From NCBI RefSeq assembly GCF_037042905.1, contig NC_087249.1, positions 27,652,001 through 27,716,000 of the forward strand: a stretch of DNA of 64,000 nt, written 5' to 3'. The notes under the pieces were generated by a model that saw only the letters and a program-made list of their open reading frames with translations, was not told where the DNA came from and made no database searches. Both the position numbers and the translations under genes were made by a program. How positions within the stretch are numbered: position 1 is the stretch's first letter; each line of letters begins with the position of its first letter. This document shows, piece by piece, positions 1 to 64,000 of this stretch. The stretch is from Lytechinus pictus. Its lineage: Eukaryota.

Positions 1-138
1 CAAGCTGACGACAAACTACACTTGCATCGGTGTCATCCCACTCGTCATCGCATACTGTTCCCCACACACCTTTATAGAAGATCTCAACCCGACCTTGGTT
101 TACGGTGGAACCGTTAACAAGTCGAATGTCTTCGTCAC
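1..138 (-). CDS. SRCR exon/domain 18 (partial, truncated by window edge)
   Basis: TAG acceptor, then [45 protein letters not shown]. Confidence 0.9.
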
Positions 139-3100
139 CTATTAACATGATTCAGAGAAATAAAGATTCACTATTCAATTTACAATGCTATCAACCTATA
201 ACAATCATTCTGTTGAATAAAAAAACTATCATACCCTTTTAAAGAAATAAATCAAATGAGCCAAAACGCATTGGCCTTTTAAAAACTGACCGTAGAATTA
301 GTCAAAAAGAAACAAAGTCTACAACAGTTCAGTTTAAATATATTATATTATTACTCACGAATGACATGGCAGTAGACTCCAGCATCCTCAGCATGACCGC
401 AGTAATCATCGACACCCAAAGCGTTGCTGTCGCATGCATCTAATCTAGCTTCATTTCCGTCACAGTTAATATCGTTAAGGTATATCGGGCCAGTTCCTTG
501 TCCGTAAGTAGCACGGCCACTGGCCACAGCGTCAACCGAGTATCCAAGTTGTCGACAGACTACTCTCGCGTCAAGGTCATCCCAACGGTCATCACAGACT
601 GTACCCCACTGACCGTTGTAGTAGATCTCAACCCTACCTTCGTTCATGGTAGGGCCGTTGACAAGACGAATGTCTCCAGGCTCATTTGCAACTTACAAGG
701 GGAAATAAATTATAAACAGAGAGTGTATAAATCATTCCATTTTCGGCATTAACTGAATTAATGTTTGACATCTTCCTGCAATTTTCTGATTGTAGAATAG
801 GTATAAAGCTGTCAGCAAATGTTTGGAAAAAAAATCAGATGAAATATTTGTTCCGGATTCATGTACCGTAACATAATATATATTTATCTGACAAGGGTTT
901 TTAGCAAAGTGTTATCAATCAGGACGCATGACCAATACCGTAGGATATTTATGCATCTTCAGACTAATCGCAGCTAATGCTCAGATCCTGAAAAAATCAT
1001 CCGAGGTATTTTGGGCAAGACACTTTATAAGTACCCTCGCTACAGAGTCATCCAAACTACTGTAGCAAACAGTAAAGACTAGCCGATATGGTCGTTCTAA
1101 ACCTGGTTTTGGTTTAGCTTGATCCATACATAATGCTAATTTCCCTTTTATTTTTGACGAAGAAAATAATGTTCCAGGGGAATTTCTTAAAGTTATATTT
1201 TAAGCTATCACATTATTTTTCTTTTAAAAAACAGGAAAGTATTATTTTTGTACATGAAAAAAGGTCAAATGTTCCAGAGACGTAATAAGAGCCGCTTTAT
1301 AAAATATTGGAAGATAGGCATTGTAGTATTTGTTTTTCTCTTAGCAACAAGTGTGGATACATTCCATTGCATACCATCAATATTGCAGTAAACTTCAGCG
1401 TCTTTGGTGGGAAAGGATGATTCCAGCTAAGCTTAATTCTGCACACCATTTTTGGACAATAAGTCAAGGGACAGGAAGGGTATTCTTTGGAAATATTTCA
1501 TCAGAACGATTCCAAATACTTATACTCACCATCAGTAGGGCAATAAACCCCGGCATCTTCAGAGTGTTCGCAGTTGCTGATGTACCAACCGTTGCTACCA
1601 CATTCATCTAGCCTAGCTTCATTTCCCTCACAGAGAACATCGTCAAGGTATATCGGACCGGTTCCTTGTCCATATCTAGCAAGACCATTGGCCCGACCAA
1701 CGTCGCCCAAAAATCCAAGTTGTCGACAAACAACCATCGCATCATTGTCGTCCCAATCGTCATCACAGACTGTACCCCAATGAGCGTCGTGGAAGATCTC
1801 AACCCGACCTTCGTTTGGTGTGGAACCGTTAACGAGACGGATTTCTCCTTCATTTCCAACTGTCAAACAAAAAACATGATACTATAAAAAATAGTTTAAA
1901 GGTATAAGTCTTTATAATCCTGGAATAAACAACCAACATCATCTTTAATGTTCAATATTTGACCGATATTGAAGATGGGATCAATCGATTTTGTTTAACT
2001 TTAAACCCAAAACTGTGGTGATAACTGATTAAGGTCTGCAAGCGTAGACTATACTATATGATTACACGTGACTACTTCCATCAAGAAGCACTCTTTTATA
2101 CCAAGATGGTCGGAGGAATGTTGTTGCAGCTAACCTAATATACGTCTGTAAATAGTGTTATAAAGAACTGACTACTGGTCTGTTATTTGCCTCCAACCCC
2201 GCTCCAACCTAAGTTTGAAATATGGTGTCAGTCGTCCTGAGACCTAGCAAAGGTTGGCGATTTCCAGGAATGATCAAACATTGAACACTGTTTAATTCCT
2301 TTTGTACTCCCTTTGGACATAACAACAACCTCTGAATGGAATGTTAGTCTCATAGTAACCTGTTAGCTTCACTTTAGCTTTTTGTAGTTTTGGTCTAGGT
2401 TTCATTTTGTTATAGATTTTTTTCAGGGAGAATATTAGCTTGAGCTCCAGTATCTATCTTGAACTCAACTGGCTCATTATTGACTCTCAAATTGACTTTC
2501 CACTCTTCCTTGATTCATGTTCAGTTGATTCACAGGAACATGAATCAAAGGAAGAGTGGAAAGTCAATTTGAGAGTCAATAATGAGCTGAAAGAAGCTCT
2601 CATGATTCAACCAGTGCTGCATTTCTATGATTGCACAAAACCCACAAAGGTATCAGCTGACGCTTCAAAAAATGCAGTTCTCCTACAGCAACATGAACAA
2701 AATTGGCATCCAGTAGCTTACGCATCTAGAGCGACTGATGCAGAAACACGTTACGCTCAGATAGAAAAGGAATACTTAGCCATCACGTACGGATGTGAAA
2801 AATTTCATCAATATATCTCTGGTAAAATGAAAGAAGTTGAAACAGGTCATAAGTCACTTATCCCATTGTTTGTCAAGTCATTGGCTGATTGTCCTCTACG
2901 CATTCAAAGATTACTGATCAGAGTACAGAGATATGACCTCAAAGTGTAATTTACACCTGGAAAGTACATGTTCACTGCTGATACACTGTCACGAGCGGTA
3001 GATCCAAAAGCAGAATTGAATGTTGAAACTGGAAAAGATATCAGTCTATGTAGATATGATTGTACAAACAATGCCAGTAACATCAAACAAAAGACAAAAT

Positions 3101-6100
3101 GTTGAAGAGACCAAAAAAGATGGAGAGCTTCATAAGTTGCTAGTCACCATCAGAAATGGTTGGCCAGAAAATAAGCAACAATGTCCAGCAAGAATAGAAC
3201 AGTTCTGGAACATTAGAAGTTAACTTTCTGAAGCAGATGGAAATAGAATCATCTTCAAAGGTTCCAAAATAGTAGTTCTAACTTCCATGAACGGTACATA
3301 CTGATCCGATCAATCGTAACTCTATGGAAATCCATCAATGTCGTAATTTTTTTACGAAAAACTTGCACAGTATCCTCTGTATGCAAAGAGAAGCGCAGTG
3401 ATTTTCAAGAATACAATGAATGCATGAATATACATCATAGTTAGAAAATATTTTGAACATGCATAATAATAGATGTTGACGTTGCTAGCCGTCCATAGTT
3501 ACGATTGACAGGACCAATCGTAAATCTTTGTAAGACGGGGCCCTGAAAGGTTGTGACCTAGGATCCATCTGTGCGATCCCTGAAAATTTTTGAGGAAATT
3601 GAACAACCTTTCCACTACAAATTTACACCGCCGATCTGTTTTATAAACAAATAATTCATTTTTTTATCAATGGTATTGTCGACGATACAGGTATCTCAGG
3701 TACTTGCAATAACATGCAAAAGCACTCGGCGCAAGCGCTTCGTGCTTTCGAATACTGCAATACCCTCAAATGCAATACACCGCTACAACACGCACCTAAT
3801 AAATTAGCGGGGGGGGGGGGTTGTATAATATCATAATGTTAAGACTGACCATCATTACTGCAGTAAACTCCAGCATCTTCAGAATGTCCGCAGTTATGGA
3901 TACCCCAACCGCTGTTATCGCATTCATCTAACCTAGCTTCACCTCCCCCACAGAGAACATCGTCAAGGTATATCGGGCCAGTTCCTTCTCCGTAAGTAGC
4001 ACGACTTCTGGCTACAGCGTCACCTGAGTATCCAAGTTGTCGACAAACTACCCTTGCATCAGAGTTATCCCAACTATCATCACAGACCGTCCCCCACTGC
4101 CCGTTGTAGTAGATCTCAACCCGACCTTCGTTCATGGTGGGGCCGTTAACAAGACGAATGTTTCCGTCATTTGCGCCTATCAAGGTGAATAAATTAGAGT
4201 CGGAAAAAGTCATTCCATGTTCTGCAGCATTTGGTCAATGAATAAAAAAAATCTAACAGCAACAATATTCATAGTACAGACAAATTTTAAAAGTCTCAGC
4301 ACATAGTGTTTGGAAAACAATCATAAATGAAATATTTTTCCGGTTACAGTTACAATGAAATAATATGAACACATATCCTAACAAAAAGTAATATCATCAA
4401 GGTATAACGGGCCAGATCCTTGTAAGTACGCATGCCCCCCCCCCTTTCTCCCTACATTCCTGATTTTACCAACATCGATTCGTCACCAAGGCTAACTAGC
4501 ATTGGTTGAACTTTATCCAGATGCTAATTTTCTATCTTTTTTTACGAGCAAAACAATGTTCGAGAGGAATTTCTGCTAAGTAATATTTATATCGTTAGAT
4601 TATTTTTCTGAAAAAGACCACATAACATTATTTTTCACACACTGCTTGAAAAAAAATCAAATGTGCCAGCAATGAATTAGCAACCATATTGTAAAATATT
4701 TGAAAGGTATATCTTGTAAGAAATTTTGTAACATCACTCTTTGTAACAAGTTCGAAGACATCATTGCATGCCATCAACACTACAGTAAATTCCGCATTTT
4801 CAGAGCACGCTGGCGGGCAGCGAGGGATAATTCCAACTCATACAACTCTGACTATAGATAAGAGTCAGCTTTTCTTAGGAAGGGTGTACTTCTGAACCAC
4901 TACACCAGGGCGCTTCCAAATACTTTCACTTACCATCAACAGTGCAGTAAACCCCAGCATCTTCAGAATGTCCGCAGTTGCTGTTGTACCAACCATTGCT
5001 GACACATAAATCTAACCTCGCTTCATCTCCCTCACATCCAACATCATCAAGGTATATCGGGCCGGATCCTTGTCCGTATATAATGGGACTCCTGGCCTCA
5101 CCAACATCACCTACGTATCCAAGTTGTCGACAAACCACCCTCGCATCAGCGTCATCCCAACTATCATCACAGACTGTTCCCCACTGATCGTCGTGGAATA
5201 TCTCAACCCGCCCATCGTTTGGAGTGGAACCGTTTACTAGGCGGATCTCTCCTTCCTCTCCAACTTTCAAGATAACAAAAATAAATTGATACAATAGTAA
5301 GGTATAAGTCTGTAAACTCCTCGGATAAACAACATTCCCATGGAGATTCAAGATTTGACAGACATTGAAAATTGGATGAAACCACTTTGTTGAACATTAA
5401 ACCCCGAGCCCCCCCCCCCCCCATTATTCCCCGATTGAAAGTTTGACTGAAATTTTTGTTCAATCCTACTTAAGTGACCAAGTAATTGTGAATGAGTTTT
5501 ATAGACATCTCTAACAGTTTATAGTTCTAATAAAAGTTGGAATCTAACATTTTCCTTTACCATTGCCCTACATAGGCTCATTACAATTTTCCATACAATT
5601 AACAATTGGGGTGGTGTCAATCTTTTCCTTCACAATCATTCGACATAGATTTGACGAACAAAAACTGACGAAGTAGCATTCCTCCGAAATATTTTTCTTT
5701 GCTCTGATATGAATAAGACCATCTACTTGTATACCAAGTGGGCACAACCCAAATATTCACCCAATGTCATGATACAAAGCTCTCTGTCATTTTTGGCATT
5801 GTTTTAGACTGATGATTAAAAAAAAAGAATCCCCATCTTCAGATTTTAGCAAAATGAGGACATACCATCACCGCCACAGTAAACACCAGCATCTTCAGAA
5901 TGTTCGCAGTTATTGATACCCCAACCATTGCTGACGCATGCATCCAATCTAGCTTCATTTCCCTCACAGAAAACATCATCAAGGTATATCGGGCCAGTTC
6001 CTTGTCCATATCTAGCAAGACCATTGGCCTTACCAACGTTGCCCAAGAATCCAAGTTGTCGACAAACAACCCTTGCGTCTTTGTCGCCCCAATTGTCATC

Positions 6101-9100
6101 ACAGACTGTACCCCACTGACCATTGTGGTAGATTTCCACCCGACCTTGATCAAGAGAGTACCCATCCACAATGCGAACATCTCCTTCTGATGCACCTATA
6201 ACAGAATGTCAAAATCAAAGCAGCGGTCATGTTTGAATGAAATAAGGCAAGATGTGTTGGTCCCCTTTCTTGATTTCATCTCGCAAATATACTTTTTGGG
6301 AGTAGTCATATATGAAATCTACAATTTTGAAATATATATATATTCAAATATCTATATAGTTATTCTATTATCGTGCTGCAGATAATGTGAGATTATGCCT
6401 AATAATCAGTACTCTGAATATATTTTTGTGATAAATTACCATCAGTAGGGCAGTAAACTCCTGCATCTTGAGAATGTCCGCAATTGTCGTTGTACCAACC
6501 GTTGTTGACGCATAGATCCAACCTTGCTTCATATCCCTGACATCTAACACCTTCAAGGTATATCGGGCCGGATCCATGTCCGTATGTAATGGGACTCCTG
6601 GCCTCACCAACGTCGCCCGAGAATCCAAGTTGTCGACAAACCACCCTCGCATCAGGGTCATCCCAACTATCATAGCAAATCGTCCCCCATTGACCGTCGT
6701 GATAGATCTCCACCCGACCTTCGTTTGGGGTGGAACCATCAACAAGGCGAACTTCGCCATTCAAGCCATCTATTGAGAGAGATCGAAACACAGCATTCGC
6801 AAAAAATATTCAATGTGTTATCGGAGAGATACAAAGTGGAATCGTTCCATTTTGCAATGTCATGATATTAATATTAACTCCTATCTACACAGGGTCGTTT
6901 CAATTGTGAGCTGATCTTCCAAGGGGCCATGGATAACGAAACATATTGCCTTTCTTCATTCAAATTCATCGAGCGCCTGATTAGAAGGCAGAAGGTCCCT
7001 TTTTAAGCGTTAGGCGTTACTCGGCCAGAGAGCAATCCTACCTCTGCTTCATGTAATGGGTGCTCTTCCATCAGGCACCATTTTTGCTAAACCGGCTTTG
7101 AAAAGTAGTTTTAATTTCCCAAAGAAAGTTATTTTCGTGTCTAATACTAAATTTGAAAATAATTATTCAGCATTATCTTTCAGTTCTATGACACCCCCCC
7201 CCCTCCCAAAATCGAACGATGGTGAGTTCTCGAAAAAATATTAAGACCTACCACCAGCATCGCAGTAAACTCCAGCATCTTCTGAATGTCCGCAGTTGTG
7301 GTGATACCAACCGTTACTGTTGCATAAATCTAACCTATCTTCATTCCCATCGCAGTTAACATCATCAAGGAATATCGGACCCGATCCGACCCCATAAACA
7401 CCAAGAATCCTCGCATTAACATCGCCCGAGTATCCAAGCTGTCGACAAACCACCCTCGCGTCAGAGTCATCCCAGGAGTCATCACACACTGTCCCCCATT
7501 GGCCTTCATGGAAGATCTCAACCCGACCTTGGTTTGCAGTGGAGCCGTTAACAAGGCGGATATCTCCTTCATTCCCAACTTTCAAAATAAATAATGAAAA
7601 TATTAATAATAAAAGCTTACAAACTCAAGTAACAATCTTTGCTAGAAAAAATGCATGCGATATTAAGTAATGTTCAAATTACACGAATCTATTCCTTGTG
7701 ATAGTGTCGGAAATTAGCAAGGTTGTTTCATAGAGCTGTTCGTAAGTTAGGAGCGAATTTAAGAAAGACTGATAAACCTTTCTTAAGAGCCAAATAATCA
7801 CCAATGAATAAAAAATGGTGGATATCATTCACCACAGGAAAGGATCACCAGTCGTTCTTAAAGTCACTCTTAACTTACGAATAGCTTTATAAAACGGCCC
7901 CGGTGACGTTTTAAAACGGTGATGAATTTGAAAAATTATAATAAAGATAAGATCTGAATTGTCGGAAGAGTTTGAAGTTAAAGCGAGTGTGCATCAAGGT
8001 TCCGTGATGTCGCCTAGTATGTAAATGGAAATGGGACGTTTTGTTTTAGTTCAAACGGAAAGGGGATTTGGAGTAAGAGAAGAATAATGCGAGCGATATA
8101 TTGTGTATTCAATGACCAAGGTATGGAAGCTATTTTGAGGAGTTAAGACCGCGGGTGTTGGGTTTGAGTGAACAGTTTAGTACTTTCAGATGGATGACCA
8201 GAGTAGACAAGGTAGAAGGGCAACAGAAGAATACATGAAAAGACAATTGTGGAGAGTACGAGGGTCGGGTTGATGAAAAAGGGGTACACCAATTTTTTTG
8301 AAGTGGAGGAGGTAACAATAGCTTTTCAACAATGAATCAAAATTGGTTTAATAAGATTTGATGAAAGATCTCCAATCTAAAGAATATGACAATAAAACAT
8401 GCTTAATCTAAAGAATGCAACAATTAAACATGCTTACAACTTACCGTCACTACCACAGTAAACTCCAGCATCTTCAGAATGTCCGCAGTTATGGTTACCC
8501 CAACCGTTGTTGAAGCATGCATCTAATCTAGGTTCATCTCCCTCACAGCCAACATCATCAAGATATATCGGATCTAATCCACGACTATACACACCGCCAT
8601 GCCTTGCAACACCAACGTCGCCTGAGTATCCAAGCTGTCGACAAACTACCCTGGCATCGTTGTTATCCCAGGCGTCATCACAGACAGTACCCCATAGACC
8701 ATTGTGAAATATTTCAATCCTTCCATCGTAAGGACTGAACCCATCAACGAGGAGGATATCTCCCTCTGTTTCACCTTTGATTGAAACGAAAATACAGTGC
8801 TTATAATTGATGTTATCGGTTGTGATGTTATTTTTTCTTACTGATATACTGATTGTGTCATTGTCGTCATTAATGGGAGGAAACAAATAGGCCTAGTAGA
8901 AATAAGACATCAAAATTATTCCCATTGACCTCCCAAAATAATGCTCGATATGATCATGATTCTGCATTTAAATGGAAAGTGCTCTAATCAATCAAAGTTT
9001 ATGGCTACGGATGTTTCACCATAATCGGATTACTCAGAACATACCAATAAAAGCGCAGAAAACCCCCGCATCTTCAGAGTGTTCGCAGTTGTGGATGCCC

Positions 9101-12100
9101 CATCCACGGTTACTGCAATTCATCAAGCTAGACTCAGATCCCGTACAGTCGACATCATCAAGGTATATTGGCCCCGATCCTTGCCAATAGTGAGCATCAC
9201 TCCAGGCCTGAACATCTCCTGAGTATCCAAGCTGTCGACAAACTACTCTAGCATCATTAACATCCCAACTATCATCACAGACTGTACCCCACAAGCCATC
9301 ATGGAAGATCTCTACCCGACCTTGGTTTGGAGTGGGGCCATCAACAAGACGAACATCACCTTCCGTGCCATCTTTGAAAAGAAAACGAATAGCCGTTTAC
9401 AAACGCAACATATAATATATTCTAATCAAAGATTCCTGATTCACTTGAAATTTTACCTTCCTCTCCCAAATCCCTATCAGTTTACAAGACATGACGACCG
9501 AATAGCTAAGCTTTGCATTTATACTTACCGAAGCCATGTGATAAAACCACTTGTCTAAAAACTTTCTTTCCTATAATAAACTACTACAGGTGATCTAAAT
9601 AACAAAAAAAATAGGGACACTGAAAAAAATATGAATAAGAGAGTCAGTTACAAACATTGACAAATGACACCAGCATCTTCAGAATGTCCGCAGTTCTGAA
9701 TATCCCAACCGTCGCTCTGGCATAAATCCAACCGAGTTTCGTTTCCTTCACAGCCAACGTCATCAAGGTGAATAGGACCAGATCCTTTTGGGTATTTTCC
9801 ACCGTTCCAAGCTCCGCCAATGTTATTTGAGTATCCAAGCTGACGACAAACTACTCTAGCATCATAAACGTCCCAACTATCATCACAGATTGTACCCCAC
9901 AAGCCATCATGGAAGATCTCTACCCGACCTTCGATTGGAGTGGGACCATCAACAAGGCGGACCTCACCGTCTGCGCCGTCTTTGAAAGAAAATGATTAAC
10001 AGTGTATCCATTCATGATCACTTCTTTCACCGGATTCAAATCACACGTATAAATTGCCTCGACGTGATAAGGTGGGCATCAATGATTGAAAATGGCAAAC
10101 ATGTATATATGAAACCAATCTTACAAGGTGTTAAGGATTATTCATTGTATAAAGAATCATGTCTGCATGTAAACGAATCATGGTAAATACTAGTCTCACA
10201 CATACACAAACATTGCATAACTTTTCAAAATTAAGAATAATGGAATATTTCAAGCGTCAATCTAAGATTAAAAATATAATGATCTTTGATTCCGTCCCAA
10301 ATGCAATATTGAAATATAATGAGCTTTAAACCAAGAACAAAATGACGCAAAATAAAATGATAGTTTATTGAAAAAAGATGGTCTAAGAACAAACCTTGGC
10401 AGATAACACCAGCATCACTCTCGTGTCCACAGAAGTTGTTATCCCAACCGTCGCTCTGGCATAAATCCAACCGAGTTTCGTTTCCTTCACAGTCAACGTA
10501 ATCAAGGTGTATGGGGCCAGATCCCCTCGGGTATTTTCCACCATCCAAAGCTCCACCAATGTTGTTTGAGTATCCAAGCTGTCGACAAACTACTCTAGCA
10601 TCATAAACATCCCAACTGTCATCACAGACTGTACCCCACAAGCCATCGTGGAAGATCTCTACCCGACCTTGGTTTGGAGAGGGGCCATCAACTAGGCGGA
10701 TATCACCTTCTGTACCATCTTTGGAAAGAAAACGATTACCAGTATATCTATTTATGATCATTATTTCTTTACAAGCATGAACTCGAATTGTGTGAACAGG
10801 TTTCTTAATTTATTAACGAATGTAATTCAATAGAATCACATTATTTTTCGCAGGTGATGGGTAGTTCTATTTGTAATCTCTCTCAGTGTCGATATGACAT
10901 TAGATTGTAAGTTTAAAGTCCGCCACAAGAGACGTAGTTAATATTATCACGAAACATAACATTTCATCAGATGAAATAAGATTTTAATCGTCAAATGAAT
11001 TCGTTTATCAACATGAGATCCAAGGTGTTTATTTCGCAGTATAACAATTAAAAAAAATACTTAAAGGACAAGTCGCAAAAAAGGACAATCTGAGTTTCGG
11101 AAGGGTATTGAAAAAGGAAATAAATGTATCACGAGCTAAAAAAGAAGAAAAAAAAAAACCTTGGCAGATAACACCAGCATCACTCTCGTGTCCACAGAAG
11201 TTGTTATCCCAACCGTCGTTCTGGCATAAATCCAACCGAGTTTCGTTTCCTTCACAGTCAACGTAATCAAGGTGTATGGGGCCAGATCCTTCTGGATATT
11301 TTCCACCGTTCCAAGCTCCACCAATGTTGTTTGAGTATCCAAGCTGTCTACAAACTACTCTAGCATCATAAACATCCCAACTGTCATCACAGACTGTACC
11401 CCACAAGCCATCGTGGAAGATCTCTACCCGACCTTGGTCTGGAGAGGGACCATCAACTAGGCGGATATCACCTTCTGTACCATCTTTGGAAAGAAACGAT
11501 TACCAGTATATCTATTTATGATCATTATTTCTTTACAAGCATGAACTCGAATTGTGTGAACAGGTTTCTTAATTTATTAACGAATGTAATTCAATAGAAT
11601 CACATTAGTTTTCGCAGGTGATGGGTAGTTCTATTTGTAATCTCTCTCAGTGTCGATATGACATTAGATTGTAAGTTTAAAGTCCGCCACAAGAGACGTA
11701 GTTAATATTATCACGAAACATAACATTTCATCAGATGAAATAAGATTTTAATCGTCAAATGAATTCGTTTATCAACATGAGATCCAAGGTGTTTATTTCG
11801 CAGTATAACAATTAAAAAAAATACTTAAAGGACAAGTCGCAAAAAAGGACAATCTGAGTTTCGGAAGGGTATTGAAAAGGGAAATAAATGTATCACGAGC
11901 TAAAATAGATAAAATAAAAACCTTGGCAGATAACACCAGCATCACTCTCGTGTCCACAGAAGTTGTTATCCCAACCGTCGCTCTGGCATAAATCCAACCG
12001 AGTTTCGTTTCCTTCACAGTCAATGTAATCAAGGTGTATGGGGCCAGATCCTTCTGGATATTTTCCACCGTTCCAAGCTCCACCAATGTTGTTTGAGTAT

Positions 12101-15100
12101 CCAAGCTGTCGACAAACTACTCTAGCATCATAAACATCCCAACTGTCATCACAGACTGTACCCCACAAGCCATCGTGGAAGATCTCTACCCGACCTTGGT
12201 TTGGAGTGGGGCCCTCAACAAGACGGACATCACCTTCTGTACCATCTTTGAAAAGAAAACGATTTGCAGTATATCCATTCATAATGGGCATCAATAATTG
12301 AAAATGGCAAACATGCGTACATGAAACCATCTTACAAGGTGTTGAGGATTATTCATTGTATAAAGAATTATGTCTACATGTAAACGAATCATGGTAAAAG
12401 TCTCACACATAAACGAACATTGTATAAGATTGCACTAACGTACAGTATCTCTTTTCAAAATAAGAATGATGGAATATTATAAGCGTCAATCAAAGTATAG
12501 AAACATAATGGTCTTTGATTCCGTCCTAAATGCAATATTTGATCCATGAAATGTAATGAGCTTTAAAATGAGGACAAAATGAGAAAAAATAAATGATAGT
12601 TTATTGTAAAGAAAGATGGTCTACAAACAAACCTTGGCAGGTCACACCAGCATCACTCTCGTGTCCACAGAAGTTGTTGTCCCAACCGTCGATCTGGCAT
12701 AAATCCAACCGAGTTTCGTTTCCTTCACAGTCAACGTAATCAAGGTGTATGGGGCAAGATCCTTCTGGATATTTTCCACCGTTCCAAGCTCCACCAATGT
12801 TGTTTGAGTATCCAAGCTGTCGACAAACTACTCTAGCATCATAAACATCCCAACTGTCATCACAGACTGTACCCCACAAGCCATCGTGGAAGATCTCTAC
12901 CCGACCTTGGTTTGGAGAGGGACCATCAACTAGGCGGATATCACCTTCTGTACCATCTTTGGAAAGAAAACGATTACCAGTATATCTATTTATGATCATT
13001 ATTTCTTTACAAGCATGAACTCGAATTGTGTGAACAGGTTTCTTAATTTATTAACGAATGTAATTCATGTAATTCAATAGAATCACATTAGTTTTCGCAG
13101 GTGATAGGTAGTTCTATTTGTAATCTCTCTCAGTGTCGATATGACATTAGATTGAAAGTCTAAAGTCCGCCACAAGATACGTAGTTAATATTATCACGAA
13201 ACATAACATTTCATCAGATGAAATAAGATTTTAATCGTCAAATGAATTCGTTTATCAACATGAGATCCAAGGTGTTTATTTCGCAGTATAACAATTAAAA
13301 AAAATACTTAAAGGACAAGTCGCAAAAAAGGACAATCTGAGTTTCGGAAGGGTATTGAAAAAGGAAATAAATGTATCACGAGCTAAAAAAAAAAAAAAAA
13401 AAAAAACCTTGGCAGATAACACCAGCATCACTCTCGTGTCCACAGAAGTTGTTATCCCAACCGTCGCTCTGGCATAAATCCAACCGAGTTTCGTTTCCTT
13501 CACAGTCAACGTAATCAAGGTGTATGGGGCCAGATCCTTCTGGATATTTTCCACCGTTCCAAGCTCCACCAATGTTGTTTGAGTATCCAAGCTGTCGACA
13601 AACTACTCTAGCATCATAAACATCCCAACTGTCATCACAGACTGTACCCCACAAGCCATCGTGGAAGATCTCTACCCGACCTTCGTTTGGAGTGGGGCCA
13701 TCAGCAAGGCGGATATCACCTTCTGTGCCATCTTTGAAAAGAAAACGTTGAGCAGTATATGCAGTATATTCACTCATAATCACTCTTTTCACCGTATTCA
13801 AATCACACTTTAAAATTGCATTGTTGTGATAAGAAAGATGGGCATCAATGATTGAAAATGGCAAACATGCGTACATGAAACCAATCTTACAAGGTGTTGA
13901 GGATTATTCATTGTATAAAGAATTATGTCTACATGTAAACGAATCATGGTAAAAGTCTCACACATAAACGAACATTGTATAAGATTGCACTAACGTACAG
14001 TATCACTTTTCAAAATAAGAATGATGGAATATTATAAGCGTCAATCAAAGTATAGAAACATAATGGTCTTTGATTCCGTCCTAAATGCAATATTTGATCC
14101 ATGAAATGTAATGAGCTTTAAAATGAGTACAAAATGAGAAAAAATAAATGATAGTTTATTGAAAAGAAAGATGGTCTAAAAACAAACCTTGGCAGATTAC
14201 ACCAGCATCACTCTCGTGTCCACAGAAGTTGTTGTCCCAACCGTCGGTCTGGCATAAATCCAACCGAGTTTCGTTTCCTTCACAGTCAACGTAATCAAGG
14301 TGTATGGGGCCAGATCCCTCTGGATATTTTCCACCGTTCCAAGCTCCACCAATGTTGTTTGAGTATCCAAGCTGTCGACAAACTACTCTAGCATCATAAA
14401 CATCCCAACTGTCATCACAGACTGTACCCCACAAGCCATCGTGGAAGATCTCTACCCGACCTTGGTTTGGAGTAGGACCATGAGAAAGACGGACATCACC
14501 TTCTGCGCCATCTTTGTAAAAAAAATCGAATAGCCGTATAATCGTTTACAATCTCAACATAATTATATTATGTTCTAATAAAAAGATGATTCCTGATTCA
14601 CTTGTAATTTTGCCCAAGATTGCCAAAAGACAGAGGATAAATCAAGTTTCCTCTGTTTTTAAGATGATGTGATCAAAATCCTTCCCCAAAAATCACGTTC
14701 AGTTTACTTGACTGACGACACCTAGACAAACTTGAGCAATTACCCATGAGAGACTACTATTGTTAATATAATACGTAAAGGAGCACCGAACCCCATTTTC
14801 AAAGTACATGTATGAGTTTTAGGACAGGAATAATCATTGCAACGATAGTCAACAAATAGGGTACTCAAAAAATAAAGATGTATGAGTGTCAGTTACCAAC
14901 CTTGACAAATAACACCGGCATCTTCCGAATGTCCGCAGTTCTGAATATCCCAGCCGTTGCTCTTGCATAAATCCAACCTAGTTTCATTTCCCTCGCAGGC
15001 GACGTCATCAAGGTGTATGGGGCCTGATCCCCTCGGATATTTTCCACCAGCCCAGGCTCCACCAATGTTGTTTGAGTATCCAAGCTGTCGACAAACTACT

Positions 15101-18100
15101 CTAGCATCATAAACATCCCAACTGTCATCACAGACTGTACCCCACAAGCCATCGTGGAAGATCTCTACCCGACCTTGGTTTAGAGTGGGGCCCATAACAA
15201 GACGGACATCCCCCTCTTTTTCAAATTCTGAAAAGAAACGATAGAAACCTGCTTTTCACTGCATACCTTATCTCAGGACTAAGAATTTTCCCATATCAAA
15301 ATATCCTGGTGCAGCCCCCTATCAAAATATCATGGTGCTGCCCCTATCAAAATATCATGGTGCAGCCACCTATCAAAATATCATGGTGCAGTCCCCTATC
15401 AAAATATCCTGGTGCTGCCCCTATCAACATATGTTGGCGCCGCCCTTTAAAGGACAAGTCCATCCCAACAAAAAATTGATTTGATTAAAAAGAGAAAAAT
15501 CGAACAAGCACAGCATTGAAAATTTCATCAAAATCGAATGTCAAATAAGAAAGTTATGACATTTTAAAGTTTCGCTTAATTTCACAAAACAGTTATATGC
15601 ACATCCTGGTTAGTATGCAAATGAGGAGAGTGATGAGATCATCCACTCACTATTTATTTTGTTTTTTGTTCATATGAAATGTGAAATATTCTAATTATCT
15701 CCTCATTGTCAAGTGAACATGTGGAATAAGCATTGCTTAATACTTTATGATTCAGTAAAGTTGGTCCATATGGTCAAATCTGTAAATAATGAAATATTGT
15801 ATAATTCAAACAATAAAAAACAAAAGAAATAGTGAGTGATTGACATCATCGACTGAGTCGACTGACTCATTTGCATGTCACTGAGTTGTGCATATCACAT
15901 AATTTTTATCATAGTTGTGCATATTACATGATTTTCTTTGGTCCTGAACTCTCTCTCCCCCTCCATCTCTCTCTCTCTCTCTCTCCCTCTCTTACCATGT
16001 TCTTTTACTTTCTCATTCTGAGTCTTATTTTTATGTGCATATATGTCTTCTTTACTTATGTTTTCTTTATGTTATGAATTGTATGTTTTTAGACAGGCAG
16101 AGCCCTGTGGAAGACCAGCGATTTTTTTTAATGAACGTTTTAATTGTATATATTGTGTAATTTTACATATTTGTTTGTACAAAGCTGAACAGGCTCCACT
16201 GGTTAAAGATTTGAAATAAATGAATAAAAATAAATAAATAAAATCACTGTTTTGTGAAAAATAAGCGAAACTTTAAAATACCATAACTTTCTTATTTTAC
16301 ATCCGATTTTGATGAAATTTTCAGTATTATGCCAGTTTGATTTTTCTCTATATATGTATTCAAATAAACATTTTGCTGGGGTGGACTTGACCTTTAACAA
16401 AATATCCTGGCGCCACTTCGTTTTTGTAGGGCCTGTTACAACCGATAACGTCGCAGCAACGCATAATAATGTCGCAGGGAAATGGCATTATGCGATGATC
16501 ATCCAACGCATAATGTCGCAGCGGTATTCGATTCGATATGTTTTCTTTCAGTAATTTGTTTAAAGGAGAATGAAACCCTTGAAACCAGCTGAATCCATAT
16601 CAATGAGAAAAATCAAAGAAACATATTGTTGAAAGTTTGAGGAAGATTGAATGAATGATAAGAAAGTTATGAGCATTTGAATATTGAGATCACTAGTGCC
16701 ATGTAGATCCTCCCATCGGCAATGCGACCAAGATCTGTGATATCACACACGTACAACTCCCTCATTACTTTAGTACTTATTTCACGTATATTCTCACTTT
16801 TATAGAGTCTATCACAAGGTGAGGTGTTCTCTTTATGAGATGACAAGTACAGAGGTTTCACAACATTATATCATTGATGAATCGTTTGTCATATGATTAG
16901 AATGAGCAAAAAGAGATGTTTTGGGGTATATTTTCAGTGTCCAAATGGGGGAGTTGTACGTGTGTGACATCACAGATCTTGGTCGCATTGCCAATGGGAG
17001 GATCTCCATAGCATTAGTGATCTCGACATTCAAATGCTCATAACTCTTCTATTGCTAGTCCTATTTTACTCAAAGTTTTGTTGATCTTATTCTTTGATTT
17101 TTCTGCTTTCACAAAAGCTAACTTGCTCCAAGAGTTTCATTCTCCTTTAAGCTCTGTCATCTGAACAATTTTAAACTGTTGGTGGGGCAGGCGCAGATGC
17201 AGGAGAGGGGGCAGTATCCAATTCATTATCTGGAGGAGGCGTTTGACTAAAAAAAACATGTATTGTGTGGACTAGTGAAACGCAAGTATACGCATACCAC
17301 CATTTATCTGCACATATTGCTATATACATGTATGTAATTAAGCACATTTCCATGGTCTTTTACAGACAATTTCAAATACAAATTTAATTACAATTCATTG
17401 TTGTTCATGAGATTTTAAGAAAGAAATTATATTTCGTATTGTTACTCGGAATTTACCATAAGAAATTCGGCGCGCGATTCTCACTCGCATATCTTTTATA
17501 TAGGTCTATAATGCCCAATACTGCTCAGAATGTTCAAATTTTGGGTCTAAATCGCCGGCGGGCGTAAATCCCGGGGGATGGGGGATACATTCCCCAAACA
17601 CTTTTCGGAGAGGGGGATGGCATGTACAATCATCCCCCCCCCCCCACTTTTCAAGATAGAAAAAAACAATTTTAATCATCAAATGGTTAATACCATGTTA
17701 ATATGTGAATTCATCTTTAAATGCTATCAAAGTGCTTAAATTGGCCAAATTTTCCATTCTAAAATTGCAAAATTTCTCGCGCGGTCGCTCCGCTCCCGCA
17801 ATCAATCGATTCTTACAAGAATTTGGCCATGACAAATCTTGAGTTCAGCTTATAGCAAAGGTTATTTCCACTGCATCATGGGAGTTAAGTTATAATTAGT
17901 CCATTTCTGAATATGTGATTCCAATTACTTTTAAATATGATTATAACTTATCATAACGAATAAAAATATCCTTTAAATACACTCTCGTGAATATGGGGGG
18001 ATTACCTGGTATCTTTGTGGAAGCGGGGGATTCTGTTTAAAAAAATATTTGGCCTAACGTATTCTTCAAGTTAAGGGTACGATGAGTCATTGGTAATATT

Positions 18101-20841
18101 GATCAAATCAATGCCGTTGATAAAACACTAATATTCGCTCAAAATATCGAATGTTGCATCATCTCCCAATATAATCTTATAGATTATTCGAATCTTTCCT
18201 TGTCATATGCAATTTCATTGTGATATTACCACTTTTTGGAAGTTTATATTGTGGCCTGTGATGGCCTATGATCATTTCAAATGGCACCCTTATTTTTGTT
18301 TTCATTCTCATCTCACTTTATCCAGTGAGCAAATAAGTTTTCATTGAACAAAACTCGACTATTTAATCCCTAATAGCTCTCTTTATATTATTTTTTGTTC
18401 ACATTCTTCTAAAGTTTACGTTATTGATAATACCCTTATCATCATCATTTTAAACGACTGAAACTACTTTTTTAAGGCTCATTAACTACGCTCACCGCCT
18501 CAATTTCTCCCATAATTACACTCCTTGATTTTGTTATCATTCTGTCTTTCAAGGGCTATGGAAAATTTGCTCGCTCGCTTCGCTCACTCGCATTTGGACA
18601 TAACTGTAATTCAGTAGTATGCATCGCAACAAATCCATTACGCACTATGGATATGTAAGCCCGAAAATGTTCCACGCTTATTTTTGGAAACGATGCAATT
18701 GCAAATATAATTTAAGTTGCTATATAAATTTCGTTATTTTTCACTCGTGCACAAAAAGGCTGTATTTGCATTGCAGTGTTTTGTTCGCAAACATGCATGT
18801 ACAAGCACTCATTGACATGGTTGATGATCTTTGACAAAATGCATATATATCCCCCACTGACATTGACTGAGTGAGACCTCTATCTATTATATTATCTCTC
18901 TCCAAAACGGGTCATTACATCAAAGGCAGTAACTACAGTATTTAGTCTACATGTATATGCAAAGACTAACTTTGATCATCTAGAGGGTTTTCATGCAGAG
19001 AAGCCTGCATGGAGTTTCTTCTTGTTTCACACAGAAAAAAGTAGAAGGGAGGAGGAAAAAGAAGAAGAAGAAAAAGAAGAAGAAGAATTAGAAGGTGATG
19101 ATGATGATGATGATGATGAAGCTCAGAGGAGGAGAAGGAGGAGCAGAGGGAGAAACGGGAAGATGAAGACGAAAAAATCAAATGCGCAGTAAACACTATT
19201 ATGCTTTCCAGTTTGTCTATAGCAGATTGAGTTTTAATTTTATTTCGCCCAACAATGGAAGTGCCGGATATGAATTATCTTCTTTGATAGATAAAATAAA
19301 GTTGTTCATTATTTTATTGGATATAAAAGGATCTGCTTCTGTTAAAAATGATGTATCCCAAAAAGTATGTCCCTATAGATAGAAATCTTTATCAATTAAC
19401 ATCGTGACACAAATCATGTATGAATTTAAAGAGATTGGTAAGTAAAACCATTCCAATAGCCCGGATGGATGATTTACCGGACTCTGATTCGAAAATAAGT
19501 TTGGAAGGTAGATATGGATAAGATCCACATCCTGACAATAGAGAGTTTTCACAACTGCAATGGAGACAGAATCAAGAACACGGTAAATATATTGGGAATG
19601 CCCGCCAAATGACAAAAAGCAGCTGGGAGGTTTTTGTCGAGAACTGGTGAACCGGAACGGCAGTTTCGCCCTAAGTTTCGGAACTGACGAAAAACTGCAA
19701 ATATGTCGTTTGTCCAGAGTCTAAGACGAAACTTCTGGGGGGGGGGGGGTTATTCATCAATTATCGACAAAGATTTTTTGGTTGTGGCATTCGACAATGC
19801 ATTGTTTTTTATCCTTCGTGCATCGAGAAAGCAAAAACTACCTAATCTTACTACTTCGTTTCCCCGCAATCAGGTGCGCAGGTGACGCCGAATTATGCTT
19901 ATAAACCCATGAATTGAATGAAAACGAAAGCTTGGACGAACATCCAAGAGGAATTAAAATATAGAAGAGGAGGGAGACGGTGTTTTCAATTCAGTTTTTG
20001 CACAAGATATTCATAAGCAAATAGACAAAGTTCAACCAAATATTGATCCATGCTAATGATGCTGCATGCATTTGTGCAATGCTGCTGAACGTCATCTCTA
20101 AAACTGTGAGTCTCTGCAACATGCAATAAGTTGAAAGAAACGTTAGCTAGAACTAGTAGAGTAAAAAAAAACGACGTTCGCTAAGTTGTGGACCTATAAC
20201 AAGTCGTGCCCATATACGCAGGACTATTATTTTGCATGGTGGTTAGCAATTGGAAAGTAGAATTTATTAAAAACAATTAAAAGACCTCAGCCACAAGTCC
20301 TCTTTCTCTCAATATTTTTAGGAGAAACACTTATATTTTCCTGTCTTCCTGCACATTCAAACCTCCTTTGTCTACGTTTAGTTCCTACTATGTATTATTA
20401 TCTGCATATGTAACACTATTTTGTTGTAAATGTGAATACTCTAATGGTAAAATAAATTAAACAAAACAAAAAGTCCTTGTACCCGGACTATCCGTTTACT
20501 AAAGCGTTTTTTTTTCTTCATAAATAGATTCCTGAGGCATAGTAATTAGAACATATAAACCACAAGTCACAGAAAAATGATAGATTACATTTTAGGTTTC
20601 TGCAGCATTTCCCCCATCATGACCCACCTCCGCATTGACGTTTACAATATTTATGACAACCACATCTTTTCATAGTTTACTAATGCGTAAATTTGGTCCA
20701 AGCTGTGAGAATGATAGCAATATTGAGCAAAATATATTTGGACAACCAAAAATCACTGCTATACAAACACCTCTCTATGTTGTGTTTATAGTTTAGGCAT
20801 TGTAAGAGATGTGAATATTTCTTTTACAATGACATTAAGTG

Positions 20842-20919
<78 letters not shown>

Positions 20920-21173
20920 GGTAGATATTCCACGTGTTGGAGTAATATTAAGAGAAACAAGGTTGAAACTTTCATGCTTTAATCCAACAAAATTAAGTCC
21001 ACAAATTTTCGACGAGTACATACCGTCTTTACCGTACTTTATCGAGTACATACCGTCTTTATCAGTTTCACTTGATAAAGACTGTATGTACTCGTCGAAA
21101 ATTTGTGGACTTCAATAAATTTTGTTGGATTAAAGCATGAAAGTTTCATACTTGTTTCTCTTATATAACCATG

Positions 21174-21209
<36 letters not shown>

Positions 21210-21332
21210 AATAATTCATTGGTTGGATTGCTTAACTAAGCTAGTCGTACAGACTGTTTCACCCTAAGGCTCATCAGCGAATCACAGTCGAGCACTATTA
21301 GATATTGCAGTATATCACTATATACTTACCTA

Positions 21333-21368
<36 letters not shown>

Positions 21369-21519
21369 TCATGAAATTTTCTGTCTCTGATTTTTGGTTC
21401 TTTTGACAGTCTGTAATGCTGTCAAATGACCATGACTTGGCCAGTTTATTAAGTGAAGTAAAACTTTAGAAAAATGGGGGTCGGATGTACAAAAGGGCTG
21501 ATCATTTTATGGAATTGCC

Positions 21520-21555
<36 letters not shown>

Positions 21556-23385
21556 ATTTTAAAAAACACGACCCAGATATCTATCACAAAATTTGATTTT
21601 TGTGATAACAAATTTCGAATGCTTTGCTCGCTCGCAACTTGTTGTTATTGTTACCCGATACGTTTTATCTAGTCCCCTCAAATTTCTGGCTCATTACGCC
21701 ACTTTTAAAGTGTGAGAGCGAAAAACAAGCGAGCAAACTGTCACTATCTGATAGGGTCTATGGTGTCAAATTGTATCTTGTACAATGGGTTTGAGCATTA
21801 GAGACTGAAAATATATTTATTTCAACAAAATCTAGTAAGCACCATCCTAGCGAGTGTTGTGAGCTAACTTAAAAGAATTGCTGGGGGGGGGTTCAAATTA
21901 GGGGGAATTATGAGGAAGAAAGGGGATACTTAGCAGGAAAATGATCACTCGGGGAGGGCCATTGACTCACTTAAGATGAATTGGAAGACGGCAGACCCTA
22001 TACTTTGAGAAGGAAAGATTGGATCTTATCACCAAGAAAATGGTGCCCCTATTTGATTATAACTAGGCATTTGGGGCACTTATTATAGAGATCATAATAT
22101 AATCCTGGAAAACTAGGAGCTGCACCCAAATTAAAACGTGTAGCTCAACAGTGTGACAAGTAAGGAAGCATACGATATTATGTAGAAAGTTGCATTTTAT
22201 CGTATCTACCATGTCTACAGAGTATCAGTGGAAATGGGGTAAAGGTATGAAACTTAATGATGACAATGATGTCTCAGTTGAACAATTTCTTTGTCGCTGA
22301 CACAAAAAGGATTGTATTTCTCTTCCTGATACCATTAAATTGACCTATTTAACTCGCAAATATGTGGTCTGCACCGCTGTCTTTTAGATCTATTTAGTCG
22401 GTCATGCTTGTCATCAGTGGTACAGTTAACTACTGTAAATGTAAATTAAACATGTTTAAGAATTTGATCTGGCACACTGTTGTAAATTTAGCTATGAATA
22501 TCTACCCTTTAGATCTAAATTGCATTTGTGTATCTATATCCTCAAGCTAACGGTGTATGTATTTAGTAACTGTTCACATGGCTAGTCTGAAGTGTTTTTT
22601 TTTATAAACAAGTCCACACCTTGGCCTCCAAGAATGCATATAGCATTTCCATTTAGGCCTTATTTGAACATGCAGGATGAATAGCACTGTCGATTAAATG
22701 CCTTGCTCATGGATAATACTAGGTGCCGTGGTCGGGGATCGAACCTCGGATTTTGTCTAGTGGGCGAATTAAACCGCTCGGCCACGGCACCTCCGCGGCG
22801 TTTTATTTGGGTGGTGTTTTTTTTTGTAACAGGTAAGGAAGATCAATCGGCTCCTAAATTTTTGGAAGTGATGTAGCGTTTGTGTTTTAAAAGGGGCAGC
22901 ACGACATAGGCTTATATGACTTGCTACATTCCACTCAATGTGATTTTGCCGTTCTTCTAATATTCTGTTTTATCAAAAGCTGAAAGGTCTCACAAGAAAT
23001 TGACCTAAAATAAAAATATTATCGGAGCAACCCAGATATTGGCCTATATCTATTTTCATAGCAGTATATATCAAATGATAAATCGATATATGACTATACA
23101 GGTCTCCATGGTGGCATATATATTATATATATATCATAACCTTGTTCATTGAATGAGTGCATGGTGGTGCTCATCAGGAGATATCACTATTAATGGTACT
23201 GTAATTCAATGACAGTACAGTGAAAATTGAGTGAACTGTAAATCCAACAGACCTCAATCCAGTTAGAAACTCGTGTGTTACTTACGACATTGTACGAAGG
23301 TTGGACAGAAAACAGCGATAAGAGGCAATATCCATAGTTGACTTCTCCACACTAGTTTCCCTCCAACGGCAGGCGACGCCATCAT
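1..23385 (-). CDS. Multi-domain SRCR scavenger receptor (DMBT1-like), spliced gene: signal-peptide exon + at least 18 SRCR exons; 3' end beyond left window edge
   Basis: Repeated GRVEI..WGTVCDD.W...[20 protein letters not shown]....W....C.H.EDAGV.C motifs. Each lies in a 324-333 nt exon with AG/GT boundaries, all phase 1-1, giving a continuous reading frame when joined. Confidence 0.95.
359..691 (-). CDS. SRCR exon/domain 17
   Basis: AAG acceptor, GTGAGT donor, 333 nt. Confidence 0.9.
1530..1859 (-). CDS. SRCR exon/domain 16
   Basis: CAG acceptor, GTGAGT donor, 330 nt. Confidence 0.92.
2014..3290 (+). mobile_element. Degenerate Ty3/Gypsy LTR retrotransposon remnant (putative 5' LTR 2014-2222, PBS, pol RNase H to integrase-proximal fragment) in an SRCR intron, antisense to the host gene
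   Basis: RT-RNaseH motifs [43 protein letters not shown], then DTLSR and IRNGWPE, broken by frameshifts and stops. TG start where homology to the paralogous intron (~5400) stops. TGGTGTCAG PBS-like sequence at 2223. Confidence 0.85.
3293..3545. mobile_element. Small palindromic MITE-like element (left end truncated)
   Basis: caatcgtaactctatgga ... tccatagttacgattg inverted repeats; right terminus tttgtaagacggggccctg. Confidence 0.55.
3850..4176 (-). CDS. SRCR exon/domain 15
   Basis: TAG acceptor, GTCAGT donor, 327 nt. Confidence 0.92.
4934..5263 (-). CDS. SRCR exon/domain 14
   Basis: AAG acceptor, GTAAGT donor, 330 nt. Confidence 0.92.
5866..6195 (-). CDS. SRCR exon/domain 13
   Basis: TAG acceptor, GTATGT donor, 330 nt. 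Confidence 0.92.
6440..6769 (-). CDS. SRCR exon/domain 12
   Basis: TAG acceptor, GTAATT donor, 330 nt. Confidence 0.92.
7252..7578 (-). CDS. SRCR exon/domain 11
   Basis: AAG acceptor, GTAGGT donor, 327 nt. Confidence 0.92.
7721..7901. mobile_element. Palindromic MITE (~180 bp; GG..CC ends, possibly PIF/Harbinger-type)
   Basis: gtttcatagagctgttcgtaagttaggagcga ... gtcactcttaacttacgaatagctttataaaac long inverted repeat. Confidence 0.65.
8445..8774 (-). CDS. SRCR exon/domain 10
   Basis: AAG acceptor, GTAAGT donor, 330 nt. Confidence 0.92.
9045..9371 (-). CDS. SRCR exon/domain 9
   Basis: AAG acceptor, GTATGT donor, 327 nt. Confidence 0.92.
9656..9979 (-). CDS. SRCR exon/domain 8
   Basis: AAG acceptor, GTTTGT donor, 324 nt. 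Confidence 0.9.
10395..10718 (-). CDS. SRCR exon/domain 7
   Basis: AAG acceptor, GTTTGT donor, 324 nt. Confidence 0.9.
11160..11483 (-). CDS. SRCR exon/domain 6
   Basis: AAG acceptor, GTTTTT donor, 324 nt. Confidence 0.9.
11922..12245 (-). CDS. SRCR exon/domain 5
   Basis: AAG acceptor, GTTTTT donor, 324 nt. Confidence 0.9.
12633..12956 (-). CDS. SRCR exon/domain 4 (extra Cys, EGSCP)
   Basis: AAG acceptor, GTTTGT donor, 324 nt. Confidence 0.9.
13408..13731 (-). CDS. SRCR exon/domain 3
   Basis: AAG acceptor, GTTTTT donor, 324 nt. Confidence 0.9.
14188..14511 (-). CDS. SRCR exon/domain 2
   Basis: AAG acceptor, GTTTGT donor, 324 nt. Confidence 0.9.
14901..15227 (-). CDS. SRCR exon/domain 1
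   Basis: TTTTCAG acceptor, GTTGGT donor, 327 nt, full SRCR motif. Confidence 0.92.
15290..15446. repeat. ~26-bp minisatellite (cctatcaaaatatcctggtgcagcc) x6, interrupted by a MITE
   Basis: Direct repeats visible; the unit resumes (caaaatatcctggcgcc) at 16398, after the MITE. Confidence 0.85.
15451..16393. mobile_element. Kolobok/T2-type MITE family A, copy 1, carrying a ~345-bp nested LINE-like 3' tail (~15900-16243)
   Basis: TTAA TSD, AGGACAAGTCCA..TGGACTTGACCT TIRs; homologous to 59934-60543 and 61376-61965, which lack the insert. Confidence 0.85.
16564..17146. mobile_element. Kolobok/T2-type MITE family B
   Basis: TTAA TSD, AGGAGAATGAAAC..GTTTCATTCTCCT TIRs, ~95-bp internal inverted repeats. 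Confidence 0.85.
19040..19170. repeat. Compound (GAA)n/(TGA)n/(GGA)n microsatellite
   Basis: Direct reading. Confidence 0.85.
20948..21165. mobile_element. Inverted-repeat remnant in (TA)n, probably a Penelope-like element pseudo-LTR pair with a variant small hammerhead motif
   Basis: ~90-bp arms (aagagaaacaag..gacgagtacataccgtcttta / taaagactgtatgtactcgtc..cttgtttctctt). The right arm reads CAC-TTGATAAA-GAC..GTC-GAAA-ATTT-GTG. Confidence 0.55.
21245..21281 (-). ncRNA. Minimal type I hammerhead ribozyme motif
   Basis: Minus strand: uUCG-CUGAUGA-GCC-uuag-GGU-GAAA-CAGUCUG-UA^CGA. Complete catalytic core, stem II, short near-palindromic stem III, GUA cleavage triplet, 3-bp stem I. Confidence 0.7.
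22650..22794 (-). mobile_element. tRNA-derived SINE
   Basis: Minus strand: A box GTGGCCGAGCGGT, B box GGTTCGATCCC, followed by a SINE core-like TCCATGAGCAAGGCATTTAA. Confidence 0.75.
23286..23385 (-). CDS. SRCR gene exon 1, signal peptide [33 protein letters not shown]
   Basis: ATG ATG start, hydrophobic core, strong GTAAGT donor in phase 1 that matches the phase of the first SRCR exon (C|AA = Gln). Confidence 0.8.
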
Positions 23386-23525
23386 TTCACGTGCAATGTC
23401 AACGGTGCCATGCGATCAAACCCATACGTAGGCGAAAATTAGCTCTCGTAAATAATGTATGGGATGGTTGCATGCACATTTGCAATAGAGAAAAGGAAGC
23501 AGAGGAAAGCCGTCGGTCGACTGTG

Positions 23526-23796
23526 TTTATACAGTAATCAAAGTATTTTTTTTCAATACTGAAAATATTCTGGTATTGTGTGACGTCATAGCTTTCACGG
23601 TTGTTGGGTCCAAAATGGGGACCGTCATGCCAAACTTTCTTTCTCATTAAAAGGCGTTGGTAAATAATGATGGAATATTCCATCATTAGTCTCTGTCATT
23701 TTTCAGAGTCGATGTGCCTACACTCAGTAAAAGATTTACATGAAAAATACTGGTAATTTAGCTAAATTCCTTTTCATGTATGCCCAGGAATGTCCC
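23526..23796 (-). promoter_or_regulatory. Putative SRCR gene promoter: TATAAA (23526-23531), CRE TGACGTCA (23581-23588), kB-like GGGACATTCC (23787-23796)
   Basis: Consensus motif matches 140-410 bp upstream of the ATG; motif matches only. Confidence 0.45.
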
Positions 23797-23933
23797 CAGC
23801 TTAAAGCAAAAAGGAAATATGGCTTCACAATCATGGTGATAAATACTCATATTTTCAACAAAATTATAAATTAATGCAAAGAGCAAAATGATCATTTGAT
23901 TGTTAGTATAATCAGACTGTTTATTTTACAGTG
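23721..23933. mobile_element. Short CACT..AGTG-ended MITE (CMC/EnSpm-like), degenerate
   Basis: cactcagtaaaa ... ttttacagtg termini. Confidence 0.45.
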
Positions 23934-24584
23934 TCGATTTCCCTTATAATAGCGCGAAGCAATTTTGGACACTCTTGACAAAAATGCGATTATTGAGGGC
24001 GCTATATTTAGAAGTAAATGTTACAGCATTGGTCGTATATATGATACCGGTTAACAAATCCAGCGAACTCATAAATACATGTCGTTCCATCTGGCAGAGT
24101 AGCGTAATGAGCTAACAATTTTGAGGGGGCCCGGCGTGTGGGGCAAAATTTCTGAAAAGCTGCCAGTGAGCGAAGCGAGTGAGCAAAATTTTGCACCTTT
24201 TCAATACCAACCTCTAATCTTGTAATTGATTTTGACATACTTATCCTCCTTTTCTAACTTCTTCTCCCCTTTCTTTTCTTAGTGGTAAAAAGTTTTGGGG
24301 TCCAATTTCCAAAGCCCGCCCCTCCCCCTTCTTACACCAGTGATCAGGCCCTCTGAAGTTTGAAGAATATGTATCAACCTCTTATCATTCATTATTGCTG
24401 CTGGATTAATTTTTGATATTAATACTATTTGAGGAAATATTAATTATGCCAGTTTGTCTAAAATAAAGTTTTTTTGTTAGCAAAATTTCATTTCAACGCC
24501 ATGTTTATACCATCAATTAAGTAAAAACAAAAGCAACGTTTATTCAAGCACATTACCAACATTATGAGAAAGAAGATATTTTTT

Positions 24585-24920
24585 TCAAGTTTCAAGTTTA
24601 TTTCATTTCTCAACTCAATACAACATAAGAAATAATTACACAGATATAAAATGATAACCATACAAATCAATACAAATGAATATACATTGCAAGCAATATA
24701 ACTATACAAGAAAAGTTAAATGTTTATGGAAAACACTAAATAACGTTATAATCACATTAACCAATAACAATATATGCAATGGAAATAGAACAAAATGTAT
24801 ACCATTATCAATAAAACAATTTGCAAGGCTACATTTATAACTCCCTTTTTTCAATAAATAAAGTTGAGTAAATGGAGGGATCCACTAAAAAGCAGGGCTT
24901 GTTAAGTGTGGACCCCTCGA
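24585..24920 (-). mobile_element. LINE 3'-UTR/tail remnant
   Basis: Minus-strand AT-rich tail ending AATAAA plus (CTTGAAA)n, preceded by a GC-rich stem-loop (gaggggtccac..gtggatccctc). Confidence 0.45.
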
Positions 24921-25209
24921 AGAATGAATCAAAGATATCGCGTCACTGTGTGTAATTCAAAATATCCGCATTTGTTTTGTCAACTGATTATGTCATATTC
25001 CTTTTACATTGACAGTTACATTTACATTACGCATTTCAGTTACATCTACGTTTACATTTACATTTATATCTGCATTATACATAATTATACAGTTTTATTT
25101 ACACTTTGCAACCTACGATAGTCCTTTGAAACTTTCATTTACGGCTATTCATGATGAAGGAATAGATTTTTTTTCATAGAAGTGCATATGCATTAATTTG
25201 TCTTAGATA

Positions 25210-27180
25210 TGTTACTGCACTTTTTGGTAAATTGCACATTTTGGTAAAAGAAGTTTGTTACCAAAATGTGCCGATAGTGCGCCTATGCCTGACAGGATTT
25301 TTGTTACCAAAATGTGTAGATAAAACGTAATGTGCCTGCATATTTTGGACAATATGCACACTTCGGTAAAAACTTAAAAAACAGATTTGACGGTTAAAAT
25401 AGAGTAAAGATTAATAATGTTGGGTTAGAGACAAAGTCATGGGTAGTATTTGTTTGTGTGTGGGGGTACTCTTGTGTGTGAGGGAGGGGGTGTGCGTGCG
25501 TGTGTGAGGGTGTGTGTGTGTTTAGGGGTGATTTGCCTCTTCGTCCAATGCCATTTCGTCCAGTGACCATGTCGTGTAATGCCGTTTGGTCCAATATCAT
25601 TTCGTCCGAGAGTCAGTCTATGAGCAACTTCGTCCAAAAGCCAAATCGTCCAAGAGCCACTTCGTCCAATAGCCAGTTCGTGCAAAGTCACTTCGTCTGA
25701 GACTAATGTCGTCCAATAGCCACTTCCTCTGAGAGCCATTTCGTCTAAATGCCGCTTTGTTTAATAGACCCTTCATCCAATATCAATTTCCTCCAATAGC
25801 CAGATCGTCTAACTTCATTGCCTGTTTGTCCAATCGCTATTTGGTCCAATTGACAGTTGATCCAATATCCCTTGGTCCAATACCCATTTGGTCCGATTCT
25901 CACTTGGTCTAATAACCATCACTGGGGTCAGCCGCGGATCCAGGAGGTGAATGCCCCCCCCCCCCTCACCCAGTAAAAGGTTAGAAGAAGAAAAAACATA
26001 CCACAATATAGGATGAACGTTTATCATTTAGACACAAATAGCGATTTATTAGCCTGATTTTGATAGCCGTCTCTGCGACGCATTCAGCTTATACCCAGTT
26101 TTCTCAAATTTAATCACTTTTGGTGTTGCAGTCTATTCTCATCATAAATATAAAATCATGTGAAATTTGTCCAACAAGACATTGTGAAACCAAATCTCAT
26201 GCTTTTGCGAATTATTTTGACACTTAAATTTGAGTATACCCGAGGCTTAACTCTTGTAATTTTTAAGAACAACAACAAAACAAAATAATGTATATGTTTT
26301 ATTTCTCCCCGTCCTCTTACGTTGTTTTCAGAGTTCTCCAATGAATGTAATCAAATATTGGAGATTCCATTATTTGTTTTGCCTCATTAGATTTCTTTCA
26401 CTATAGGGGTGTCTTTTATGACTCTGATATTAAAATAAAACCCCAGGAACTTTGGCAGAGTAATGTTAATCAAATATTGAAGAGCTGTAGTTTGGGTCTC
26501 CTTTGTTTTGTGGAGTCTTTTTTTAGTATTTGTTTATTGCTCTATTGGACGAAATGGCTCTTAGTAGAAGTGGGTTTTGGACGAAGTGGCTTTTGACTAA
26601 CTGGCTATTGGACAAAATGTTTATTGAACGAGAGGCATTTAGATGAAGTAGCTCTTAGATGAAGTGGCTATTTGATGAAATGGCTCTTAGACAAAGTGAC
26701 CTTTGGACGAAGTGAATCTTACACGAAGTGGATTTTGGACGAAGTGACTCTTAATTTAATTAGACGAAGTGGCTCCTAATTTAATTAGACGAAGTGGCTT
26801 TTGGACGAAGTGGCTCTTAGACTAACTGGCTATTGGACGAAATGTCTATTGAACGAAATGATATTTGACTAAACAGCATTAGACGTGATGGTCATTAGAC
26901 AAAATAGCATTGGACGTCGAGATTGGACAAAATTAATGGTAAACCCATGGGTTTAGCCAATGTGGTTTTAGAAAATAGGGACCAACTGAAATTCCCTCCT
27001 CGTGTATAGTTACAGGGTATTTTGTATATATTTTTAATGTAATGAATGAGTACCGGCAACTGAGCGAATAATTCCGGAAGTTAATTACCAAAATGTGCCG
27101 TCAATGTCCTGCACATTTTTGTAAATTTACCAAAAAGTGCTGTTACCAAAATGTGCAATCTACCAAAATGTACCGTATCA
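25210..27180. mobile_element. Non-autonomous TIR element (TG..CA ends, 5-bp AGATA TSD) with subterminal cacattttggtaa repeats, containing a nested foldback element
   Basis: Left tgttactgcactttttggtaaattgcacattttggtaa vs right ttaccaaaatgtgcaatctaccaaaatgtaccgtatca; AGATA at 25205-25209 and 27181-27185. Confidence 0.7.
25525..26945. mobile_element. Foldback-type element with ~20-bp subterminal tandem repeats (gccacttcgtccaa / ttggacgaagtggc)
   Basis: The array at 25535-25920 is mirrored in reverse complement at 26540-26935. Confidence 0.75.
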
Positions 27181-27272
27181 AGATATTCAATGCAAGAGTG
27201 AAAGGATTATAATTTTCTGGAAAAAAATCGAGGGCTCGTTTAATGAATTATAGAAAAACGTAGGCCCATGGA

Positions 27273-27799
27273 AGTACGCAGCTTTATTCCGACGGTTCGT
27301 AATTCCGAAACACGTAAATTGCCTATACCTCGATGTTCGTTAATCCGAAAACGTAAAAGGGTTCGTTAATCCGAACATTTGTGGCGTTATTCCGAAGGTT
27401 CGATAATCCGAAAACGAAATAAGGTTCGATGTTCCGAAGGTTCGTCATTCCGAAAACGAAATAAGGTTCGTTGATCCGAAAACGAAATAAGGTTCGTTGT
27501 TCCGAAGGTTCGTTAGTCCGAAAACGAAATAAGGTTCGTTAATCATTAGTTTTCGGACGAACGAACCTTCGGAATTACGAACCTCATTTCGTTTTCGGAT
27601 AAGCGAACCTTCGGAATTACGAACCTCACTTCGTTTTCGGACTAACGAACCTTCGGAATTACGAACCTCATTTCGTTTTCGGACTAACGAACCTTCGGAA
27701 TTACGAACCTTCGGAAATACGAACCTTCGGAATAACGAACCTTCGGAATATCCGAACCTTTGGAATAACGAAGCGTCGGAATTACGAATGTATGCGGAC
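27273..27799. mobile_element. Foldback/palindromic element of tandem ttccgaaggttcgt / acgaaccttcggaa units
   Basis: Tandem units switch orientation at ~27545; termini gtacgca..tgcggac. Confidence 0.8.
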
Positions 27800-28779
27800 A
27801 TGGCAAACGCCAAATGCAAAAACAAATATTACTGTTATTTTCTTTAAACATTCGTTGACGTGCTTTCCTCACATGTATATAATTTAGTTTTAGTTCCCCC
27901 TTAAAAGCTTAAGTGTATTTTTTTTTCTTCAATCTTCCACACGAATTAGCAATGATTGAATAGGAGATAAATAAACACATTTAAAGATCTGTCTTACGAC
28001 TTTCAGTTTCGGAACTGATTTGGAAAAAAATAATCTCCTCATACATCGGGTATTTGATAAATACAATCATTAATGTTATTGAGGAGACGAGACTTATAAG
28101 AGACATGCATGTGCACATGTCATTTTGGTTCATGCTTAATCACAATTAATTTCTATAAATCTGTTGGCCTCCTGGAAGAAACGCATTTTCTTCTTTTTAA
28201 ATCTTTCGTTTCTTTCTTTCTTTTTTGAGGGGAATGCGTACTTTCGAAACAGTCATAGTTTACGCAAGTGGGTAAAACAATTCATGAGAACATACTCTAA
28301 ATCCAAATTTTTGATATCTCTAGGGCTTTATTTTCTTCCACTATTATTTTCTCCAATCGTTTACAATCATGTAGACTGATAAAGTTAACTTCAATGCATC
28401 TCAACAGTCACCTGTCCTAGGTAATCCGGATGGTTAATGAACAAAATATCTGAGAGTGGCATTTCAAGTTCATCGTTTGACGTTGCAATAAATTTTTTTA
28501 TTCTACTCCAGTTATACCCGACTGATTTCATATCACTCTGTATGAATACCGGCACCTCATCTGCATATCAAAAGGACCCATCGCTTGTTCATAATTTGAC
28601 AGAAGCTCTCCTATTCATGACGCAACAATGGCAGCGACGTGAAAGGTGCGATCGAGAGCTTACAAGCCGAGCCCACTGCCTTGCATTGAACAACCCTTGA
28701 ACTGGGGAGACCTGGCATGCATGAAAAGAGGCGAGGATAGCGAGCATCCTAGCATTAATGCAGCCGCTATATGGGCGGC

Positions 28780-28946
28780 GGTCACAACTCCCACAACTCC
28801 ATCGGAGCGTAACTAAAAAAGCAATTGCCTCACTGGAAGAAAAAAAAAGACAGACATGAAAGAAGCCCATGGATTATAGTACATCTTCAGCGTTTGGATA
28901 GCTTTTTTTTTAATTATCAGGTTTTAACACATCCTCATTAGTGAAG
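28780..28946 (+). other. Probable non-coding first exon of the tail-anchored protein gene (start approximate)
   Basis: GC/CpG-richer patch ending in a consensus AAG|GTAAGT donor; the next exon has a TTTCAG acceptor at 30493. Confidence 0.45.
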
Positions 28947-29599
28947 GTAAGTTATGATTTTCTTGGAATAGATATTTACTATGATTTAAATACAAACATA
29001 CATATATCATTGCTCTTGAACTCTCGGAAGAATACCGCGAATGGTTGTTTGCAAAGATGGCCAAATATGCATACAGGACTATATTATGGACAGGCTAAAT
29101 GGAATGTCCGTGAATAACGATGCTTGCATTCATTCATTAAATAGAAAGTACTAATGGATGTACTAAGCAAATAATGTTTCCTACCACTTAGCCCAAGCGA
29201 ATCATATTATTTACCCTTCTACGATGAAATATTCACTAAAAGCTTGCAATTATGTTTAGCGTAGTTATCATCGTTCAGCAATGAATCAGTATATATTGCT
29301 CATGAAATTATATTTATCGGCAATTGAATGTTATGCTCGCATCTCATTATTTATATTCTCTCCCAATGCAACAGTCAACAGACAATCCGTATATTACCAC
29401 CTGCAGTATTACATGTACATCCTGTGTTGATGCGTAAAAGCACCTGTTGTACTGCTACGGTGACGCCAGGCCATCTCGCCAACTATAGGGCTTCAGCGTT
29501 AGAGGCGCCATGTACCGGGGAAATAGCCGTGGGAAATAGGTGTTGAGGTGTACATTGGTGAGTATTCCACATATCATGGCTTTGTTCATAAGTGATGAA

Positions 29600-29820
29600 T
29601 AAAATTTGACTATTGTGATGTGGCTTAACTTGGCTAGTCATGACAAGCTCTATTTGCTACAGTATGATAATAGCAGGGCCCGCTGGGAGAACAGTTTTCA
29701 GAACTGAAGTGGCTACCCTGGGTAAATATACCGTTATCATTATTATTAATATTATCATTATAATTATTATCATTATTATTATTATTACCATTATTATCAT
29801 TATTATTATCATTATTATAT
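29600..29820 (+). mobile_element. CR1/L2-type 3' end with (ATT)n tail
   Basis: Stem-loop-like cagttttcagaactg..ccctgggtaaat followed by an (ATT/ATC)n microsatellite. Confidence 0.55.
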
Positions 29821-30629
29821 CATCTACATGATTATACCCCCCCCCCGCCCTCTTTCTCCCTCCTACCTGTTTATTTCGCCTCTTCAAACTTAATATTTTG
29901 ATATTGCAACCGATGTTGTATATTGTAATAGGAACTGTAAATGCAGTTAATCACTCAGCCTAAATGATTATCCGACTGTTCAATCATTTAAAAAAAAACA
30001 TTGTAACTCCATTGTATATACATGCAGGTTAAAGAAGTAGGCTTAAACAGAATCTTCAATTCAAAGCGGGAACAGGTAGAACGCAAAAATAAGTAAGTTT
30101 CGTCGTATTATTTCAGAGGCATTTTGATGGCCATAGTCCGACTACTGAAGCCTTCTTTAAGAGTGACAATATCACTTGGAACCCGTCTTGACATTGATGA
30201 AATCAGACACAGCTTTTGCTAAACACCGCTATGTGCTGGTGACTATCTCCTGAAAAGCATTATGGGAGTGTTGAACCCCTGTCCCTCCGATATGAACCTT
30301 ACAGACGTCTGTGGTTGAAACAATGAATCGGCAACCGTTTTGGGGACATAATTAGTTTAGTGCCATGCTCTGTCAATCAGGAGCCCTTGTCTCCAGTCCC
30401 TAGGCCAGTTTTTACCTCTTCATCAGCATTTAGGCCTCCATGAATTATATAGGAACAAAGTTACAATCCGATGGAGTCACTTGTGTCTTTCAGATGGTGA
30501 CACGAATTACCAACATGTCTATCTATTTTCTGTACTGATTGACAAAATACAGATCTATATTCTGCTGGAACCATTTCCCAATCGCACGAAGACTCGTTTG
30601 GATGTGATTGATAAGAAACTGATCAGAGA

Positions 30630-33600
30630 ATGGAAGGAGCCAGTGGCGAGACAACCTCAGTAACTGACGTGGATGTCGGTGTCAAAAGGACGTACCGTAA
30701 GAAGAGTGAGAGCAGGAAGGTATCAACGCCATCAGAAGGAACAGCAGCTGTGGTAAGATTTTTTTTCATCTAATTTATGAGCTTTGTAGTATAGACGCAT
30801 TCTTTATCTCACATGTGTTTTGTTTCAAGCACCAGTTTACATTCTGAAATTCATGCAAATTCCATTAATTCGAAAATTTACTTAAAACATCCGAAAATCA
30901 TATATGTCGATACACTCTTGGTCGAGTCACGGGAACGTCCCTCCGTCTTCTGAATTACGAAATATAAATGAGTGTATTCTTGCAATTATTAATTTGGCAC
31001 TTTTTTACATCTTCCAAAAAACTTATTCAAATATATTTTGTATTTATAGAAAAGGTTGAATTTCTAGCTTTAAACTAATTTGTCAGACATTTGGGGGTGT
31101 GTGTGTGTACGTGTTTCTGCTATTCAAAACTTTTTAACAATCACACGCTATCTTCTAAATGATAATACTTCATTCGATGGTCTCTCCTCCCTGTATTACC
31201 GGAAGGCATTGCCGCACCCTTCCCATTTGAAATACATCCATCATTGTTAAGCTATTTCAGAATCAATAAACACATACATTTGCATCGACCTGTGGAAAGA
31301 ATAATGAATAGGAGATGCCCTTGACGTTCTTTATTAGTGTCTCTTACTGCTGCGATAGGAAACAAGCATGGCTGCCGTTTCGGTTGAAGTAACAATGTCG
31401 GGGTAATAAAATAATAGAGAGACGTTAGTATGATTTCTCTGTCTTGTTTTGGTGGGTACGCCAAATAGTTATCGGTGGTTTTATGGCGGGGTTTTAAGAA
31501 AAGAAAGGAATAAAAAGCGCAAACAGCTCTGGCTATGTGATTTTCGAATTGGCTGTTGTCTTTGAAAATTCCACCCTCCCCCAACAAGTTATAGAATTTC
31601 TTTAAAAGTCAAGAACTGAAATTTTTATAAAAATAAGAAAGTTATGAAGTTTTTATTATTTCCACAAACATGATAATCATTGGTGATATGAAAATGACGG
31701 AGCAAATAATGTGACAATACCTTATGTGATACAATATCTGTTGCATTATTTATGATACATGAAATATAAATGATTATTTTTTCATATTATGATGGCTGGA
31801 TTCGTCATGGAACGTATCAAGTCATTATTATTCAGTTTACATTGCTATCTATCGCCTAAGCTATAAAAGAAGTAAACTATTCGACAATACAACAGAAATG
31901 GTGATTGTGTGACATACTTGCATACCGCCCATGTCCATATCACTTTTTTGTACATATAAGCCACAAATCACAACTTTTTTTTTCATCCTATTTAGATGAT
32001 TTTTTTTTCAGGTTAAGGTTCTTGTCTGAGTTTTCTCAAGTCATTCAAGTCATTTTTTCAGGGTGGACTTCACCTTAAAAAGGAAGCAAATATTTCGAAG
32101 AGAGAAGCGTGCACGTTTTCTATATACGATCAAGCTACTGTGCATTCCATGGTCTGTGACTTTTACAAGAAATCAATGAAAATGGGCGTAGCTTAAAAGA
32201 CAAATGCAAATATGACCTCAAAACAAACAAAAGAAAGATATTTCTATGATTTGAGATATTAACGTCAACATGACTGTCAAAGTTTGAGAATATGGTATCA
32301 GTCTTCGCTTGAATATTTATTTGTTGCGTAGTTGAAATGTGAAACCAAGACATCAAAGGATATTTAGGATTCGTTAAAATATGAAATTTTTTGCTTTCTT
32401 TTACCGATTTTCAAATCATCTTTCAAAGAAATCTTCTTTCGAAGAGCAGGGCCCCATGCCCTAAAGAAATATAATTAATTATTTAATTCCTTTTGTTTTG
32501 TACATGATTCGTTATTACAGTTAATACTTTTTTTCTTTAGAGCCCCCTTATTTGTCAAGTCGCCTCGTCATTTTGACCATATTTCAAGCAAATCTGTTAT
32601 TAGTGACTGGGAACCCTATATAGTGAACATGTACGCTTGCAATAATATAATGTTCTACAGCTTCATGTAGATTTCTCTATATTTTAAAGTGGATTTATCT
32701 CATAAAACATTGATTCGATAAAATCATTCAACAAAATAAATTGATGTAAACTTCCCCGTGCTCCTCTTAAAAGGATCTCGCTTGGAAGCTCAAATGTTGT
32801 TTCCTTAAACTTCACACGATCTGCGTCCACGTTCTGAACTGAAGTGGCCGTTAATGAACATAAAAAGGGAGGGTATACTTAAGGAGTTTTGTATCAAACA
32901 AAAGAGTGATCCGTTCTATTGAGCTGCGAAAGCCTATCTTTATTCCAAACTGTGTCTGGTTATGTAACACATGGTGTATCACACGGCTAAAGAATAAAGG
33001 ATAGAGGGGTGGGTACACTTGTGATTCTTTTGTCGAAACACGTTTTTTTTTTCAACTGAAGTGTGACACGATGCTGTTTTATTAGATTTTTACATGTAAA
33101 TACAACTCACAACTTCATTTACTGAGAAATGATGGAGCCTATCTAGGCCCACATTCAATTTTCGACTTTAAGAATCTGATATCTTATGAACATTGCAACC
33201 TACAATACGCGGTCAAGAAAATCATCGAATATGCATGCGTGATATTGACTTAAAATGCAACAAGTCATGACGATGTCAAGGCAAGGTATTAATGTTCACA
33301 TCTACAAACAAATTATAAGCCATGATTTAACCTTGGTAGAAACCCCAACACAAGCTGATCAGAAAAGAGTACTAAAAAGTTCCCTTTCATGTCTGTTTAA
33401 ACTGTAAACTAAACCTGTACACTTTCAAACAGAAGTTGCATTCTTGGTGAGCTAAGCAATGTTTGACCAGTTTCTGTTCTGGAGTGCTCTTCGACAAGGA
33501 TTTACATATTATACCACCCCTCCCGCCATTAGTCAACCAACAGTCATTCCGTATACACATTGTACATGACTGTATTTTGAGAAATCCTTCAGTTTAGGTT

Positions 33601-36600
33601 TACACACCCGATTTTACATCAGGTACACAATAAATTGTTGTAATTTGGATACATTGGTGAGAAAGTACATGGACCATTATCATATAGCGACAATATTTCC
33701 ATGATCTTCAAAATGTGAGTTACTACATACGTTATAAGGAATGAAAGCTTCGTACTATCGCTGATTAGTGGATCATATACACGTATATCATTTTGATCGA
33801 AACTTTGATTGAAATTACGCTGTATGGGAGCGATAGTTGATCGATAATTTTGTGATTTTTGCGATTATCTTTATGTTTAAATGTTTATTCACTATTTGTG
33901 TCGGATGATATTGTTTTCATTCACAATCAGTATTAAGTTGGTATTTTGATTGGATTGAATATGACCAGAATTGTAATCCTCTCGATACTACAATGTATCT
34001 TGTGAATATCGGCTATCCTTGCATGTTTCATGGTTTTTAGAGGAAAGCGGTTGGGAATGAATTATGATAATATGGAAAATGAGCACTAGCCTTGCACTCT
34101 ATTCGGTCAATAAAAATAGATCATAGATTTAAAATTGAACGCCCTTTCCTTGAGCAATTCGCAATTTGATCCACTCTCCACCACTACATACACATACAAG
34201 TTGAGCAATACAAATATTCACTCATGCGGCCTTCAAGAGTTTCTTGAATTAAAAGAAATTAAAAAGGATTCTAAGACACAGAATGTGTCATCAATGTTCA
34301 TACCCAATATTATTTTTACTATAGAATTTTTAGCATTACTTCTATTCGTAATATGAAGGCGCTGAATATTGTTTAAAAAAAAAAAAAGAGTTCAAGGTAG
34401 AATAAACACCTTATTGTTGTATCCCTATTTAGGGAGTAGGTCGGAATACCGATCTATTCACGAAAACAAATCTATTTAATAAATTTGAGATACGAAAGTA
34501 TGAATAGAATGCTATGAATTCACATTTGCCCTTGACCTTCGAGGTTAAATTCAAGACCAAAAGTGAAAAATAGATTTGTATGACTATACTGTTATATCTG
34601 CTTTTTTTCCACACAATATACGACTATTAAATTATTGCAAGATGCTTTTTAATATTATTAATTGATTTACAAAATCGACAGGGATTTTGTCATCTGTGTA
34701 CTAAACTATTCATAGTAGTAGTAGTAATAGTAGTATAGTTATAGCANNNNNNNNNNNNNNNNNNNNNNNNNNNNNNNNNNNNNNNNNNNNNNNNNNNNNN
34801 NNNNNNNNNNNNNNNNNNNNNNNNNNNNNNNNNNNNNNNNNNNNNNNNNNNNNNNNNNNNNNNNNNNNNNNNNNNNNNNNNNNNTGGTAGTGGTTTAATA
34901 TTATAGTTGTGATAGAAGTAGTAGTCATGAGTCGCAAAATAGAGGGGCTTGGGGCTTACCCCCCCCCCTTCAGTAACAATCATTAAAAATGATTTAAAAA
35001 CATTGTTTTGCGTCCTCTGGTAGTTATAATTGTTTTGGTAGTATAACGATGGTGGTTGTGGTGGTAGTGGTCATGGTGGTGTAGTAGAAGTGGTGGAAGG
35101 CAGTGGCCTAATTTCCGGTCACTGCATCTACATGTATGATTTGGTCTGATGATCGTGATTTTCAGACCACATTATACGCGGACATCATGAGGAATTTATA
35201 GAGATTAATTTTTCTTTAAATCAACAGCGAGTTCAGCTCAATAAACTAAGCGAGCAAGATGTCGCAGACGCGAAAATGGCTTCAGTCTTCGGCGATACGG
35301 CATCGTCAACGAAGGCGCCAATGAGAGTCAACCCCCTCTACGAGAAGAACGGTACCGTGGAGGTCAAGGCAAGCGAACTAAGAAGAAAACGCTTATCAAG
35401 TGAGTCGAGCTCGACGGCAAACGGGAGTGTGACGAGGATTGGTCCACCGCCCAACGGTTCTGTCAGCACAGTCTCGCAGGTTTGATCTCTTGACTGAATA
35501 TTATTCCCAAACTGTATAACCTAATCTAAATCTTTTTGTAAGCATTTACTTTTGTTATTTTTGTCACATGCTATTGATGCTAAGGTGTGGTTATTGTGCC
35601 GGGGGGAGGGGTGAATGCCCGCTATATTTGTTTTCAAGTAGTGAATAATGTGAAAAAGGAAGAAATTGGCAAAAAAGGGTAGAGGAAATTTCAGAAAGAA
35701 GGAATGAGAAAATATCCAGGCGACACCCTTGTTTCAATATAAAAACGAAGTTGAAAGAACACACATTTTGTTTTATTTTTTTCAAGCCGGTTCTTCAATG
35801 GACGAATTTTTGATCGCATGATTTCAGCGCCAACAAGAAGCCGGGGTTGGTATATATCCATTTGGTATACAAGCAGTTAGTCTTCTTCTCAGACAGTCTA
35901 ATACCACATTTTCTTATTAAAACAGCTTGCTCTACTATCAATTCGGTTGATTTAATGTTCGGTACACTTGGTAAAATACCCAATTACGTTGGTTCAATCG
36001 TCGGTAATCTATTTTCCCCCCTTTTTCAGTTTCCATTCATGGCCAAATAAGTACACTAAAATATATTTCTTGAAATTATATTAGGAAATATTATAATAGG
36101 TAACAAATGAAATTTGCCTATGTATTTTGAAAAGGGAACGAATGTCAAATTCAACTGAAAAGAGACAATGTGCTTGCAATGCTTTATCACTTTGCTGTTG
36201 TTGATATGAATACAATACATGAAATCAATACAATCGATGAATCGAACAAAATGCCTGCATGGACACAATAAATGATTGTTTTACACCAAACCGCTCTTTG
36301 ATGGCGTATAAAAAGAAAACGCAAGGTTAAACAGGAACGTTTTCGATTTCAATGTGTCTACAAAAGTAAAAGTAAGGACCTTCAAACTTCATCTATTCAA
36401 AAGGTATCCAGCTGTGCAGTAGATATAATGAGTTCTTGAAATAGAATCAATGCGATTACAATACTGTGGTGTCATTGTGGGTGATTATATGGGTATTTTC
36501 AGTTCAATAAAATGTAACATCCATCCATGCACACCTTGCTCCAATTTAATTGCACTTGTATATCTAACTGGAAAAGAGTAATCTGTTAACCATTTCAACG

Positions 36601-38792
36601 TTGGGCGCCAACGAGTGATAACTATATACATTGGGAGTATACTTCTTTGGATTTTTTGTGGTAGTCTTCCAAATCACAGAACATAATATTGCAAGTTTGT
36701 TTCTTTCGGCGTCAATAATGACTCTGTTTGCGTATTTGTTTGACTCGAAGAACGTACCGATGGAGGACTCGAGGGGTGCGCAGAGCCCCCCTCCAATCGC
36801 TTACGGGGGTAACTTCCAGTTGAGAGGGGAACGTGATGGGGCCGCACAGACCACACCCAGGAGCAGTGTAGGAGGTCCAGCCGATCAAGTGGTAAGCCAA
36901 GAATTTGGGAAATAATAATTAAAATTTACACTTGGCGTAGATGGATATTTGTAAAACAAAAATAACAATAATAATAATAAATAAATACAAGAATGAAGCT
37001 TGAATTGATAATGGAAGAACTTGCATTTTGCATCAATGAGGCAAGTTGAATATACTCAGAGACGCAGTTGTATCAAAAGTGCATTGAACATGTCGAATAC
37101 TTGAAATATTTTTTTAAGGTTTCTTTCAAAATCGCTGCATTGAAATTTACCTGGATAATATAGGCCTACTCTTTTTTGGCCTCCAATATTGTTGTAATAT
37201 ATGAATGACGACATGCGAATTTCTATACAAACATAAAGACGCTTTTCAATTTAAATATGGTCAGAGCGCTTTCCAATGTGAAATAACAATGGATAAGTTC
37301 TACTCTTCAATTGCTTATAATATATATAGAAAATAATTTGGTTTTATGGAGTTTTTTTTTCATTTATGTGATATAAACATTTAAATGATGTATTAAGCTG
37401 AACCATGATATGATTGTCATTAAAAGAAACAAAGTGTTTTGTAGCAATCAGATTTAGGTTAACTGCAATGTTAATTNNNNNNNNNNNNNNNNNNNNNNNN
37501 NNNNNNNNNNNNNNNNNNNNNNNNNNNNNNNNNNNNNNNNNNNNNNNNNNNNNNNNNNNNNNNNNNNNNNNNNNNNNNNNNNNNNNNNNNNNNNNNNNNN
37601 NNNNNNNNNNNNNNNNNNNNNNNNNNNNNNNNNNNNNNNNNNNNNNNNNNNNNNNNNNNNNNNNNNNNNNNNNNNNNNNNNNNNNNNNNNNNNNNNNNNN
37701 NNNNNNNNNNNNNNNNNNNNNNNNNNNNNNNNNNNNNNNNNNNNNNNNNNNNNNNNNNNNNNNNNNNNNNNNNNNNNNNNNNNNNNNNNNNNNNNNNNNN
37801 NNNNNNNNNNNNNNNNNNNNNNNNNNNNNNNNNNNNNNNNNNNNNNNNNNNNNNNNNNNNNNNNNNNNNNNNNNNNNNNNNNNNNNNNNNNNNNNNNNNN
37901 NNNNNNNNNNNNNNGTAGTTATGCCAGCAAGGGTCCAGAAGGTATGAGAGAATACTATTTCTTGCCACTTTGAAAAATATTATTGTATGCTTGCGAAAAT
38001 TACAGAAAAAACTCCCCTCATATCATATAGTAAAACCAAATTTACAGAAGGGCTTTCCTCAAGTTAACATTGTCAGAATTAAAAGACCTATAGTTAAGAC
38101 CATGAACCATCGTTTCTATATTCTATCATAATAAAGTGAATAAATATACCTGATTGAAATGTAATACAAGTAAGTTGAATAAAAAATATAGTGTATTTTA
38201 AGAGAGTCAGATGTACCGGTTTTCTACATCCTCTTGTTTTACATCGTGGTTTGTACCTACCAACATTATCTTATATAATCTCGAATATAGGCCTATATGC
38301 TTGTAAAATCACTAAATTTTATTTTAAAACATACAGATCAATTTACTTTTTGCGGGGGTGTAATAAATTCAGGTTCTGCACTTTCCTTGTAGTGTTAAGA
38401 ATTGGTGGGAGAAGGATTTGATTTTTTTTGTACTTCTTGTATTTGTTTAAAGAAGAAGACCTCAGTGCAAATTCAAACTTCGGGAATATAAACAACTGTC
38501 TATCCAGAATGCCTACTAATCATGTTGATTTTGTCGACTTTCCCTCCAGAATACCTTACCACGTAGTTACCTACCGCCGACCATTCCCTCAGCCAGCCCG
38601 TTCGTGACACCCCGACAGTCAGTGACAGACATCACACCAGTCGTATCTCAATCAATCGACAAGGCCGAGGTCGAACATCTGATGAGACGGGCTCGAATAC
38701 GACGATGGTGGCGCTGCATTCTTCTCGCAATCCTTACCTTTCTCGTCTTCGCCCTCATCATCATCCTCGTCATCGTCTTCTTAGCCAGATGA
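30630..38792 (+). CDS. Uncharacterised 252-aa tail-anchored membrane protein; exons 30630-30752, 35228-35479, 36751-36891, 38550-38792
   Basis: All four exons are bounded by AG/GT and are phase 0, giving an open frame MEGASGETT...RRARIRRWWRCILLAILTFLVFALIIILVIVFLAR*. Extra exons could be hidden in the two N gaps. Confidence 0.75.
31600..32075. mobile_element. Degenerate Kolobok-type MITE related to family A
   Basis: aaaataagaaagttatga near the left end; gggtggacttcacctt right terminus. Confidence 0.5.
34747..34884. other. Assembly gap (N run)
   Basis: N characters, flanked by (TAG)n/(TGG)n simple repeats. Confidence 1.
37477..37914. other. Assembly gap (N run)
   Basis: N characters. Confidence 1.
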
Positions 38793-39062
38793 TCGATCGA
38801 CCGCAGTGCAAAGTTGCCAAAATTGAAATTGTATACGGAAAAGACAGAGACTGAAAATGGACAGAAATATTTTTCTGTATTAGACATAGGCATTGATATA
38901 GATTTCATTGATGCTAAGCGATGCTGAGTCTATGGCATGCCGGAACCGTCTCCAGTATGACGAGATCCGCCATGTGTGAACTTACGTTAATCGATGACAT
39001 GATCTTATAGAAACCCTCGAAGACATCCCTCACGCCCGGGCTTTCATGCAGATAAAAATTGT

Positions 39063-39363
39063 GAGTTTTCGCATGTAATACAGGGAAACTCTCTACATGG
39101 CATCGATTCCTTTGAAAATGCAATTAAAATCACAATGGAGAGCTGAGAGGCTTTTGTCGAAAGTTGGTTGACTGGGACAGCGAATCGTCCGAAGATTTGC
39201 ACCGGACAAACAATTGCAAATATGTAGTAGTCCTGAGTCAAGAGATTCCGATGTTGTCCCGGTCCACCAACAAAAGCATCTCAGCTCTCCATTGGGATTT
39301 GGCTTGCATTTCAAAGGAATTGTTGCGTTGTAGAGAGTCTCCCCGCAGTAAATGCGAAAAGTC
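39063..39363. repeat. Long imperfect inverted repeat (~120-nt arms) downstream of the tail-anchored gene stop
   Basis: ttttcgcat..actctctaca..attcctttgaaa..caatggagagctgaga..cttttgt pairs with acaaaag..tctcagctctccattg..tttcaaaggaat..tgtagagagt..atgcgaaaa. Confidence 0.85.
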
Positions 39364-41822
39364 CAGAATGTATTTTGTTGAACATCCTTTTTTTAAACCT
39401 ATATCATAACCAAGGCATTTTTTGGTAAAATGTACGTACATGTACTAGAGGCCTATATGCATCGGTAAATATGAGGTAAGATACGTTTGCCCGATCTACC
39501 GACTACTGATTTATACAATTTACATTCAGTATAACTGCAATGTGATTTTTTTTATAAGTGGCTTTTAACATACATCTCAATTTATAATACGTATTATGAT
39601 AAATACTTTCTAAACTTATTGTCGAGTTAACTTCCATGTCTTTTTTTTTAAGAAGAGGTGCGTTTTATAGAAAATATTAATACTGGTAGTCGAAAAAAAA
39701 AAATAATAAGACAGTGGTCATGCCAAAGACTTTGGAGTCAGCTTAACATTTTTACAAAAAAACTCATATATGCCCTAATTTGTATAAATAGAAAGATGGC
39801 AGATAATGTTTTCAATGTAAATTCTCACACACCGTTATTTTAGCAAATGTTTCTTTTTCTAGTACTCTTAAAATGTGGTTGATTTCTTTAAAGAGAAACA
39901 GGAGATATAATTCAATACATTGTTGTTTTTCCCAGTCGATTGTACATCTTATCGCATATGCCTGGACTTCTACAACATTTCCTGGATCAATTCTATGTTT
40001 TGCATATTTCTTATTGATTTATGGCATATCGCGGTGTTGTAAACATGGCAATATTTCAGATGTATAACCCTTTTCATCTTTCAAATTGAAATCATTTATT
40101 TTATCAAAATAATGAGTAAAAGATTATGAAATAGGCCTACAATGATCTTTGGATTTTAAACAAATCCTAACAAAATACCTACGCACGTATAGAAAAAGTA
40201 AGCTATTTATTTTTTGCAAATAAAAAATCATTATTCTCATCGTCCCTCGAATGACTGTATAAATATAGGTCTAGCATGCAATAAGATAAGAGTAAAGATA
40301 TGCATTCTGTTTTTAAAAATATATGTTTTGTTATATATGTAGGAAGTCGATTCAGATATATTCGTGACTTTTCAAAGGTTGCACGAAGTCAAAAAACACT
40401 AGGCTCTGTAAGCTATGGCGATTTTCATTGACCATCCGTACAAGTGATGTCACTGTTATGTATGTGAAGGACAGCTCCTCCAATTGCAACAATTAATTTA
40501 AAAAAAAGATATTTTCATTTTAAAAAAGCTTAGAATTGCTCTTTTCTTTGATAAAGATAAATATTATGTACTTTGATTACCACCATGATCACTAAGGATA
40601 TAACCACAAATTTCCTATAATAAATTATAATTAAACTACATAAAAAATGGAGTTGTCCCTACCATTAATCTTCTTACCGAAGTGTTAATTTAACATTTCA
40701 AAAGTCCGAGAATCCCATACCTGAAACGGCTATAACTTTCTTGTTCCTTGTTCGATTTCTTTTAATATTTTTTACCAAAGTGATAAGTCTTTTCAACTGT
40801 TTGTATTTAGAGGGCGGCAATACTCAATCGGTTTGAGAATATTTATGTAATCCTCGAAACAAGTGATTATTTCTGCCCTCTTAAAATACAAACCATTGAC
40901 ATGACTTTTATCATTTTAATTATCTTACATATTTATAATCATTCTCAAAGAAATGCCGTGAAAGACACTATTGCTGCTTCCTTAACAGTCGAATTATGTC
41001 ATTATTTCATGTGGCAATTCTATTTGAATATCTCAAGAGAATTTTAGTAGTAAGTCGTAAAACGTTGTAGAATGATACTGGAAAAGAAACTTTCAACTTG
41101 GATTTTACTTTGTTATAAATCATTAATTTGCTGGGGGTGATTTTTTATTTTAAAAAATACAACGTGCCATTGTGACTGTGAAAATACTGTTGTCTTTCAC
41201 TTATTTTCAAAGATTTGATAGTGCCTGTTCAAGTTAGTTTATTACCATGTCTTTAATTATCTCTTCTTTCTTCTCTCTCTCCCCCTCTATCCCCCCCCTC
41301 TCTCTCTCTCTCCCTCCCGACACTATCCTTTTAGCTTTTCATTTTTCTGTTTATTTTCTCCAATCCATATCTTATTGTTATGTAATACAAAATCATTTGA
41401 GTAAAGGTCATGTGGTAGATAAAATCATTTAATATTCATATGGAAGCTACTTTGACATTGATGATGATACATTTAGACTGCTGGTTACCATAGAGATGAA
41501 GTTCACCATTTGTCTTTTAATGCACAATTTTTGATACATTCACAGAAAAAATGAATATTTTCAAGTGAATGCAATATCAAAGAAAATATTATACATTGTG
41601 TAAAAAAATAAAACTGTATAGAACTACCATATAAGGAACATGTGTCTAATAGTCATAATTGTCTTTTATCAGTTTCCAAGCTTAATGATTCATCTTCATA
41701 TGCAACTAATACAAATAATACAAAGTTTCATCCATACAGTAGGTAAATTGAATCAGGTAATATCTCACATGAGATAAAGTACAGATAAAAATGGCAACTA
41801 ATTATGGATTCAAAACTAACAA

Positions 41823-42083
41823 AAAACTTTATTTTCAACTAAACACTAAAAAAAAATTGTGAAATTTAATGGAACATAAAGTTTCAACTTAATCACAAGG
41901 GTCAATTGTTGAATGAAAACACAGAAAATATTAAACACAAACTTTTCAACCAAATAAAACTTTATTTTCAACTAAACAGAAAAATAAATTGTGAAATTTA
42001 ATGGGACCATAAAATTTCAACTTGATCACAAGGGTCAATTGTTGAATGAAAACACAGAAAATATGAAACACAAACTTTTCAAA
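41823..42083. repeat. ~130-bp tandem duplication
   Basis: aaactttattttcaactaaaca...caagggtcaattgttgaatgaaaacacagaaaata...aacttttcaa present twice. Confidence 0.85.
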
Positions 42084-44090
42084 AACAGGAATTATTTTAT
42101 AACTCTAGCTTAAATTGATATATGGGCTCTGTAATACAAAATTTGGTTATTGATCACATCACTTATTGAAGTGGTTGATTGCAGAAAAATCAACCCTACA
42201 ATCCAGCACTAATATTTGTGCTACAGGGGTTAACATCAAATCCATGTATTGCTCTTTACACAGGAGACTTCCTCTCAGCTAATTCATACAAGTAAAAAAA
42301 TTCCCAAAGGCTACCAAGTTAATAGCTATGAGGTCATTCGTTTTTATAAACGAAAGCTGACAGCTCATATAATTATCTTGCAGGCCTTGATATGAGCCAG
42401 ATAAAATTATATTAATACAATGAGATACTGGCATTGCATCAAGTACATGACATCACTTTGTTGATAAAGGTGATAATTTGGTTTTAAACGTATGCTTGGT
42501 GAAGTATAATTCTTAGAATTAAATTGAATATGCTTTAATTAAAATACTTACCCAGCAAAGATATATTCTTAATTTTAAAACTCCAGGTATTATTTACTGA
42601 AAATGTACAATAATTGGATGATGTACAGTGACCATGGTTTAATGATATCACATAAGAATAGGCATATGTATATAAAGAGTAATAAAGACAGTTAATTTGT
42701 TATTGTTAATTTTATTAAAAGATTTTTCTTAGATGAAGAAAAAAAACTAAAACAAGAAAACATTTGACTCTGCAGAGATCAAATTTGTCAAAAATATTGT
42801 TGTAAATACTGCACTTTTCCTCCTACTCAGAGTAAACAATTAATGAGAAGGAAAAAGCTAATATTTAAAAATATGAATGAGGAAAGGGGAAAATGTAAAA
42901 ATATATATATATATATATTTCACCCTATAAGTATTATCTCTTTAGTTTGTAAATCGAATCTTGTTTCTACACCAATGTAAGATATATTCTCTTGATACAA
43001 ATCAAATAAGATTATTACAGAAGATCAAAGAAAAACATGATTACAAGTCAAATGTTATCAAAAAAATATTTGTCTTTTTTAATTCATAATGCACATATCT
43101 ATGTATGGCCAGTGATGACTTGTAAGTAAATAATTACTGCTGACTGGTCTTGGTTTTAAAAGCATCCCCAAAAAGGGATTTATGCATATCTTAAAAAACA
43201 ACACCTTTTTTATATGGCATCATCATATTTACTCACACTATATCGCTGTAATAGAATATATCTAATGATGTGACAATACATGCACTTCATTACTTTTCTA
43301 AAAAATTAAACTTCAATAAGAAGCAACAAAACAATTAATGAAATGATTGTGGACATGTTCATATTATTCTTAACTTACCAAAAATAGCAGATGATTTTTA
43401 AACCGATTGTACCATGCGGAATCATTTGAATAATGCTAAGTACTGCATTTTTGTAATTCTCATAGGCTTTGTACATGAACTACCCAGCCCTAACAGGTTA
43501 TCAATTAGAATAAGTTTGACATGATTTCAGCTTCTTATATTCCAAGCAAAGAATAATAAGTCAAATCAAGTAGAAATTACTCCCCTAGTACTGAAATGAT
43601 CTTGATAATAGTAATGATAATCTGCTTGGAGGCAAGAATAGTATTTTTTTTAAATCATGGGTGAGCTTTTAGACATAGTCAATCAAATGTTATCAAAATT
43701 ACAAAATCTGATAAAAATATAACTGCATGGAACCACATTATTCCTTTGATTACCAGTACTGCAATAATTTGGTGCTTATTTGCAGGGAAGTAGTTAAGGG
43801 CGGTACTTTCAAGTCAAGAGGTGGCTGGAGAAAACCACTGTACACACAAGACTTGGGCCAAGGCCAGCAAAATCTGGCCTTGATGCTGCCCTTGACTATA
43901 TCCCTGCTTATTTTGAATCCATGTCAATCATTCAATTTTATCATCCAGCAACATGACAGAAAGAGATGAAAGAAAAAAATTATCATGTTTCTCTTTCTTC
44001 AAATCCTGAGCAACCCCATCGATCTTTCAATTTTCTAATCAAAATACTGTTGAGTTTTAAGAGTATACCTTTGCTTTCTCTAAAGCTTAA

Positions 44091-47000
44091 TCAGTCATCC
44101 ATGTCTCCATAGAGCACGTAGTCTATTGTGACATCATTGTCTGTGACAGGTATACTCTCGCAGATCTGTTCCTTGAAAGCCAAGGCGATTGTAACCGGTT
44201 TGATTCCAGATTCCTCCAAACATCGCTTCTGGTAGATGTCATAGTATCCCTTTCCTCTCCCAAGACGATGACCCTCTTTGCTGAATCCAAGGCCAGGGAC
44301 AATAATCAAATCCAGACCTCCTAAAAATTAATTAAATTAATCAAAGATTGAACTATTGAAGGCTATTCGTTGGATGTACAGTTCATGTAGTTAACACTTT
44401 CTTAGAAATGTAAGACAGGAATTATTAAATTATTATTATTATTCAGTTACATTCTATAATTTTGAAAATAAGGTTTTACTATCCATACAAGATCTTGAGG
44501 CTATTCAACATGTTTATTTAGCCAAAAAAAATATAAAACTACAAATTTCTTCACTAACGATCTGGTGGATGATACATGCCACAAAAATGATGCATATTTT
44601 CAAGCGAAATTAATAATCAAACTATAAAGAAATGGCGAGATCCTGAAATCTTCAAAATGATAATACCAGATATATGTGTTTGAACAAACATTCGCTTGCC
44701 AATCCTGGAAGCCTCTAAAACAGAGACCAAGGGCTATATCCTAACGGGGAATTCCAGAACTTCATAATGTTTTAAAAACATATTTTAACAAAGAATATGG
44801 CCACACATAATTCAACGGATATCAGTTTACCTTCCCTATCCTGTCCTGTAAAATCAAGAATTAGAGAAAAAAAATATCACAGGACAGGCAGACAAGCAGA
44901 CAACAATTATATCAATTTTAACAGGAACAAAATACTATGTGATTTTATGAATTTTTCTGAGGGTAAGGAAGGTTCTTAATTTGTTTTAAAAAGAGATAAA
45001 CCAACCTGTTTTCAGAGCATCTTCCCTCTCATCATCATCAGCCGGCTGCTTGATCTTCCATTTTGTTTCTGGCAGAGCTTCATAATCCTCCATAGAGGTC
45101 ATCCTCAGCATATTCATCTTGGGTCCAATGTACTGAGGAATGTAGCAGGATTTATTCTGGGTGAACATGTTCTGAAGGATACCAGTCGTGTCCACTTCTT
45201 CTTTCTTCATGGCCAGGTAGACTGATATCCGCTGACTTTTCTGGTAGGCAGGGTGTGACATTAGCTGCATCGAAGATCATAAGTGCAAGATGTATCAACA
45301 AAAGTAAAGTTAAATTACAATGTATTCCAGCAGTCAAAATAATAATTTAGTCTGTGGTCAACCACCAGAGTGATTAAAAGTAAATGAGCTCAGCTAGATT
45401 ATACAGACCCTCTGTAGTATACTAGTATACTCACAATGATGGTGAGTTCATGGCCGAAGTAGGGGGGTTGAAATCTTACATATTTTACTTAGACTTTTCA
45501 CAAAATTCACCAAAAAAGTGCACAAAATCCTTCAAACGATTTTTTTTTAAGAAAATGCCAAAGTGCCCCCCATGGCAAGCTTGGTCACTCCACATAAGGC
45601 CCACTTTCGAAAACTTTTCATATAATTCATTCTCCCTATTGCAAATGAAATCACTCTAAAATGTGTCCTTGCAGTGTTTTGCTCTCATTATTTCATAACA
45701 TAGGGAAAATAACATGAAAAGTTGTACTTAGATATCAGGTAAAGTACATCTATGTAATCTTATGTATCTAATGTGGTGGGAGGGGGATTTCTTTAAAGAA
45801 TGTCATTCATTGAGTCAAAAATACATGAATTTCCAAATAGTCTAGATGCTTCTTCTTCTAGTGTGAGTAGTGCTTCATCCAATCGAAACTCCTCAATACA
45901 TTCTGAGGAGTGCAGGCACAGTGCTGCCTTGAATATGAGGAAAACACTACTACTAGCGACATGGAAATTGAGACTAGGGCTGAGGTTAATGGTGAAAATA
46001 GTAAATTATACTTGATTATCATCTAACATTCCAATCGTAAATGTGAAGTGATCACTGAATCTTTCTCTGGGGGTCCAGAACATTCAATGTGCAGTGTTTT
46101 AATTTAACTTTTGTCTGACATGGTGTAAAGGCTTGGTCTGATGGTAGATTTAATGGCAGCGGGGGAAGGCATAATATCAAGTTTGGCTAAAAAATCAAGC
46201 CCTTAGCATATCCCCTAGATCAACATAATGTCGAGGCAACAAATTGTTGGCACACAAGTTAGGGCACTTTTGCATCTGGCGATGAAATTTCAGTCACATG
46301 GAGCATCTTTTTCTTCTTCTTACTACTTAGAATACTTAGGGAATATGCTGAACAAAATCATTTTGACTCTGTATTCAGTTCCAAATTCCTTCTTCTTCTT
46401 CTTCTCCTTCTTCTTCCTCTTCTTCCTCAGCTGATCCCGGAGATCTACAGACGCTAACGTTGGCGAAGGACAATAAGAAACAAGATGGCGGCGTAAACAT
46501 CGAGCAAGTTTCCCCGTCTTTTCATAATATTTTTCTTGTTCTTTTACTGAATTTTTGTTTAAAACTGACTGAAATCGATATCGTAGAAATGTCGGGGATC
46601 TTCATGAAAATATACCACATTTACATGATTTAGGGCTAGATCTTTTAGAAAGAAAGTAAAAATCACAGCATGCTCGGGGCGAAAGTTCCTGTTTTTTCGC
46701 AGTACACACACATGAATGGGACGCAATCCCTGGCTCCGTGGAGAGTAAGCCTACGTTAGTAAATGATTTTTACTCTCCAGGAACCTCCTGATTGATCTGA
46801 TGGATCATTGTTTACTTTCAAACTGTCAACATGGATTTTCTCCAAATTGGTCCTGTATGACACAGCTCTTATGTGCAATGGAAGAAATGACACACACACT
46901 TAATGCTGGAATTCCTATTGATGTCATTTATTTAGACTTTTGTAAAGCAATTGACTCTGTTCCTCATGAGAGGCTTCTCAAGAAATTAACGTCATATGGT

Positions 47001-49096
47001 AGTATAGTTGGAAAATTACATGCTTGGATAAGAGCCTTTGTAACAGGAAGGGAACAGAGAGTGACTATCAACGGTGAAAGTTCTGATTGGAGTCAAGTAC
47101 CTTGGTAAGCAGCGGCATTTCGCAGGGGAGCGTGTTAGGACCCATTCTCTTTGTCATCTTTATAAATGATTTACCTAATATTTTGGACAATTCTGTGTAT
47201 ATTTTTGCCGACGATACCAAAATCATCAATGATGTCAGCTCTGATGTTAAACAAAAGACTCTTCAAGCTGATCTTACTCATGCTGTCGAATGGAGTGAAA
47301 CCTGGCAACTCAAGTTTTCAAAATGCAAGGTTCTACATATTGGAAAGACCAATTCAAGAAGTGTTTATACTATGAATGGAGATGAATTAGAACCATGTAA
47401 GCAGGAGAAAGATCTCAGTTTTATTATGGATGAAGAGCTCAATTTTCGCCAACATGTCTCAGCAGCTGTTTTGAAAGCTAACCAAATACTTCTTCTTCTT
47501 CTTCTTCTGGAAACAGTACAGTCCACCGTCTGGTGTATTGTCGTACTGGTGAAGTGCAGCGTGCAAGTGTATGTACATTATTCGATAAAAAATTGCTTAC
47601 AGCGTGCAAGTAAAAGCAACCACCGTTATTAACGGAGCTGGGTCTTTTGTACCTCTTGTTTAAAGATGTGTAGAGAGGTACAATTAACTGTGCTGTTGGG
47701 GAGGGAGTTCCAAAGTCTGGAATAGTACACAGAACCTTTTCTCAAATAACCCCTGAAATATTGTTTGTATCTCTGATTCGACCTCATCTGGAATATGGGA
47801 ACATTTTATGGCATGTGAGATTTAAAATGGATGCAGACAAAGTAGAGAAGGTGCAAAGGAGAGCTACTCGCATGATTCCTGGTCTCCAGAGCTTACCGTA
47901 TGAGCAACGTCTAGAGAGACTAAACCTTCACTCACTGTTTTACAGAAGACGAAGAGGAGATGATTACTGTTTACAAACTGTTAAATGGAAAGTTTGGGAT
48001 CTCGAGTGACACATTCTTCACACCAGTAATCCATTCATCAACTAGAGGTCACAAGTTCAAGCTTTTCACAGGACGATCTCGGCTGGAACTTAGGAGTAAA
48101 TTTTTTAGTCAAAGAGTAATTTCTGACTGGAACAAAGTGCCGACAGAAGTAGTGGAAGCTAAATCAGTGGAAATGTTTAAACATCTGTTGGATAAATTTT
48201 GGTGGGGGGAAAGATTTAAAACCTCCATTTCTCAACGCACGTAAAGTCTCACAAGTTTAAACTGTCTAGATAATGGTCAACCACCGGAAGTAAAGATCGG
48301 AAAACCTACAGGAGAAGTCTTTCATTTCCTAGACAGGAATAACCGTCGTTTCTGGGGATTTATCTAACAATTTCTGACATTTTACTAATACTATCATGAG
48401 CCATCATAGTTCAGCGGAACAACCAACATTTCAGAGACTGAAGCTTTTGGTCTATTCATTTCCGTACCTGATGTGATGTGATGGTATTGATCGGCCATTT
48501 TGTTTTTAATTTTGACAGAAGGAAAACGAACGAGACGGAACTTTTCCTTTTTTAGAGGGTCCAGTTTGTGCCTCGATGTCAAGATAGCTGTGTCATGACA
48601 CTCATCCTACGAACGATAGCCAATATGATAGACCTTCATCCATATAATCGAGGTAAATGCATAATTTATTTTTCCCCTTTTAATTATTTGAAGTGCTATT
48701 CCGACCCCATTTTGGAGAGTATATGTTTGAATAGTATTACACGGACGACTCTCTGGGTTAGGAGAGTCGTTGCACGTTGCCGTTGGAAAATAAATTCAGA
48801 CAAACATTGACATGATAATAGTCAATACAACATGTATAATGGCATAGACGTGTCTTATATTAATTAAAGTTGACATGAATTGCAGCATCTGGGACCGAAA
48901 ATTAAAATGCGTCGTCTGCTACAATCTCAGGTAAAATATTTGTCTTTTCCCTACAGAATTGAACATGATTTATCGGTTCACTAACCTTTTTTGTTATGTA
49001 AAGAGACTGCCTGACCTTCTCTGGCTCAGAAAGAGCTTTCAGTCTCTTCTTTAGCTCTTGTCGAAGAAGGTTTTTCGCTTGATGGACAGCCTCCAT
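44091..49096 (-). CDS. MTHFS: 5-formyltetrahydrofolate cyclo-ligase (methenyltetrahydrofolate synthetase), 199 aa; exons 48986-49096, 45006-45264, 44091-44320
   Basis: [90 protein letters not shown]; GT-AG joins give 600 nt in frame. Confidence 0.96.
46790..48330 (+). mobile_element. 5'-truncated CR1/L2-clade LINE (RT domain, frameshifted) in MTHFS intron 1
   Basis: [92 protein letters not shown]. Confidence 0.93.
47491..47717 (-). mobile_element. Nested antisense LINE 3' fragment with (GAA)n tail inserted into the CR1 ORF
   Basis: Minus strand encodes [22 protein letters not shown] followed by UTR and (GAA)n; the host reads KANQIL|GIVHRTF across the insertion. Confidence 0.75.
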
Positions 49097-49220
49097 GACT
49101 CTAAACCGGATGTAACTCAGAAAAGTGCATGATGGGATCGTTAAAACATGTAGATGGCGCTAGACCAATGTGGTGCGAACTGAATTAACTTTGATAAATA
49201 AAAATCTGGGTGCAAATATA

Positions 49221-49253
<33 letters not shown>

Positions 49254-50130
49254 CCTGTTGAAACGTCTGCTACGAACTTGCTCTGCTATATGGCCTGAAC
49301 AAGCGGGCTTCTCATTTTTACAGAATGTAGGCATATGTCATTCTATAAAGTTTTCTAAAAAACTTCAAATTGAGCTTTGGTGCTAAAGCTTCTCCTTCTC
49401 CCTTCACCATGTTCGCAAGCAGGCTCCTGGATTGTGCCGGGCTGAAATCATTCAACAGTATATTATTCCCACTTGACACGTCCATTTTTATTCACAAACT
49501 TTAAATGGTAGAAGTTTGACTTTCCTCGCTTTGCGAGAGAAGGGGAAACAAAAATCAGGCTTTTTGCGAAAACACAATGCTATAGCTATAGACCTATTCC
49601 TCAAAATAGAATTTTCTTACCTTTTGAATTACAATCACATGAAGGTTGGATTTTTATGAAATATAACTTTACCAACAAAAAATGATGAAGCTTCATTTGG
49701 GATATATATATACATATAGCTTTTACACAACAGATTGATTTAACGCAGTTCCGTAACTACCAAATTTTAGGGTGTACACTAAGCACAGGGGCCGCTGAAC
49801 GGTTTTCAAAGTGGGGGGGCTGACCATGCTAAAAATCACAATCATATGGTCATTTTTACGTTTTTGTACACGGTTCCGCGGCCCCTGATTAGCAAATGTG
49901 GGAAAATTTGTAAAAAGTCGCCAGCGAGCCAAGTGATCGAGCCAGAAGAAAATTGGCCTTTTGAAATGAAATTCTAATTATGTGATAGATTTTTACATTA
50001 ATTTCAGGAAATAACATATCATCATTGTTTTCCATTCATTTCATTTTGTTTTATTGCCTTCTTTACTTTCTTTTATTTCCCCTTGGCTGTTGAACCAAGA
50101 ACCCCGCATGCAGGAATTAAGAGTCCTTAA

Positions 50131-50893
50131 AGGGATGGTCCGGGCTGAAAGTATTTATTGCTTAATAAATAGAGTAGAATTCACTGAGCAAAATGCTGGA
50201 CATTTCATCGAAATCGGATTACAAATAACAAAGTTATTGAATTTTAAAGTTTAGCAATATTTTGTGAAAACAGTCATCATGAGTCACATCCACACTTGTT
50301 CTTTTGTATTTTATAATATGAAATTAGGTTTATTCAAATTTTTTCCTCCAAGAACTAGAAAAATTGGATTGACAACTGATTTAGTGCATTAGATATTTAT
50401 TGCTGCAACTTATTTAATTATCACTCTAAAAAATGTTTACCCAATATTGGGTAAAATGGGAACATGCATGTTGGTTGGGTAAAAAGATACCCAGTATGGT
50501 GTCAATTTAACGCAATGTTGCGTTGAAATAGCCCAATATGGGGTAAAAAAAATACCCAGCAAACATGCATGTTCCCTTTCTACCTAATAGTGGGTAAAAT
50601 TTTACTCAGTGTTTTTAGAGTGATATAAGGGAGACATGTTATTCACACAAGTATGAATTAATGAAAAAATTATGATTTTATGTAATAACATAAGAAAACG
50701 GAAAGTGGAGATGTGACATCATCAGCCCACCTAATGAATATTCATGACGACTGTTTTCGCAAAATATTGCTAAAATTTAAACTTCAATAACTTTATTATT
50801 TGTTATCCAATTTTGATGAAATTTTCGGCATTTTGCTCAGTAAATTCTACTTTATGTATTAAGATATAAATATTTTCAGCCCGGACCATCCCT
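50131..50893. mobile_element. Kolobok/T2-type MITE family C
   Basis: TTAA/TTGA flanks, AGGGATGGTCCGGGCTGAAA..TTTCAGCCCGGACCATCCCT TIRs, internal inverted repeats. Confidence 0.88.
50422..50622. mobile_element. Nested CMC/EnSpm-like MITE
   Basis: CACTCTAAAAA..TTTTTAGAGTG TIRs, 2-bp AT TSD, palindromic interior. Confidence 0.75.
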
Positions 50894-51109
50894 TTGATAG
50901 AGCCATTTTAAGGTAGATGAACTAGTTTGTACGGTATAACCCTTGCCATGCATGCAGTGTAAAGCTTTATTACGGTAGGGTCATAGGCCCTATCACGTAA
51001 TAAGGGGATGTGTACGTCTAGCCCTTGGGATTTTTTGTCCTGATTGCGACCTTATTGTATAAAATTTAGCAAGCTAATATAATAATACAATGTTCCTTCA
51101 CTTCCCGCT

Positions 51110-51690
51110 TTTTTTTTCTTTTTCAAGATTTTTTTATTTCTCAACTCATTCCATACATAGGTATCACATGCACAGATACAACATAATAAAAAAAAAATAG
51201 CACACATTTCAAACAAATTCAAATAAATGGTTCATTTTGTATACAAAATATCTTTTGTTCGATGCACGTTTATCAAATTACGTTTAAAAGCAATAATTCT
51301 CTCAGTTGTTTCGATTTTTTTCCAAACCAAGCATAAATTAAATGAGTAAAAGTGGGTTTGATACATGAATAGATGACATATTTTGCAAACAACACAATGA
51401 TATTGGTATAAGATGAAAGTTATTGAGGGTTATAACTCCAAAAATGTCAATGTCACTGAAATATGTACTTCTAATATGCTTGGCCTTCAACCACTCGTGA
51501 ACTTCGTACCAAAATGAAATTACATATTCACATCTAAGAAATAGATGAACAATTGTTTGAACGTGGTTTTCACAGAAATTACATAAAGGAGAATCTTTTA
51601 CTCCAATTTTAAATAAAAAATCTTGTATTGAAATTCTTCTGTAAATAAATTTAAATTGGAAGTTTTTAATTTCCCGATGAAATCCACCAG
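51110..51690 (-). mobile_element. L1/Tx1-clade LINE ORF2 3' fragment (zf-RVT)
   Basis: FQFKFIYRRI...LFKIG.KDSPLCNFC....TIVHLF..C..V..FW motif, followed by an A-rich tail. Confidence 0.85.
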
Positions 51691-52354
51691 TTGGGGAGCC
51701 CGCCAATTGTGATTTTTTGCATGGTCAGCCCATCCCCCATCCCCCCCCCCCCCCCCACTTTGCTGCCCCCGGGGCTGCCCCGGGCCCCTGATGCGGGCCC
51801 TGATGCATGCCCTGCATGCCCGTTGATAGATCCGGTATACGGATCCATATCCGTATGAATCCTATCTGGAGAAGTGAAATTTGTCAATATATACATATTT
51901 AATTGGCTTATTAAGACAGTTTTTTGAACAATTGTCCTAGTTGATAAAGTCACTCTTACGTATACATGTGGAAATCTACAAAAGTTTTACAGTTTGTATG
52001 AATCATCGTATTTCGTAATAAATTCTTCTCGCCCGGGTTAGCCTTACCTACAGACTGAAAAAGAATGAAGGAAAAACTAGAACTGATATAGGCTTATTCA
52101 TGCGCTTGTGTAATAATCTTATTTCAGTTATTTAATATTTTAGTCTTATTTTTTTCTCCACGGATTCCACCGGTTTCTTTCTGTCTGGTCAATACCCCCC
52201 GCCCCCCCCCTCCAAAAAAAAATAATTCTCGCCCGATATCGTTGAGGGCGCAATTCATCGAGTTATTTATAGAATCGACGAAGGCGAGGGTGGGAACGGA
52301 AAAGTTTATTGTCAAAAATATTGACAACATACTTACCAGAAATACTATTTGTAC

Positions 52355-55300
52355 ATGGCAACAATATATGGTCTCCCCGAAATGCAGGTGAGTTCACGAT
52401 GTACTGAATAAGTTGATTGATATGACTTTTTGTAGTAAAATTCAAATTTTTTTATGAGTCCTCGCCAGAAATTCCGGTAGGCCTACTCTCGTCGATTATG
52501 CTTCCCTGCCGCTGCCCCCGCCGTACCGCTCACGGGTTTAACTGCCGACCGCTCTGGCTGATATTCATGCCAAAACTGGTGTAACGTTAGGCCTAACTTT
52601 AGTTAGAGTAGACTACGCCGTGTACACTGTAGGCCCTGCGTGGAATGTTGCAGGATCAGTGTGGATGTGCATGGTATGGTGAAGATCATTTAGCAGGGTT
52701 TGCCGGCCATTCCGTGCGTTTGGGAACTGGTCAACAAATCGAATTTATATTATAAAAAATTATTTCACCACGATATGTAAAGAAACTTTGGCGATTTTGA
52801 AAGTAATTGATGCGAAAGGCTTTGTAGTTTGTTTACGATGTGAAGCTCCTCACACAACTGGTTCCCTCTTTCCTCATGCAATATTTATGATCGGGCTCAG
52901 ATTGCCATGGGTGGACAAGTTTCAAGACCACTCTGCCACTTTCACAATGTTGACCAAAAAATTATTACAAAATCGATTCATTAAATAAATCACAAGATAT
53001 ACCGGTAGGCTATATATTATGGGGATGAATCACTTTAAACTCTGTATAATCATATTGAATGAATTTCTGATCGCGTTAAGAGGGGGCATCTGTGTCCTTT
53101 GGACACGTCAAATTTCTAGTCCTTCCTAAATCTCTTATAGATTTTATGTTAGATAATTCTTGATAAACCTCCATATTTTTTTTTTCAATTTAGTGGAGGC
53201 TGGAGGGGACATATGAAACTGGAAGTCTTGCCCAATAGTCTAAGGGTTAAAGTGAAAAAGGGCAGCAGTTTCAGAACTTCTAGATCTAGATCCAATTGAT
53301 TTTTGTTAGGCTTAGACTAGACTTTAACTTTATCTAGATCTAGGCCTAGATCTACATGTAGTTTAGACTGAGGCTGAGACCACTCAAGGTTCCAACTCAG
53401 GTGTCGTGCACAGGAAAGTGCAAGGCATAACACCCGTGAAACTTCCATGGAATATTTTATTATGTAGACATTAGTCAGATTAGACATCCCTAGTGAAATA
53501 ATTTTTTGCTATGCCGCCCTCTATATGCATCTTGTAGCTTAGTTACTAACAGAGATAAGATGTGAAAAAATTCCCATTTCTACCACATATATACTGTAGT
53601 TTAAAGTCGAGTAGGGGGTGCTTGATATAAAATCATTTTCATTAAAATGAAACATGATCACAGAAACTATTCAATATATTATTTATTTCTTCATTACTTC
53701 CACTAATCTTGAATCTATAATTTGTTCTTTCTGTCTGTTTTTCCTTTTTTTTTTCTCTAGATCTATTCCCTTTTTTCTTTTCTTTTTTGTTTGTTTAAGG
53801 CCTATCTTTTTATTCTTTTGCATTTATTTTTATTTTCATTTTCTCTTTTATTTTGAGGGCTTTTTATTCTACTTTCTCTTCTCAATAGTTTTTTCTCTTC
53901 TATATATCCGTTTTTTTCTTTGTTATTGTTCTCCTTATTCTTTCGTTTCTTCTTTTCATCTGTTTCAATTGTTTTTTTTTTTCTCTTTCTCTATTTTTTT
54001 TTTTTTAGATCTCCTTGCTGTAGAAGTTTATTTTGAAGACAAAGAATTGACTGTTTTTATTTCCTTTGACTTTACGATTTGTTTTTTCTCACCACTTTAT
54101 TTGCCTCCTTTATCTATCTCATGCTTAACATTAATATCTGATTACTTCTCATTCCTTTTACATCACCATCCCTTCATCTCCTGCTTTGCATTCCTTACAC
54201 AATAGGCCTACTATTTGCAATGATCTTTTGTCCCTTCATGTTCATTTCATGGTTCAGTTAGCCTGCAGTTACTGTCTTTGCTGTTATGCTGAACACAAGC
54301 GATACGTCTGATGTGGCAAAGACTACAAACTATGGATGCAAAGCATCCACCGCCTATAGACACCCGTCTTGATTTGGATTTTGTTTTTTAATATTGACAA
54401 TGAAATAACGCTGGTTTTTCGTACGAAAAATTCTCATGCATATGTTAAGCCATGATGTCACTTTCTTCATCCAAAATGGCGAGTACGAGTACACGTGAAA
54501 AACTTCTATGAGAAAGTTTGGATTATGGAGCTGACAAATTTGGCATGCCTAGTTAAAGTAGTTATTGATGACGGGAGGATATATTTGTCGCTTTACCAAC
54601 AGGATATAGAAAAAGCGCTATCTACCAGGCAATCCCTCTGTGTTATGATTATCTTCGCAATCACGTCTTTTATGATGGAGATGTCTTAATTGTTGACACA
54701 TGACCAGGAATACAGGTACCGGTTCCGGTACCACAACATGTCAAATGACAAGATCATGGGAAGTACGAATTAATAATCGTTAATTTGACAACGTCATGTC
54801 TCTCAAATATACTTGAAGACTATAGTTTAGCAAAATATTTAATCTTTTATTTTAATGGTTGTTAAAAAAAATATAAAACATTGTTTTGCAGACGTTGAGT
54901 TTATGTATCCCTATCTCCTGATTTGTTTTACCCCCATTAAGTAATGGACGAGCAGAATCTTTTTCTTTGCAACTTCATGTATCTGATGGTTGAACGTAAC
55001 TTTGGTAAGCCATATTAGGCGTGGTTGTGGAATTATCCATAAATTCGTCATTTTGAATAAACTTGAATATTTGTTAGGGTGTCTATAGGCAGTGGATGCT
55101 TCGCATCCACAATTCGTAGTCTTTGCCACATCAGACATATCGCTTGCGTTCAGCAGATTAGCAAAGACAATAACTGCAGCCTCCGCTTTAGATTATAGGC
55201 TATGGTTCAGTTGATTTACATTGAAAGGTTTAGCCTATATGATTATTTAGTGAAACTTACCCTTATTCATAGAAACTCATTTAAATTTGTTGTAAACTCA

Positions 55301-58300
55301 TTTATTTTCATATAATTTCTTTTATATGCAAACTTTCTTATTTGAATATTTAATATTTACAAATTATTGTTAAACAAAGAAATAAGCCCGCAGATTGAGA
55401 TATTAAGTACACCTCCGCCAGGCAGATTATCACAGGCAAGCAAAGAGTGAACATTTGTATATTATTTAACTCTGTAGGGACATACCACACCTAGGTGACC
55501 ACATAACAACTACCCTGCCCACAACCTTTACAAGCAAAAAAATCACTCTTGGACTCCACCTTGATGCAGCCAGGGGGGGGGGGGGGGACAACATTTTTAA
55601 TACACTTTTCTATTGTCTCCTTTAAACAAAAATGCTGGGGGATGCTGGATCTACCACTGGAGGATACCATAACACATTGTCAGAACAGATGATCCATGCA
55701 TCACTGAATAGAATTTTACTGGGTCTTTTTTTTTGCATGCAGTGAGTTCCAGTAATGAAACTAGGAAAACTCTCAATTATGATAATGTAGATCAAGGAAT
55801 TGTGATAGGACTCTGAGCAGCTAGCAAGTAAAAGTTGTTGTAAAATCTTACCTTTTTTTTAGGCAAAGATGGCAAGGAGTCAAGACTACATTTTTTTTTA
55901 ATGAGATAAGCTTCATTCACAAAATTGGTACATTTTAACATTTAATATTAGGCGTACTACTCCTCAAGTATTCTAGTTCTAGGGAATTGTAAGTTTCTGT
56001 TGGACCTTATCATGCATACCTTTTTCATGGGGTAGTCCCGGACATGTGATGCTTGTGATGAAGAGAGTCAAAGAGAATAAAATTAGGTTGCATTATTGAG
56101 GGGACAATTGGGGTTTGTCCTTACATCCTCTTTGAATCAGAAAAATAATAGATTTTGATTTGGTTGTGTGTTCCATGACACATTGCTCATCTCTATTTTG
56201 TTTTGTGTTTGTCTTTTTTATACAGGGGGAGGCCCCTGGAACTACCCGGATCTTGAAAGTGAGAGTTATAGAAGGAAAAGACCTGGCTAAGAAGGATATA
56301 TTTGGTGCAAGGTATGTTTGAATAGATTCTCATCATGCATCACGTTCCTAGGAATCCTCCAAGTACTGTTGATTAGTTAGTGGTACATGTAGATGTGTAT
56401 GGTTTATGAAATAAAACATGATTTAAAATATTGTAAGCCAGTCCAGGATGGGAATGAAATATGAATGCCAGTTATACTTACATTTGTAATATTAACCCAT
56501 CTGTTTATGTGGTGAGTGCTGAGAAGCATTCATCGTAAGTTATTTTAAATTTGTGAATCATCTGTGTGTGTGTGTGTGTGTGTATAATGTGCTCTAAAGA
56601 AAACTCACAAATACTATTGGTATTATACACATAATACTGTATATTATACATGTACATGTATGTACATACTACATAAATACATGGATTGTTCTAACATTTT
56701 GATGCCTCAACAAGAAATGATCTAATTTGCTCTTATATATTAAAGTATAATAGGCTACCAACATGTACATGAATGTTCAGAAGCAAAGATCTTTGTGCAT
56801 GAAATCTTTAATGAATGTCCATATGTTTCAAGAGTGTGGTAGAAAAAGAAATTGACAATGTTACCAGTGTTAATTTGAAAAAACTAAAATTTCTCCTGAT
56901 GGATTTGACAAAAATACAGCTCTAGCTGAAATTGAGAGATGAGAGTTTGAGAGGGAGAGATTGAAACTAGGTGAAGGTCTGTGAAGATAGAGACTATTCT
57001 TTGACTGATCAATAATTTGTGAAGTCTCAGTGAATTCGAATTGGTAGGCCTGCCTGGCTGGGTTTGAGGAGAGAGAGTATCGCTGTTGTGACTTTTTTTT
57101 TTTTTATCACCTTTATTCAAAACAAAGCAAATGGAAATTACAAACAACGAAAATAAGTCCAGGTTACTCGGTTTTTTAGGACGAAGTACAGGTCTAATAT
57201 AAGAATTACAATACAGATACACAATATATAACATATCACAATCAAATTTACATAAAACGATTATACATTGGTGATTGCAGAAAAGAAAATTGAAATAGAT
57301 CAAGCACACACCCTTACAACTGAAATGAAGAGAGGATAGAGGGGAGATAGAAAGAGTGAACTTGATGAAGAGAGATAGGAGGAAGAAAAAGTGTGACGAG
57401 TGAAAAGAAGGGGAAACAGGATAAAAGGATAAGACAGAGAAGGAGAAAGAAGAAAAAGAGGAATATTTGAAGCCAAAACAACAACCTATATGCTGTTAGA
57501 AGTAAGAACGCTTATAAAGAATAATGCATTTTCATCGCTTAAACTGGGAATGCAACCCAAATAAAAACTTGTTTTTAGAGGAAAAGGAAAAATCAGACAA
57601 GTTGATAGGTGAAAGTTTGAACAATATTGGACGAATAATAAGGAAGTTATGAATTTTTAAAAGTTGTAAAAATTGGTTAATCACTATACCCATGGAGACT
57701 ACAAATAAGCCAGTCTGTAGTTCCACTCTGCGCATGATCAGAAGATTCTGCGCATGATCAGAGGAAGGTCATTTGTACTAAAGTGACATGGTGGTTTAAA
57801 ATTAGTGAGATAAGCACCAACTTCGATGTCTTGATTATTCATATATTCTTTTGAATTGTGTTTTTCATTCACATCCACAAAAAAAACAATGCATCCATGA
57901 ATGACTGGTATATTTAACAGTTTGCCAAGTACATTTACATCCTCTAATAGCATTCAAAGTAGAAATGCAACAACTACCTTCAAGTGTTCATTGATGTGCT
58001 ATTCTAGTCATCTGGTCTATTCAATTTCGTCATCCCGCTATGTAAGGCATGCATACGTAATATCTTGCTTTGAAATCTGCCTATCTTAATGAAAGAAATG
58101 AAAGGTCATTTGACCAAAATTGTCCATGAAGTAACTGCGAACTGGTCTATTTGCTGCATATGTGATGTAAAGGCCAAGGACTACTCTTCCATGTACTCCC
58201 ATACATAAAATGGGTAAAATGTAATTTTTTCAAAAGTTTTACTTCAAATTATATTTTTCTTTCATGAGGACATAAAAAAATATAGGCCTACTATCTTGAT

Positions 58301-61300
58301 AATATTTAGATTACTGCCCCAGGGTAAGGGGTACTTGGTAGAAAGCCACAAATCCCTGATAATTAAGTAAATGGCCTATGAGAAAGTTGGCCTTGCCCCT
58401 TGTCATACCCAGTTGCCAATTTTAAATCTACGTCTAGTCTAGGAAACCAAAACCCAAGAAGAGGAGAAATCATATTAGAGTAAAATGAGATGAACAATTA
58501 AAAAAAAGTTTCATCAAAATCGGTTATGAAATAAGCAAGTTATTTTAAATGTTTTAAGTTTTAAAGTTCCTAAAGTGTCACACCATGCCTCCCAAGAAGA
58601 GAACACAAAAGGAGAAGGGGACAGGAGAGGGGAGAAGAACACCAAGTCTACGGCCACTGTACACTCGACGTACAGCTGCTGTAGACCATGGCTACGGCTA
58701 GTCTAATTTCTATCAAGCGTAGAAATGAAAAAAATAACTATAATTCCGCGCAATAATGCTTCAGCCACCCCTATGGCCTGTAAAAATAGGAATCCGCCCT
58801 ACATTGACCCTGCAGGCGTTGCAGATATTTACAGCCACCGTACACCCATCGTAGAGCTATAAATTTGACTGATTTTTATATCAGAGTACTGTTGGAATTG
58901 AAAATTCTGACATTTTAGGTCAAAAGGCGTTAAAACTCTTAATAAGTTGGTTAGGACTCCAATCTAATGCAAACTATGTACAATTTTGTGATCCCTTCCC
59001 TGGTTTAATATTCAAAATACTGTACAAATATAATGCCATGTGATATATTTTTTTTAATCTGTGAAATATCAAATTTGTATTTAAAAAGAAGACAAAAATA
59101 CTGTATATCTTACAATATTATTTATGATTTATTCCTATGTAGTGATCCATATGTGAGGATAAAGCTTTTCAGAGGAGATAGGGAAGAAGGAGTTATATCA
59201 AGTGTTCAAACAAGGACAATTAAGAGGGTAAGTTAAAAGTAGAGGATTTCCTTTAATATTAAATCCACTGTGATGTGTCTCAAATGTGGGATGAAATAGC
59301 ACTCGTACTGGCAAATAAATGGAAAATGAAATGAGAACTGTTTCCAGCATTAGTGTCATTGCAAGTATCCTGGTCGCCTCGCTATGTTCACAAGTGGAAA
59401 TATGGTATGTTTTGCATTTAAAATTTCCAGACATGGAAAATACTTACAGGATCTGAAAGAAAATACCGGTAAATGCCAGGTACAGAAACAGTGAGATTGG
59501 TGTAAAGAGGAAGTACTTAATAATTTTCTTTACCATGTATCGTATCAAGTTTACTGTTCTTACAAACCATAGGGATTTGAAAAAAATGATGCTAAATTAC
59601 ATGAAACTCACTTCAAAGGTATTTAAGTGTTGTGGTGATGTACATTAAAATGAGAGTGATTGTTTATGGGTCTTGAAGCTGTAATGGTCTCGGTTTTGTC
59701 GGCATATTTTCAGAAAATATTCCAGGTAGAAATACATGTAAATGTAGGTTATACTTTCAATGGTGTAGAAAAAAAACAGGTGGATGTGTTGTACCATTTC
59801 AAAGATTTTGTCTTTCATTCTAAAACTTAGATATATGTTGTTTGAAAGTATTGCTCTATATTAAAAATATGTTTGTCCAGGATGATATTTTAGATTGAAG
59901 AGATACCTTTTAGCATTATAATTTCATTGTTAAAGGACAAGTCTACAGTACCCCAACAAAATGTTGATGTGAATAAAAAGATAAAAATCCAACAAGCATA
60001 ACACTGAAAATTTCATCAAAATCAAATGTAAAATAAGAAAGTTTTGACATTTCAAAATTTCGCTTAATTTCACACAACAGTTGTATGCACATCCTGGTCG
60101 GTATGCAAATGAGGAGACTGATGACGTCATCCACTCACTATTTCTTTTGCATTCTATTATATGAATTATGAAATATTCTGATTTTCTCCATCTTGTCATG
60201 TGAAATCAAGTTTTATTCCTCCTTGAACATGTGGAATTAACATTGTTTAACATTATGTGGTTCAGTCAAGTTTACCTTATTGTTAATTCTGTAAAAATTG
60301 AAACATTGTATAATTTTCAAACAATAAAAAATAAAAGAAATAGTGAGTGATGAACATCATCGACTCTCTCATTCGCATATCACTGAGTTGTGCATGCATA
60401 ACTGTTTTGAAAAAATAAGCGAAACTTTAAAATGTCATAACTTTCTTACTTTACATCCGATTTTGATGAAATTTTAAGCGTTATGCTTGTTAGATTTTTC
60501 TCTTTTGATTCAAATCAACATTTTTCTGGGGTGGACTTGACCTTTAAGTTGTTTATCTTTATTAAACTATAAAATGAAAACGATTTTCGGCAAGATACTC
60601 TTCACCCCAGAATGGGTACTAGCAGGAAGGAATCTGTTTCACGCTGCAATTCCACTCTTTACATGTACTTCCCTGATATTTAATTTAACCGCGTGGGGCT
60701 TTGATTCCAATGTATGCATGTATGCGGCAGATAATGTACATGTACTGTAGTTTGTCTGTTTGGTGTGTGTGATTTATGAAATACCAATATTTATATTTGT
60801 TCTGAAACCAAACCCAAGTTTTTGTGAGTAATTCAGTTATGCACTTTCCAAGATGTATTAAAACAAAAGAACATTAATTTTTGTGGGACATTTTAAGATT
60901 CTGGCCCCTGAGGGACGTTTGTTTGTTTCTGAAAATACCTTCATTCATGCATTTGTAGGGTGTCAAATAAATTCATACCATACATTACATGTATGTATTC
61001 CCACTAGTTTTCTTTGAGAATTTTTCTTTAAAATATTCCACTTTTCATTGTGCTATATCAGAATGAAATCTCTATTACTTTTCAAATATATCATTACCCC
61101 AGATATTGGAATCTGGCTCGCTCACATACAGTGTAGCACTCCACTCCCTGTGGAGTATTCTAACAATGATCAGTCTATATGAGCTGTTAAATAACATTGG
61201 TATTCACATCCGAATTGGTACCAAGTTAAGACCTGGGTGGAGAGTGGCAAAGTGTGAATTAATGTCTTGCAAGGATGTTACATGTAGGCCTCAATGGGAT

Positions 61301-62440
61301 TCTTTAAAGGGATCTTTAAGGTTGTTCAAATATCGAGACTGATATACTAAAGGCAAAGGATGTACCTTTAATTAAAGGACAAGTCCACCCCAACAAAAAG
61401 TTGATTTGAATAAAAAGAGAAAAATGCAACAAACATAACACTGAAAATTTCATCAAAATCGGATGTAAAATAAGAAAGTTATAACATTTTAAAGTTTTGC
61501 TTAATTTCACAAAACAATTATATTCACACCTTGTCGGTATGCAAACGAGGAGACTGATGACGTCATCCACTCACTATTTCTTTTGTGTTTTATTATATGA
61601 AATAGGGAATATTCTATTTTTCTCCTCCTTGTCAAGTGAAACAACGATTAATTATTCTGTGAACATGTGTAATGAGCATTGTTTAATACTATATGATTCA
61701 GTCAAAGTTGGTCCTCATTGTCAAATCTATAAAAAATGTAATATATAATTCAAACAATGAAAAACAAAATAAGTAGTGAGTGAGGGACATCATCAACTTT
61801 CTCATTTGAGTTGTGCATATCACTGTTTTGTGAAAAATAAGCAAAACTTTAAAGTGTCATAACTTTCTTATTTTACATCCGATTTTGATGAAATTTTCAG
61901 CGTTTTGCTAATTTGATTTTTCTCTATTTATTCGAATCAACATTTTTCTGGAGTGGACTTGACCTTTAATAATTCAAAAGCATGTACCCCTTGTAAGATT
62001 TTTAATGATTTTAATATTATCCCAAGAAGTGTAGATTTGTCACTTATCAACCAATGAACTATTCCCTATTTTTCTTTTCTTTTCTTTTTTAACTTGGCAA
62101 CAATCTTAGAGTCCCCCCCCCCCCTCTCTCTCTCTGCTTTGGGGCCTGTCTTTTGCAAGATTGATTGAATAATCGAAAGATCATGAATTATATATTTATC
62201 TTGATTGATATAAATCAGTCTTCCTGCATTCAACAATAAGGAGAAAGAGAATTCTAGGTACATACATTTTTTAAAGTATTTTCATGATTGAATATGTGCA
62301 TACATGATGTCTATTGTTCATGTACATTTTCTGTTCATGAGATTTCTAAAGAAATTAATGAAATGAACATGTATTTTTCTATTTGTTTTCTTTTCATACA
62401 GACTCTAAACCCCAAATGGTATGAGGACTTCCTTTTTAGG
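52355..62440 (+). CDS. NEDD4: NEDD4-family HECT E3 ubiquitin ligase, N-terminal C2 domain; exons 52355-52387, 56226-56311, 59143-59227, 62402-62440; continues beyond window
   Basis: Spliced peptide MATIYGLPEMQ|GEAPGTTRILKVRVIEGKDLAKKDIFGAS|DPYVRIKLFRGDREEGVISSVQTRTIKR|TLNPKWYEDFLFR matches the NEDD4/NEDD4L signature LAKKDIFGASDPYV..QTKTIKKTLNPKW. Confidence 0.93.
54260..55201. mobile_element. Non-autonomous TIR element with ~105-bp TIRs and an 11-bp flanking direct repeat (Mutator/MULE-like)
   Basis: ctgcagttactgtctttgct..gcctatagacaccc vs gggtgtctataggc..agcaaagacaataactgcag; ATGGTTCAGTT at 54249-54259 and 55202-55212. Confidence 0.8.
57093..57480 (-). mobile_element. LINE 3' tail remnant
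   Basis: Poly(A) with AATAAA on the minus strand and a CT-rich UTR. Confidence 0.45.
57539..58565. mobile_element. Degenerate Kolobok-type MITE fragments
   Basis: gaaaaatcagacaag..gaaagtttgaacaa..aagttatga and tttcatcaaaatcgg..aaataag motifs shared with the other TTAA MITEs. Confidence 0.5.
59934..60543. mobile_element. Kolobok/T2-type MITE family A, copy 2
   Basis: TTAA TSD, AGGACAAGTC..GACTTGACCT TIRs. Confidence 0.88.
61110..61300 (-). mobile_element. SINE body fragment
   Basis: gacctgggtggagagtggcaaagtgtgaattaatgtcttgc resembles the SINE core seen at ~22680-22710. Confidence 0.4.
61376..61965. mobile_element. Kolobok/T2-type MITE family A, copy 3
   Basis: TTAA TSD, AGGACAAGTCCAC..GTGGACTTGACCT TIRs. 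Confidence 0.88.
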
Positions 62441-64000
62441 GTGAGTTTACATCACATGTAAATTTGTAAACATTAGAGTCTTTTAGAGATATGAAATACC
62501 TACATTCATGCTCATGCTGTGTTGGTCATCGTTGATTTAATAGTACTCCATTTATGTACATGTATTTGCCTGTATAAAATGCATGTTACAGTTTTCCTCT
62601 ATTAAGTGGTAAAACAGATAAATCTATCATCATCCATTCCCCCGCAACCCCCCCCCCCCCCATGATTTTAAGTTCTAAACTGAATGATTTGAAGTAAAAT
62701 TGTATTTTGACATTCAAGAGAGAAATTATGTTTGTGTTTTATGTGGACCCATATGAGAGAGGGTTTCCTATAATTATCCAGATAATGTGCTTCTTTTAGA
62801 ATTAATTATTTATAACTAAACATACTGTAATTCCACTTACCGGTAAATTTATTTATCCAAGTTAAATGACTACTTTAAAAAAGAAATCGAAAGCCATTTA
62901 TTACCCCTAGCCATAACCGTTGAATGTCAATGCAAATTACTTTGAGACATAGTGAGTTTGTAGAATGATTTGATGTTCAGACATTGTTTATCTTCCATGA
63001 CCTTTCAGTGTCTGTCTCAGCCCTGATCTCAGTGTTCTGTAGTGATGAATGTGGCTCTTGGTGATAGTGACCTTGTTGATTATCCTAGTGCTGTCCTCCG
63101 CAGATGCTCATTAGTAGCATTCTCATTGTAGCTACAGTGTCTTAAGGAAATTTAATTTACTTGCTCTGAAGACGTTCATGAGCAGCATGTCTAAATATGC
63201 ACCTTGGGAGAGTTTTGATTTGAGAACGGATTTGAGAGGAATAATGTTTCAAACTTCATCACCTGGCAAGCAGAAGGGCATACTCAAGTGCGCTCTACAC
63301 AAGAAGTGTAGGAGATGCCCTTTCCAATGCCCTTCTGCATGTAACAGCCAGGCTTGCAAGCAAGGAGGTGAACATCCTCATTGTAGAGTAGATGTTGTAG
63401 CTTTGAATTGTGCAATCCCATGCTGAGTGCTAGGGTCAAGCATACATGTATCTAACTTTGATCAGTATGACCATGTTGATAATTCGTTTATCAAATTTTT
63501 ATTCATGTTTTGCCATCCTTTATTATATTACATGTAGTTGTTTGCTTTCTGTTTCCTTCATTCTCTGGAACATTGATGAATTGGATTGGGATATTGAGGA
63601 TAATGGGGGGGGGGGGGGTTAGGATTTCATAATTTCTTGTGTGAAACATACATCGTGATTACAATCTCAATCGATAACATTATTGTGAGAGGCGATATAT
63701 CATGGGCCAAATATCACAAAGGCACCCATTTATGCCTAATTGTTAATTACATGACATAGGGCATATGAATTGGGGGCTGCTGAACTACTTTGAAAGTTGG
63801 AGGGCTGAACATGTACATGTATGAAATCACAATTTGACTGTCATGTTTATTTCTTTGTATACATAAGCTGGAAAAATTGGGAGGGGGCCGAGTCCTGTCA
63901 ATACACCCCCCCCCCCCCTCCTTCCACCTCTTCTCCCATGAGCCATGACCCCTGTAAACTCTATAGAACTCAATTTCCATTGAAAAATTCCTTTGATATG

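What the first reader, a model, noticed from the sequence alone, without database searches (positions are those of the whole stretch)
21245..21281. Hammerhead ribozyme motif, sense-oriented, inside intron 1 of an immune-type SRCR receptor gene
Seen: the minus strand (same strand as the SRCR pre-mRNA) reads UCG-CUGAUGA-GCC(uuag)GGU-GAAA-CAGUCUG-UA-CGA. This is a complete hammerhead core with stem II, a tiny near-palindromic stem III, a GUA cleavage triplet and a short stem I, sitting between (TA)n tracts. Known: minimal type I hammerheads of this shape are carried by Penelope-like retroelements and often cleave as dimers through the palindromic stem III. Inference: if active, it could cut the nascent SRCR transcript ~2 kb after exon 1 and tune receptor expression. 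The G-U pair closing stem II and the 3-bp stem I suggest partial decay.
Basis: partly seen in the sequence, partly recalled or inferred. Interest (0 to 1): 0.72.

Follow-up and report, generated by a model that had tools for sequence, protein, structure and literature searches.

The report
Truncated Penelope retroelement hammerhead relic
The hammerhead ribozyme motif is real, but it is the cut-off tail end of a young Penelope-like jumping gene that landed in a TA repeat inside intron 1 of an SRCR gene; this copy has lost half of one helix and almost certainly does not cut the host transcript.

Summary
A spliced contig joins exon 1 (ends 23286) to exon 2 (starts 15227).

It is not a chance motif or a host device. 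It is the ribozyme module of a young retroelement family: 81 copies of the 37-nt module in the genome, 54 exact, 0 for a reversed control. Longer copies encode RT plus a C-terminal GIY-YIG nuclease with DKT and CxCX5C motifs. They insert in (TA)n and form head-to-head pairs, which are the published features of the Hydra clade of Penelope-like elements (PLEs). Nine relatives from other animals carry a type I hammerhead at the same 3'-UTR position, with covarying stems.

The window copy is a roughly 130-bp dead-on-arrival insertion: a 54-nt inverted "tail" plus the last 75 nt of the element. Truncation, not decay, left 3 of the 5+5 bp of stem I. The G-U pair is the family consensus. The inverted tail forms a competing helix (-18.0 versus -0.7 kcal/mol for the ribozyme fold), and the window holds no partner for dimer cleavage. 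RNA reads on the motif come from other copies.

This is a known kind of element, and the scan has noted such hammerheads in this genome before. Regulation of the SRCR gene is not supported.

The parts
21245..21280 (-). Hammerhead module: 3 nt left of the stem I 5' strand (UCG), core CUGAUGA, stem II GCC/GGU with loop UUAG, GAAA, near-palindromic stem III ACAGUCUGU, GUA site (cut predicted between 21248 and 21247), and the stem I 3' strand CGA.
   Evidence: sequence; identical to the 54-copy family consensus over 37 nt; same architecture in 9 related elements.
21206..21280 (-). Segment B: the last 75 nt of the Penelope-like element (hammerhead plus about 40 nt ending TTATTTATA). It differs from the consensus at one base, G21217, which turns AATAAA into AATGAA.
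21281..21282 (-). 2-nt filler (AT) at the junction between the inverted tail and segment B. This junction is unique to this locus.
   Evidence: the other tail-plus-B composites have different junction sequences.
21283..21336 (-). Segment A: the element's 3' 'tail' extension (part of the pseudo-LTR) in inverted orientation. Its GUGC..GACUGU pairs with ACAGUC..GUAC of the hammerhead.
   Evidence: the tail follows B in about 25 copies and always ends ..ACTTACCTA. (in relative L090 the tail lies between the hammerhead and the ORF start). (competing helix).
21337..21365 (.). (TA)n microsatellite flank. This is the target site, so no target-site duplication can be read. Bounds are approximate.
21164..21205 (.). 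(TA)n microsatellite flank on the other side of the insert. Bounds are approximate.
23286..23385 (-). Host gene exon 1 coding part: ATG at 23385, signal-peptide-like sequence, GT donor at 23285-23284.
   Evidence: sequence. X1 contig covers 23286-23360 and then continues into exon 2 sequence.
14893..15227 (-). Host gene exon 2, the first SRCR domain. It is preceded by a polypyrimidine tract and a CAG acceptor.
   Evidence: and 74 (PF00530, E 7.5e-31).

Best explanation
The motif is the ribozyme module of a Penelope-like retroelement (PLE) of the Hydra clade. The window holds a severely 5'-truncated, dead-on-arrival insertion of about 130 bp in a (TA)n microsatellite in intron 1 of an SRCR gene.

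How it arose (inferred from PLE biology):
1. The element's GIY-YIG nuclease nicked the TA repeat.
2. Its reverse transcriptase copied the RNA from the 3' end.
3. Copying ended at the 5' edge of the hammerhead. This is a hot spot where 45 of 71 copies end.
4. An inverted piece of the 3' tail was joined on the other side. This is the head-to-head arrangement typical of PLE insertions.

In intact elements the hammerhead lies 120-190 nt after the stop codon, inside the pseudo-LTR. It is a conserved, selected structure. By published hypothesis it processes multimeric PLE transcripts as a dimer through its near-palindromic stem III.

In this copy the ribozyme is predicted to be inert:
- Only 3 bp of stem I survive.
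- The distal helix and internal loop needed for tertiary contacts are gone.
- The inverted tail sequesters stem III and the cleavage site.
- No partner copy exists in the pre-mRNA.

It is a neutral intronic relic, not a regulator of the receptor gene.
For: Family:
- 81 copies of the 37-nt module, 54 exact, control 0.
- At least 49 matches to a 563-nt 3' part at 97-98% identity, with variable 5' truncation and a shared 3' end.
- Head-to-head inverted pairs.
- Ends in (TA)n.
- One copy with a 12-bp target-site duplication enclosing element plus tail.

Coding capacity of copy L034:
- In-frame DKT.
- RT motifs FDVVNFYPSI and YRDDGL.
- Linker CNCRKTEDC, which fits CxCX5C.
- GIY-YIG (VIYKAKV..YIGLT).
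- CNLC and CRH motifs.
- Nearest Atlas clusters carry RVT_1, GIY-YIG and HTH_animal.
- 3643 homologues with E <= 1e-5; the best-scoring full-length ones are about 700 aa.
- These features match the published Hydra clade description (PMC8557442).

Ribozyme authenticity:
- Nine relatives (a bryozoan, corals and unidentified assemblies) each have a type I hammerhead 64-190 nt after the stop codon.
- Stems I and II covary (for example U-A to C-G between L092 and L095).
- Stem III is always a 9-10 nt near-palindrome.
- L090 and L092 show the hammerhead in both pseudo-LTR copies, about 2.44 kb apart.

This copy:
- Canonical copies read ..ACUAAUCAGUCG before the core, giving 5 bp, an internal loop and 5 bp of stem I.
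- The window has only UCG.
- The ribozyme fold scores -0.7 against an MFE of -18.0 kcal/mol in the window copy. The canonical copy scores -7.3 against -13.2, and its MFE is hammerhead-like.
- It is the only hammerhead-like motif in the window.
- A single min-hammerhead tested in vitro was inactive (PMC4209133).
- RNA reads over 21230-21280 continue at 21280 into canonical element sequence, and there is no pile of ends at 21247/8.
Against: - The catalytic core of this copy is intact and identical to the active family's consensus, so cleavage cannot be excluded by sequence alone. A 3-bp stem I can support slow cleavage in minimal hammerheads at high Mg2+ (general ribozyme knowledge).
- Folding energies are nearest-neighbour predictions and ignore co-transcriptional folding. 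The inverted tail is transcribed before the ribozyme, which if anything favours the competitor.
- The RNA test had little power. Only about 6% of each run was read, and the intron was essentially uncovered, so the gene may not be expressed in those samples.
- Pfam hmmscan gave no hit at all for the 571-aa ORF. The RT/GIY-YIG assignment therefore rests on motif reading, Atlas neighbours and the literature description.
- I did not recover a full-length copy of this family in this genome.
Confidence: 0.9

Rival explanations
1. Active intronic ribozyme. The motif self-cleaves the nascent SRCR pre-mRNA about 2 kb after exon 1 and tunes receptor expression.
For: - Sense orientation in intron 1 is confirmed.
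- The catalytic core is intact and identical to the family consensus.
- Sense intronic hammerheads with proposed regulatory roles exist in amniotes (cited in PMC4209133).
Against: - Stem I is reduced to 3 bp by truncation.
- A competing helix is about 17 kcal/mol more stable than the ribozyme fold.
- There is no dimer partner in the window.
- A single PLE min-hammerhead tested showed no detectable cleavage, and dimer and trimer constructs only low activity.
- There are no locus-specific reads and no RNA ends at the site.
- The insert is one of at least 8 independent tail-plus-B composites scattered over the genome, so nothing singles out this locus.
Confidence: 0.04
2. The roughly 130-bp tail-plus-hammerhead composite is itself a small non-autonomous mobile unit (retrozyme- or SINE-like) that is copied as such by the PLE machinery.
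For: - At least 8 loci share the arrangement of inverted tail followed by segment B.
- Animal retrozymes are proposed to be non-autonomous PLE derivatives (bioRxiv 10.64898/2026.07.22.740005).
Against: - The junction between tail and B differs in nearly every copy: AT filler, direct join, extra bases, or a short inverted B fragment. They are independent events, not descendants of one master.
- There are no tandem arrays.
- The arrangement is the extreme end of the inverted-pair series seen for longer copies.
Confidence: 0.04
3. Chance occurrence of the hammerhead consensus in AT-rich intronic DNA.
For: - The core pattern alone occurs at the chance rate.
- No Rfam hammerhead model reaches its threshold.
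Against: - 81 genomic copies against 0 for the control.
- Membership in an RT/GIY-YIG element.
- The same module, with covarying stems, at the same position in nine related elements.
Confidence: 0.01

Closest known systems
Minimal type I hammerheads (min-HHRs) in the pseudo-LTRs of metazoan Penelope-like elements (Cervera and de la Pena 2014, PMC4209133)
   Same: - Type I topology and CUGAUGA/GAAA core.
- Short helix I and a very short, near-palindromic helix III that implies dimer cleavage.
- Located in the pseudo-LTR near the 3' end.
- Many genomic copies are single motifs from truncated elements, or pairs on opposite strands 100-700 bp apart.
   Different: - Helix II here is short (GCC/GGU, which the pair count extends to 4 bp) rather than the 6-8 bp typical of the Schistosoma families.
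- The window copy lacks most of the helix I 5' strand.
Hydra clade of C-terminal EN+ Penelope-like elements (Craig et al. 2021, PMC8557442)
   Same: [quoted passage not shown]
- DKT instead of DKG, and a CxCX5C linker.
- CxxC and CxH motifs in the nuclease.
- Insertion into (TA)n and a canonical hammerhead near the 3' end.
- Relatives have a unit length of about 2.44 kb (under 3 kb).
- Tail extension and tandem or inverted insertion structures.
- The clade is reported in echinoderms.
   Different: - This particular sea-urchin family is not named in the text I read.
- The tail is 61-74 bp rather than 30-40 bp.
- No phylogeny was made here.
[quoted passage not shown]
   Same: A type I hammerhead in sense orientation inside an intron of a protein-coding gene.
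   Different: - Those are stable monomeric ribozymes with full helices, conserved across species at orthologous loci.
- This one is a young, truncated transposon fragment with no Rfam HH9/HH10 match and no sign of locus-specific conservation.
Animal non-LTR retrozymes (bioRxiv 10.64898/2026.07.22.740005)
   Same: Hammerhead-bearing short sequences related to PLE pseudo-LTRs.
   Different: Retrozymes are tandem arrays that give circular RNAs. The window has a single truncated module with an inverted tail and no tandem repeat.

Membership tests
Hammerhead ribozyme, type I (PLE min-HHR) | Conserved core: C3-U-G-A-N-G-A9, G12-A-A14, A15.1-U16.1 and a non-G at position 17 | tested here: met
   CUGAUGA ... 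GAAA ... GUA|C. The module is identical in 54 copies.
Hammerhead ribozyme, type I (PLE min-HHR) | Helix II closed by a loop | tested here: met
   GCC-UUAG-GGU (G-U, C-G, C-G). The pair count adds a U-A pair from the loop, giving 4 bp. Relatives covary: ACC/GGU in L090, and 6-11 bp helices in the others.
Hammerhead ribozyme, type I (PLE min-HHR) | Short helix III with a palindromic loop that allows a dimeric extended helix III | tested here: met
   ACAGUCUGU is self-complementary at 8 of 9 positions. All nine relatives have 8/9, 8/10 or 10/10.
Hammerhead ribozyme, type I (PLE min-HHR) | Helix I of about 4-6 bp (open ends), with distal elements for tertiary contacts | tested here: not met
   - The window copy has 3 bp (UCG/CGA), followed by a U-C mismatch.
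- Canonical family copies have 5 bp, an internal loop and 5 more bp.
- The family meets this feature; this copy does not.
Hammerhead ribozyme, type I (PLE min-HHR) | Match to Rfam hammerhead covariance models at the gathering score | tested here: not met
   - No hit at gathering score in the window.
- Best hit is Hammerhead_3 at 16.6 bits against 48.5, in a false type III register with G at position 17.
- The canonical copy gives RAGATH-1-hammerhead 14.6 bits against 56.3.
- Published searches for PLE min-HHRs used RNAmotif descriptors; I saw no Rfam models used for this.
Hammerhead ribozyme, type I (PLE min-HHR) | Self-cleavage 3' of position 17 | not testable with these tools
   - Indirect evidence only.
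- No pile of RNA ends at 21247/8 (low power).
- None of about 90 genomic copies starts exactly at the cleavage site.
Penelope-like element, Hydra clade | [quoted passage not shown] | tested here: met
   - Motifs were read in L034.
- Atlas neighbours carry RVT_1, GIY-YIG and HTH_animal.
- Homologues carry PF26215 or PF28514.
- Caveat: direct Pfam hmmscan gave no hit.
Penelope-like element, Hydra clade | DKT motif (in place of DKG) and a CxCX5C linker before GIY-YIG | tested here: met
   - PADKTNNFYS lies in frame 51 nt upstream of the listed ATG.
- CNCRKTEDC is present.
- Criteria are from PMC8557442.
Penelope-like element, Hydra clade | No CCHH motif inside GIY-YIG; CxxC and CxH motifs around the conserved E and N | tested here: inconclusive
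   CNLC..E and N..CRH are present. Absence of CCHH was judged by eye only, without an alignment to reference PLE nucleases.
Penelope-like element, Hydra clade | Insertion into (TA)n microsatellites | tested here: met
   Most copies, the window copy included, are flanked by (TA)n. The relatives also end in (TA)n.
Penelope-like element, Hydra clade | Short element (under 3 kb) with pseudo-LTRs and tandem or inverted insertion structures | tested here: inconclusive
   - Relatives L090 and L092 have a unit of about 2.44 kb with pseudo-LTRs.
- The own family shows inverted pairs and a tail.
- An X1 transcript contig is 2264 nt long.
- No full-length own-genome copy was recovered.

The most novel reading that the evidence does not exclude
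The 5' edge of the hammerhead is the dominant 5' end of retrocopies of this family. In 45 of 71 copies the 5' end lies within about 10 nt of CUGAUGA, peaking 3-5 nt upstream. No copy starts at the cleavage site.

This edge coincides with an initiator-like TCAGTY motif kept in several relatives (L090, L092). One reading is that transcription of the element starts at the first nucleotide of the ribozyme. The 'solo hammerhead' copies, the window's included, would then be full-length copies of a short pseudo-LTR transcript rather than random truncations.

That would place the ribozyme at the extreme capped 5' end of the PLE RNA, and would give a testable handle on the still unknown role of PLE hammerheads.
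Probability: 0.2. Interest if true: 0.4.

Novelty: already known. Interest (0 to 1): 0.12.

Why it matters
For the question asked it matters little. The motif is one more truncated copy of a known class: hammerhead-bearing Penelope-like retroelements of the Hydra clade. There is no evidence that it acts on the SRCR immune-type gene.

It is useful in three ways:
- **Annotation.** It explains the (TA)n-flanked insert and removes a tempting regulatory story.
- **Detection.** It documents that Rfam models miss these ribozymes.
- **Element biology.** It adds two small observations on PLEs: a sharp 5'-end hot spot at the ribozyme edge, and no retrocopies that begin at the cleavage site. Both bear on the open question of what PLE hammerheads do.

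Tried and rejected
- **Rfam.** Gathering mode on the window gave no hit. E-value mode on 21000-21500, on six canonical loci and on a 101-nt canonical slice gave only sub-threshold hammerhead hits. The 16.6-bit Hammerhead_3 hit uses a type III register (GACUGU/ACAGUC as helix III) with G at position 17 and no helix I. I reject it as a ribozyme. That same pairing is the competing helix.
- **Pfam.** hmmscan of the 571-aa ORF gave nothing, even at E 10.
- **PDB.** Sequence search gave only a marginal retron RT hit, E 0.7.
- **RNA reads.**
  - Three ribo-depleted runs, about 6% read each, left the intron essentially uncovered.
  - Reads on 21230-21280 belong to other copies, so there is no verdict on cleavage at this locus.
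  - No run is on record as an RNA holder of the stretch.
- **Footprint of cleaved templates.** The segment 3' of the cut has 83 copies against 81 for the core. The extra ones start inside the ribozyme or carry indels, and none starts at C1.1.
- **Composite as a mobile family.** Rejected because the junctions differ.
- **Not done.** I made no formal covariation count on a tool alignment, because helix II length varies from 4 to 11 bp. The pairings were computed by script instead.

Full report
**1. Observation**

On the minus strand, 21280..21245 reads UCG-CUGAUGA-GCC-UUAG-GGU-GAAA-CAGUCUG-UA-CGA. The insert is flanked by (TA)n on both sides.

The bare core pattern is not significant: 2 matches in the window against 2.08 expected. 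No Rfam hammerhead model reaches its gathering score. In E-value mode the only hammerhead hit is Hammerhead_3 at 16.6 bits against 48.5. That hit uses a type III register with G at position 17 and no helix I, so it is not a plausible ribozyme.

**2. Host gene context**

- ORFs at 14893-15195 and 14156-14434 (minus) are SRCR domains (PF00530, E 7.5e-31 and 2.5e-24).
- A signal-peptide-like exon starts at ATG 23385 and ends at 23286 before a GTAAGT donor.
- A contig of run X1 covers 23286-23360 and then continues with sequence found at 15198-15227. That sequence follows a polypyrimidine tract and a CAG acceptor.
- Intron 1 therefore spans 23285..15228, and the motif lies in sense about 2.0 kb into it.

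**3. It is a repeat**

- A 141-nt query around the motif has at least 63 matches in the 811-Mb genome. Many are 99% identical over the part from UCG to the (TA)n.
- The 37-nt module has 81 copies with up to 3 mismatches, 54 of them exact. The reversed control has 0.
- In canonical copies the sequence before the core is ..ACUAAUCAGUCG. Stem I is then 5 bp (AGUCG/CGACU), an internal loop, and 5 bp (ACUAA/UUAGU).
- A 563-nt 3' part has at least 49 matches at 97-98% identity. They are 5'-truncated at many different points and all reach the same 3' end. This is the hallmark of target-primed reverse transcription.
- Head-to-head inverted pairs are frequent.

**4. The element**

Longer copies share up to 1.53 kb. 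Copy L034 extends further and carries an ORF with these features:

- In-frame PADKTNNFYS.
- RT motifs FDVVNFYPSI and YRDDGL.
- A CNCRKTEDC linker.
- GIY-YIG (VIYKAKV..YIGLT).
- CNLC and CRH motifs.

Supporting and qualifying results:

- The stop codon lies about 270 nt before the 3' end. The hammerhead starts about 75 nt before it.
- L034 has a 12-bp target-site duplication that encloses the element and a 61-74-nt tail.
- Pfam hmmscan found nothing.
- The nearest Atlas clusters carry RVT_1, GIY-YIG and HTH_animal.
- There are 3643 homologues with E <= 1e-5; the best-scoring full-length ones are about 700 aa.
- Craig et al. 2021 define the Hydra clade of PLEs by a length under 3 kb, a C-terminal GIY-YIG, DKT, a CxCX5C linker, CxxC/CxH motifs, (TA)n targets and canonical hammerheads. 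They report it in echinoderms. They also describe tandem or inverted insertion structures and a terminal tail for PLEs in general. The family here fits on every point I could test.

**5. The ribozyme is a selected module of this clade**

I fetched nine related elements by their proteins (47-68% identity): a bryozoan, two corals and several unidentified assemblies.

- Each has a type I hammerhead 64-190 nt after the stop codon. Those whose downstream sequence I printed end in (TA)n.
- A script tabulated the helices. Helix I has 4-10 bp and helix II 4-11 bp, with different sequences.
- There are compensatory changes. For example, the third helix I pair is U-A in L092 and C-G in L095.
- Helix III is always a 9-10 nt near-palindrome: ACAGUCUGU, ACAGAUCUGU, ACUCCGAGU or ACUUUAAGU.
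- This is the dimer-competent design described for PLE min-hammerheads (PMC4209133).
- L090 and L092 carry the module in both pseudo-LTR copies, about 2.44 kb apart.
- In L090 the tail is the stretch between the hammerhead and the ORF start. The pseudo-LTR is therefore hammerhead plus end segment plus tail.

**6. Anatomy of the window copy**

Reading the minus strand:

- (TA)n.
- Segment A (21336..21283): the tail in inverted orientation, without its last 11 nt.
- A 2-nt filler, AT.
- Segment B (21280..21206): from UCG through the hammerhead to TTATTTATA.
- (TA)n.

At least eight other loci have an inverted tail joined to B, but with different junctions. They are independent insertion products, not a family of their own. 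B differs from the consensus at one base in 75, so the insert is young.

**7. Activity of this copy**

- Truncation removed all but 3 nt of the stem I 5' strand.
- ViennaRNA gives -0.7 kcal/mol for the ribozyme fold of the window copy. The MFE is -18.0 kcal/mol. In it, A's GUGC..GACUGU pairs with ACAGUC..GUAC and buries helix III and the cleavage site.
- The canonical copy scores -7.3 for the ribozyme fold against -13.2 for an MFE that already has helices I and II.
- The window contains no other hammerhead-like motif that could serve as a dimer partner.
- Cervera and de la Pena tested one min-hammerhead, from a Schistosoma PLE. The single motif showed no detectable self-cleavage, and dimer and trimer constructs showed only low activity.

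**8. RNA evidence**

- Three ribo-depleted RNA runs of the same species were laid on 18200-23900, with about 6% of each run read.
- The intron is essentially uncovered.
- Reads on 21230-21280 all continue at 21280 into the canonical 3'-UTR sequence of the element. They stem from other, transcribed copies.
- A 2264-nt contig of run X1 spans the hammerhead uncut.
- No pile of ends is seen at 21247/8.
- This is no evidence for cleavage at this locus, but the test had little power.

**9. Genomic footprints**

- Of 71 unique copies, 45 have their 5' end within about 10 nt of CUGAUGA, peaking 3-5 nt upstream. The other 26 run on into the 3' UTR.
- Truncation points elsewhere are about 100 times sparser per nucleotide.
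- The segment 3' of the cleavage site has 83 copies. None begins exactly at the cleavage site.
- Retrocopies therefore give no sign that cleaved RNAs serve as templates. The 5' edge of the ribozyme is a preferred end.
- That edge carries a TCAGTY motif that is also kept in several relatives (L090, L092). A transcription start there is one possible reading. I did not test it.

**10. Verdict**

The Penelope-like origin and the intronic sense position are right. The regulatory inference and the "decay" reading are not supported. The object is an ordinary, young, truncated insertion of a known class of retroelement.

Earlier notes of this scan describe the same kind of hammerhead-bearing Penelope-like insertions elsewhere in this genome, which they call a sea urchin. 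I did not verify the species.

Noticed in passing
window 21215-21220 (minus), G at 21217: The only difference between the window's segment B and the family consensus turns the element's AATAAA hexamer into AATGAA. In a sense-oriented intronic insert this would remove a potential premature poly(A) signal. One substitution in 75 nt may well be chance (about 8% to hit the hexamer).
   Followed up: partly
G000 copies in L012-L089, and relatives L090, L092, L094, L095 just 5' of the hammerhead core: 45 of 71 copies have their 5' end within about 10 nt of CUGAUGA. The edge carries an initiator-like TCAGTY motif that is also kept in relatives L090 and L092. It could be a transcription start or a template-switch hot spot.
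   Followed up: partly
window 21290-21297 (antisense in segment A); tails of L090-L094 and L098: A (T)TGAGCACT box in the tail or 5' UTR is kept in the sea-urchin family and in bryozoan and coral relatives, sometimes twice per element. It is a candidate cis element of Hydra-clade PLEs.
   Followed up: no
window 21001-21107: A roughly 105-nt near-perfect hairpin (inverted repeat) gives sub-threshold plant-miRNA hits in Rfam (MIR6020, E 3e-4). It looks like a small foldback or MITE-type repeat next to the TA tract.
   Followed up: no
window 21377-21449 and 23130-23160: Short stretches have very high RNA or contig depth (up to about 3900 in X1) and loose ends on both sides. They are pieces of other, highly expressed repeat families inside the intron.
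   Followed up: no
window 21254: About half of the minus-sense RNA reads of runs X6 and X7 carry U instead of G in helix III (ACAUUCUGU). This is an expressed subfamily or allele of the element with a weakened palindrome.
   Followed up: no
L017:2474-2545 (-) and L016:1257-1328 (+): tRNA genes (58 and 46 bits) lie within about 1 kb of two copies of the element.
   Followed up: no
window 21602 -> 18566: Three reads of run X8 join 21602 back to 18566, with 21 other letters in between. This could be a back-joint or a repeat artefact. Support is too thin to interpret.
   Followed up: no
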